Assembly: GCF_001194135.2 (NCBI RefSeq)
Contig: NC_068985.1
Location: 29,462,864 to 29,526,863, forward strand
From: Octopus bimaculoides
Lineage: Eukaryota
Direction of reading: 5' to 3'
DNA length: 64,000 nt
Positions 1 to 64,000 of this stretch are shown here, in pieces; position 1 is the stretch's first letter; each line of letters opens with the position of its first letter. Below the pieces are notes generated by a model. The model was not told the origin of the DNA, made no database searches, and saw only the letters and a program-made list of their open reading frames with translations. The position numbers and the translations under genes are program-made.

Positions 1-77
1 CCTAGGGGTCAGCCACACTTAAGTGGCAATATACTACACTTTATCGTGCAGTTACTGTTAATACTTCATTTAGAGAA

Positions 78-282
78 TTAACATATATATATATACATAC
101 ACATATACACATACACATATATACATATACATATACATATATATATACATATACATATATGTATGCACATATATGTATGCACATATATACATATACATAC
201 ATACATATACATACATATGTACATAAGTAGAAAGATACATACATACATCCATACAAACATACGTACACACACACACACACAT
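78..282. repeat. Compound (TA)/(CATA)/(CA) microsatellite
   Basis: Low-complexity atacatatac/acacac tract; it accounts for the YI/CV-rich ORFs here. Confidence 0.95.
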
Positions 283-680
283 GCAAAGTAGATATAAGCA
301 TCACAATTCCAGTTAGACTTTTAGAATATGATTATCTAACTTTACTACTCTTAGAAAATAATTTGGAATATAATTAAACTGAGATAACTGAAAGCACTTT
401 TTCCTGGTGTGTTAAGACTCTAACAAAAACTCTCATCAACAAAGCTTGAAAGTTGCTTATTGCAGGCAGACAATTAAAATCTTATCTTTGTTAAGCCTGA
501 ATATATGAAATCTGCCTTACACTTAGCAAGTCTAGCAGCAACTTCTATGACAATGATTCTTCTAACATTACAATCATAGTTTCCATTATACATTCAAATA
601 CATGTTCTATTTGCTAGTTAGCTCCTGAATGCAAAAAGAAATCATTATAAATTACCATATATATTTTAAACAAACACTTG

Positions 681-1086
681 TAGGTAAAGGTATGGTTGTG
701 TGCTTAAGGAGTTTGCTTTACAACCATGTGGCTCTGGGTTCAGTCCTGCAGTGTAGAACCTTGGGCAAGTGTCTCCTACTGTAGTCCTGTGATAACCAAT
801 GCCTTGTGACTGAATTTGGTAGAAGGAAACTATGTGGAAGTCCATCACACACACATAATATGTGTGTGTAGATCTTTGTGTTTGTCTCTGCCACTTACAC
901 TGCTTGACAACCGGTATTGGTTTGTTTATGACTTCATAACTTGGAGTTTCAGCAAAAGAGACCAACAGAATAAGTACCAGACTTAAAAAATAAATACTGG
1001 GGTTGGTTTGTTAAACTAAAACCCTTCAAGGTAGTGCTCCAGCATGGCCACAGTCTAATGACTGAAACAAGTAAGAGATAAAGAAA
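681..1086 (+). mobile_element. SINE family A (tRNA-like head + CORE-like segment + internal microsatellite + 3' body)
   Basis: A-box-like tggttgtgtg, B-box-like ggttcagtcc, cttgggcaagtgtct CORE-like motif and 3' gtgctccagcatggccacagtc...actgaaacaagtaag; homologous to about 12 other copies in the window. Confidence 0.85.
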
Positions 1087-2568
1087 CCTCACATCTAAGC
1101 ATGATAATTCATTTCTCAACAACAGAAAATGCATTTTTTCTTTCACCTACAAAATACAATAGGATCATCCCTTTTTTAGTGAACTTTGGTGAATAAAAGC
1201 ATCAAACAATATGTTTCCAATTCCCATTGCACAAGAACAGTTCTTAACTAATTAACATAACAAAATCTTCTCCAGTAGACCCAAATCCAATAATTTTATG
1301 CTCACCTAATATAAATGAACTTCTTTAAAAAACATCTTGAAATGCAACTGCAACTCACTTTGTTAATTCAAAAAGTGAAGAAATGTGTAGCAGTCTATTT
1401 TTGTTATCCTTCATTAAAGTGCTCTGGTTTAATTTTATAACTTAATCACGTAACTATCTTTGAAGTTAGTTTTATTTTTGTACTAGGATAATACAGCCCC
1501 AAAACTTAAAACAATGATTTTTGTGCAAGAAATATAAGCTGCAACATGAGATAGTAAAGTGGAGAGGTAGGCCCCAAAACAGCACGCATTCTCTCCTGAT
1601 GACCCCAGACACTTGCTGGCTTTCTGTATGTGGAGCTTTTGAGTGGTAGCACTTGCATGTGCAAGTTGCTTGCAAAGCATCTAAGAAGTGTAACAGGTTT
1701 CATTTCCTTTGAAAAATATTTCATTAAAAAAATGAAGGGAAAAGTTATCAGTGAAAATACAATTAACAACAAAAAAAATATAACTCCAAAGAACTCTACA
1801 AAATTGAATTCATATAAGTATTTAATGTAGATACAAATATCTAACATGTCTACATGTTGTGTGTAAACCTTCTTACAATCAAGCAAGACATTACTCATGA
1901 AGCCTCTTCAGTATGAAATGTGTTTGGGCAAGGATTGAGTATTGAGATAAAAACTCAATGAGAGTTATGATTTCTTATGCACAAGTTACACAGAAAAGTT
2001 ACAGAAGGAAGATAGGGAATTGTGATATTCCTGTCTTTTTTAATAGGGTTGGTCATTTTAGTAAAATCACTTTAAAGAGACACAGGAGCTTGGTTATATA
2101 CTCAGTTCACCAAGTATATGAAGCCACTAGCATCAACAAAATAATGGAAAAGGTGTAAGTCTAGTTTGCCCAGTCAAATTTAAAGCTGAGAAAAAAAGTT
2201 ACATTTTATTTTCTAAATGAAATGTCAGATTTTTACCTATTAACAATACAATAAGCTACATTAATGATTTACAATGAGTTCAGCTTTTAGGTAAATACTG
2301 ACAGGAAATATTAACCTAAAAGAAAATTAGCTGATTTAGCAGAAGTCATTGTAAATTGTTTTTATATTTTGATAGATATGTCTCGTTGCTTTATAAAAAT
2401 CAGATCAGGAGTATAGATTGACATACTCCCTGTGAAAATTTAACTTCTAGTAAATACAAAACATAAGGACAAACCCCACTGCATAACAAAATAAGGTAAA
2501 TTTGTTTGCTTAAGAAATAATATGAACATGTATACATGTATCTATATAGTGTGTATTTATGGACAAAG

Positions 2569-2619
<51 letters not shown>

Positions 2620-2844
2620 NNNNNNNNNNNNNNNNNNNNNNNNNNNNNNNNNNNNNNNNNNNNNNNNNNNNNNNNNNNNNNNNNNNNNNNNNNNNNNNNN
2701 NNNNNNNNNNNNNNNNNNNNNNNNNNNNNNNNNNNNNNNNNNNNNNNNNNNNNNNNNNNNNNNNNNNNNNNNNNNNNNNNNNNNNNNNNNNNNNNNNNNN
2801 NNNNNNNNNNNNNNNNNNNNNNNNNNNNNNNNNNNNNNNNNNNN
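2620..2844. other. Assembly gap flanked by (TA)n
   Basis: N run with (TA)n on both sides. Confidence 1.
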
Positions 2845-2875
<31 letters not shown>

Positions 2876-2876
<1 letters not shown>

Positions 2877-3759
2877 AGGGTGAGGTGAATAAACTGTTGT
2901 CTAAATTACACAAAAATGAAAATAACACTGACATCTCATTTTAACGGATGTATTTACCAAAATTACTTTAAAATATCTTGAAATATTAAAGAGTAAATTT
3001 ATTCAATAAAATTGCCATTGGTTTCAACCATGGCCTCCAGACAACTTTAGAATCTCTTGCAACTCTTCTGGATGGTCTCCTTGTTTAAGTTGGTAAATGT
3101 TGCCATAATCCTTGCCTTCAGTTCATCTTTGGTGTAACAAGGAGTTTTGTTGGTGTCTCACTCAACTGTGCCCCACACATAATAATCAGGAGGGTTGCAG
3201 TCTGGAGAGTTAGGTGGCCAGATGTTAGGAGTGATGTAGTCACAGAAATTGTCTAACAGCCACGACTGGGTTCTCCTACTTGTGTGGCATGGTGCAGAGT
3301 CCTGTTGCCAGACATAGGGTCTTCCAGCAGCCACCCTCTTGACCCAGGGCAGCACTACCTCCTCCAGGCACTTGATGTAGGCCTCCGTGTTGAGTCTGAG
3401 GCTTTGTGGGAAGATGACTGGAGGCATAACATCACCATCACTAGTGATCACTCCAAACACCATGATGTTGACTGGATGTCTGATTTTTATCACTCTCGGT
3501 ACATATCCTCAGGCTGCACTGTCTTCAGATTGACATCCAAACACTCTGAAATGTTTGTATTGGAGTTCCAGTACAAATGCCAAGCAGTACAGCATGTAAT
3601 TTCCAAATTTCTGGCAGAAGGAATTGCATCATGGTGCTGTTTTTCTCACAGACGGTGCCCAACTGACCCTACTATATTGTATAGTCGTCAAAATCAAAAA
3701 CAATGTGCATGCACAAAATTAAAAATATGAAATGGCGATAATTTACTCATCACACTCTG
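2876..3759 (-). mobile_element. Internally deleted maT (DD37D, Bmmar1-like) Tc1/mariner transposon
   Basis: ORF 3158-3493 has IMVFGVI, WQQDSAPCH and WPPNSPDCNPPDYYVWG, with 37 residues between the 2nd and 3rd catalytic D. Degenerate TIRs TA|CAGGGTGAGGTGAATAAA and TA|CAGAGTGTGATGAGTAAA. N-terminal remnant at ~3500-3640; in-frame stops elsewhere. Confidence 0.9.
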
Positions 3760-4079
3760 TATATATGCATATATACACACACACACAAACACACATAAGA
3801 AAGAGAATAAAGAAAAAATGAAAATACTAGACATTTAGACATCAAAATTCTCAATGCAGCCAACACCTTTAAAACCATCTGCTTAATAACGTGTGTATAG
3901 CACTGACAAAAGGAAAACAATAAACATTAGAGTTTTAACCAAGAGTGACCGAGAAACAGTTATACAGAGCTTTTAGCATGCTTATGGAGACCTTGAGACT
4001 ATGTATGCTAGCGTTATTAAAGGTGAAATAAATAATAGCAGGTTTGTATTTGTGTGCAGAACATCACCTGTCTGCTAGT

Positions 4080-4104
4080 ACACACATACACACACACACA
4101 CACA

Positions 4105-4170
<66 letters not shown>

Positions 4171-4180
4171 AACACACACA
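4080..4180. repeat. (CA)n/(CT)n compound microsatellite
   Basis: Direct inspection. Confidence 0.95.
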
Positions 4181-4249
4181 ATTTTCATTTGAATAGAGAA
4201 GTAAAGAAAAAGTTTTTCTGAAAAAGATTAAACTTTTTGGTTTGTACAA

Positions 4250-5060
4250 CTTTTAAATAACAAGTTTTGGCAGGAAAGAAGACAGAACTCTACTGCCATG
4301 TGGGAAAGGGTAAGGTTTGAAATGAAGAAAAGAAGAGGGAATTTCACATGATGTACACAACGTAAACTATAGATGCACAAGAAGTGTAGTGGAATCCCAA
4401 GCAAGCTGACCAGAAAGCAAGATTGCATATGTAGCAAGTGCACAATTGTAGTTAGCAGTAAGGGTATCTGTAAAATAAATTCATTTAAAGTACTAACCCT
4501 AACTTCTGTTACCAAAATGAAATAATTAGATATGGAGATGGCCATTCTAAAAGCATTATAACCAGAGTAAAAGCTGGATGAAAAATGTTCAGGGAGTTAT
4601 TTAATGGCAACAAAGGATGAATAGTAGATTGTATGATACTTGAGTATGAAGTGCAATGCTGCATGGCAGCTAAACATGACCACTGACTGTGGAAGCTGCA
4701 TGGAGGCTGCAAAAAATAAAACAGGTAAATACACTCTGCTGGGCATGTAATGTTAGTATATATGACTAATGGAGCACAAATAAGCTGAGAGAAAAACTGG
4801 GCATAAGAGGAATCAGTTATAGTGTGTAAGAGAGGAGACTGTGAAGGTATGGGAGTGTGATGCATGTGGAAGATAACAGCTAGGTAAAGAAATGCCAAGC
4901 AACAAGTGGTAGGAATCTATGGAAGAAGCAGACATGAGAGGAAGTGGTTAGAGCTGACTTCAAAAGATTAAATCTTAAGACGGTAGATGAAGGACTATAA
5001 CAAGTGGCAAGGGCCTTCTCTGGAAAAAACAAGTCCAACACATGTAAGGAAGGAACATTT
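4250..5060 (-). mobile_element. Highly decayed LINE RT remnant (CR1/L2 group-like)
   Basis: GC-richer tract whose minus-strand translation resembles LINE RT C-terminal motifs; many frameshifts; a related fragment lies at 5705-5760 on the + strand. Confidence 0.45.
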
Positions 5061-5459
5061 AGCATAAAGTAAGTAAATAAGTAGATAGAGAAATGATGAA
5101 TAAATATTTATGCACAGAACCATAGCAACTGGAGTCATTGTGCATTCATACATTGCTTGTTTACATCCTCATCATTTAACGCCTACATTCCATGTTGATA
5201 CGGACAGGGTGGTTTGACACGATCGATAAAGCTGGAAGACTGTATCAAGCTTCAATATCTGTTTTGGCAGATGCCTTTCCTAATGATAAACTATTCAATC
5301 AATTGTTAAATAATAATAGATGTTATAAATCAGTACATAGGTACTCTGGTGTATGGGTCTTGTTCACAGTTTCTTCTTTTCATTTGTCTTACGAATTACA
5401 TGGAAACTTCACTCATTCTGTTATCATGAAAAAAAAAAAAAACACTTAATACATTCTGT

Positions 5460-5605
5460 AAAATGGTTGGCAATAGCAAGGGCTTCTGCCAAAGCAGACA
5501 TTGGAGCTCAACACAATCCACCAGCTTGTTGGACCCTGTCAAGCCATCCAACCCATACCAGCATGAAAAGGAGATGCAAAATGATGAGGTGATGATGATG
5601 ATATA
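5460..5605 (+). mobile_element. SINE family C 3' end with (GAT)n tail
   Basis: ttggcaatagcaaggg...ccatccaacccataccagcatg...atgatgaggtgatgatg, matching the other family C tails. Confidence 0.7.
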
Positions 5606-5787
5606 AACAAACAATGTATGAATGTCAAATAGCTCTAGTTTCTATGGTTTTGTGCATAGATTTCTCTATCTGTCTATTTATCTATCTCTCTCTATTTTAT
5701 GTCCCATTTTCCCTCCTTACATAGGTTGGACTTGTTTTCTCTAGAGGAAACCCATGCCACTTTTTCAATCTTTATATACATATATAT

Positions 5788-6010
5788 CTTTTATCTTTTA
5801 CTTGTTTTGGTCATTAGACTGTGGCCATGCTGGAGCACCACCTTGAAGGATTTTCGTCAAACAAATCAACCCCAGTACTTTTTGTCTTTAAAGCCTGGTA
5901 CTTATTCTGTTAGTTTTTTTGTCAAACTGCTAAGTTACGGGGGACATAAACACACAAGCACTGGGTGCCAAGTGGTGATGGCAGATAAACACAGACACAA
6001 AGATACACAC

Positions 6011-6091
<81 letters not shown>

Positions 6092-6249
6092 TACAATGGG
6101 GTTCTTTCAGTTTCCATCTACCAAATCAACTCAGAAGGCTTTGGCCAGCCTGAGGCTATAGTAGGAGACACATGCCCAAGGTGCCAACCAGTAGGACTGA
6201 AACTAGAACCATGTAGTTAGGAGGCAAACTTCTTACCACACAGCCATGG

Positions 6250-6250
<1 letters not shown>
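5788..6250 (-). mobile_element. SINE family A, full length, with long internal (TA)n
   Basis: Reverse complement of the family A head, body and tail; (TA)n at ~6013-6082. Confidence 0.9.
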
Positions 6251-6322
<72 letters not shown>

Positions 6323-6495
6323 NNNNNNNNNNNNNNNNNNNNNNNNNNNNNNNNNNNNNNNNNNNNNNNNNNNNNNNNNNNNNNNNNNNNNNNNNNNNNN
6401 NNNNNNNNNNNNNNNNNNNNNNNNNNNNNNNNNNNNNNNNNNNNNNNNNNNNNNNNNNNNNNNNNNNNNNNNNNNNNNNNNNNNNNNNNNNNNNN
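6251..6495. other. (TG)n microsatellite running into an assembly gap (N 6323-6495)
   Basis: Direct inspection. Confidence 1.
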
Positions 6496-6607
6496 TATTT
6501 GATAATAATGTACTATTACTTTTCATTACTTATTGCAATAACCATTATAAAACACAATCACAAAAAAAAAAAAATTGGAAAATATTTGGGCATACAAAAG
6601 TTTATGT

Positions 6608-6661
<54 letters not shown>

Positions 6662-8525
6662 AACATAGAGACATTTACAATGTAAGGGTTGCAGTTATAC
6701 AGATATAACAAAAGATGAAAAAAAAGTTTCATCACTTATTAGAAAAGGAAAAGTCTTCATTAGTGATGCATCTCAGAGCAAATTCAGCTGTAAAAAATAG
6801 CTTATAATACACTGAATTACAGAAGATGCATGGCAAGGGTGAATAACAACAGGAAGAGTAGCCAGCTGTAAAAACAATGCATCAATAATATATTCATCTA
6901 ACCCATGGAAAAACAGAAATAACAACAAATGAATGAGTTACAGACTTCTTGAATTGCAAAAGAAGCAGAAAGCTGCCTGCAGGACTCAAATCCTACAACT
7001 TCTGAAACCTAGCATACTATAAGTTATTATTTATAGCTGAGTTTGCTTTGAGATATATTGTTAATAAAGACATGGTTACATATTTCTCAATGCTAATGTA
7101 AAAGGCTGTACATAAAATTTGAAAATAAACTGATGCAGAAATAAAACCATCATAGCTATTTCTGTAATAACATTTTATTTCAAGAACTATATTCTAATTT
7201 AAATGATTTTTTTTTTTTTATTATAAATGTTTTACTGGTTACCAGCAATGAACTGAGCATATGTGTGGGTTAAGTATTGTGTCAAGAAGGCATATGACTA
7301 ACGAATACTGCCTCAAAAAATTTCGTCCAGCTCATACCAGCATGGAATATGCAGACATAAAAATGATAATGATGACATACACACATACATACAAATACAC
7401 AAATATATAAATACATATGTAGGTTACAAGAAATGTGAGGAAAAATACTGATAAAGTATTATCATTTATTTTAGCTAAATCTGTTGATAGCCTCTCTAGA
7501 GTTTCCCAGGATTACCAGTATATCAAACAGCTGTTCAATAAACAAATCACATGAGGAAACACCTAAGTAACAAACAGCTGACTGATTCAGTTGAAATAAC
7601 TTGTATAATATTCAGATTCATGTGTTTATTGATATGAATAAACCATCAAGTCAATTAATAGGGAAAATTAACTTATAATCTTGATATTAAGTTATAGTTT
7701 GATTATTTAAATATTTTAATAAATTTTAATTTCCCCTACATTTATCGCATATGTATTAGAATTATCTAACAGTCAATATATTTTCCAAATGTATGTAAAA
7801 ACAAAACAAAAATGAAAAACATGCAAATTTCAAAAGAAATACATCTTTATCAAAATAAAACTTTAACTTGTAAGAAAGTTTTAAATTTATGAATGCTAGA
7901 TATAAGTATATTTTTCAAATGTTGAATAGATTTATCGATTTACAAGAAAAACACAAAATTAAAGAGAAACAGAATACAAAACTTTAATTTTAATATTATT
8001 CATACATGTCATTCAACTACTAATGTTTCTTTTCAAATGAAAATTTCGAATGGACAAGAACTAAATTTTTTAAATATAGCATATATTTTTGATTGCTATT
8101 AATGATAGCGCATCAAACGCTCAACTTTTTAATGCTATTTTTATCAAATTCAAGTATTTTATGGACATATAGATGTACAAATGCAGATTTTGTTCTTGTC
8201 AAAGAAGTATATTGTTTTACATTAAAATATTTTTAGGATGCTAAAATGGAGAAAAATCAGAGCATGAATGATTTTTTGGGGTTTTTTTTTTTTCAGCAAA
8301 CTTCTTGATTTTGGCAGAAAATATCCAAGTGGCATTGTGATTTCCATTGCCATGGGGAAACATAACTTCCTAGTTGAACCATGAGAGTGTAGCATTTCAT
8401 TGTTTTTTTTTTTTTTTTATTAATGGTAACTATTTTCTCATATAATGTAGCATATATTTTCCAACCTTTTCTTACCAACTTTAAGTAAAATCTTCTTAGG
8501 GTTGAGGTTTAATTTTAGCTGGGAT

Positions 8526-8736
8526 ATGCTGTGTAGGGACCAGCATGTCAGAGAATAGACCCAATGTTTCCTCTGCACCCTGACCTCATAAAACCCTCAC
8601 CAACAACGACTACCCAAACAGACCCATGGGTTGGAGGGTTGTCACCTGAATGGTGCAGAGAAATCATCTGCCAGTAGTAGTAGTAGGGAATCACCAACAA
8701 ATGGTGAATGCAGCGACATGCTGTGTTACAGAGCAT
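8526..8736. other. GC-richer ~210-nt segment with nested complementary helices (unclassified structured element)
   Basis: Ordered nested pairings: 8526-8535/8727-8736 (9/10), 8541-8549/8715-8723 (9/9), 8568-8579/8652-8663 (11/12), 8592-8604/8630-8640 (bulged), side hairpin 8691-8707. Confidence 0.55.
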
Positions 8737-8769
8737 GCCCCCATACTACTACAACTACATATATAACTA

Positions 8770-8992
8770 CAATATCCTTTCTACTATAGCCACAAGGCCT
8801 GAAAATTTTTAGGAGAAAGAATTAATTGATTACATCAACTCCTATACTTAACTGGTACTTATTTTATCAACTCTGAAAGGATGAAAGGTAAAGTCAACCT
8901 CAGTGGAATCTGAACTCACAATGCAGAGACAGATGAAATGCTACTAAACATTTTGTCTGGCGTGCTAACAATTCTGCCAGACAATTCTGCCG
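8770..8992 (-). mobile_element. SINE family B (tRNA-like head + Nin/Deu-like domain)
   Basis: Reverse complement of ggcagaattgttagcacgccagacaaaatg...gagttcagattccactgaggttgactttacctttcatcctttcagagttgataaaataagtaccagtt...ggccttgtggctatagtagaaaggat. Confidence 0.85.
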
Positions 8993-9165
8993 CTTTATAT
9001 ATATCTACAATATACTTCCTTTTATCAATACTCAGTTTCCATTAACAATCCATGAAATACCACTGAATAATCACATAATTTATGTAATTATTGATTGTAA
9101 TATGTTTCTTATATTGCCAAATCATATCTCATGTGGCACCCACTTTTTCTGATTTAAATACTTAC

Positions 9166-9174
9166 TTTGCTGAA
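9166..9174 (-). CDS. Candidate 9-nt microexon TTCAGCAAA (alternative 13-nt form 9166-9178)
   Basis: Minus strand reads ttattcatctacattcgtcag-acag|TTCAGCAAA|gtaagt. Splice signals only. Confidence 0.2.
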
Positions 9175-12100
9175 CTGTCTGACGAATGTAGATGAATAAC
9201 AATATGAGATGAATTGAGTTTCTATGCCACTTCTTTATAATTTATAGAATAATCTTCAACTGTTTCAAAGTAAGTGGTCAATATCAAACAAAATAGGGCA
9301 TTGAAATTGCATTGTATTGCCAAACACCAATCATCAATGAGAAACTCTATGAACTGTTATTAACTAATTGCATATCTATATTTTATAGATGAGTTATTTT
9401 TCAAACAAATGCGAGCTTTCTACTCTATTAACCATAGTCTCTTACAAGGCTATATTGATTGAAACATAGCATAGGTAGAAATACAAGCGATTAATAGTTT
9501 GGAATACCTAAGCAGTCAAAACAATGCCGTTATTGAGAGTTTTTCATATTCACAATCTTAATGTTATAACAAAACTATAATAGCATTCATTTTGCACATT
9601 TTAACTTGTGAAGAACTGAACTGATATTTTAATATTACCACACTGATGGAAGTATTTGTTAAAAAAAAAGAAAAAAGCTAGTATTTGGATTGATTTTGCT
9701 ATCATTTATTACAATCAATATAACAAAGTTTTTTAGATCCTTTAGATATACTTCCAGAAAACTTAATTTTCAAAAAGAATGGAAGCTATTAAGTTTTCTC
9801 TATCATAGAAAGATACATTATTAATGGGATGATCTTGTAAATAAATGGAAAATTGGTAATTAAGAAGAAAATAATCATCAACATTTTTAATTAAAAATTT
9901 GTTCTTTATTTAACCAGAAGGAAGATTGTTAACATATTTTAAATACATGTTAAAAATAACTTCAATTTACAATACAGACAACTGTAAAAACAACTAGTAA
10001 AAACAAATTTGCAAGTAAAGTTTTTTGTATTATTTTTTCCTAAGATAATACTGTAAATAACCGTTAAATTCTAATTAGTGTTGTTTCTACATATAATGAA
10101 TATTTCAATGAGCTAATCTAATAATTAAGATGTGTTTCAGTAATAGTTGCTTGCTATAAAATATGGTCAGCTAGCTTATTTAATCAATAAAAAATAAGAC
10201 TAATGATGGTTGTGAAATAATTCAAAATAAATTCCAGTACCAGTATGACGGAACAATAACAAAACATGTAAAATACATTAATTATGAAGTCTAAAACATA
10301 ATTAACACAATATAATTATTCGAATAATAATGTATTTAAAACATAAACAACTTCTCCAAAACCTTTTTGCTGAGTTATTCACACAAATATGTGAAATTTC
10401 ATATGTGTAATATTAAGTAAAAGACATTTAAGATATCAAACAAATTATAAAAGAACAAACATTAGCAGAAATTTTTAAAAGGGTGCAAGAGAGCTTTTGA
10501 AAAGTTCTGCAAATTGATATAGAAAGAGAAACAGATTTAGTAGATTTTAGAAGGTTGTTTTAATTCAGTCATAAAAGAAGCAAAGATGCACAGAGGATAT
10601 AATAACATTTTCCTTCTGCATGTTATTTGTAGTATTTAACATTTAATAAATGAATATAATTTTGTGTTTTATTGGTGTGTTTAAAACCACATTTCCTTGA
10701 ATATTCAACTTTTAATTATGAACATCCAAAAAATATTTAAGTGAACAGCACACTGAAGTTAGAAAAATCAAAAGAGGAAATATAAACAGGTATGATATGG
10801 CAATGTTTTTCAAATCATCAGAATTAAATATGGTTAGTAAGTAAAAAAAAAAATTTAATGAATTAAAATTACATCCATAATGATGAAACCAATCATTTTC
10901 TAAATGACAAATGGCTTATATGAAAAAAATAACATAGGAGAAAGAGACAACTTCAAAATTTTAATTAATCAAAACTAAATAAATATGAAGGGTAGAGAGG
11001 AGATAATCAATCTTTAGATCTATGACAGCTCTAGACATGTATTGGTTTCAGTCGACCTCTTTAGTGAAGCATAGTCTAACCACTACTGTAGATTTAGAAT
11101 GAGTAGAGAACCAAGTAGGATGATTGTGAATGAATACTGAGTGGTGCTATATCATAAAAGAAAGACTAGGATTGCATAATTAATAAAAGTAAACCCAAAG
11201 ATAGTGGCTGAATATGAGAATCAGATACATTCACTTGTACAGATGAACAAAAATTGTCATAATTAATTTCTAAACCAGATAGGCCACTTCCTTATTAAAA
11301 AAAAAATCTGTTAGTACTCGAGATGATAATAGCAGAATGCATAAGCCATATATTTATACTCAACACTGTAAATTTATTTATTTATTTATAGGTAGCAACT
11401 CCGGAATAAAAGAGGAGTCAATAATTTCCAGACCACCAATTACTAAAATATTTCAGCTCAACAAAAGCAGATTTAATTTTACCAACACAACAAATATTAA
11501 GGATTTTTAAAGATATAAAAGTTGAATTTTTTATTGAAGTACTTTACATTCAAATACTTGTAATTATAGTCTGTCTTAAGCATTTTTTAGTAGATGGTAA
11601 TTTTTTAAAAGTCACTGAATGCCATTCTGGGTAAAAATGCTAAAGTGAATCATTTGTATTTTGAAAATGCCTATAATTTTAAGACCTTATGATTCACCTA
11701 TTTACTATTAAAGTGTTAAATAGGCAGGTAAAAAAAAAAAAAGATTGCCAAATTAATCAGATATTTGCAAAGATTTCAGTTTATACATTTTGGGAATTGC
11801 TGCAGAAAATGCTCAACAAAATATCATCTAAATTACCACATCCAAATCATTTTTTATGTATTTATGTAAATCAAATATTTGATGCAAGAACTTGTTAATA
11901 CAAAATTTTAAATTAGTCTTTTTATTTTTTTGTTGTGATAATTCTCAGTGAGAAGCAAAATGCTGAAGTTTTTTAAAACCATATTAACATTTGTTGCTGG
12001 CTTGGAAAACTTGTTCAAAGGAAGTAATTATTTAGTTCTTGAGTTTATAAACTACTGTTAATAAATCAGATGAATTTTATGACATATTATTTTCCCTGCA

Positions 12101-13318
12101 TATCTGTTGATGAAAGTAGCTGTCCATCTCTTAAGATTTATCTACTTTACATGTGACTAAATGATAGAAGTGTTGAATTAAAGACCTTGAAAAGTCATAG
12201 CCATCATTTCATGTTATTCAAAAAACTACTTGCCTTAGCCAACTAGAAACTTGCTGTCAATTAAGGGTTAACCAAAAACACGAACAGCATTCAATCTCTA
12301 CTAGAATGGGAAATATATGTTAAAACATTTTAAAAAGAAAAGCATTTATGCTTCATTATGTTTTACCAATAATCAATTAAAAAGCAACTTTAACAGAGGA
12401 ATGGCTGAATAATTAATCAGCCAGATTTATAATCCTGATTTCGAATCTAACCACATGCAGTACTTATTTTAATTATTTTAGTTTATCTAGCTGAAAAACT
12501 AGGTACCAATCCTACACCATAACAAAATGAATGTTTCTTCTATGGTCACCTTGCCATAAAAATACACATGAATATGTGAATTTGTGTCAATCGATCAAAA
12601 TTTATATCAGTATGGAAAATTAAACATGCAGTTATAAAGCAGATTTGCAATAAAAGCAAGTTTTGAAGTAAAACAAACTGATTTTCTTTTCAATCTCAAG
12701 AGAAATGAAAATGCTCATTATGCAATAGAATGCTGACTAGTTAGAAAGACACAACAGCAATTTTCCCACTATTTTCATATTCAACAATAATAGTATTATG
12801 TTTTATATTTTTTAAAAATTAATACAAGTCTTTAGCAAAGCTACTTAAGATACATAATTCAAAATTCTAATTTCATTAAAATATATAAATATTAGATGTT
12901 TTCTGCATTAAAATAAAAACTTTTTCTCAAAAATTTAAAATATACTTTAAAAAACATGATATTTAAGAAATGTTAAAAATATTTTTAAAGAAATATTTGC
13001 AACCTTTAAAATTAAACTGCAAATTTGTTATTCATAAATAATCTATATTGATGGTGTAAATAGCTATGCATCAATTTAAAATATTTTTCCGAAATAAATC
13101 ATCTGAATATAAAATTTTAGAAGATTTTTTGTTTCTTGACCACTGAATATACATGTTTTAGGCTCACATGCATTTAATACATGTCAAAAGACATGCAATT
13201 TCTAAGCATGTATTTAGGTATAAACATTTCTTCAATGAATGGCAAAATACATAAAATAACAATAAATATCAGAGTTAAAAAGATTAATTAGAGGAATGTA
13301 CCACACAAGGGGACTTAC

Positions 13319-13328
13319 CAGAAAAACA
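13319..13328 (-). CDS. Candidate 10-nt microexon TGTTTTTCTG
   Basis: Minus strand reads tgcatgatttatcttgttctcttgtccag|TGTTTTTCTG|gtaagt; strong acceptor and donor with an upstream TGCATG. Confidence 0.35.
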
Positions 13329-13551
13329 CTGGACAAGAGAACAAGATAAATCATGCATTTCAATGAAGAGAATAGTTTTATATTCTATTAATCAAACTGA
13401 AATCAAACAAGTAAGGGGGGAATTTGGTTTGGATGCACTCCTAGAAGGGTCAATGAAGGACTACAAAGAGTGAAAGCCTATTGAACAGAATACCACTGCA
13501 AAAATGTTTGGAAACAGGGAGCAGGGAGGACGCCAACTTCAGCAAACTTAC

Positions 13552-13596
13552 CATGGTGTGGGCGGTGTCACTATCAGTAATGGTTCACACACAGAA
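13552..13596 (-). CDS. Probable 45-nt internal exon of an unidentified host gene (peptide SVCEPLLIVTPPTP, phase 2-2)
   Basis: aatttttgattttcctttctctag|TTCTGT...CACACCATG|gtaagt: consensus acceptor and donor, length a multiple of 3, only one open frame, GC-richer than flanks. Protein not recognised. Confidence 0.55.
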
Positions 13597-13850
13597 CTAG
13601 AGAAAGGAAAATCAAAAATTTGGCAAAAATATAATGCTTATTTAAAAGAAAATTTTAAATTAACAACAGAAAAGATGTGTAATGTAAACTTATCTGAGAG
13701 AAATGGAAACAAACTGAAATAAATTTCATTGTATTTTGTGCAGATTAGGTTCTTCAAAGGACCTTCATTAAAGAAAAATAATGTAAAGAAATAATAAAAA
13801 AAGCCTACTCTGACAAGAACCCTCACAAAGGTTTTGTCACATTTCCTTTA

Positions 13851-13853
13851 CCT
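13851..13853 (-). CDS. Candidate 3-nt microexon AAG
   Basis: Minus strand reads aatgcattttttattaaag|AAG|gtaagg, with TGC just upstream of the acceptor. An alternative 22-nt form from the cacag acceptor has a stop in the required frame. Confidence 0.2.
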
Positions 13854-14819
13854 TCTTTAATAAAAAATGCATTCTGTGTTTACAAGCAAAAAAGTTTAAA
13901 GATAAAAATCCAACACCTCTAGATCTGAATTCAAAGAGAAACAAAGGAGTTTAGATCCATATACATTCTAATAAAAATTGATTTTGAAGTTCATGAAAGC
14001 AATTTCCTTAACAAACTGAAAGCAGCAAAATGTTAAGATATGCTTATAAAAGAGATCATCCACATACATGTTTTAACAAATCTACATCTTTATTAGCAAA
14101 ACCATATATATTTTTGATACCATTCAGTTATATAAGAAATAAGCAAGTATAGAAAGAAAGCTTTATAAATATTTTTGACAGATACATCATCATCATTTTC
14201 TAGTCTATCAGGAATCAGACTGGCCAATATGAAAGTGCAACCCCAACTGTCTCTAGCTTGTGAGGCCCAAGTTTTTAAAGCCTAATCTGTCATTCCAAAT
14301 ATTCCTTGGTTTAGCTCTTTTCTATCTACTCTGTACTAATAACTTGTGGGACTACCTTATCAAATACACAACATCCATATGCATTTATATCCCTAGTAGT
14401 TTCTCTCTGGACAAACTGACTAATGTTTAGAAACCCAGTTGTTTCCCACCAACTACCTTATGGTTAGTTTTAGACGTTTATATTTGTATGATTTGTGGAT
14501 ACAATTTAAAAGAGCAGAAATTTAATTTGGAGTAGCCCATTAACCTCAGGCTAATAAATTTAATTACAAAATACAACATACTAAGTTCTTTTGAAACTCA
14601 GTGAAATATCAAAAATTCTAATATAGTTTTCTCATACACAAACATACCTAACAATAAGTACACATATAATGTATGACAAAGGACTGCTGTTTTTGGTGAA
14701 GAAAGTCTATCCAACCTATAAAAGCATTAAAAAAAAATGGTTATAAAATGGTGATGGTACTAGTAATGACAGCAGTAGTTGGAATCAATATTGTCTACAT
14801 TTGGAAATCTCCCAACTAT

Positions 14820-15998
14820 TATGAACTTTAGCTGAAATATTTGTACACTGACCAAGACACTCTCACGGAATGGGACAAAATGAGATTTATTTTCCAAAAC
14901 AGACCCCTTCTTCCACAGGTGCTGCAGTACTTGGATCCTATTGGCGAAGAAGCTTTCATCCTGTTGGTCATGAAAGTCATCAACAGTAGACATGACATCA
15001 TCATCACAGCAATACTGATTCCCAGCCAAGTGTTTTTTCATGTTGGGGGATAGATGACAATCAGATGGGGCCAAATCAAGAGAATATGGATCAACCAGTT
15101 CAAATCCACAGTCACATACAGCAGCCATGAGCATTGTCCTGATCAAACAAGACCCCTTTCATCAGTTTTCTTGGGTCTTGATAACCTTTCATGACTGCCT
15201 CAGCAAGTTAGTATACTACTCTCCATTGATGGTGTGGTCCTTTTGATGATAATCAATAAACACAATGCCTTTTGCATCCCAAAAAACTGAGGCCATCACC
15301 TTCCCTGCAGATGACACGACCTTGGCCTTGTTCGGAGCAGGTGAGGAGAAGTGTTTCCACTGCGTGGATTGTCTTTTTGTCTCTGGCTCAAAGTGATGGC
15401 CTCAACACTTATCCTGGGTTAGGAAATGGTTGAGAAAAGCAGCTGGAACTACTTCAAACAATGTCAGATTTTCCTGTGACGTGACCAGGCTGGTGTGCTT
15501 GTGACCAGGTGTCAGAAAATGTGGCATCTACAGAGCAAAAACCTCCATCATACCAAGTTCCTTGTTCAGAATATTCTCAACTCTTCCATGGGATATATTA
15601 ATAGCATTGGCTATTTGATTTATGTTTTCCTTAGTAGTGGCAGCTGCAGGATGTCCAAACCTTGGGTCATATTCAAGATTCTCCCTTCCCCTCCTAAGTT
15701 CAGCTGCCCTCTTTTGTACTGTTGATAAAGCTGGACCATCATCCCCTAATGTAGCATGCACGTCATCATGGATGTCCTTGGGGGCTAAACCCTTTTTCTG
15801 CAGGTACTTAATAACACCATGATGCCGAATTTCATCTATTTTCAAGATAAATCACTACCAGTTACTTTTGAAGTCTTCTTTGAACAGTCAGATGTCAGTT
15901 TACCTGGAACAAAACAATTCAATTACTAATAAGAAGAGCTGAAATTAATGCAAGTAACCTTTCACAGGTGTAGTATCACATTTTAGCCCACCTTCATA
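14820..15998 (-). mobile_element. Decayed mariner (DD34D) transposon, near full length
   Basis: N-terminal HTH region (VIKYLQKKGLAPKDIH...LSTVQKRAAELRRGRENLEYDPRFGHP), WDAKGIVFIDY-like catalytic region and YSLDLAPSDCHL motif; TIR remnants tatgaaggtgggctaaaa (right end) and tatgaactttagctgaaa (left end). Confidence 0.9.
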
Positions 15999-16189
15999 TA
16001 TTCTTGCTAAATCCCCATATACCACTCTACTCCTCTAGCATCAATCACTTACTCACCACTCCTACCCATATTCCTCCTTACTATTACTATTTCTCTCCAA
16101 CCATGCAGTATGTGTAACAAAGGATCACATCATATTAGATTTGTCTATACACAATCCTCCGTACCATTACCCATTCTTTATTGGTAACT

Positions 16190-16190
16190 A

Positions 16191-16243
<53 letters not shown>

Positions 16244-16500
16244 TTCTACCCCTATTGCTCCTTGTTGACCATCATCATCTTATTCTCTCACCATTAACCA
16301 TCTTCAAAGCTGTCTCTCACTCACACACACACACACTACACCTTTCTCTATCACGCATTATTGACATCCATCACTCTCTCTCTCCCTCACCTCCAACATT
16401 CTCTCAAACTTACATAACTCACTTTTCTATCACTACCTCTCTCCTCTCACTCTTTCTCACTCCCTCTTCTATCCTCCTCTTATTTCTGTCTCTTCTCCAT
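16190..16500. repeat. (CT)n and degenerate pyrimidine-rich tract
   Basis: Direct inspection. Confidence 0.85.
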
Positions 16501-17789
16501 CACACCATGCATGCTATTTCTGTTCAATCTCCCTATCAAGAATTATTATATAGCTTCCTTTACTACCAACTCACTTACTTTCTTGCCTCAATGAAATGCA
16601 TCCAGTACATTCAGTAAAGTAGTTGGCAAATGAACAGAAATAATGCAGGGTGGAGAAGAGACTTCAGTCTTCCTGAGGACATATCAAACTTTCTGTGCTA
16701 GTATCGCAATAAAATGTACCCAGTACACATTGTAGAATGCTTGGCAATAGGAAAGACATCCTGTCATAGAAACTATACAGAAAAAGTGAAATGCATAAGC
16801 AAGATTTGATCCCAGAACTTTCCAGGAAAGCAGTGACTCAGAAAATTTTTCATGTCTTTTTCCAACAAAAAAAATTATTTTTCCAAATGAACCAAACTAA
16901 ATAATCACTGGATATCATTAATGATATTATTACTGTTACTTTAATTAATGGAAAAATTAACTCATAATCAACACACAAAAACATCCACTCACCCCCACCC
17001 CCCTTCTCTCTCTCTCACTCTCACACACACACACAAACTCATACAAAAGTCTTCTCAAACAATTTTGGTGAATTCTGAAGCTAAGCAGCCACTGAATAGC
17101 TAACTGAAAGTCTATCAGTCATTTAATGAGAAAAATGGACAATTTATTGCAGTTGATAAAAAGTTTGACCTCTTTTGACCTGTCATCAAATCAACTATCC
17201 CAGAAAATACCTCTTCATTCCTGTAATTTTAATTTTTTTTTTTTTTTAATTTCCTTCTCTAGCCAGCTCTCTCAAAATCTCATACATGCTTCGTTTTAAA
17301 ATTCACCACACATTCATATAGATTCAAAATGATAAAGAACATGCTTTTTCCTAAACCCAAGAAAACAAATATATATGAAAGGAAAAAATTTTCACCAGCC
17401 CACAATTGATGATGCATTCTTGGAATGGATGAAAGCACTCAATAAAGAGTGTTTATCTAAACTCTGATTACCTTCTTTTATTAATATATATTCTTTACGA
17501 GTTTCAGCTCAAGAGCTGCAGTCATGCTGGGGCACTGCCATTTAAAAAAAACTGGCACCTCATCGGTTATGAGTGTAGGGTGTAGAAAATGTACCTCAAC
17601 ACAAATTTAGTCCGATCTATGCAAGAATGGTGGACAGTAATATGATTATATATATATATATATATATATAAATAAAGAGAGAGAGAAAGAAAGAGAAGTT
17701 GAGAGAGAAAGAGAGGGGGAGAGAGAGAGAGAGGACCAAGAATACAGGGGACAAGGTGGTAAAGCATGATCTTCAGAGATTGAGCCGCA

Positions 17790-18060
17790 CAGAAGTGATG
17801 ACAAATGATCGAAACCTTTAGCGATTTGTTGTGCTTAAGAAGACATGTCAAGCCAAATGAAATCATAGCTGTGGCCAGTGCCGGTGACATGTAAAAGCAC
17901 TCATGCCAGTGGCACATAACAGGCACCCACTACACTCTTGGAGTGGTTGGCATCAGGAAGGGCATCCAGCATTAAGAAACCAAGCCAAATCAGACTGCAG
18001 CCTGGTACAGCTTTCTGGCTTACAAGTTCCAGTCAAACTGTCTAATCCAAGCCACCATGG
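17790..18060 (+). mobile_element. SINE family C copy
   Basis: aagaagacatgtcaagccaaatgaaatc...ggcacccactacactcttggagtggttggcatcaggaagggcatccagc...caagccaccatggaaa. Confidence 0.8.
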
Positions 18061-18099
18061 AAAATGGGTGCTGATAATTATATATATATATATATATTG

Positions 18100-18615
18100 T
18101 TTGAGAAGACCCAGCAACCCAGATGAGATTGTAGCCATGGCCAATGTCAGTGTTGCATAACTGGCCCATTTAAAAGTATCCTTCAAATTGTCAGGCAATA
18201 TACTGAGCTTGAGAAGACCTGTTCAGTCAAGTGAAATCGTTGTTGTGGCTGATGCCAGTGCCGCCTGACTGGCATCCGTGCTGGTGGCACATAAAAAGTA
18301 CCATTCAAATGTAGCTGATGCCAGTGCCAGTGGCATGTAAAAAGCATCATTCGAGCATGGTCAATGTCAGTGCCACGTAAAAGGTACAATTTGAGCGTGG
18401 TCGATGCCAGTTTCGCCTGACTGGCCCCCATGCTGGTGGCATGTAAAAAGCACCCACTACACTCTCGGAGTGGTTGGCGTTAGGAAGAGTATCCAGCTGT
18501 AGAAACCTTGCTAGAACAGATTGGAGCCTGGTGTAGCCTCCTGGCTTGCCAGTTTTCAGTCAAACCATCCAACCCATGCCAGCATGGACAGCAAACATTA
18601 AATGATGATGATGAT
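18100..18615 (+). mobile_element. SINE family C copy with an internal array of gccagtg...ggcacgtaaaaagcacc modules and (GAT)n tail
   Basis: The module recurs 4-5 times at 18250-18455, followed by the standard 3' end and atgatgatgatg. Confidence 0.85.
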
Positions 18616-19910
18616 AATATATATATAGAGGGTAAAGGGTAAAAGATATATGTATATATATAAACATGCATATTCACAGAAAAATATTCATATATTTACA
18701 TTCACCACATATAGGCAATCTTTCCCTTGCAACAGATCTTATGAAATATTGCTTAGTCACATAAATAAATCATAAAAATCTGATGAAGAGAAAACATTAG
18801 TGAATGACTGAGAGAAAGAAAAAGAAACAAGAATGTTCAAATAAAGTGAAGCCTAAATATTATATTACAAACTTTCAATAGAATGTTATTATATTTATTT
18901 AACCATGATATTGCATATGCCAGACAAAAAAGTCATAAAGCACCAGTTGTGGACCAAGTGTCACAGGTTTTGCATACCCGATTTACACAAAATACATGCT
19001 TTCATAAATGCATACTTATGTCACAATATACATATACACTAGTCATGACAGTATGGACATTAAACGATGATGATGATACACATGCAGGTACACATATACA
19101 TACATGTGCACATGAGAATGTAGATCAGGGACTTTGTTCTATTGACCATTCAACAAAGTTGTATTCAATAAAAGAGTATTATGTGTGTGTGTGTATTTGT
19201 GAAAAAAGAGTGAAATAGTCACTGTTCTTTATTTACTGACAATAAACAATGACCTCTGATGAGAACTTATATAAAGCAGAAACAGCTGAATATATAATGA
19301 TATAATATCGACAATATTGATCTGAAATGTCTGGGATAATTATAATTTATCTAGCAAAAGCAATATTAGATGTTTAAATTACAACTGTCATTATCATCTT
19401 CTTCCAAATCTATGTTAATTCAACATGTTTTGCTTACATATACATGAATTTGTACAAGATTTTTATCTTTTTTGGTTGGGAAAATATGAATTGGAAAAAA
19501 AAATCTTTCCAAATATCCAAACTTTAAGTTATTTCTTCTTTAAGCTATACGATCAAATTTATATCCAACTCAAAACAGAAATATTTCTCAGTTACTTCTT
19601 CCATCAATCATCAATCAGAATGATTAATAAATTACTGGTGCATTAACAGTATTTTGTTTCAAGGCTATGCTGTACTATAGAATATATCTATAAATTTACA
19701 ATCAACACTAGATTTTATAGATAGAAGTAAACAACTTATCTTTACATACAATATTTTCATGTACAGAAAAAAAAAGGATGAACCAGATTGCTTTAAGATT
19801 TTTTCGGTGACCAAGTTCTCTTTAATATTTTTAACTGTCTATGAAGACACTGCTTATAAACCCACCTTTACTTAGGGTTTCTACAAATCAGACAGACTGA
19901 TTAGTATATA

Positions 19911-20126
19911 TACAGGGTGTCCACAAAGTCAAGGTACATGGGGATTAACACCTACTTTAAGAAATTATTATTTCTTATATTTAATTGTTTATGTTATGAT
20001 TTTATTTATTTCATGTACCCACATGGAGATTAACACATACTTTAAGAAATTATTATTTCTTATATTTAATTGTTTATGTTATGATTTTATTTACTCCATG
20101 TACCCAGACCTTGTGGACACCCTGTA
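19911..20126. mobile_element. Tc1/mariner-type MITE with internal ~85-bp tandem duplication
   Basis: TA-flanked TIRs CAGGGTGTCCACAA(A/G)GTC..GGTACATG; the AT-rich core is present twice in tandem. Confidence 0.85.
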
Positions 20127-20469
20127 TATTGCATTCTTGCAACTAGTTCAATTAATTAAATATTAGTACATTATGAATTTTATTTCAATGGTACTGATTT
20201 GCAAATGTAATTTGCATTACATAGAATACTCAGTCATCAATAAAATCTCAACATAGGAATGAAACTATTCTAGCTGATCTCTCTTTTTCTTTCCATGAAG
20301 ATATTTTATATAAAGATAAGATGTTTACATCAGTCTATTATACTATTAAATAGTGTCGGTTAAAATTTACAGATATATTCTGTGGTACAGTAGAGTATGG
20401 AAACAAGATATTATTAACACACTATTGTGTGTGTGTGTGTGCATGCACGTGCACATATGCAAGTGTGCA

Positions 20470-20502
<33 letters not shown>

Positions 20503-20566
20503 NNNNNNNNNNTAACATACAAAAATAAGAGGAATGACCAGCAAAAGTGGACTCCTATATGCAATA

Positions 20567-20697
20567 TACAGGGTGTCGACAAGGTCTGGGTACATGAAGT
20601 AAATAAAATCATAACATAAACAATTAAATATAAGAAATAATAGTTTCTTGAAGTAGGTGTTAATGCCCATGTATCCAGACTTTGTGGACACCCTGTA
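20567..20697. mobile_element. Same MITE family, single core, opposite orientation
   Basis: TA|CAGGGTGTCGACAAGGTCTGGGTACATG ... CATGTATCCAGACTTTGTGGACACCCTG|TA. Confidence 0.85.
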
Positions 20698-20829
20698 TAT
20701 ATATACTAATCAGTCTGTCTAATTTGTAGAAACCCTAAGTAAAGGTGGGTTTATAAGCAGTGTCTTCATAGACTGTTAAAAATATTAAAGAGAACTGGTT
20801 TTAATTGATTAATATCAATTTCTACCCTT

Positions 20830-20880
<51 letters not shown>

Positions 20881-21109
20881 AAATACCAATGGCCTTATAT
20901 CCAGCATTTTTCTCATTACATTTGTATTTATCTTACTTTTTTATTGGTGGCATCTGCAGGTTTTCTGCCTTTACTACATGTAACACTACTCATGACCAAG
21001 CAATGTACGTCTGTTTTCGTAACAAAATACACACACCATAAACATCAATATTTTAGCATTTTTCTTAAAACTGATCTAGTTAAGAGGAATAGGGTAGCAA
21101 CAACATATA

Positions 21110-21400
21110 TCCAGATACTCTGAAGTAATATTCCGAGGTCAGTCCAATCTATTTCTTCTCAATATTTATTTTGGTCTCACTCTACCAGGATACAGCAAGA
21201 AGCTAATACCCACCCAGTATGCAGTACCCACTGACATTCCTCACATTTCTTCTTCATTCAATGTCAGAGCAATAACATCATCTATTGAAAGGCAAGAGCC
21301 AGCAATGAAACTTAGAAACATTTTACCAGCTCTCCCTTGGATTACTTGTTACCCTTGCAGACCAGACCCTTACTAGCTCCCTTGAATTTGGGACTATAAC
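21110..21400 (-). mobile_element. Decayed RTE LINE C-terminal remnant
   Basis: Minus-strand translation resembles the RTE post-RT region (GRPK-type motif); related to 55080-55195. Confidence 0.45.
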
Positions 21401-21424
21401 CTCATCATGTTAGAGTTTATGTTA

Positions 21425-21575
21425 AGCAAAGGCATGGCTGTGTGGTTGAGAACTTTGCTTCCCATTTACATGGTTTGGGGTTCCATCTTACAGCACAGCA
21501 CCTCGAGTAAGTGTCCAACCCCAGGTCAACCAAAGCCTAGTGAATGGATTTAGTAAGTGGAAACTGAAAGAAGCC
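21425..21575 (+). mobile_element. SINE family A, 5' part
   Basis: ggcatggctgtgtggttgagaactttgcttccc...ggaaactgaaagaagccc. Confidence 0.8.
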
Positions 21576-21852
21576 CCTATTTAGAACTTTACATGTATTG
21601 TTATACATCAAAAGAGAAAACTATGAAAAGAACTCATAATTCAAGTTTCTTTTCACTGGTCTCCATAGTTTGATCATAGATTACATATAAAGAAAATAAA
21701 ACTGGAGAATCTCATAAGTGTCTATCAGGTTTCCCTTAAATAACTGACATTACTATTAATGAAATATATGCATGATGACATAACTAAATAATGATGAAAA
21801 TTACAATTTGTAAATCTCTCAACGAAAGATATTCAGCAACAGTACTCTAGAG

Positions 21853-22091
21853 TAAAGATTATTTGCCAACATAACATGGCAGTCCTGGTTTAGGACAAAT
21901 GTTGCTGTAATTTAGCCCCAGGAGGCATCGTCTCCAGCTGGCTATATGACATGATCTGTGTCCTTTGTTTGAAAATATAAAGACACAGATCATGTTGTAT
22001 AGCCAACTGGAGATGATGTCTCCTGGGGCTAAATTACAGCAACATTTGTCCTAAACCAGGACTGCCATGTTATGTTGGCAAATAATCTTTA
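21853..22091. mobile_element. Palindromic foldback/MITE-like element (239 bp)
   Basis: Arms of ~113 bp around a ~12-nt loop; outer 72 bp perfectly complementary, inner part with about 6 transitions; TA at both ends. Confidence 0.85.
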
Positions 22092-23013
22092 TGACTAAAT
22101 AACTTATGAACTGATTTTTTTTGTTTTTGTCTTTTGTTTTGTGCATGTATGTGTGTGTGTGGTTACACTTATGATCCCTTGTCCAAAAGTGTAGTGGGCA
22201 GTGTGGTCAGTTTCACTAGTTAGGAAATTGTCAGGGTACTTCCTGTTTTCAAAGCCGTGTTGAATAAGTGACCCCTACGTGAAAAACAAGTAAGGATTAG
22301 CATCAGGAAAGGCATCTGACTGTACAACAATGCCTCAAATAACATATCAATCCAACCCAATTGAGCATGGAAAAACAGTTGTAATACAAACAGAACTAAT
22401 CCGGTTATTTTTCTGCATATGTCAACCAATACTTTTTATACATTCTCAATTAATTTCTTTATATACATCAGTTTCTTAAAGCTCTATCAACAACACTGAA
22501 GTTCCATCACTATGCTTGCATTGATTCAAACAGGTAAATTTAGTTAGCCCTATTATAATAGCTGCACACTAGTACATTTAATGTGATTAGTATTGAATCA
22601 ATGTAACAGAGAACAGGCATCATATTTAGTAGGTATATTTACTGTAGTACCCACTCCTTTCCTGTAAACTAAACAGCCACTTTCCTATTAATCTCATGCT
22701 GTGCTTTTTTAATAGGAACTAATTTTAACTTGCTTTTTTTTTTCGTTCAGCAATTTTTAGTGCAAAGCCATATATAAATATATATGTGCATGTATGTGTG
22801 TTAATGTCAATAATGTACACCTAAATATAAATGAAACAAGTACAAAGAGACTTCATATTTTAAACTGTGTGAAATGTACGGGAGACAAGGAAAGTGCAAG
22901 ACAGAAAAGGAGAAAGAGAGTGCGTGCGTGCGTGCGTGCGTGTGTGTGGACACATTCATGCGCACATGAGTCTTTTCAAAGGTGATATCTTAAATAGCTT
23001 GGGAGTAGCTTCA

Positions 23014-23101
23014 NNNNNNNNNNNNNNNNNNNNNNNNNNNNNNNNNNNNNNNNNNNNNNNNNNNNNNNNNNNNNNNNNNNNNNNNNNNNNNNNNNNNNNN
23101 N
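23014..23101. other. Assembly gap with duplicated flanks
   Basis: N run; 22920-23013 is repeated at 23102-23207. Confidence 0.95.
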
Positions 23102-23102
23102 G

Positions 23103-23134
<32 letters not shown>

Positions 23135-23904
23135 TGTGTGTGGACACATTCATGCGCACATGAGTCTTTTCAAAGGTGATATCTTAAATAGCTTGGGAGT
23201 AGCTTCATACATTATTAACAAGCTTCAATTCTACGATTCTGTTATTTGCAGCTTGCATGATGCAAGTTAAGGGCTGTTATAGAAATACCCTGGGTGTAGT
23301 ATATACATTTTATAATCTTAACAACACAGTACTAGTATGGAACCAACACTGGCATAAAGTTTTGAAGGGGGATGTAATTTGCTAATATTTTAAAAAATGG
23401 GTTGTGATTTTATTTGAAAGATTTTGAGATGTTACACATTAAGGTCTGAACAGTGGTTTCGTGAAGGAGGAATAAAATGAAAATGTGAATGAGACACGGG
23501 CGATTGGATAAGGTTGATGAAGATATGACTAAGATAATAGGATGAATGAAAGTGGAATAAGAAAGTGATTATGTTGTAGTCATTTGATCGATTCATCCAC
23601 AAGAGATAACAGTAATGGTTTACACAAATGAGAAAAAGTACACTAAGCATATACAAGGAAAAGGTAGCCAAGGCAGTAAGTAGTTCAAAGGAGTCATTGG
23701 CTCAAATTATCAGATTACATATTAGAAATTTAGAACTTATAGTTGATATGACAGAAGAGGGTAATGCATTTCTAACCTATAAAAGATAGAAGAAAGAGAA
23801 TTTAACTGGTGATACTAATAACAATATAGGAGGCAGTAGTAAAACAGAAACAGCTTTAAGTGTTTTAATACATACATATACATACTCTCAAATACACATG
23901 CATA

Positions 23905-24010
23905 CACATGTGTACACATATGTATGTGTGTGTGCATGTGTATGTACACATATGTATGCGTGTGTGCATGTGTATGTACACATGTATGCATGTGTGCATG
24001 TGTATGTAAA
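23905..24010. repeat. Degenerate ~30-32-bp minisatellite (tgtgtatgtacacatatgtatgcgtgtgtgca)
   Basis: About 3.5 tandem units. Confidence 0.8.
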
Positions 24011-25109
24011 TAGGGTGGTGTGATGCTTTCTGTGCAATAGGTCTACAACTGTTTTACTTACAGCTCACAGCTTCAGGTTAGCTTAAGTGGTGAACCAGGA
24101 AGCAGCCAAGTATGAGAGTCTTCACTACCAACATACAGCTCTCTTTTACCAAGACTCCTACCAAGCCTCTCTGCAGCTGTGTGGTAACTAAGTGCTTTGC
24201 AGTACCATGTTAAATTGACAAGGATTTCAGAGCAACAGTGAGCCCCAGAAATACACTGTACAGGCCCACCTTGGTGGATGTGTTCTATTACTTATCAAAC
24301 ACTGTCTTGCTGCCTTGCGAGTGAAGCCATGAAGTGCAGGAAGATACTATAGTCTAAGAGAAACACAAGATGTGGTTGTCAGTTTTTCTGACAGAGTAGA
24401 TTTCAGACAACCTCCTGCAACTGGTAAGAGGTCTTAAATCTACCCTTACCACAACAATCTCTTTTTTTGCAGTGAAGAAAGTTACACAAGGAAATATACA
24501 ACCCCCTATACCAGGTGTCTTACATAGGTGTTTTTGTCTTCTGCAATGTAGATACAACATCATGGATCCCTAAACAGTCTGACAGTGATGGAAATCACTG
24601 TCAGACTGATCACAACAACAGAAGCAAGCCTGAATGTGTAGGGTGCTTCTAGTTAGAACATAACATATCAACAACATAATGACAGCTTTCCCGAGTATCT
24701 CTCTCAAAATGTGACTTAGCATTCCTATTTAGGGAGTGTATTACTCACCCCAGCCAAGGAAGGGCCAAGAAAGAGTGGCCTAGAAATTGCTCACTCAACT
24801 CTGTTCCTGGACAGGAAGGAAACAGTGCATCTCAGTACATTCCACATAGTAGTAAAAAAAAGACTGCACAAAAAATACCACTCTGAGATGGCATAGGCCA
24901 TGTAGCGCATATTTTTAACTTGTGTCCTCTTTGATGGAGTCTTTATGACCAGTTACTCCATGGCCAATGCCTCATTTAAGGATCAAAAAAGCAATTCAAA
25001 AACCCAGTTGATGACCATTCTGGAAAGGAGCAACATAGCACTACAAACCAACAAATTACTTGCCAATTCCATAGTATTGTCTCTGCACACAGCTGAATTA
25101 AATCATAAA

Positions 25110-25325
25110 CTATCAAAACTACTAATGAAGTCTGTGCATGGTTGCTAAACTGTAAGAAATAGTGGTCAAATCTTCCTCAAATCCCACTTTACAGTTTAAA
25201 AAAAACAAAGAAGCACATTGGTAATGTAGTTCTAGGCAGAGAACTAGGTAAAAATCAGGACAGTCACAAAAACATTACTTAAAATCATAGTGTTAAATCT
25301 GACTGATCAGGGCTGACCTGGTTTG
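25110..25325 (+). repeat. Dispersed repeat family D
   Basis: ctaaactgtaagaaatagtggtcaaatcttcctcaaatc...cacattggtaatgtagttctag...gatcagggctgacctgg, homologous to 50610, 58795, 60640, 60880, 61430 and 63745. Confidence 0.7.
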
Positions 25326-27693
25326 AAGAAAAATCCTGTAATTATATACTTAGAGCTAGGTGAACTCAAACATTAAGAGTTAAGTGTCTTGGCTACAGAT
25401 ATAACACAATGCTACTTAAAAGTATGAACTGTCAACTAAGGCTGATTGTCTACTGCTCAAATTTGCCACCTGTTTCCATTTAGTCTTTCAAGACAGGAAT
25501 CCAATGTCAAGGTTAAAAATGTATTTTATTACATTTCAGGTTAAAATTGTAATAATCATGATTATACATTTTTTTTTCTAAATTCAACACTTCTGTATGA
25601 ATTACCATCAATATAAAAGCAAACATTGTAATAATGAAAGTTATGCAAGTCATCTATATACATCTATATCTATATGGTTAAACAAAAAATATTTTAAATT
25701 TGGTAGGTCATATGGAAACAGCTGAGAGAGTGCATTAGTTACACTAAAAATAGACTCAGGAGTGATCAATAATGGAAATGGCCATATACAAAATATAATG
25801 GATAAAATAGCATTACAATTGTGAGTGTATTCTGCTATATACATTATAAAGATATGCACGTTACAATATTAGCTTAAAATAGAAAAAAGACCAAATACAA
25901 AAATCTAACGAAAGAGAGTTAAAGATGGAAGAAAAAAAACAAAAGCTGTTCTGAATAGCTGACAACCGACATTAATATGAAAAATAAATTCAAAACCTGC
26001 AAAACTACTGTTAACTATCTGAAGACAGCTAAGCCCATCAAGATATGACCTAAGCACTAATACCACAATATCCGGAACAACCACACTTTAGAATCATATA
26101 ACAAAATGCAAAATGTACAGTATAATGATAATTTGTTTGCTGGAGCTATAGCTTCCTTCTAAACATTAAATTATTAACATATTTGAATTAGATGTACTTA
26201 AACAGAGCTGACTGGAGATACTAAGCAACAACTGCCACTATCATCTTTTTGATGATATGATGATAATGACAGTTGAGGGATATAAGTGTACAAGTATTTT
26301 ATAATACACTTTGATTAGATGTGTCATGTTTTCATTAAAAGTAAAATGAAAACAGATTACTTGTGATATATTCAACTGAGTACCTTTCTCAAATAATGAT
26401 CTACAAAAATATGATAAAATTACTTTCTGCATTTCTTTTTAAAAACACTGAATTTTTTGCGTGTTAACTCAGCAAATATAAAGATAGGTATCTCACAATG
26501 TTAAAATATTAAATAGTTCAGTACATTAAAAATTAAATTTCACATCAGCATTTTTGTGTAAGTATGCATATATATATATATATATATATATATTCTACAC
26601 ACACACACACATACATACATATACAAAAATTGTGTGGATGCATATAAAATCTGATATGTAAATATATATGCCTAAAAGTTTACATATGTACATAAAATAT
26701 TTCATAAGATTTTATACACACACACAGTTTATATGGATGTATGTAGGTGAAAGCAATGGCTTGCAGTAATGGATCTAAGTTGCATTCTGTAGCATCTACT
26801 TCTTCAGACAGATCAGAAGTAACTTTACATTATAAGAATATGCTCATGCCTGAAGATGTTTTATTGTTAATTGTTTGGAGAGGTATTTTGAATACAATAT
26901 ATTTTCAAAGAAACCTTTACAAATCAATTTGTTCTCAATGAATATATTTCTAAGTACCATTCAAGAACAAATCACTTCCTTGAACATACTGCTAGAGCTA
27001 AATTTTATGCTTTATACATCAGCAAAAGAAACCAACTTGAGTTTGTTTTTTTTTTGTCTTTTTTTAAATTTATATTCAGGAATTTTATTTCTTCAGTATA
27101 AGTAGTATATAACTAAAAATATGCTAATAAAGTAGTAGAAATGATTGAGCACTCAACAAAATGTCTTGCAGTATTTAGGTGTATGTCTTTATATTCTGAC
27201 TTCAATTCCCAATAGAGTTACTTAGCTTTACCTTTTCTCTCCATGATCAATGACAGGTATATATGAAAGGATTCAATTGACAGTATCCATTCTTTGCACG
27301 TTTGCAGCCTTGTTCAAATACATGAAATCAATATTACAGAGAGTATTAAACTAATACCAAATCCTTTAAATAAATAAAATAGTTTTGCACAGTAAAACAG
27401 CCGACAGATGAAGTTTAGCAATATAACATATGAATATAAACTTTCAGTTCCTTAACTGTGTTAAATATAGTGGCCCACATCAATCAATAGAATACCTGCA
27501 TGACATTTGGGCCACTGTTCAAAAAGAGAAATGTAATTTATGGATGGGAACAACAAAAAGGAACTAGAACTGATGTTAACAACTGATGGTAACAACAAAA
27601 ATGAAACCATGTTCACTTTTTTGAACCCCAGAAAATCTTTCATTTTAGATAAAAGTTCTAGATAAAATTTTGCATCAAGATATGCATATACCT

Positions 27694-27892
27694 GCTTCTT
27701 AACCACAAGGTTCTGGGTTCAGTCCCAATGTGTGGCACCTTGAGCAAATATCTTCTTCTATAGCCTCAGGCCAACCAAAGCCTTGTGAGTGGATTTGGTA
27801 GACAGAAATTGAAAGAAGCCTTGTCATATGTATATACACACTCATATGTATGTATGTATATATATATGTATTTATATGTGTGTATCTATGTA

Positions 27893-27947
<55 letters not shown>

Positions 27948-28170
27948 ATGTTTGTGTGTCTTTATGTCTGTGTTTGTCCCCCCATCACCACTTGACAACC
28001 GATGCTGGCATGTTTACATCCCCATAATTTAATTGTTTGGCAAAAGATCAATAGAATAAGTACTAGGCTTTAAAAAAAATAAGTCCTGGGGTCGATTTGT
28101 TTGACTAAAACCCCTTCAAGGCGGTGCTCCAGCATGACCGCAGTCAAATTACTGAAACAAATAAAAGAAT
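27694..28170 (+). mobile_element. SINE family A with long internal (TA)n
   Basis: Full body and tail; head slightly truncated. Confidence 0.9.
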
Positions 28171-28624
28171 ACTCAAGTATTAAAATTACATGTTTATATA
28201 CCACTTGAACAATAACTTCTTAATGAAATATGGAATATCATGTTATATGATTCCTAAATCTGATAAAATTCTACCTTACAACAGGGGTCTATCTATGAAA
28301 ATACAAAGATTTTATGGAAAATATAACAGCAAGACGTTACTCAAAAGTATAATTACACCCCACAAATACCTCACCAGATTAGACCCTACTTAAACCATGA
28401 ATAAAGAGTTGCTATTATAACATAAATATGTTTATGGAAGAGATGAAAAAGGAAAATAGCTTTATGCTATTCAAGCTGAGAATAGAAAGTTATTAGAAAG
28501 ATATGCTCATAAGAATGTATTAGGTATGAGGAAGATTGTTCCATTCTGCTGAATCAGCAGGAATATTTTTGTTTTTCTTCAGGAGGTAGTGCCCATAACT
28601 TTTTTGGGAGCTTCTGAAATTGGC

Positions 28625-28870
28625 AGCAGCAGCGACGACAATAACAACAACAATAAATAATAAATGCCCTGATGCAGTACCAGACAGTAGCTCTCATGGC
28701 TTCTGATCTTAACTAACTGGAAGTGTTATTATGTACATTGTTTTGTCTTGGTATAAAAGATGGTTACAACAAATATTCTGCTCAATACCACAGATCTGCT
28801 TGTCAATTGTTTGACCTTAACCAGTTGAGCATGTCCTTTGATGGCTGATGATATGTGCATCTCTGAGCAT
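28625..28870 (-). repeat. Dispersed repeat family E with simple-repeat (TTG/TTA) tail on the minus strand; possible LINE 3' UTR
   Basis: tattctgctcaataccacagat...gaccttaaccagttgagcatgtcc is shared with 34310-34470. Orientation inferred from the tail. Confidence 0.6.
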
Positions 28871-28878
28871 CCGACCCC

Positions 28879-28931
<53 letters not shown>

Positions 28932-28936
<5 letters not shown>

Positions 28937-29263
28937 CACGTGTATAAGAGATGACCACTAGGTGGACATCCAATATGTTAGAAAGTGGTCATCAATGACC
29001 CAACTGCTCAGAGAGCGTTGCCACTAGAATAAGAATAGCCTGGGCAAAGTTCAGAAAGCTCCTGCCTCTACTGGTGACAAAGGGTCTCTCGCTCATTGTG
29101 AAAGGTAGATTGTACGATGCATGTGTACGAATTGCCATGCTTCACAGCAGTGAAACATGGGCCGTGACTGCTGAAGACATGCATAGGCTCAAAAGAAATG
29201 AAGCTAGTATGATCCAGCATATTGGATGTCCACCTAGTGGTAATCTTTTATACACGTGTAATA
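28932..29263. mobile_element. TIR-bounded composite: 46-bp inverted repeats enclosing an RTE fragment
   Basis: Left 28932-28977 tattacacgtgtataagagatgaccactaggtggacatccaatatg; right 29218-29263 is its reverse complement at 44/46. Confidence 0.8.
29001..29217 (+). mobile_element. RTE LINE reverse-transcriptase C-terminal fragment, uninterrupted frame
   Basis: CSESVATRIRIAWAKFRKLLPLLVTKGLSLIVKGRLYDACVRIAMLHSSETWAVTAEDMHRLKRNEASM is the typical RTE post-RT region. Confidence 0.9.
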
Positions 29264-29439
29264 CAATTTTTTCTGAATTTTCAGATTTTTTTATATGCTA
29301 GGCACTTGGTTTTAAATTGAATTAATATTCAATTTATCACCCTATCTATATAAATAATATATATATATAGCATCATCATCAGCATTGTTTTTGTTGTTAT
29401 CATCATCATTTAACATCCATTTTCCATGCTGGCATGTAT

Positions 29440-29670
29440 GTGTGTATTATTGTCTCCTTGCCTTGAGATCACATGATAGTAGTAAACAGATGCCAACAAC
29501 ATGCAAATGACGACCTTCATTTCCATTCTTCTATGAAAACTTATTTGGTCAAGGGGAATATTAACTTACTAGGAAAAAGGTGAGGGTTGGTAAAGGAAGG
29601 GCATTGAGCTGTAGAAAATCTACCTTGACAAATTCTGTTTGACCCATGCAAGCAAAGCATGAAAAATAAT
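29440..29670 (+). mobile_element. SINE A2 3' part (alternative body ending in a family-C-like ggaagggcat tail)
   Basis: Similar to 57310-57450 (+) and 44570-44710 (-). Confidence 0.55.
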
Positions 29671-29983
29671 GGTGATGTTGATATATACTGCTCTAAGTTC
29701 CATTATGAAAAGGATTCATTTCACAAGGTGTTACATTTAACCTGTTAACACAGTAATTATATCACCGGTATGCAAAGAGCTGTTTCTATTTGTCAACTCT
29801 TGAACAAAGATATTTTTTGTAATTCCTTCATGTTTTCAAGATTTTTATCAGAAACTGACAAAGAACTTCCTCTAAAAGATTTTAATGATAAGATTCTTAG
29901 AACAGATTAATCTACTAAATCCTAGTATTGCTGCTACTTACTGACTCCCAAAATCTAAAAACTTAAAAACCACCACAACTCAG

Positions 29984-30015
<32 letters not shown>

Positions 30016-30559
30016 CATCATCATCATCAATTTTGTTGTATGAACACTATTGATTTTAATAAGTGCAAAAGTAATAAATATAAAATAAAACCACATCTTG
30101 GTACAGAATTCTGTAGTAGGAGATGAAACATTATCATAAAGAAATGCTATAAATCATAGTTTTTGGTGTTGTTCATGATGTTTCTAGGTGCTCAAGTATA
30201 TCTTATGTTTTTGACAAATTTGATTTAACTCCATGCTGACAAAAGATCAATATGGTAATTTCTTTTTTCACTTGGTAAGGAGAAGGCATTCTTTGATATG
30301 TGTTATCTACCATCTGTCACCTGGAATACTAAATATCTAAATGTATTCAGCGTAATAAAAATTTTGTTCCCATGCCAAACTTGGTGCATTCACTGGTTAT
30401 AAATCCTGATATTGATATATACTAAAAGTACCCAATCGACAACATCTTTTTCTTCCTCTATTTTTTTTTTTTTTATCATTGAAAATGATCTGCAGATAAC
30501 GCTCTAAAAGTGCTCAGCTCAACAATTCAGAATGTAATGTCAGCATTTAATAAAAATGA

Positions 30560-30810
30560 TTAGGAAGGGCATCCAGCTGTAGAAACTCTGCCAAATCAGA
30601 TTGGAGCCTGGTGTAGCCATCTGGTTTGCCAGTCCTCAGTCAAATCGTCCAACCCATGCTAGCATGGAAAGCAGACGTTAAACGATGATGATGGTAATGA
30701 TGAGCAATATATATAATGTGAGAATAAAGAGCAATGGTTCACCAGTCCTCAGTCAAATCGTCCAACCCATGCTAGCATGGAAAGCGGATGTTAAACGATG
30801 ATGATGATGA
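30560..30810 (+). mobile_element. SINE family C 3' end, with the tail segment duplicated
   Basis: ccagtcctcagtcaaatcgtccaacccatgctagcatggaaagc.ga.gttaaacgatgatgatg occurs at ~30629-30695 and ~30742-30810. Confidence 0.85.
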
Positions 30811-30978
30811 TCTCAAAGGCTGATCAACATACAGTTACTTCAAAACATAAAAATGTTTGTAATATTAGATACATATTCTTGAGCTTTTTGTTAAACCACT
30901 CATCCCACATTTTCCGTAGTTTTGTAGGATAGATAATTTGTTTTGTTGTTAAGTTACTCATGTTTGTTGACTAAGTTC

Positions 30979-31362
30979 ATGAAAGGTGGGCAACAATGGT
31001 TGCTCACCAAAAGTTGTGGGCGAGGAGGAGGACCTTCTGGCTAAGGTGGAAGGGCGTCCTATTCCAGTGGCCTCCAAAAAAAAGAAGAAAAAGAAGAACG
31101 GATCACGGCCTGAGCCCGGTAGTGCACCGCCGGCGTGTCCCGAAGCTCCGTTGGTGGGAATTGTGCCACGAACGGAGGAAGGCCTGTCGGTGGGAATTGT
31201 GCCGTCGACAGTAGAAACTGAAGGCTCAACCTATGAGGAGGAGGAATTTGTAGTCCTCTTCCACAAGGGAGGGTCCGTTGAAAATGTTGTAAAAAAGTTT
31301 GCCAGGAAGGGTCGGACGAGAGGGATCCTAACCTGTACCAAGGACCCTAGGTGGCCTCCACA
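30979..31362 (+). mobile_element. CpG-rich coding-like insertion; possible retroelement ORF1 N-terminus, cut by a gap
   Basis: Frame open 30983-31362 (poly-K, Pro-rich and acidic blocks, VGIVP twice); the nearest ATG at 30979 is out of frame by 1 nt; composition differs sharply from the flanks. Family not recognised. Confidence 0.4.
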
Positions 31363-32241
31363 NNNNNNNNNNNNNNNNNNNNNNNNNNNNNNNNNNNNNN
31401 NNNNNNNNNNNNNNNNNNNNNNNNNNNNNNNNNNNNNNNNNNNNNNNNNNNNNNNNNNNNNNNNNNNNNNNNNNNNNNNNNNNNNNNNNNNNNNNNNNNN
31501 NNNNNNNNNNNNNNNNNNNNNNNNNNNNNNNNNNNNNNNNNNNNNNNNNNNNNNNNNNNNNNNNNNNNNNNNNNNNNNNNNNNNNNNNNNNNNNNNNNNN
31601 NNNNNNNNNNNNNNNNNNNNNNNNNNNNNNNNNNNNNNNNNNNNNNNNNNNNNNNNNNNNNNNNNNNNNNNNNNNNNNNNNNNNNNNNNNNNNNNNNNNN
31701 NNNNNNNNNNNNNNNNNNNNNNNNNNNNNNNNNNNNNNNNNNNNNNNNNNNNNNNNNNNNNNNNNNNNNNNNNNNNNNNNNNNNNNNNNNNNNNNNNNNN
31801 NNNNNNNNNNNNNNNNNNNNNNNNNNNNNNNNNNNNNNNNNNNNNNNNNNNNNNNNNNNNNNNNNNNNNNNNNNNNNNNNNNNNNNNNNNNNNNNNNNNN
31901 NNNNNNNNNNNNNNNNNNNNNNNNNNNNNNNNNNNNNNNNNNNNNNNNNNNNNNNNNNNNNNNNNNNNNNNNNNNNNNNNNNNNNNNNNNNNNNNNNNNN
32001 NNNNNNNNNNNNNNNNNNNNNNNNNNNNNNNNNNNNNNNNNNNNNNNNNNNNNNNNNNNNNNNNNNNNNNNNNNNNNNNNNNNNNNNNNNNNNNNNNNNN
32101 NNNNNNNNNNNNNNNNNNNNNNNNNNNNNNNNNNNNNNNNNNNNNNNNNNNNNNNNNNNNNNNNNNNNNNNNNNNNNNNNNNNNNNNNNNNNNNNNNNNN
32201 NNNNNNNNNNNNNNNNNNNNNNNNNNNNNNNNNNNNNNNNN
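31363..32241. other. Assembly gap (879 N)
   Basis: N run. Confidence 1.
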
Positions 32242-32462
32242 GTGTGTGTTTGTGTGTCTGTGTTTGTCCCCCCAGCATCGTTTGACAACCGATGCTGGTA
32301 TATTTACCGATGCTGGTAACTTAGCAGTTCGGCAAAAGAGGCCGATAGAATAAGTACTAGGCTTACAAAGAATGATAAGTCCTGGGGTCGATTTGCTCAA
32401 CTAAAAGTGGTGCTCCAGCATGGCCACAGTCAAATGATTGAAACAAGTAAAAGAGTAAAAGA
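32242..32462 (+). mobile_element. SINE family A 3' half, starting at its internal microsatellite
   Basis: gtgtctgtgtttgtccccccagcatcgtttgacaaccgatgctgg...gaaacaagtaaaagagtaaaaga. Confidence 0.9.
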
Positions 32463-32714
32463 ATAGTAATAATAATGATTTCTAACTTTATCACAATCAA
32501 AAATTGGTAAAAACTTGGTTAAAACTTCAATGTATTACAAGCAATTATTTTATTGATTCCAAAGTGACTAAAGCAAAGTTGATAACTTTACAATTTGAAT
32601 TTTGAGAGGCAAAAACTAATCATTGAAAGGTTATTTAACCCAAACTATTTCTGCCATTTAAACACTATCCTATACAGATAAAAATACTAATAATCAATTT
32701 CTATATAGGCATAA

Positions 32715-32900
32715 ATCTACAAATTTTGGAAGAGAGTAAAATCAAAACCATTGCCTCCAGTACTTGACTGGATATATTTTATATCCATATACAAAGGAAC
32801 AAAAGCAAGGTTTACTACAGCAGAATCTGAACTCAAAACATAAAGGGATACTGACAAATAGTGCAAAGCATACAATCCAATGCTCTACCAATTTTAACAT
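32715..32900 (-). mobile_element. SINE family B, decayed
   Basis: Reverse-strand match to the family B head and body. Confidence 0.6.
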
Positions 32901-32959
32901 GCTACTGCTCTTATATAATAATAATAATAATAATAATAATATTGTAGTTGTTGTTGTTG

Positions 32960-33420
32960 TTAAGGAAGTAACCGGGCAGATTCGTTAGCACACTGGACAA
33001 GATGCTTAGCAGCATTCTAAGTTCAGATTCTGTCAAGACTGATTCTACCATTCATCCTTTCAGGGTTGATAAAATAAAGTACCAATGAAGTGCTGGAGTT
33101 GATGTAACTGACTAGCCCCTTCCCCCAAATTTTCAGGCCTTGTGCCTATAGCAGAAATAATAATTATTAATATTATTTTTATCATTATTAAGGTGGTGTG
33201 CATGCAGAATCATTAGCACGCCAGACAAAAATGTTGAGCAGCATTTCTTCCAGCTCATTAGATTAGGGGTTCAAATTCCACTAAGGTCAACTTTGCCTTT
33301 CATCCTTTTAGGGTTGATGAAATAAGTACCAGTTGAACACTGAGGTCAACATATTTGACTAGTCCCTTCCACCAAAATTTTATGCCTTGAGCCTATAAAA
33401 AAAATAATAAAAAGGATTAT
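32960..33420 (+). mobile_element. Two tandem SINE family B copies (32960-33160, 33190-33420)
   Basis: ggcagattcgttagcacactggacaagatgcttagc...ttcatcctttcagggttgataaaataaagtacc...ggccttgtgcctata, twice. Confidence 0.9.
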
Positions 33421-33697
33421 TACTATTGTTGCTTCCCCTTCCTAACTCCTCTGCCTCCATTACTCCCATCCCAATACTGTTCACTCTGTTTTCTTCCTCT
33501 TTTACCATACTCTTACTATCAGTTCCATCTATCATGAAGCTCTCTTTCATTTAACAAGCTGCAAGGCAATCCAAATAGTGCAGGTGCGACAAAAACTCTG
33601 CAGGTCATTAATAAGACTGCGTAACAAAACATCTTTTCTTTTCTTTTCTTTCTTTTTTGTCATTGGTCAATAAGTGTTATTTCCTATTTGTTACTAT

Positions 33698-33855
33698 AGG
33701 TGCAGGAGTGGCTGTGTGGGAAGAAACTTGCTTCTCAACCACACGGTTCGGGGTTTAGTCCCACTGCGTGGCACCTTGGGCAAGTGTCTTCTATTTTAGT
33801 CTCAGGCTGACCAAAGCCTTCTGAGTGAATTTGGTAGACAGAAACTGAAAGAAGT

Positions 33856-33920
<65 letters not shown>

Positions 33921-34130
33921 GTGTCTGTCTGTTTTTGTCCACCCCACCATCAGTTGACAACGGATGCTGTGTGTTTATGTCCCCATAACTTAGCAGTTCA
34001 GCAAAAGAGACTGATAGGATAAGTACTAGGCTTGTAAAGAATAAGTCCTGGGGTTGATTTGTTCGACTAAAGGCGGTGCTCTAGCATGGCCTCAGTCAAA
34101 TGACTGAAACAAGTAAGAGAATAAAAAAGA
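33698..34130 (+). mobile_element. SINE family A, full length
   Basis: gcaggagtggctgtgtggg head, (TA)n core and standard tail. Confidence 0.92.
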
Positions 34131-34309
34131 ATATATATATTCTTTTAAGTTTTTTTTAATTATCTAGTAATCGAAGGAAATGACTACTATTCCCTTCAAA
34201 CTTTGCTTTTGTACCTTGGACATCAATGTTTTGAAACTGACCTATTTTCCATTACATTTCAAACACATTCAGTGCTGAGTTGCTGAAACAGAAATATCAT
34301 TATAGAAGA

Positions 34310-34470
34310 TATTCTGGTCAATACCACAGATTTGTTTGTCAGTTGCTTGACCTTAACCACTTGAACATGTTCCTTAGTGGCTGATAATATATGCATCTGT
34401 GACCTTGAGCAGGAGTAGTGAGGGAGCATCATACCCATGTGTTGAGAGGGATTCTTTAGGATTTGAATAA
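34310..34470 (-). repeat. Dispersed repeat family E fragment
   Basis: Homologous to 28770-28865. Confidence 0.65.
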
Positions 34471-34859
34471 ATGCAACAAAAGCAAAGTTTGAAGGAAATA
34501 TCAGCCATTTTTTAATACTTTCTAGGGGTATGCAAGTAGGAAATAACAGTTGCTACGAAGGACAAAAATTGTGTGACACAGTGTAAGTGATTCATACAGT
34601 GATAATGTTGGGGTTGAGAGGGTTCTTTAGTCTTGCTTATAGCAAGGCAACTATGATAATGCTGGGGTGATGATGATAATGTACCTGGTACCCTCAGTAA
34701 AGAGATTAATGTTAGGAAGGGTACCCAGCCATAAACAGTATGCCATGAAAGAAACATTCAAATAAAACATGGTCCTTCAACTCGATGAATCCTGTCAAAC
34801 CATCCTATTTACCCCCAACATGGAAAACAGATGTAAAATGATTTGATGATTTTAATTTA

Positions 34860-35040
34860 GGCAGAAGACCAGCAATTGTGATGGGAGATAGTTAGTTAAT
34901 ACCATTCACCCACTATTAGACTGGTACTTTATTTTCTCAACCTCGAAAAGATGAAAGGCAAAGTTGACCATATCAAGGTTTGAACCCACAATACAAAGAG
35001 CTGGGACAAATATTATAACATATATTTTTACCAATGCTTT
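34860..35040 (-). mobile_element. SINE family B, decayed
   Basis: gactggtactttattttctcaacctcgaaaagatgaaaggcaaagttgacc. Confidence 0.7.
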
Positions 35041-35174
35041 CACAATTCTCTCAGGCAAGAATGGAAAATGAATGTTAAAGGATGATGATGATGATGTGCT
35101 GGTACTGGAGTCAATCTAATCAACAAACACCCTCCCCTCAATATTGCTTTCCTTATATTTAAACAAGAAACCAT

Positions 35175-35175
35175 T

Positions 35176-35210
<35 letters not shown>

Positions 35211-35257
35211 TATCAATATCATTATTATTATTATCAATATCATTATTATCATTATTA

Positions 35258-35292
<35 letters not shown>

Positions 35293-35310
35293 GTTATTAT
35301 TATTATTAAC
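35175..35310. repeat. (CAT)n grading into (ATT)n microsatellite
   Basis: Direct inspection; source of the poly-I/M/S/L ORFs. Confidence 0.95.
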
Positions 35311-35882
35311 ATTAACATCTTATAAATATTTCAGATCTTCAGCAGATAAAGTTCTATAACATAATGTCATGGCAATGCTGTGAAACTTTAACCTATATGT
35401 GAATGGTAAACCAGAATGTGGAAAGCACAGAGAATTTTGCTTTTATTAAAACACAGTAATAATATATACATATATATATATGCAGACTAATTTTATATCT
35501 TTGAAATTATAAAAATCAAAATTAATTAAAAGATGTAGAAGACCTACATAAATATACAGAGAGATAATGGAACACGAACAAAAACAGATTAGAATTGTTG
35601 TGTTTGTTATTTTTTGTTTGGGATTTTTTTTTTTTTTTGTGGTGGGGGTTTATTTTTTAATATACTGATGTGATAAATAATGCATATATTTATTTTATAA
35701 CTTTGAAATTCTCAGAACAAAATAGTTGAAGGTGCAGGGAAAGTAAACAAAGCAGAAACATGGATAATTATTTGTTATATTATTTTGAAGAAATGCAATT
35801 CATTGTCAGAGTGTAATTTATATGAAAATACTTGACAGTTTTCTGGTGAAACTAATGCCAACATATGTCAAAAACAAAAAGG

Positions 35883-36093
35883 NNNNNNNNNNNNNNNNNN
35901 NNNNNNNNNNNNNNNNNNNNNNNNNNNNNNNNNNNNNNNNNNNNNNNNNNNNNNNNNNNNNNNNNNNNNNNNNNNNNNNNNNNNNNNNNNNNNNNNNNNN
36001 NNNNNNNNNNNNNNNNNNNNNNNNNNNNNNNNNNNNNNNNNNNNNNNNNNNNNNNNNNNNNNNNNNNNNNNNNNNNNNNNNNNNNNNNNNNNN
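35883..36093. other. Assembly gap
   Basis: N run. Confidence 1.
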
Positions 36094-36228
36094 TATATAT
36101 ATACGTACACACATATATATACATACATGTCATTCAGAAAATAATGTCCGATTTTAGAATAAACATTTATTCCTGAATTAATGAATTTGAACAGTGTTTT
36201 AACAAGTCAAAATATGATCCATGAACAC

Positions 36229-36690
36229 AGGCACAGGCATGCTGTGTGGTAAGAAGCTTGCTTCTCAACCATCATAGTTCCAGGTCCAAACTCATTGCAT
36301 GGCACCTTGGTCAAGTGTCTTCTGCTATAACATTGGACTAATCAAAGCCTTGTGAGTGGATTTGGTAGACGGAATATAAAAAAAAAACAGTTTATATATA
36401 TATATATATATAGTGAGAATTTACAAAAGAACATAAGACGAAGATGGGTGTGTAAACAACAAACAGATGTATTAGTTTAATGCTCGGGAAGTGAGAAAGT
36501 CTTTTATGTTTCAAGCCTACGCTCTTCAACAGAAAGGAACACAGAAATAAACAAGGAGGTGCGTGTTTTTGTGTTTGTCCCCACTGGGCTTAAGGAAATA
36601 AGTCCTGGAGTCGATTTGTTCAACTAAAACCATTCAAGCTCATGCTCCAACATGGTCGCAGTCAAATGACTGAAACACGTAAAACATAGA
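36229..36690 (+). mobile_element. SINE family A with internal insertion/deletion
   Basis: Head, CORE-like part, (TA)n and 3' tail are recognisable. Confidence 0.8.
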
Positions 36691-36699
36691 AGATAGAAG

Positions 36700-37446
36700 G
36701 TCTGTGTATTTCTGTCATTGATTAACGAGTTTATTTATGTTCATACAATAAAACTCTAAATGTTTTGATATTGGGAAATCTCAAGTCAGTGAGCTTCTGC
36801 AGTGTCATCCTGGCAACATGTGGCCACGCATTATCATGAAGCAGACTCGGACCTCATCGATTAACCAGAGCCAGACACATTTTACTTAACTGAACATGCA
36901 TTTCATCCAGTTGCTGGCAGTAAATTTTCACAGTGATACTCTGGTTAAATTCCAGAAAGCTGTAATGGACAATGCCAATGGCAAACCGCCACCAGACAGT
37001 CACCATAATCTTCTGTTTATGCAATTTCGATTTTGGAAAGCCATTGAGCAGATCATTTATGATTGTCATAAAAGGATGCATTTTTTGTCACAAGTCACTA
37101 TTCGATCAAAAAATGGATTGAGGTCCATAGAAACAGCATTGAACACACTTCAAAGCATTGAACTCACTTCAAAACATCGAACTCTTTGGATTTCACTGAG
37201 TTCATGTGGAATCCATTTATCGAGTTTCTTCATCTTGCCAATTTTCTTGAGATGATCTGATATAGTTGAAATAGTAACACCCATTGCATGAGACATTTCA
37301 CTGATACTTTGATGTGGCTTTTGTTTGATGAGTGTTTTCAGATGCTGGTTGTCAATTGTGGAGGTGAATTTTTTATACAGCTACAATTAAAATAATATAT
37401 TAGAAAAATTGGACTAAAATTGGACGTTATTTTTTGAACAACCTAA
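36700..37446 (-). mobile_element. Internally deleted mariner (DD34D, Hsmar1-like) transposon
   Basis: PKSKLHKQKIMVTVWW...GIVHYSFL...ITVKIYCQQLDEM and LLHDNAWPH motifs; TIR ttaggttgttcaaaaaataacgtc at the right end resembles the Hsmar1-type TTAGGTTGGTGCAAAA. Confidence 0.88.
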
Positions 37447-40400
37447 AAAATATACACACACACACGCATATGTAGACATGCATGTCCACACACGCCCACA
37501 GTATCAATCGTTTATAACCTTAGTTTATATTGTCATTTGTTAAGGACCTTTGAGACTTGTAATATAAACCTTCACCAATCAAAGTTTGCTGACTCCATAA
37601 AGAGATTTATACCTGCTTAACAATGAAAATTAACTACACTGATCTGATGTCTTTGTTTCTGACTATTTTCCTAAGGTTTAAATATAATAGAGGTATCTTT
37701 ATATACTTTTCCAATATCAGATTATACTTAAAAGAAAAATTTTTAGTTACTCTTTTGGAAAATAAAAAGTAAATGTGGCACCTGAAATACAATCAGATAC
37801 ATAGCCATTTACTAACTAAACAATGCAGTTGATGGAATAACCATCTTCAGCAGTGTAATTGAAAGCATGAGGATTTCTTTGGGGTAATCATGAATAACAA
37901 TGAAGAATCACATATAGCCTTTCCCAGAGGACTTTTAGATGAAGATTATTACCAAACTTCAATGGTTTGGTAGTGCAATGGATATCAGCTCTGTGTACTG
38001 AGGATGTCCATTCAGCATCTGCATCACATGTACATTCTAACAGCAAGTCCCATTTATATTTGTTTGTCCATTTTGTATAATATTGTACTACATTGTGTGA
38101 CTTTGTAGGATGATTTTTGTAATTCATTGCAGTTTCAGAAGAAATTATAAAACTGTACAATGACAGGTTGAATGCTTTGCTGTATTTCGTTATGTGCTCC
38201 AGCATTTCGAGTTCAAGTCATGTCTGGATTTACCTTGCTTTTCTTCCTTCCTCTATCTTTAATTAGTGGATTTGTGCCAATATAAGAAATTGTTATTGAA
38301 ATAGCTATTATGCTCTCACTGTGTAATAAGAAAAAAGTCTGAACATTACACAATGTTAGCAGCTACTTAAAAAAATAGAAGAGAGAAAAGTGCTATTAAC
38401 AAAAATATTTAGAAAATAAAGTACATTACATGACTGTATCACACTTTGAAATGGCAACCATTCAATACAAAGTAGATGATATAATGGAGGAGCCAGGAAA
38501 TAAACAGAAGACTATCTTAGATTAAGATCTAATGGTGGTAGGCAGTGACATGCAAAATAAAAACGGTAATGTTACAGCAGCCTCAGCAAAAAGTAAGTTA
38601 TCACAGTACAGTTTTATCAGGTCAATTATCATTCATATTTATTTGCTTATTTTTTTTCCAAAAAACTATTTTACAAAATTTCAAAGCAGAATTTGTCAGA
38701 AAAAATATGTATTGCATTTTATTTAGATTTGGTCTGAGCTCTATCCTACTTTGTTGGGTAAAATGGATTTTAATTTCTAACAAGTAAAAAAATAAAGCAA
38801 ATAAAAACAACAGTTGTTTAAATTACTCTATGATACATTACAAATACATATTCTTTTTAAAAACTATTATTTCCTATCATTTTAGTTTCAATCTTCTTCA
38901 TAACCTTATTTATAATAATTTTAAGCATCGTATACAAGTGTTTAAGAGATGAGACAGAACATTTAGCAGTATAACTCACTGATAAAAATCACCAAGATAA
39001 GATATTTGAAAAGTAGATTCGATTTAAAGTATTGAGAATTAATATTTCCAAGGTTAATGGTTAACTTAGCCTTTCATCTTCCAGAGTTGATAAGTTAAAT
39101 ATCAACGGTATATTAGGTCAAGTGGATCAAACTCGTATTTAATTCATTGAGTTTCTGATCACACCTCCAAACACATTATGATTTATCAACACCACCATAG
39201 CAAAAATGTGTTCAATAAGAAATAACTATAGCTATTGAATAACTATAGCAGAAATATTGTTAGAATAGTTGAAAATAGACAATTTCTCAACAATAGCAAC
39301 AAAAAAATATTTAGAAAACTGTGAATATTTTCTGTTTTTTCTTATCTTGACTAGGCCACTGTTACACATCACAACTTGCAAAAGGAAATATGTAGAGAAC
39401 CTCTTGAAATAGATCACTGAGAAAGCTTATTAGTGTTTTTATAACTTCATTTCAATACTTTTCTGGCTTCCCTAAAAGTGCTAAAAGTGCCACCATCCAA
39501 TATGTCTCCTCAATTTCTCATTATTCTTACTTCCTAATCCAACATATTGTTAATCATATATCCATTTACATGAATAAATGCAAGTAAAGCTTAATATCCA
39601 CTTATCTCTTACATTAACATAGTTATGGTTACAGAGCCAGAAACTTCGCAACACAATAGATTTCTCCAAATATCAAAATCAAAATCCTGATAAGTAAACT
39701 GTGAGGCATTCAAGTATCACAGCTCAATGATACCAATTATACACGTCAACTAGTTTTCTTAGTTTGAAAATTTCTCTATAGTCTATGATTAAGTTAAGCT
39801 GACCATTTTTAGCAACACTTAACACACCATGAGTAATAGCTAGCCATTTCTTCTTCCTTCAGGTTCAGAAACATCTGTACATTTGATTCATGTTATATAT
39901 CATTAACTTGATGCATAAACATGAGTCAATTTGTTATGACAAGGTGTGAAAAAGACTATTTGTATAATCTTGCATTAGCAAGATTTAACAGTTAAATATT
40001 TAAGGAAACAGTTTCAGTTCCATATAACAGAGTAGGTTCAATACAGAAATTTATGCATTTACAAACTAGTGCAATATGAAGGTTTGAGAAATTATTGAGT
40101 GACATATTTCACTGTTAAAATTCCATAGATATTTCTAGGATGTTGTGCAATCAATTTCAATTATATTAAATATACAATTAAATGCAATAATTTTTCAAGT
40201 CTAAAAGTAGAATGAACAAATACATTCTTACAATGGCTGTATGGTTGTTTAAAAATGTTTCTAAAATGTTGCTCAAAAAAAAAAAAAAAAATTCAAAATA
40301 GGAAAATAAATAATATAGTACTTATGCAAAACAAATGTTAAATATTAGTTTCTTTGAAGCAGATAGAAAGTTCAGTGTTTTGTGAGGAGAGCTACATAGT

Positions 40401-40620
40401 CAAATGAATCAACCTCAATATATTACTTCTATTGTATGGCTGTTAAGAGATGCAAAGTGAAGTCTGCTATGGCAGAATTTGAAAACACAATGTAAAGGGA
40501 GCAGAGTTTAAAATACAAAAAGAAGGCATCAAGTCTAGCACACTTCCAAGTATGACAGCAATAATAGTTATTACTATCAATAAATAGTAAATGTTATACA
40601 AGCCACTTGTTTTCACACTG

Positions 40621-40659
<39 letters not shown>

Positions 40660-40865
40660 GCTCCCAAGAAAAAAGGGTCCGTACATCAGTAACACCCTTG
40701 TGATCTTGAAAAAGAGCTAAACATATTACTTTCCCCCTGAAACATCTTAGTTCAATACTTATTTAAGGAACAATTATTTCTTTCTCACTGAGACCTTATC
40801 AGAACTAACACCATGTCTATCAATTGCATATGTCTCTCTAAAAGTACATTTCAAAGTGTGTGTGT

Positions 40866-40903
<38 letters not shown>

Positions 40904-41749
40904 ACACACACACTCATGGATGCATACACATAAGATGAGAATGTAGCATTTTCTTATGGATTGTCTACACTTTGTAATTTCTTTGTTTTCTGAATTTGTT
41001 GAGGTATACATAGGAATACTTTAGAAAATAGGTTTGAAATGAGTAATAGCTTCCTTTGCTTATTCTGTCATAAATCAGAGAATTTCTATAAGAATTTTAA
41101 CTTTAAGATGCAATAAGGTTAAGAGCTTATACTCTCAATATACTGCAATATATTATTCATGCATATTTTATCAATGTTGAATGGATAAAAGGACAGACTC
41201 ATCTGGATACTGTAGCACATTTAATCTGGCACTCAAACCATTGTTGCAACTCTTACACATTTATTAATTAATGGTGGTATGGTAAGAGCAAGGGAGTGAC
41301 AGAAACAAGAGAATGTCAAACAAAATGTGCCATGTAGTATTTAGTCATATCTAAGTTGAAGCCTATGAGCACTGACTTTGCCTTCCACCGACTAGTACCA
41401 TTAAACAAAGTAGTCAAGTTCTATGATCAGTTTAATTTATTATACTCCTTCCAATTGTAGCTTTGTATCAAGATTTAAAAACAATAGAGTGATACTCCAA
41501 TTACCACAGATTAGAATACTGTGGTTCCTAATTTTAAGTGATCAGTAGATGATCCTCAGAATTCAAAAGTTGTGCAAATGAACCTAATTTGCAGCAGTGT
41601 ATGGTATATAAATGAAATGAGAAATAATGTTGTGTGGCATATTTTCATAGAGCACACATACCACCTAGATATGCACTGTATGATATCAACAACTAGTTAG
41701 CTTCATTATTTCTGTTGTCTACAAATAAGTTATATTTTTCACACACATA

Positions 41750-42330
41750 TATATTCAGGCCCTCAGTTTATTAGCATAAGTTCTGAATGAGAGAGCAACC
41801 TTATTAATGTGGTGAAAGTGATGAGAAGAATAGCAATAATTAGCAAACATGAAAGTGGTATTACCAAAGCTAAACTAGGCTGGCAGCAACCTACCAATAA
41901 ATCACTGGTACATGATATAATTCAGAACTTGAAACTTACAAAGAACAATTACAAAGAGTCATGTCATAATCAAAATTCCAGACAAGAAAACAAAGTACTA
42001 CAATAAGTGAAATGGAATATCTTGGATTGGAGATTGCAATCAAAACCATATCCAGCAAGTTAAATACGCATCAAAACAAAAGCTATAAGTCTGTTTGTAG
42101 CAATCCAAAGAAAATAGAGAAAACAAATCAGAAGGGCAAACTAACAAAATATTTTCTGTAAGGCCTGGACAATTTTATATGTTTAGAAAACAGATTAAAG
42201 CAGATGTTTAGGATTATAGGGCAAAGTACAAGTGTGGACTAAGCTGGAGCAACCAGACACCCTGCAGAAACATTTTTGGAGATGGTGATTTATGATGGTG
42301 AATACAGAACAAATGAAGCTGAGATGTAGA
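41750..42330 (+). mobile_element. Decayed pogo/Tigger-like transposase fragment
   Basis: Frameshifted matches to the CENP-B-type HTH region (IISKHESGITKAK; EME..WIGDCNQ..I..KTKAISLF) and a VDE-like first catalytic motif near 42320. Confidence 0.55.
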
Positions 42331-43651
42331 TGAAAAAATTCTCAACTAAAAGACACAATACTATTTTTAGAATTTCTGAAGATGAAAAGCAGATGATAAT
42401 GGATGCAGATGTGAATGTAAGAAAATTATGCAAGTCAGAAAACAAGTTGAAAATGCACTCGGCTGCAATAAAGTTATGCACAAAGAGATGAAAGAAAAAT
42501 CAACACAAACACCCCTTTTACAATATTTTAAAAATCAATAAAAACATATTCTTTTAAATACACTGATGCAAGTGAATAAACTTATACAAATGTAAAATTG
42601 CTTCCAATTTATATATTTCTTTCTTATTTTATAACTATTTTCATAAGTCCCCCAACCCCATATTTTGAAAAATTAAAAATTTAGTATTTTTCAAAGTCTA
42701 GACATGAATTGATGATTTTTATATGCATTTATGCTTCGAATACTGTGATGGTAATCAAGGTATCCTTATATTTGCTTTTTATTCTCCTGGTGTCAAAAGA
42801 ATAAGTATCAGTTAAGTACATGAGTTGATTTAATTACTTAGATTTCCCCATAAAATACTGGTTGCGTGCCAAAGTTAAAAATTATCATCATGATCATTAT
42901 CATTTGTAGTTCGCAAGTTTGGATATGAGATGAGAAGAAGAATGTGACATTTCAGCACAGATACTTTGAAAGAAAATTTTGTTCAACTATTAAATATTGT
43001 TTTGTTTTCCATAGTTTTATGTGTGTCTTTTACTGACTCATGCCTCTGTATTTCTAAATTATATGGTATACCAATTTTTCAAGGGTCAAAATATTTGAGT
43101 TACCTCTATTTTGTATTGCAATGGGCTTCATTTGTCATTTGTGTTATTTTGCTGTTGCTCTGGTTTATGGTGAAAATTTATATCCAGTTGTGGTTTGTGT
43201 GGAATATGTAGTGTGAGGGTTGTGTTACTGAACTGAACGTGGTTAGTGGTTTGTATACCAGGTGTGATGTACATAGTTGTACATTTTTTTTTGGGGGGGG
43301 GGGTTCTGATGGAACTATTTCATCAAGTCAGTCATGGTATAGTGCTTCTATTTATGTTCTTTTAATTATCATACTCAGTTCATCGATACCATTTTTACTC
43401 TTCCACCTACTACATCTTCTATATTTCCATTTCAAAGTCCTTGCATTTTGATAACTTTGAGGCAACATTTTAGGCCAGAAACAATAGAGATATATGATTA
43501 TCAAAATACATAGGTTTTTCTTCATATTTAATTTATGATACTCAGAAATTTTCTTTGATGACCTTGTCAATATGGAGAGGCACATTTCCAAATAACATAG
43601 CGTTGTCATAATGCTATTCATTTGCGGTTTTAATGTTTAAGTGTTTAATAT

Positions 43652-44060
43652 AGGCACAGGAGTGGCTGTGTGGTAAGTAGCTTCCTTACCAACCACATGG
43701 TTCTGGGTTCATTCCCACTGCGTGGCACCTTAGGAAAGTGTTTCTACTATAGCCTTGGGCCGACCAAAGCCTTGTGAATGGATTTGATTGACAGAAACTG
43801 AAAGAAGCCCATCGTATATATGTATGTATATATGTATGTGTGTGTATATGTTTGTTTGTCTGTGTTTGTCCCCCCAACATCGTTTGACAACTGATGGTGG
43901 TGTGTTTACGTCCCCGTAACTTAGCGGTTCAGCAAAAGAGACTGATAGAATAAGTACTATGCTTCCAAAGAATAAGTCCTGGGGTCGATTTGCTCAACTA
44001 AAGGCGGTGCTCCAGCATGGCCGCAGTCAAATGACTGAAACAAGTAAAAGAGTAAAAGAG
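43652..44060 (+). mobile_element. SINE family A, full length, low divergence
   Basis: aggcacaggagtggctgtgtggtaagtagc...ggttcattcccactgcgtggcacc...caagtaaaagagtaaaagag. Confidence 0.95.
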
Positions 44061-44069
44061 TGTCTACAT

Positions 44070-44490
44070 ACATCCCATTTGATCCAGTTGCCCATATGCA
44101 TATGCCCGCTGGTTTATTTTGCATGTAGCGATCAGAATGATCCCTTTTATGATACCCTTCTACAGGCTACCTTAAAGATGAGTAGCAATGACCTCATCTT
44201 TGCGGCTGGAGAGTTTAATGGGCATGTCGGATGGCAATCCGGTATCTTCCATGGTGTTCACGAGGGCCATGGAAATGGTTCCCGAAACGAAGAGGGAACT
44301 AGGCTACTGGAGTTCTGTGATGCATGCAACCTATTAATCTGCAACACTAACTTCAGGAAGCCAGACAGCCACCTGATCACCTATCAATCAGGCAACTCTA
44401 CTAGCCAGATTGATTTCATCCCCACCAGACAGCAGGATGCAAGGTTGGTTTTAAATACAAAGACCCTCCCTGGTGAAGAATGTACCCCAC
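44070..44490 (+). mobile_element. RTE LINE apurinic-endonuclease fragment
   Basis: AGEFNGHVG...HGNGSRNEEGTRLLEFCDACNLLICNTNFRKPDSHLITYQSGNSTSQIDFI are APE motifs of RTE elements. Confidence 0.9.
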
Positions 44491-44569
44491 CAGCACAGAC
44501 TACTAGTGCTCATCATTACCATCATTTAATATACATTTTTTTTATGGGTCAGATGGAATTTTTTGATGC

Positions 44570-44880
44570 AGATTCTCTATAGCGAGATGACCTTTTTGTT
44601 GCCAACTCTCATCTGTTTCTAAGCAAGGTAATATTTTCTCATAGCTAGATATATGCTTGTATGATGATGATTTTCATTTACTACCATCATGTAATGTCTA
44701 GACAAGGATACACACAAACACACACACACAATGTGCGTCATTCAATTTCTGTCTACAAAATCCACTCACAATGATTTGATCAGCTTGGGGGCTATAATAG
44801 AAGACTCTTACCCACAGTACAACAAAATGGGACAGAACACAAGTCTACATGATTGGGAAGCAAGCTTCTTTACCACTGTG
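44570..44880 (-). mobile_element. SINE A2 (family A head + alternative body)
   Basis: A-type head and CORE-like part at 44740-44880, (CA)n, then a body similar to 29440-29670. Confidence 0.7.
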
Positions 44881-45049
44881 CATGTGCATTGAGTTTATAA
44901 AGATTATTCCGGACATTGTCTAAATATCTTCTCTCTTACATAATGGAATTGAAATCCCTGTTTTATTGAATAGTTCAACACTGTAACATGGTTTCAGAAC
45001 TTGACTAGACCTATCACTTCATTTGCATTACTAACTTCCTCCTAGGACA

Positions 45050-45840
45050 GTGGATTGGCAGAATTGTTAGAGTATTGGGCAAAATACTTTGTGGTATCTC
45101 TTCCAACTCTTTACATTATGGGTTCATATCACACCAAGATCAACTTTGCTTTTCATCCTTTCAGAGTAGATAATATAAAGTAACAGCTGAGTACTGGGAT
45201 CAATGGTATCAAGTAATACCCTTCCCATAAAAACTACTGACCATGCACCTACATTAAAAGCAATTATTATCTACATCCAAAAAAGGTTTCAATATCACAA
45301 TTCTCCAATTATTCTTTTCCAAAAACAAATCTTTGTGTTTGGGTTTGTGTAAGAAAATTATTATTCATAGAAGTTTTATTATTTATAAATATTATTCTGG
45401 CAAAGGCAGAGAGCTAGCAAAATTGTTAGCATACCAGGCAAAGTGCAAGCATCCTTTTGTCTGTCTTTATGTTCTGAGTTCAAATTCCACTAAGGTCAAC
45501 TTTGCCTTTCATTCTTTCAGAGTCGATAAAATAAGTAACAGTTGAGTCCTAGGGTTGATATAGTCGACTTGCCCACTCCCTGAAATTGCTGGCTTAGTGC
45601 CAAAATTTGAAACCAATATTAATCTGGCAGAGGCGGTAAGCTGGCAGAATCGTTAGCACACCAGACAAAATGCTTAGCAGCATTTTATGTTCTGAGTTCA
45701 ATTTCTGCCATGGTCGACTTTGCCTTTCATCCTTTGGGGGTTGATAAAATAAGTACCAGTTGAACACTAGGATCAATGTAAATGACTTACCCCCTCCTCC
45801 AAAATTCCTGGTCTTGTTCCAAAACTTGAAACCAATATTA
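45050..45840 (+). mobile_element. Cluster of three same-strand SINE family B copies (45050-45260, 45405-45610, 45630-45840)
   Basis: Each has ggcaga...gttagc, ttcatcctt..gg..gataa.ataagta and the 3' end; the 45630 copy starts aggcggtaagctggcagaatcgttagcac. Confidence 0.9.
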
Positions 45841-45889
45841 TTCTGGCAAGTAAGTTCCTTGCTATCAGAGTTTGTAATTTGATTCTTAC

Positions 45890-45917
45890 TAGGTATTGTT
45901 CCACTTATTTTCATCTC
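45890..45917 (-). CDS. Candidate 28-nt exon GAGATGAAAATAAGTGGAACAATACCTA
   Basis: gttacttttcccag|exon|gtaaga; the paralogous site near 48575-48605 has lost the GT. Signals only. Confidence 0.2.
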
Positions 45918-46237
45918 CTGGGAAAAGTAACTATTTCAGAACTTTTCATATTCTCTCTTGAGTTATAATCCCTTCGAAATCTTAGAACTATAAGCAAGTT
46001 ATTACTGTTATTATTATCACTTCTTTTGGCAGTAAATGACGGAGAGAAGCAGACAAATTTATTTGTGGTATTTAGTTACATTCCTTTAAATTCTAAGTTC
46101 AAATCCTTCCAGGGGAAGAATTAAGTAGGAATCACTCAAATATTGAGGTAAATGTAAATAGCTGTGCTCTCCTTCACATACAGTGATATAACAGTGTTAG
46201 AAATCATTATCATCACCCAGTTCTCATAAGAATTCAC

Positions 46238-46258
46238 ATGTTGACCAAGAATAGAATT
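46238..46258 (-). CDS. Candidate 21-nt microexon copy 2 (AATTCTATTCTTGGTCAACAT)
   Basis: ttttaacttgagacatatgcctttaattag|exon|gtgaat. Confidence 0.25.
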
Positions 46259-46589
46259 CTAATTAAAGGCATATGTCTCAAGTTAAAACATATCCACACT
46301 AGACATTTTCAAAGAATACTGGAAAGTACATTTAGGAAGTTCTCTGTTAATCTTATTTCTTGCAATGAATCCAGTTATAACCTTCACTCCTTTTTCTTTT
46401 TTCGTTTTTCTTTTTTGTGTGTCAAGAAATTCAGTTACAACTGTGTTTTTGACACAAAGTTTAGTTATAATTTTATCTGGGTTGAGTTTTTGTTATTATT
46501 AAGAGAGCACTAGATTGCAGGATCAGTAAATATAATAAATAACAGAGAAAATATTTTGTCATATTAGTTACATATGTAGTATTAGTTTC

Positions 46590-46915
46590 ATATGCTGATG
46601 CCACATATAAAGCACCTGTGTGGGCACCACATAAAAAGCACCCAAGCTGGTGCCAAGTGAAAAGCACCCGTGCTGGCACCACATAATAAGTTCCTGTGCT
46701 GGTGCTACATAAAAAGCATCCAGTACACTCTATAAAGTGGTTTTCATTAAGAAGAGGATGCAGCTGCGGAGACCATGTCAAAACAGACAATTGGAGCCTG
46801 ATGTGGCTCTTCAACTTATCAGCTCCTGTCAAACCGTCCAACCCATGCCAGCATGGAAAACAGACCATAAATGATGATGATGATGATGACAATAATGATG
46901 ATCATGATCATGATG
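46590..46915 (+). mobile_element. SINE family C with internal module array and (GAT)n tail
   Basis: gctggtgcca...aaaagcacc modules at 46595-46720, then the standard 3' end. Confidence 0.8.
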
Positions 46916-47069
46916 TCCCAAGTTCAAACTCCACTAGGGTTAACTTAGCCTTTCCTCCTGCCAGAATCAATAAACCAAATGCCAGACATGTACTAGGGTT
47001 GACTGAAGCAACTTGGCATACATCATTCATGTTTTTACAGCGACAATCACAGCATTGTGTATGAACTGT

Positions 47070-47400
47070 TTACCTTTTACTTGTTTGAATCACTGGACTG
47101 CAGCCATGCTGGGCCACTGCCTAGGAGGATTTATCTGAATAAATCAATCCCACTACTTAATTTTAGATGCAATACTTATTCTATCAGTCTTTTTTGCCAA
47201 ACTGCTAAGTTACAGGGATTTGAACAAATCAAGACCAGTCATCAAGTGGGGACAAACACACAGGCATACACACACACATATACAACAGGCTTCCACACAA
47301 TTTCCATCCACCAAATTCACTCACAAGGCATTGATTGACTAAGACTCGTAGTAGAAGACACTTGTCCAAGGTAGGACTGAACCAAAAACCATGTGGTTAT
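47070..47400 (-). mobile_element. SINE family A, decayed
   Basis: Reverse-strand tail, body and partial head. Confidence 0.8.
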
Positions 47401-47419
47401 AATGCAAGGACATTTTAGA

Positions 47420-48175
47420 ATAATCATTATTCCTTCATAACACAGTGTTGGTAAAAAGGCACCGGAGTCTTTAGTCATCTGTCAAGTCACAAGGACTTCA
47501 GACAGATAATACTTTCCTTAAGATGTGTGCTGTGCCCAATAAGGCTGCTTTTGGGATTTCCGGTTGCCTTAAGAAGTCTTGAAGTTTCAATGGGATTGAG
47601 CCCAATGCTCTGATCACCACTTTTACATTACCCTCTCGCATTCCATACAGTCTTACCATTTCCACTTTCAATTCGGAGTACTTGGTGATTTTTTTCAACC
47701 ACTTTACTCACAACATTCATGTCATTTGGCATGGCTACATCAATGATCTGACAGTATTTGTCTCTCTTATTCTATATGACAATATCTGGCCGACGGTGTT
47801 CGATTACATGATCCGTCTGAAAATCATAGTCCCAGAGTGTCGTTACTTCTCCATCCTCCTGCAAAACTTTACTTGGTACATACTCATACCAGTTCTATGT
47901 TACTTCATATTGGCATTTACGGCATAAGAGCCAATGAAGACACAAACATTTTCTCATGGCGCCGCTTGCATTCTTTTTGTGCAAGGCTCTCACATCCACT
48001 TACCAAGTGGGTCACATTTTCCACACTCTTTCCACAGAGTTTGTATTTCTGGGTGTCAGAAGTTTTATAGATGTTATACTTCACTGCATTGGTACCAAGA
48101 GTCTGGTCTTGTGCAGCAATGATCAGGCTTTTGGTGGTATGCTTCAAATCACATCACTATTCATACTGTAAGGAT
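47420..48175 (-). mobile_element. 3' fragment of an RLE-type non-LTR retrotransposon (R4/Dong-like)
   Basis: LIIAAQDQTL, zinc-knuckle region KLCGKSVENVTHLVSGC, QTDHVIEHRRPDIV...IIDVA restriction-like endonuclease motif and C-terminus KAALLGTAHILRKVLSV*. Confidence 0.88.
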
Positions 48176-48699
48176 AACTGTGCTGGTGCAAAAAGTAACA
48201 AAATATAAGATATTTTTGAGTAACTATTTCATTCAGAAAGGCTCCTCTGAAGTCAATAAAAAATATTAAGATACTGGAATGGATTTTATTGACTACAATC
48301 CTTTCTCTTCGGTAATATTTATTGAGTAGAAATAAAATCCAGAGATTCTATTCTGTACCCTGGTTTCAATACTTGGTTAGAGACCTATCACTACAAGTAC
48401 ATTATCAAAATCTCTTAAAAGGTTTCAATATCATAATTCCTTATCCATTCCTTTCCTAAAAAATATCTTTGGCTTTATGCTAACGTAAAAATAATCTAAT
48501 CCATAATAGTATTATCAATTACTACCATTACTCTGACAAATAAGTTTTCAGGTACTACAGTTTTGAAATTTGATTCTTAGTAAGGAATATTCTACTTATA
48601 TTTCTCTCTTGGGAAAAGTAAGCACTTTAAATTTTTTATAAAGCTTCCTCTATAAATCTTAGTAGTATCAGTAAATTATTACTTTTGACAGAAGACTGG

Positions 48700-48870
48700 T
48701 AAGAACATTAAAGCATTGGATAAAATGTCTTATAGTATTTAGCTATGACCCTTTGCTTTCTGTGTACAGATCTTGAATTCAAGGTCAACTTAGCCTTTTA
48801 TCATTCTGGAATCAATAAAATAAAGTACCAGTTCAAGTACTGGTGTCAATATAATCAACTGCGTGTTAAC
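48700..48870 (+). mobile_element. SINE family B, decayed
   Basis: gttgaattcaaggtcaacttagccttttatcattctggaatcaataaaataaagtaccagtt-like core. Confidence 0.65.
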
Positions 48871-49376
48871 AAATTTTACATTGTAACTGAGTGATTTCAA
48901 GTTCCATCTGACCATGTACCGCATCATATACATGCATATGTGTGTGTTTATATATGTATATGTGTGTTTGTGCATAAATGTTTATTTGCACATGTCTTCA
49001 CCGGACACTGTTTTGGCAACAGGAAGGGCATCCAACCAAAGAATACTGTCTCAATTAAGTTATCCAATTTATGTCATTATAGAAGACTGGATGTTAAAAG
49101 ATGATGATGATGACAACAATGTACCTATGCTAAAAATCATCATTATTATCATGTTATTTCCTGGTTACAACACACAGCATAACTAGTACAAGGGCAGGTA
49201 AAATGCCTTGTAGTATTTAGCTACATACATTTATGTTTTCAGTTCAAATCCTTCAATAAAGTAGTGGTACACAAATACTGGGATCAATTTAATCAGCTGT
49301 TACCTCCTCCCTAATATGTGGCCTTGTGATAATGTTAGAAATCATTATTTATCACATAATTCTCATGGGAATTCAC

Positions 49377-49397
49377 ATGTTGACCCAGATTAGGATA
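49377..49397 (-). CDS. Candidate 21-nt microexon copy 1 (TATCCTAATCTGGGTCAACAT)
   Basis: ttttaacttgagacatctgcctctaattag|exon|gtgaat. Confidence 0.25.
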
Positions 49398-50609
49398 CTA
49401 ATTAGAGGCAGATGTCTCAAGTTAAAATGCATCCTCTGTAGTTTTTTTAAAGGATACTGAAAATAGTCGTACACTTAAGAAATTTCTCAGTTGCCCCAAT
49501 AATTCTGAAAACTTATCAAAGTACAGAAACATTTTCAAGTCTAAAGCTGTTCAAAGCATGTATATTAGATGAAATAGTGACACTTTTGCCATAGATCACA
49601 TTTTGGAGAAAACTGCCTGGCAACTGAATCAAAATGAAGTAATTACTAAAAGCATCTATTTAAGATTTGAATCTATTTGTTTTCTATTTCCTCCAGCATG
49701 GCTACATTTTAGCTGTAGAGCAAATTTTTGCTGCTGCAAGTAACACAAGACTTTATGTATAAAAATAATATATACACACAATCTTAAGTTGTTATCACTT
49801 AGCAGCATTCTATCTGTATCATTGCACATACACTTCACACTCATGATCTTGACCACTGAGAAAGATATCAGAGTGGTGAGAAAAACCAAATATATATGCT
49901 TCACATAGATAAGTGAAAGAAAGACAGTTGGAGATTACAGACACTATACTGTGAGATGAAAGAAAATAGAAAATGCTATGAGAGTAAAATGAAATAGATC
50001 ATAGTAAGTAATTATAAGCACAAATATTATAGACTATAAAACAGGAGATCTGTAGAAATGGAAACTTAAGAGAATAAAAAAAAGGTGAAAAATATGCAGA
50101 TGAAAAAATATTTACAAACAAATTATAACAGAAGAAAAGAAATAGGTAAAAACGAATGGCTTCAAATGATGATAGTAGAAAAAAAACTACACCTAAGTTG
50201 AAATTAGTAAGTGAAATATTTAAGTAATGATACTTTAGTTCTCAGTTTGTTAATAAGAACAAAATTGTTTACTCCTACCTCAAGTCCACACAGCACAAGC
50301 TGGATAATATTAATTAAAATCCTTGGTGTTTCTTTGGATCAATTTACTTCAGTAACTATCAAACAAGTTCATCTTATTAATGAAGACAAATATTCATTAA
50401 TAGTACTGTTTTTTTTAATTTAAACCTCAACAAATCAGTTTCTATAGATATTATCATGAGCAATTTTTTGTTTATATAAATCTTATCCTGTTTAATTCTG
50501 ATAACATTCATTGAACTTTAACACTCACAGTATATTACAATACTTTCTGAAAATGGCAATCTACATACTTTATTTAGGCTTATCAGGCAATATGCATTTA
50601 TTCTCAAGA

Positions 50610-50805
50610 GCCTGTACAAGGTCACTCAACCTGCTAGAAATAACAGACAAATATGAAATCATACCCTATCATTTTAGGAAGGAAGGACCAGTTGGATAAT
50701 GTGGTCCTAGGTTCAGTGTGCATAGGCCAAGGAATAACATGGTCATGACTGGAATACCTTTGTTCATAGGTCCGCTTAATTAGAGCTGACCTGGACTAAA
50801 CAACT
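50610..50805 (+). repeat. Dispersed repeat family D
   Basis: ggtcactcaacctgctagaaataacagacaaat...ggataatgtggtcctag...agagctgacctggactaaacaac. Confidence 0.8.
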
Positions 50806-51899
50806 TTTTTCCATGTTTTTCACTATTTCACAACATTAAATTATTTCTTATACAAGATTTTGTCATGCTTTGATTGCTCCTTAAAAGTAAAATTTCTAGA
50901 CAAATTATTCAATATAATTATATTACATTGTTGAGGTATGCGTAATTTATGGCTAATTGACACCAAAAGTACTAAAACCCATCTAAAAAAGGAAAAAGAC
51001 AGCAGTAAGACAAGTTTATGAGTAAACATTTGAGAAAACAAGCTGAATTGATAATGTGAAACCCTATTACTTACAAAATCTACAATATGCCAACAATATT
51101 ATCATTTAAGAGAAGACACATACTTTGTAATCATCCAGTCCACTAAAATGTAAAGAAGTCCAATGTAGAGGTGTGGAGAAGATGTGATAATTAGTGTTTC
51201 TTTAACTAATTGTATTGTTGATATAGAATGCATGTAAATTAGTTTTAATCTTGTTTAATTCAACCAAAACGTCTCGAAATGTTTTCCTATTAAAAGTGAT
51301 TTTTTTTTTTTTTTGTAACATAGTTTTATATACCCTAAGACATTCCAAGAGACATTTTGAACAACTTCATTACATTTTTCAATGAAACTAATTAAAAAGA
51401 TAGAAAATAATCACTCAATTTAATTTAGAAACTTACTCACAGGCAAAATGTGTAATTCTTAGTTTTGTAGCTGTTTCAAATAGCTGACAAAATATAGCAG
51501 GATTTCTATGGTTCTGAATGTAAAATGTTATTACAATCGCTTTTTAACAAGACATCCTATCAAATGTCAATGAAGTTCTATTTCATAGCACTGAAGTGGA
51601 GTAGTATCAGTTTCTTCATTAGGACTATTAAAGCAAAACACAATGCATGGTCAGTGTTATTGTTTACACCAGGTCACATTAAACAGTTGTTTTTGTGTTC
51701 AACCTTTCCAAGTAGTCCTGTTATCAAAAGCATTCCAACTATAACCACTACATTCTTTTTAAGCATAGTAATATAGTTTGTTTTTTTTTCTTTAAGTTAG
51801 AAGAGTACAATTTGCACAAAATTTGGTTTAGCAGGATATTTAGCAGATGATAAGCATATCACTGATGGGGGCATTTAGTAATGACTGTTAAGTGCTTCT

Positions 51900-54230
51900 T
51901 CTTTTTTTTTACCAATGCCTGGCAAATCTGTACTTTCTAATTCCTCTTTTGCTCAGCTCATCTACTCTCTGACTTGAATGCCAAGTAGATCCCTCAGCAA
52001 CAAGACCCTTCCACAACTCTGGATCAATGAAATCTTCTAGGGAGGCCTCTTGCCAATTCTTTGTAGCAAAAATGTGACAGATATTTGTCATTCATTCTGG
52101 CTTGGCTCTACATATAAAAGTATAGATGTTGGGTAATATCATGCAATCGAAGACCCCATTGTCTGGGACCTTGTCCTACTAACAAATGCATAGTGTTTTG
52201 TGCAGGCATTTGAAGTAGAATCTATTCTTGCTGTATATAGCTCAAGCCTCAATGGCTTCCAGTCAAAGTGACAGAACAATGGCTCTGTAGACATCATTTA
52301 GAGAATAAGTCATATCATTACCCATATATTGTATCAATGTGTGCTATAGGCAATGCTGGCTTTAGCAATTTTGATGTTGATCTCATTGTTTATCCAGAAG
52401 GTTCTTGAGAGGGTGCTGCCTCAACAAATTCTGTCTGACCTACACATGCACAGAAAAGTTGACATTAACCTGAAGGTGAAAGTCAAACAGTTAACCACAA
52501 GTTATGTAAACCTGTCAGCAGCTAGAGTGTGATCCCTGCCTGTAATTGCAAGTGATAAACAGTCCTTGTGAGCAGCTGGTTGTCATATGACTTCAGTTTT
52601 CTTTGTGCTCATAAGGATGTCAAAAAGACTACAAGCAGAAAAGAACCTGTTTGCGGCACTGCTAATTCTCAAACTGAGCCTCCATTCAGAGCAAGGTCAT
52701 TTGTAAAGAACACACACAACATATTCTCTTCTTTCATTTCACCTAGGAATTTCCAGAATTTGAAAGGCCCGGCATCAGTGTGACATTAAGTGACATCCTC
52801 TCTACTGTGGATTACATCAGTCAGCATGACTGAAAACATAATGCTGAAAAGTGCTGGTGCTTGCACACAACCTTGTTTAACACCATGTATGACTTAGAAT
52901 GCAGCTATCAACAATTACCCTGGCATACAGGCCCTCAAGAAATTACCATAAGTGGCCAATACACATGACAAGGCATCTCTACTTGGGCATGTCTCTCCAA
53001 AACCTTTCAAGACTAAGAGCCAAATGCTTTTGTAAGATCAATAAAAGTCATGTAAAAATTTAATTATTGCTCCCAACACTTCTTCTAAATGGCATGCAAC
53101 AAAACACCAAGTTGAATGCACTACAACCCTCTATAAAACAGTACTGGCTCTCAGGCACAAAGCCCTGTTCTAATTGGACAAGCAGCTGGTTCAACTTTAT
53201 TCAAGTGAGGCTCTTCCCAGCAACTGACAACAAAGATATTCTTGGTGGTTATTGCAGAACTAAGCACTTTCCTTCTAGCACAGGTTGACTATTGCGGTGT
53301 TCTTTAAATCATGTGGCATGTTCTCCTGATGTCACATAAAGTAGAAAAACTTAGTGAGCTTGAGACAAGGCAAAGTTCACCAATCTTGTAGATCTCATCT
53401 TCAATGGCATCATGTCCAAGAGCCTTGCCACTGAACAGATCTCATACTGGGTAGGAAAGTAGTAACTGACATGTTACTACTATACAAGTAAGTCATTACA
53501 ACTTCATTGATAACAGTGGGGTAGTTCAGGACATTATGGAAACATTCCCATCCATCTTTCAAGGGTCATTTCCTTGTCTAATATTGACAGTACTGATTTG
53601 TTAGCACTTAGCAATAGAAATGAGCCTAAAGCCTGTGGGTTGTACAGTATATGCAGCTCTTAAAGTGTCAAAGAAATATCTGAAATTGATGCTTCCACCA
53701 TGGGACATTTTATCTTGGTTTAGTTTGGAAGAAAAGGGTGTATCTATGGCTTTCACAAAGCCTCTAAAACCATTGAGATTAATCTGTTAATTTTTCTCGT
53801 GAGCAGTTACAATCCAACAGATGCAGAAGAAATATATGCGGAGAGGAAATTCTAGAGTAATGTTCTCAAGAGGAAGGACTTGGTGAAGTGGCTAGTGTAG
53901 GGTTTGGGAGGGATTGACACAAGATAAGTGACATGAAGAAGAGAGACAAGAGTTAGGAGTGCCTGAGTGGAGGTGGTATGAGCACAGCCAGTTTTGAGGA
54001 ATCCTGCTTCCATAGGGTAGATCTTGAGCTAACAACAAAAATAAATTTATGGTTAGAAACAATACATGCATGTGATGTACTGGTCCTGCTACCATCAATT
54101 TTGATGTATGAGAGTTATGTTACCCAAGTAACTGGATGACTTATTCATTGAATTAGCATGCAAAGTGTCAGAATATTCTGCAGACAGATGTATTGTTAAG
54201 ATAATTCTCAAGTAGAATCAATGTGACAGT
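51900..54230 (-). mobile_element. Decayed RTE (BovB-like) LINE: late APE, RT and C-terminal regions
   Basis: GVKQGCVQAPALF (52845-52885), DDVT motif near 52795 and C-terminal ASLEDFIDPELWKGLVAEGSTWHSS; many stops and frameshifts. Confidence 0.85.
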
Positions 54231-54640
54231 CCGACAAAGATGAACTTCTTAAATTACAAGTACAATTTACTTGAAAGGTTTCTACACAGTTTCCCTCAAC
54301 CCATTTACATTCACAAGGCTTAAGTAATCCTGTGGTTATGGTAAAGGCACTTGTCCAATATGCAAGACAATGAAATTGAATCTAAGACCTCACAGGTGTG
54401 AAGCTAACTTCTTCACCATTCAATGATAGTTGCATCTGACTTGAAAAAATATGTATATATAATTCAAATTTGGCTTGAAAATATATAAATATATTTTCAA
54501 GTTAGTTGCAAGACAATAGATCATGCATCAACCAAGAAAATCTGAATAGCAGCGGTATGATCACCAGCTTTGTACAAATAAATATACTCTGCAACATATA
54601 ATGAGTATTCTTTCCCTTGTTTATAAAACAAAAAACGTTT

Positions 54641-54844
54641 TTTTTCTTTTATTTGTTTCAGTCATTTGACTGCAGCCATGCTGGAGCACCACCTTTAGTT
54701 GAACAAATCAACCCCAAGACTTATTCTTTGTAAGCCTAGTACTTATTCTATCGGTTTCTTTTGCTGAACCGCTAAGTTACAGGAATGTGAACACACCAAC
54801 ATCGGTTGTCAAGTGATGGTAGGAGGGCAGACACAGACACACAA

Positions 54845-54892
<48 letters not shown>

Positions 54893-55055
54893 GACGGGTT
54901 ACTTTCAGTTTCCGTCTACCAAATCCACTCACAAGGCTTTGGTTGGCCTGAGGCTGTAGTAGAAGACACTTGCCCAAGGTGCCACGCAGTGGGACAGAAC
55001 CCGGAACCATGTGGTTGGTAAGCAAGCTACTTACCACACAGCTGCTCCTGCACCT
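54641..55055 (-). mobile_element. SINE family A, full length, low divergence
   Basis: Reverse complement of 43652-44060, with (TA)n at ~54853-54890. Confidence 0.95.
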
Positions 55056-55079
55056 ATGAAAGGTGCAAATATATGTATA

Positions 55080-55195
55080 TTTGTGATGCATACGGATGAG
55101 AGCAGCTGTGTAAAGAGTGCTGATCACTCAATGAGAATGAAGCTTGCAGGAGAGGGACCCAGGAAGACATGGAACAAATTGGTAAAGTTGTAGCT
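55080..55195 (+). mobile_element. RTE C-terminal fragment
   Basis: VMHTDESSCVKS...GPRKTWNKLVK. Confidence 0.65.
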
Positions 55196-55879
55196 TCAGG
55201 TACACTGTAGCTATAACCAAAACATTCAAATGACTTAATTTATTAGTATCTCATTGACTGGTTAAATTGTCATTTAAACTGTAAAATACTTAATATTTAA
55301 ACAGCTAATGCTTAAAAAAAAATTTTTAATTTGCATTTGAAGTATAGCATCTTATTACCTTACATTTTATTACTGCAGTTCATAGAATTTTTTAAAACAT
55401 GCTGGAAAGTTTAAAATTTGCACAACTTCTACAGAAATTGATTAAAACTCCAACATGAAACATCTGAAAATTTAATACTCTTAAAAGGAAACAACATTAT
55501 TTTTCCAACTGAAAGTGTCATCTGGCATAAAATACTTTTATAAGAAAATTTATCATTCCTCTTATAACATCTGTTTCAAAATAATACTTACAAATAAATA
55601 CTACAAACACTGACAAGACAATTGAAATACTGTAGATCAGCAAAATTTTGTGTTACCAAACTTAAATTATGGAAATTACTGAAAATCTAGTAAGTGACAC
55701 ATCACATAAAAATACAGGATGATCAACCTTAGTGTAGACATTTGTTTTACTTAAATTTAAATTTAATTTGTTTTCTTATTTCAGAAATTTAATATTTTTA
55801 ACTAATTTCTACTTGAAATTTAATATACTTGAAGCTAGTATTTAAGCTGATATGAATAGAATAAATAAAGCAATTGAAG

Positions 55880-56690
55880 GGCTATTCAAGAAAAGGAAAA
55901 CTCCTAGCAGGGTTTTCAAGATTTTGAAACCCAATGTCAGCAGATCAAGAGTCTATAAAGTAATCAAATGAATAAAAGAAACCAGTTCTTGCTTACCAAG
56001 AGTGAGAACTACTCCACCTCAACCAGTGAGAACTCAAAAACTCATCAAAAACACCAAAGGAAAGATCAGGCGTAATCCAAAATGAAGCAATGAAGCATCA
56101 GAAAACTCGCTTCAGAAGCTGGTACAAGCTATGGAGCTATTTATAATTTATTGAAAAAAATGATCTTCAATTATTCCCATACAAGGTATCAAAAGCATAT
56201 CTTTTGTCTCAAGCCGCAAAGAAAAAAAGACCACGACCTCAAATGGCATGAAAACCCCACTAATCTTCATTGAAGAGGGTGTAAAAGTCAACCAGCGTTT
56301 ATTTGGACATGTTAAAAGATAAAGTAGTCCCTTAGATTATTGCAACAATGGGGGACAAAGGTGTGACCCTCCAACAAGCTGGCACAACATCTCATATGGC
56401 TAAAAAAAAGTCCAAGAATGGTGTCAAGAGAATTTCAAGGCATTCTGGTCAAAAGAGCTCTACCCCCACCCCTCTTCACCTGACCTGAATCTGATGGACT
56501 TTGGCATATGGTCTATCCTTGAAATCAAAGCCTGTGCTAATTCTCACATGAGTCTCAGAGCTCTTAAACATTATTTGCGAAAATGCTGGAATGAAATCTC
56601 CAAAGAAACTGTTCGTGCCACTTGCTCCCAAGTTGTTCCCAGACTCCAATAGGCAGTTTCCACCAAGGGTGGATATATTGAAAATTAAAT
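55880..56690 (+). mobile_element. Decayed maT (DD37D-like) transposase
   Basis: Frameshifted QQ.GTTSH..KKVQEWCQENF..FWSKE..PSSPDLNLMDFGIWSILE.KAC...WNEISKETVRATC...KGGYIEN*. Confidence 0.8.
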
Positions 56691-56771
56691 ATATCATCTT
56701 AATCTGGGCTTTATTTGAGCATATTTAAATTCAATGTATCATTTTGTATCAAGATGCTATTTGAATAAATC

Positions 56772-56985
56772 CAGGGTACAGCAGAAAGGTTGCCCCATTT
56801 CAAAGGTCAACAAAAAACAAACACATGAAGATGCATGAAAAATCTTTGTATTTCTACGAAGTTCATTAAATGCCATGTTTTTCTTTTTTTTCTGTTTCAG
56901 GTAGTACCCACCATGGCCTGTTGTGTCTTCATGTGTTTGTTTTTTATTAACCTTTGAAATCAGGCAACCTTTCTGTCACACACTG
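56772..56985. mobile_element. MITE with ~60-bp TIRs
   Basis: cagaaaggttgcc..atttcaaaggt.aa.aaaaaacaaacacatgaaga is inverted at both ends; CAG start; TA at the right end. Confidence 0.8.
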
Positions 56986-57120
56986 TATATGTCTACATTT
57001 CATCTGATCACCTTGTACAATCACAACATTACTGTAGTTTCTTTTTGTGCTTGTGTGAGCTGAATTTTTCTACAAATCCAGACCATTCTGCATCTTTGGA
57101 ATGCAATTTGTATTATTAGA

Positions 57121-57450
57121 TAGGTGCAGGTGTAGCTATGTGATTAAGAAGCTTGCTTCCCAGTAATGTCATTTCAGGTTCATTCCTAGTTAGGCAAGTG
57201 TTATCTAATATAGCCCTAGCCCAACTAAAGCTTTGTAAATGGATTCGATAAATGGAAACTGAAAGAAGCCATCATATGTTTATGTGTGTGTTGATGAATG
57301 TGTGTGTATGCATATTTGTATTCTTAACATCATGTGATGGCTGTAACCAAGCATCTCCATCATACATGTAATGTTGTTTGTTTCCAGTTCTCCATGAAAA
57401 TCATGTTTGACCATGGGAAATATTTCCTTGCTTGGAAATAGGATGGGCAT
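57121..57450 (+). mobile_element. SINE A2, decayed
   Basis: A-type head to ggaaactgaaagaagcc, (TG) tract, then the alternative body. Confidence 0.7.
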
Positions 57451-58172
57451 CAAGCCATAGAAGTCAAACAGTTAACCACAAGGTTAAGAATTGAATTTAT
57501 TACTGGTAATGTCAAAAACAGTAACTTGCCTAAAATTACACCTCAGTGCTTATGACAATGTTTGGATTGAATGATATATAAGTAGAACCATCATCAGGAA
57601 ATTAATCAATATTAGAATATAATTGCATTTCAAAATAAAATGTCATTTGCTGGTATACATTTAAAGTGGAAAGAAATCATTACTAATTTGTTTGCTTCTA
57701 ATGTCACAGACAAGAATAGTTTTAAATTTTGCTTTTTTTTTTTTTTTTTTTGTAAAGATGGACAAAGTTATTTAGCAGGTCACCATTTTGAATCACCAAA
57801 TAATTTTCAAACTACTGTTTAAGCCAGTTAATAAGCCAAGAATAAATAGTACCTTATGAATAGTGATTTTATCACCTTAGTAACTGTCATTTTTTCAATT
57901 TTAATTGTATATTTCTTGTTTTTTGTTTTTTTAATACAAGTGACTAATTACATGTTACTGTCAAGCAGTAGGAGTCGCTAAATTCTTACAATCTTGACAG
58001 TGAAAAATAGTAATAATATGTTCAAACTTTTAGATCTTAACATGATGTCATACTATTCAGAAGTGTAGAGAATCAAAAATAAAACTTCAGTATTGAGAAT
58101 CATAACAATAACTAATTTATTACAGTAATATGTTTCACTAACCAAGCTACAAGATGATGATGATGATGATGA

Positions 58173-58620
58173 TCATCATCATCATCATCATCTTCATCAT
58201 CATCATCATCATCATCATCAGCATCCAGTGTTTTAAATCCAGGTTTTGTCCCCGTTAAGGGGGGTGGCCGAGTCTACCTCAGTGCCAAAGCAATCACCCT
58301 CACACCATCTCACCATCTCGCCCAGTTTTTGGTGTCCTCCTTTTTCAAACCAACCCTCCCAATCTCCTCCTCTACCTGTCCCCTCCACCTTTTCCTCAGT
58401 TACCTCGCTTTCGTGCTTCATTTACCTCAAACGAAATCACCTTCCTCTTCATCCCTCCTCTACACATACCCATACCACCTCACTCCATTCGCCCTTGCCA
58501 ACCATTCCACTGATTCCTCCAACACCAGCATTCCCATCATCAAATCCTCAGTTCTCCTCTTATCAAACAGCTTCATCCCACACATTTCTCTCATTATTGC
58601 TCTCTCAGTCCTTCGCAAAA
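58173..58620 (-). mobile_element. RTE 3' end with (GAT)n tail
   Basis: Minus-strand ending ...VRVIALALR*TRPPPLTGTKPGFK followed by a (GAT)n tail. Confidence 0.75.
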
Positions 58621-58794
58621 ATTGACATCTCAATAGTATAAATTCAGTAATGAAAGCTATGAATTAAGAACATCAATGATTAATGAAAAGTGATATAATA
58701 CACGGCTTCAAGCTATTCATCAATGCAGTAACAAGAGTAAAAATAACAGGGTTCTTTTTTATCTTTGATGTTAAGTGATATTATCTGAAGTTGT

Positions 58795-59090
58795 TTTCAG
58801 CTCTACTCAGCCATGATTTAACAACCCCAAGATAATCCATCCTTAACCATATTTTTCATTTTATATAACAAGGATCATATTATCCAATGTATCTTTTTCA
58901 GTCCCAGGACAGCCCTGTGATTAAGCAGGTCTATGATCAAACATTTTCCGGTAATGGCCATCATGTATTGATATCAGACAATATGTCTAAAACTATATTG
59001 TCTACTACATCTATGCCTCTTTTTTTAAGACGTGTGTAGATGAATGTGTATGTGTAGGCTGTGAATTGGGGGATATGTGGCTGTTATTTC
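58795..59090 (-). repeat. Dispersed repeat family D (one or two decayed copies)
   Basis: Reverse-strand ggataatatgatcc, tgatcatagacctgcttaatcacagggctg and ctgttatttctag motifs. Confidence 0.65.
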
Positions 59091-60639
59091 TAGTAAATCA
59101 AGCGATTGTGCAGTAGCTCATTTGTCTTATAGAAGTCCTTGCTATGGAGTCAATGTAAATATACTAAAGTTCATACTAACAGCAAGAAACTTTCAAAATT
59201 TAACTCTAGTTCACAAAAGAAGGGCTTCTTTCTTATTCAACACGCAAAAATGAATTTCAAGAAAAGATATCTAATGCATGTATCAGAACTGATATACAAA
59301 TTAAAAGTATATTGAAGATAAATAAATAAATAATATGACCAGTATTAACTCAATTAGAGATATAAATGTGTAGTTGAATTGAATTTGAATTAAAATGATT
59401 GATGGGCATTCAGTCATACACACACACACACACACACACATGTTAAGGGTGTATTACATCATATGTGTGTTACATAAATGTCACACAAGATCAGAGATGT
59501 TAAATTTTATACATATTTTGTTACTGCAGTGACATGATATAATCTGGTTATAATTAGTGTTCAAATCTAATAATATACATCCCAAAACCAAAGATTAAAT
59601 CAGCTTGAAGCAGTATTATATATATAGAAATAGCCTAATGTTTGTATGTTTATACATATACCAGAATAGTAGGATCAGCGGGATAGCACACACTGCGACA
59701 GCAATCACCATATGCCAATGATATTTTATGTATATAATCAGAATGAATACTGTCACTGATGGCCAATGTAGAAATAGGTCAAAGAATTAATTATCTAATT
59801 AAGGTTGACCTAAGAGATGAGAATGATAAAATGTTGCAAGGAATCTTAGGATAGTATGGTTGAGTAATGAAAAGTGATGAAACAAAATTTTGGTTTAAAA
59901 TTCTCCTGAGACTCGTCTGAGACTGCTCCTGGTTCTGATACGAAACTGTCCATTTTAAAGTGTTTGCATTTAAATTTAAACTTTTAATCAACATTTATAT
60001 CAAGTTATATTTGAAAAACAGCAATTGGATAATAGCAAAGTTAATTATTTTACAAAATCCCACCAAATTCTTCATTATTTCTAAAAGTAATTAAGTATTT
60101 CATTAGATATATGATTATAAAATGTTCAAGAACAATTCAAAGATAGAAATATTGGAAATTTTTAAAACATGTACCAGATTTGTCACATCCATAACTGAGT
60201 GGAGATTAGAAATGAATCAAATAAATAATAAAAAGAAATAGCTACAATAAAATATTTTTCTTTCTAAATTTCTTCATGGCAACAGGGCATACTTATCTTT
60301 CAAGAAACCTTAGAAGCAGCAAAAAATTTCCAAGTTGCATACTGAAAAACTTGTTATAGTAGTTTTCAACTCACATTAAAATTCAGATAGACAAGTGAGT
60401 AAATTTATAACTATAGAGTAGCAATTCAGCATGCTTTGTTTGCACATATACAGTAAACATAAACAGTACAAAAACAAATTTTAAAAACATATAATGTTCC
60501 CACACAAGTACGCATATAAAAACAAATATCCCTACAGAAACATCCTAGATCATCAATGCAAGCAGAAAATTCATTTGAAGTGGTAAATTCTCACTAAAAT
60601 GAACATAGCTGCGAATATATATACAAGAACACTCACCTA

Positions 60640-61600
60640 ATGAGAAGAGAGGCTTCTATACGGTCACTCAACCTGTTAGACATAGCTGTCAAATTTCTCT
60701 CAAATTTTAATTCTTTACTATTTAAAAAAAAAAAATAATAATGGGAGGATACATAGGATAACACAGTACACTACACCTGAAAATAAGACAGGATGGTTAT
60801 GACTCAAGGACCACTAATCATAGATCTGTTTAGTCAGGGCTGAACTGAAGATGCATGACAAAAACCAGACAAACAAGAGAGTTTTTGCACAGGCTCTTGC
60901 GTTGGTAGAAATAGCAGCCAAATCTCCCTCAAATTACACCCTACTATCAATTAAGGAAAAGGGCATATTAGATAATGTGGTTTTATGTAACCCTAGAAAT
61001 ATGGAAAGGTCATAGCTGAATAGCTTCTGATCACAGTTCTGCCTAATCAGAACAGTAATCAGAGTTGACTGGTTCTAGACACAAACAAATGTTTTATAAT
61101 TCTTCAAAATCTTATACTTAAACAGTTATATAAACCTGACCATACTATAACAAAGCCAAATAAACAAAACTTTACCAAACTAGAACATAATTTCTGTCAA
61201 CAAAATATAAATCTACTCTGGTAAATAGTGAACAGAACAAAACAAAATTACTATAATAATCAAATAAAATCATCACCATCAATAGAAAACTGATAGTCAG
61301 ACCAAAAAAAAAATGAAACTTGTAACCAACTTGCAAAGAACCATTTATTAAATAAATAAACACAGATAGATACATTAAACAATACAGAGGAAAACAATAA
61401 AGCTCTATAGGAATAATGAAGAAATCTTAATGACATCACTCAACTTGCTGGAAATAGCAACCACAACTACCTCAAAAAACAATTTATCAGCTTAAGAAGG
61501 CAAGAACACATTGCATTATGTAGTCCAGGGTACACTATGCCTAAAAAAGCTGGAGTGGTTTGGGCTGGAATACCTTTAATCAGGTTAACAGAAGCAATCA
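60640..61600 (+). repeat. Three family D copies (60640-60860, 60880-61085, 61430-61600)
   Basis: cactcaac.tg.t.gaaatagca.cca....cctcaaa...ggataatgt.gt recurs three times. Confidence 0.8.
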
Positions 61601-61789
61601 AAACAATATCAGTTAAAGAAATAAGCCCAAGTATGTCCAAAGGTCAATATCAGCAATAAGAATAACATATACACCTAATAGAAAATCACTTAAAAATAAT
61701 ACATATACAACATAAAAACTTCAACCCTAAGAGACAATGTATATTAAATAACTCCATCTTTTTGAAAAGGAGAAATTTATATCATCACC

Positions 61790-61920
61790 ATTATCATCAT
61801 CATCATCATCATCATCATCATTTAACGTCTGTTTTCCATGCTAGCAGAGTGTACTGGGTGCTTTTTATATGGCACCACCACTGATGCTTTTGCTGACACC
61901 AGCTAAGTGCTGACACCAGC
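61790..61920 (-). mobile_element. SINE family C 3' fragment with (CAT)n
   Basis: catcatttaacgtctgttttccatgctagc...gtgtactgggtgctttttatatggcacc. Confidence 0.75.
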
Positions 61921-62089
61921 ACTTAGCATTTAATATATTTTCAAAATTATCAAATAAGAAATAACACTCAAATTATCAATACTTACTTACATAATGGAAC
62001 TACAGAAAATACAAGCACATCAGAATCCTGACAGCTACAATGTATACACCCACAACTATATACAATCAAAATCTTTCATGCTATGATCA

Positions 62090-62900
62090 TACTTGCCACA
62101 CAGAATGTCACACAATCAAAGATATGCGCATTATACACACTGCACTGGAGACATGATGTCCTGGTCTCCTTTACCAGCACCAAGATATAATCATAATCAT
62201 TACAATCTAACAAAGAAGCAATCTGGTAACACTACACCTTTCCTACACATTAATAACACACAAATAAAAGTCATAAATTTACTACAATTGTTGGGCTTCA
62301 CAATGTCTGATCTTTTTCGTGGTGGCTATAGATGTATAACAGAGCCAAACTGCATCCCAAAAGCTATGCTCTTCTTCAGAGGCATAAAATAATTCAGTTG
62401 CTGACTCTCTGCAGTGCATAAATGTGACCCATATTAAAATATCATTCTCATATCTAGGATGATGCTGCTGCTGCACACACACACACACACACGCACACAC
62501 ATACCACATAGTGGTATGTCCTGCATTATAACGGCGTATCTTCATTGTCTGCGTCACTGGCCCGTACAGTGTACTTCACCAACTGGCACTGCTTGCTGTG
62601 TCTGTCCACTATTTATCAGTAGTGGAACAGCCCACTTCTCACTTGGGGGCATCTGCCACAACATATACATACACATATGTACATACACAAACAACGGTGA
62701 TGAACGACGATGATGAAACATCCTAGACTTCATTCAAAACAAGGTTATCCAGCTGACTTGCAAAGAGTCATTCACCTACACACTACAACCACTAGCTTAC
62801 ATGCATGCAGTTTCATCTACCATTACTATAATGTCTTTTACACCTCTGAACTTTGCTGTGACCTCCACCAATCCCACCAATACACCCATCTTTCTTCTAT
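62090..62900 (+). mobile_element. Highly decayed LINE RT remnant (CR1/L2 group-like), interrupted by microsatellites
   Basis: TPFLHINNTQIK..LLQLLGFT resembles the late RT domain (L.LLG); downstream pieces resemble the C-terminal region. Confidence 0.5.
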
Positions 62901-63744
62901 GTTAGCAGAAAGATAAAATCAGCTGTATTACAACTCGAGTTTGAGGCCATCTTTATAAAGATTGCTAAAAAGTGTGGAACACATTTACAAAGATGCTTTA
63001 AGTATAAATCAATAATAATCTTATCTAGTTTAAATATAAAATTTCTCTAACAATAGATTTACCAATATTTGGTAAATATATCTCTTTATAGAAGTACTGT
63101 TCCATGACCGAAACCATAATGGTTGGAACAAGCAAAAAATAATCAAAAAAATTTTTTTAAACATAAGAACCAACTAACAAAGAAATAAAAAAATTAGCAT
63201 ATGGTTTTGCATCAGGATTGAAATGAAACGCTAAGCTCAAACTTGGGTTGTTCTATTTTAAATACACCATATAGAAAAAAACATTTGTTTTGTCCTTCTC
63301 AAACATTTTTGAGTGTAGTGGATACAACAGAAAGGCTAAAGCCATTGTAAGTTCAAACCAACAGCAGAATTACAAGTAATCAAAGTAAAAGACAAATATT
63401 ACTGACTTCTTACATACAATTCCTGCTGAGTAAGCAAAAAGCCAAATTTTTTCTATAATTAAGTAGCAATACAGTTGACTGAATCGTCCTAGTATATTAC
63501 TGATAGATATTTTCATTGATTCTGGAACGTTTATTCTTCTTATGACTTTCAGGCAGCATGTTGTTAGAAAAAATATTTTCTTCTTTAGTGCAAAGTGTTA
63601 AAGACAAAACAGAAAAGTTAGTCTTCTTTAAAACGTCACCCGTAATAGACTGTTGCAACACCTATAATCCATTCATTCATTTAAGCAAACAAGAGAAAGA
63701 GAGAGTTGTTACAGTCCAACTCCAGGTTATTCCTGAGTAAGTCT

Positions 63745-63870
63745 AAGATCAAAAGCTTTCCAACTATGACCATCCTGTCTTTTTCTTTAGTATTGTACAT
63801 CTAGAATGTTTCCACATTTTGAGGCGATAGGATGTCACTCAAGAGAGTTCTGGTCTCTATTTCTAGTAAA
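63745..63870 (-). repeat. Dispersed repeat family D fragment
   Basis: ctatgaccatcctgtc...ctatttctag. Confidence 0.6.
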
Positions 63871-64000
63871 TCAGGGCCACATAAATACGCTTTCATGATA
63901 ACAAAAAGGTTAAAATTGGAAAGTGGAGACTGGGAAGCATACCACACACACACACAACACATATATGTATATGTATATATATATGTATGTATATATATAT

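Follow-up and report, generated by a model that had tools for sequence, protein, structure and literature searches.

Two inverted-repeat arms of 46 bp bound a 332-bp element in the AT-rich 64-kb window (the whole stretch of Octopus bimaculoides DNA analysed here; 32.6% GC, six N gaps). The left arm (28932-28977, + strand) reads TATTACACGTGTATAAGAGATGACCACTAGGTGGACATCCAATATG and the right arm (29218-29263, - strand) reads CATATTGGATGTCCACCTAGTGGTAATCTTTTATACACGTGTAATA. The two are complementary at 44 of 46 positions, differing by one G/A and one G/T, and are the same over the inner 23 nt. Each ends outwardly in TA and carries CACGTG within a perfect 10-bp palindrome, TACACGTGTA. Together they enclose 240 bp (28978-29217), confirming the preliminary description of the arms. 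Dinucleotide shuffling of the window, repeated 100 times, yielded no comparable pair (chance expectation zero), and the arm edges are sharp, complementarity being lost immediately on the inner side and past the outer TA. As single-stranded DNA the 332 nt folded at -72.9 kcal/mol, compared with -35.1 +/- 3.9 kcal/mol for shuffles (z = -9.7). Between the arms lie, from left to right, a 27-bp spacer (28978-29004, +), a LINE fragment (29005-29214, +) and a 3-bp junction, CAG (29215-29217, +).

The LINE fragment is a sense-strand piece of an ORF cut at both ends, for which the clade label "RTE" is carried over from the first description. Its 70 codons contain no stop and read CSESVATRIRIAWAKFRKLLPLLVTKGLSLIVKGRLYDACVRIAMLHSSETWAVTAEDMHRLKRNEASMI; the open frame itself runs from 28999 to 29298, of which 29005-29214 and at most 29002-29217 (70-72 stop-free codons) displays protein-level LINE homology. 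The first homology search gave a sole UniRef entry, A0A0L8FQH9 of Octopus bimaculoides, with 77% AA identity, and because a LINE query was expected to match thousands of copies, octopus genomic ORFs are evidently missing from the protein collections. When 1.84 billion representatives were searched exhaustively with HMMER, there were 1644 matches at E <= 0.001, the best of which are 73-83% identical, with alignments ending at query AA residues 72-77. The arm-encoded tail and the LINE-to-arm junction were found in none of 150 representatives among the matches listed (1644 in total). Comparison of 151 retrieved proteins with the element placed the ends of 120 of 162 strong HSPs at 29214-29223 and the starts of 64 at 29005. 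The longest relatives have RVT_1 and a PHD finger N-terminal to the matched stretch. In the nearest long relative, P0027, the match (541-609 AA residues) follows an RVT_1 domain (239-439) and a PHD finger (455-498), which positions the fragment about 100 AA residues downstream of Pfam RVT_1 and past the PHD finger. By this alignment the fragment is assigned to the post-RT C-terminal region of the LINE ORF, not to the RT domain proper. The preliminary description of an RT C-terminal segment thus stands as to the stop-free LINE ORF piece but not as to the RT domain, since the piece lies beyond both RVT_1 and PHD in P0027. As a side observation, P0005, a 746-AA predicted protein, consists of about 10 tandem copies of a unit of ~75 AA, within which the LINE C-terminal segment described here is found (query AA 33-72), a case of a LINE ORF piece amplified as a tandem repeat in another genome.

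Relatives continue for about 100 residues past the matched stretch, as in P0003, which is encoded by L001 (ENA metagenome contig ERZ23499511 scaffold_43232, 1-1269). At the DNA level, 29005-29232 aligns to L001 458-680 with 75% nucleotide identity. L001 ends in ATATATATATGTATAT and then CATCATCATCAT, as octopus-type repeats of the window do, and is probably host (mollusc or cephalopod) DNA within the metagenome assembly. Compared with P0003 and L001, the fragment is missing about 100 AA of ORF, the 3' UTR and the tail. No further parts of the same LINE were found beside the element on either strand, and no target-site duplication for a LINE insertion was seen. Judged by its sequence, the fragment is not an ordinary target-primed insertion, as an internal ORF piece without a 3' end would not be the direct product of target-primed reverse transcription alone. 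The preliminary description had argued the same from the missing 3' tail, and its case is borne out by the absence of the ORF end, 3' UTR and tail and of LINE parts nearby. It had also placed the end of the LINE piece mid-ORF and exactly at the right arm; LINE homology does end mid-ORF and within a few bp of that arm, with the HSP ends at 29214-29223. The only other copy of the LINE family in the window (4385-4990, +) contains many stops and is not the donor, because its nucleotide identity is only about 74%. Elsewhere in the window, a 207-AA ORF at 43959-44582 (+) gave an Exo_endo_phos_2 (endonuclease-reverse transcriptase) match with E = 3.9e-5, below the Pfam cutoff. RTE and Dong-R4 have been reported as recently active LINEs in Octopus (PMC9115989, PMC13282606).

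The two junctions between arms and LINE piece differ in length and character. The spacer on the left is neither arm nor demonstrably LINE, and LINE homology does not reach significance to the left of 29005 (p about 0.3). Its AGTGGTCATC (28984-28993) complements GATGACCACT of the left arm (28950-28959) without a mismatch; by a rough post hoc estimate, the probability of such an exact 10-bp inverted match by chance is about 1e-3. The spacer also contains GGTCAT-CA-ATGACC (28987-29000). On the right, where CAG separates the last secure LINE base from the arm, the DNA alignment with L001 has a 5-nt gap (AGCAT) and resumes about 15 bp into the right arm, with TTGGATGTCCA facing TTGGATGTGCA of L001, which encodes RWMC. 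P0002, the closest protein relative among the matches listed, has WMS there, like the window in a shifted frame. In shuffle tests p was about 0.02 over 30 bp at the junction and 0.09 over the entire arm, values uncorrected for about five tests, and we take them as a weak hint that LINE homology may run about 15 bp into the right arm. If this continuation were real, part of the "TIR" would be LINE sequence and the left arm must have been copied from the right.

Several other matches of this kind were rejected. The arm compared with the whole of L001 gave a best local p of 0.03-0.07 within the stretch coding for GRPRKTW; the order is structurally meaningless, and the match is attributed to chance. 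The left arm showed no similarity to the element's own LINE piece on the two strands (p = 0.69 and 0.87). A match of the right flank to the reverse complement of the LINE piece (p = 0.019) and a 14-AA minus-strand match over 29246-29287 were both set aside as noise, because they map the same bases to different LINE regions. The occurrence of spurious matches of similar "significance" lowers the trust to be placed in the right-junction p of about 0.02.

Immediately left of the element lies a (TA)n microsatellite (28879-28931), which with the first bases of the arm reaches 28935, so that the tract has about 27 units, interrupted by a single TG. On the right the flank is unique sequence. TA stands on both sides of the element, the left one being the last unit of the (TA)27 tract, and by eye the sole compatible target-site duplication is a 2-bp TA, which can be read in two ways. 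With the putative duplication at 28932-33 the TIR would start TTACACG (TA|TTACACG...CGTGTAA|TA), and with TA at 28935-36 and 29259-60 it would start CACGTG (TA|CACGTG...CACGTG|TA), the second reading yielding 5'-CA...TG-3' termini. Such CA/TG ends are usual for DDE transposons. Duplications of 8 bp (hAT), TTAA (piggyBac), TWA (PIF/Harbinger) or 3 bp (CACTA) did not fit by eye, and one of 5 bp (Transib) fits only given a central mismatch. The TA duplication is almost weightless as evidence, because the left flank is a TA microsatellite and TA, being palindromic, merely lengthens the inverted repeat. Further out, an unclassified repeat at 28756-28866 stops just before (TA)27, which might be its tail; a second copy (34292-34402, 81% identical) ends differently, and apart from the microsatellite this flank does not resemble the 3' UTR of L001. 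The flanks bear a CATCATCAT...TTTAACATCCATTTTCCATGCTGGCATG motif that we take to be an octopus SINE.

No second copy of the arm was found in the 64-kb window on either strand using exact and 3-mismatch patterns, blastn at word size 7 and an exhaustive ungapped scan. The best other arm-like match reaches at most 28 of 46 positions, so that the window holds no partial copy at 61% identity or more. An 18/20 match at 38933-38952 has no inverted partner and was dismissed as chance. The arm core and the outer arm, made degenerate at the two variable sites, gave no match in scans of metagenomes, prokaryote genomes and viral contigs, collections that hold no cephalopod genomes and are silent on arm copy number in the source genome. 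Likewise, an arm-peptide query returned no match from the protein database, which evidently lacks octopus genomic ORFs. An Rfam scan of the entire window and a literature text search for the arm sequence also gave no match.

At least three other TA-flanked inverted-repeat elements are present in the window. One is a 239-bp hairpin (21853-22091) with 113-nt arms, 95% complementary, and a 13-nt loop; it begins TAAAGATTATTTGCC and ends ...AATCTTTA, and being bounded by TA it looks like a palindromic MITE. Another is a palindromic element of the form TA-CAGGGTGTCC / TA-CAGGGTGTCCACAAAG...CTTTGTGGACACCCTG-TA, present in two copies at about 19905-20127 and 20559-20703, the former with an internal tandem duplication. 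These copies sit in a large inverted structure (19814-20796) around a 10-N gap (20503-20512), whose 99-bp flanks (19814-19912 and 20698-20796) are 98% complementary and extend outside both palindromic copies; the structure represents a larger long-TIR element or else a duplication in inverted orientation that takes in a MITE. A further inverted-repeat element (56752-57005, also placed at about 56768-56996) has arms of ~80 nt, 79% complementary, and starts with TA-CAGCAGAAAGG / TA-CAGCAGAAAGGTTGCC and ends with GGCAACCTTTCTG...CTGTA-TA, ends that suggest a Tc1/mariner-like affiliation.

Traces of transposase were also noted. A remnant at 3158-3493 (-) gave a weak DDE_3 match below the Pfam cutoff. 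Two ORFs on the minus strand (14760-15146 and 15528-15845) display mariner-like features by eye, namely a DLAPSD.HL motif and an HTH-like N-terminus, and matched no Pfam entry at E <= 0.01. In Octopus vulgaris, the recently active TIR group reported as most numerous is Tc1-Mariner (PMC13282606). The TA-flanked elements, combined with the transposase remnants, raise the prior that a TA-bounded 46-bp inverted repeat is the shell of a transposon. In addition, the window contains, 1.7 kb downstream of the element, a stretch of 50-53% GC against a 33% background (30986-31362, +), in which an open frame, beginning MGNNGCSPKVVGEEEDLL, is cut off by the N gap that starts at 31363. The stretch resembles a gene's first exon and has no homologue in the protein database.

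The window shows the arms, a LINE piece that is cut and isolated, and how closely the one fits the other. From these we infer that the element may be a small non-autonomous TIR element that targeted TA and in which about 210 bp of LINE ORF took the place of the interior, the reading we favour while giving it not quite an even chance. On this reading the arms would be the ends of a cut-and-paste DNA transposon, probably of the Tc1/mariner-like kind. This reading is preferred because the inverted repeat is long, near-perfect and sharply bounded with TA at either end, and because the second reading of the ends gives CA/TG termini. It is further favoured since LINE homology begins 27 bp and stops 3 bp from the arms with the rest of the LINE absent nearby, since the captured 210-240 bp matches the 224-bp median of animal Pack-TIRs (PMC8277862), and since the other TA-flanked inverted-repeat elements in the same 64 kb make the base rate high. 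The 10-bp arm motif also argues for it, a third, inverted copy being present in the left spacer. TIR transposons typically carry such subterminal repeats at their ends, and GATGACCACT, found in both arms and inverted in the spacer, would be a candidate transposase-binding repeat. Against the favoured reading, no second arm copy, whole or partial, is present in the window, no transposase with the arm termini was found, the left TA belongs to the (TA)27 run, and the termini are unlike the TA-CAG starts of the other TIR elements of the window. The alignment with L001, which beyond its 5-nt gap covers about 15 bp of the right arm (p about 0.02), points the same way.

A transposon shell of this kind could have acquired its LINE filler through abortive gap repair with filler capture. 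The parent element would first have been excised or broken, and repair synthesis would have proceeded from the kept ends, about 73 bp on the left (46-bp TIR and 27-bp subterminal DNA) and about 49 bp on the right. The polymerase may then have taken a nearby or abundant LINE copy as its new template, copying part of the interior before rejoining. The product would either have remained immobile at its birthplace, as in transposition-independent gap filling, or have been moved later by a transposase recognising the arms.

Local template switching could account for the arms and spacer equally well. The main rival, possible if somewhat doubtful, is a single event of this type at the (TA)n tract, an inverted duplication next to an old LINE fragment, with the element never having been a transposon. 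Here, the nascent strand would have jumped strands about 285 bp downstream, copied 46 nt reverse-complemented (right to left arm) and returned, next to a LINE fragment that had first been 5'-truncated and subsequently 3'-deleted. Long AT dinucleotide runs are fragile and form cruciforms, and the (TA)27 tract immediately adjoining the left arm is a plausible site of fork stalling or breakage, with the outer TA/TAT of the arm usable as junction microhomology. The lack of another arm copy in the window is in line with this model, and the 10-bp hairpin between arm and spacer could be a second small switch of like kind. The similarity of TTGGATGTCCA to TTGGATGTGCA, together with WMS in P0002, is what would be expected were the right arm the original sequence; however, the p of about 0.02 is uncorrected for about five tests and may be noise given the mutually inconsistent matches of similar significance, one of them at p = 0.019. 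Moreover, the model does not predict a 5-nt gap exactly at the inner boundary of the repeat and leaves the coincidence of both LINE-fragment ends with both arms unexplained. Short events making inverted copies or hairpins are a documented mutation class (PMC5453318, PMC8794818), but a 46-nt copy from about 285 bp appears, on our reading, longer and farther than the tens-of-bp events treated there.

It is improbable that the arms are two independent copies of an abundant one-sided repeat end, such as a SINE or LINE tail, inserted in opposite orientations around an older LINE fragment. Inverted pairs of SINE copies are indeed common in the window (e.g. 989-1082 with 5790-5883), the (TA)n past the left arm can be read on the minus strand as a retroposon tail, and the L001 LINE likewise terminates in ATATATATATGTATAT. 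However, the arms have identical inner and outer boundaries (46 of 46 nt), which is not expected of independent 5'-truncated insertions, they match neither the L001 3' UTR nor other repeats of the window, and the right arm carries no microsatellite tail. A mis-join in a gapped short-read scaffold is very improbable: the six N gaps do mark the window as part of a scaffolded draft assembly, but the nearest ones (23014-23101 and 31363-32241) are far from the element, the differences at 2 of 46 arm positions suggest that two genomic copies have diverged, rather than that a single sequence was used twice, and 332 bp is short enough for read pairs to span.

Returning to the TIR element with LINE filler, we consider it unlikely that a cephalopod DNA transposon which is or recently was active has the arms as its ends and that the composite belongs to a multi-copy family, with the same or varied fillers. 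If it did, the element would show clearly, in a cephalopod, that retrotransposon coding sequence and possibly host DNA can be spread by a cut-and-paste element, and Pack-TIR biology would then reach into the molluscs. Fillers that vary between loci would point to a general capture system in octopus, a lineage whose TE activity is under active discussion. Octopus is known for heavy RNA editing, and a multi-copy element would provide an added source of 46-bp double-stranded RNA stems near genes. If single-copy, it would be one more template-switch repair scar in a TE-rich genome, and a caution that MITE finders will call such structures transposons. The locus would be of moderate interest only if the element were multi-copy or its cargo varied.

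Among known systems, the closest in architecture are the Pack-TIR/Pack-TYPE elements, including plant Pack-MULE and Pack-CACTA, which similarly hold a foreign segment of about 220 bp between TIR ends. The preliminary description had called such elements best known in plants; they are also documented in animals, with 370 Pack-TIRs in 100 genomes and a median captured length of 224 bp (Tan et al. 2021, PMC8277862). The gap-filling or template-switch origin proposed here is shared with them, and a single copy, the number seen in the window, is common in animals, where single-copy Pack-TIRs mostly formed without transposition (PMC8277862). On the other hand, Pack-TIRs are defined as non-TE sequence flanked by TIR TEs (PMC8277862), whereas the cargo here is a LINE ORF piece, that is, TE DNA, and for this element no parent TIR family, donor copy or second copy was identified. 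The earlier label "Pack-type" in its strict sense is thus to be dropped, and because the captured piece is a LINE, we describe the element as a chimeric non-autonomous element and not as a strict Pack element.

Similar to Tc1/mariner-derived (Stowaway-like) MITEs, the element is about 330 bp long, has no coding capacity of its own, and carries long near-perfect TIRs and TA ends. It thus falls structurally among MITEs (below about 800 bp, non-coding, with TIRs), its sole ORF being the truncated LINE frame. A MITE family is defined by multiple copies, and the 64-kb window holds one copy of the element; its termini are TTACACG or CACGTG, in contrast to the TA-CAG starts of the neighbouring elements, and its interior, unlike that of a MITE, is recognisably LINE-derived. 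Compared with an ordinary 5'-truncated insertion of an RTE-type LINE, the fragment is likewise a sense-strand ORF piece with 5' truncation, but lacks the 3' part of the ORF, the 3' UTR and the tail, and hence an intact 3' end. Short-range template-switch mutations and quasi-palindrome conversion (Loytynoja & Goldman 2017, PMC5453318; PMC8794818) likewise produce a reverse-complement copy and a new hairpin. Such mutations need neither transposase nor target duplication and the repeat tract at the junction fits, yet the filling of the inter-arm space with LINE is left unexplained. On any reading the element is of a kind already known, as Pack-TIR architecture, MITE structure and template-switch hairpins are all documented.
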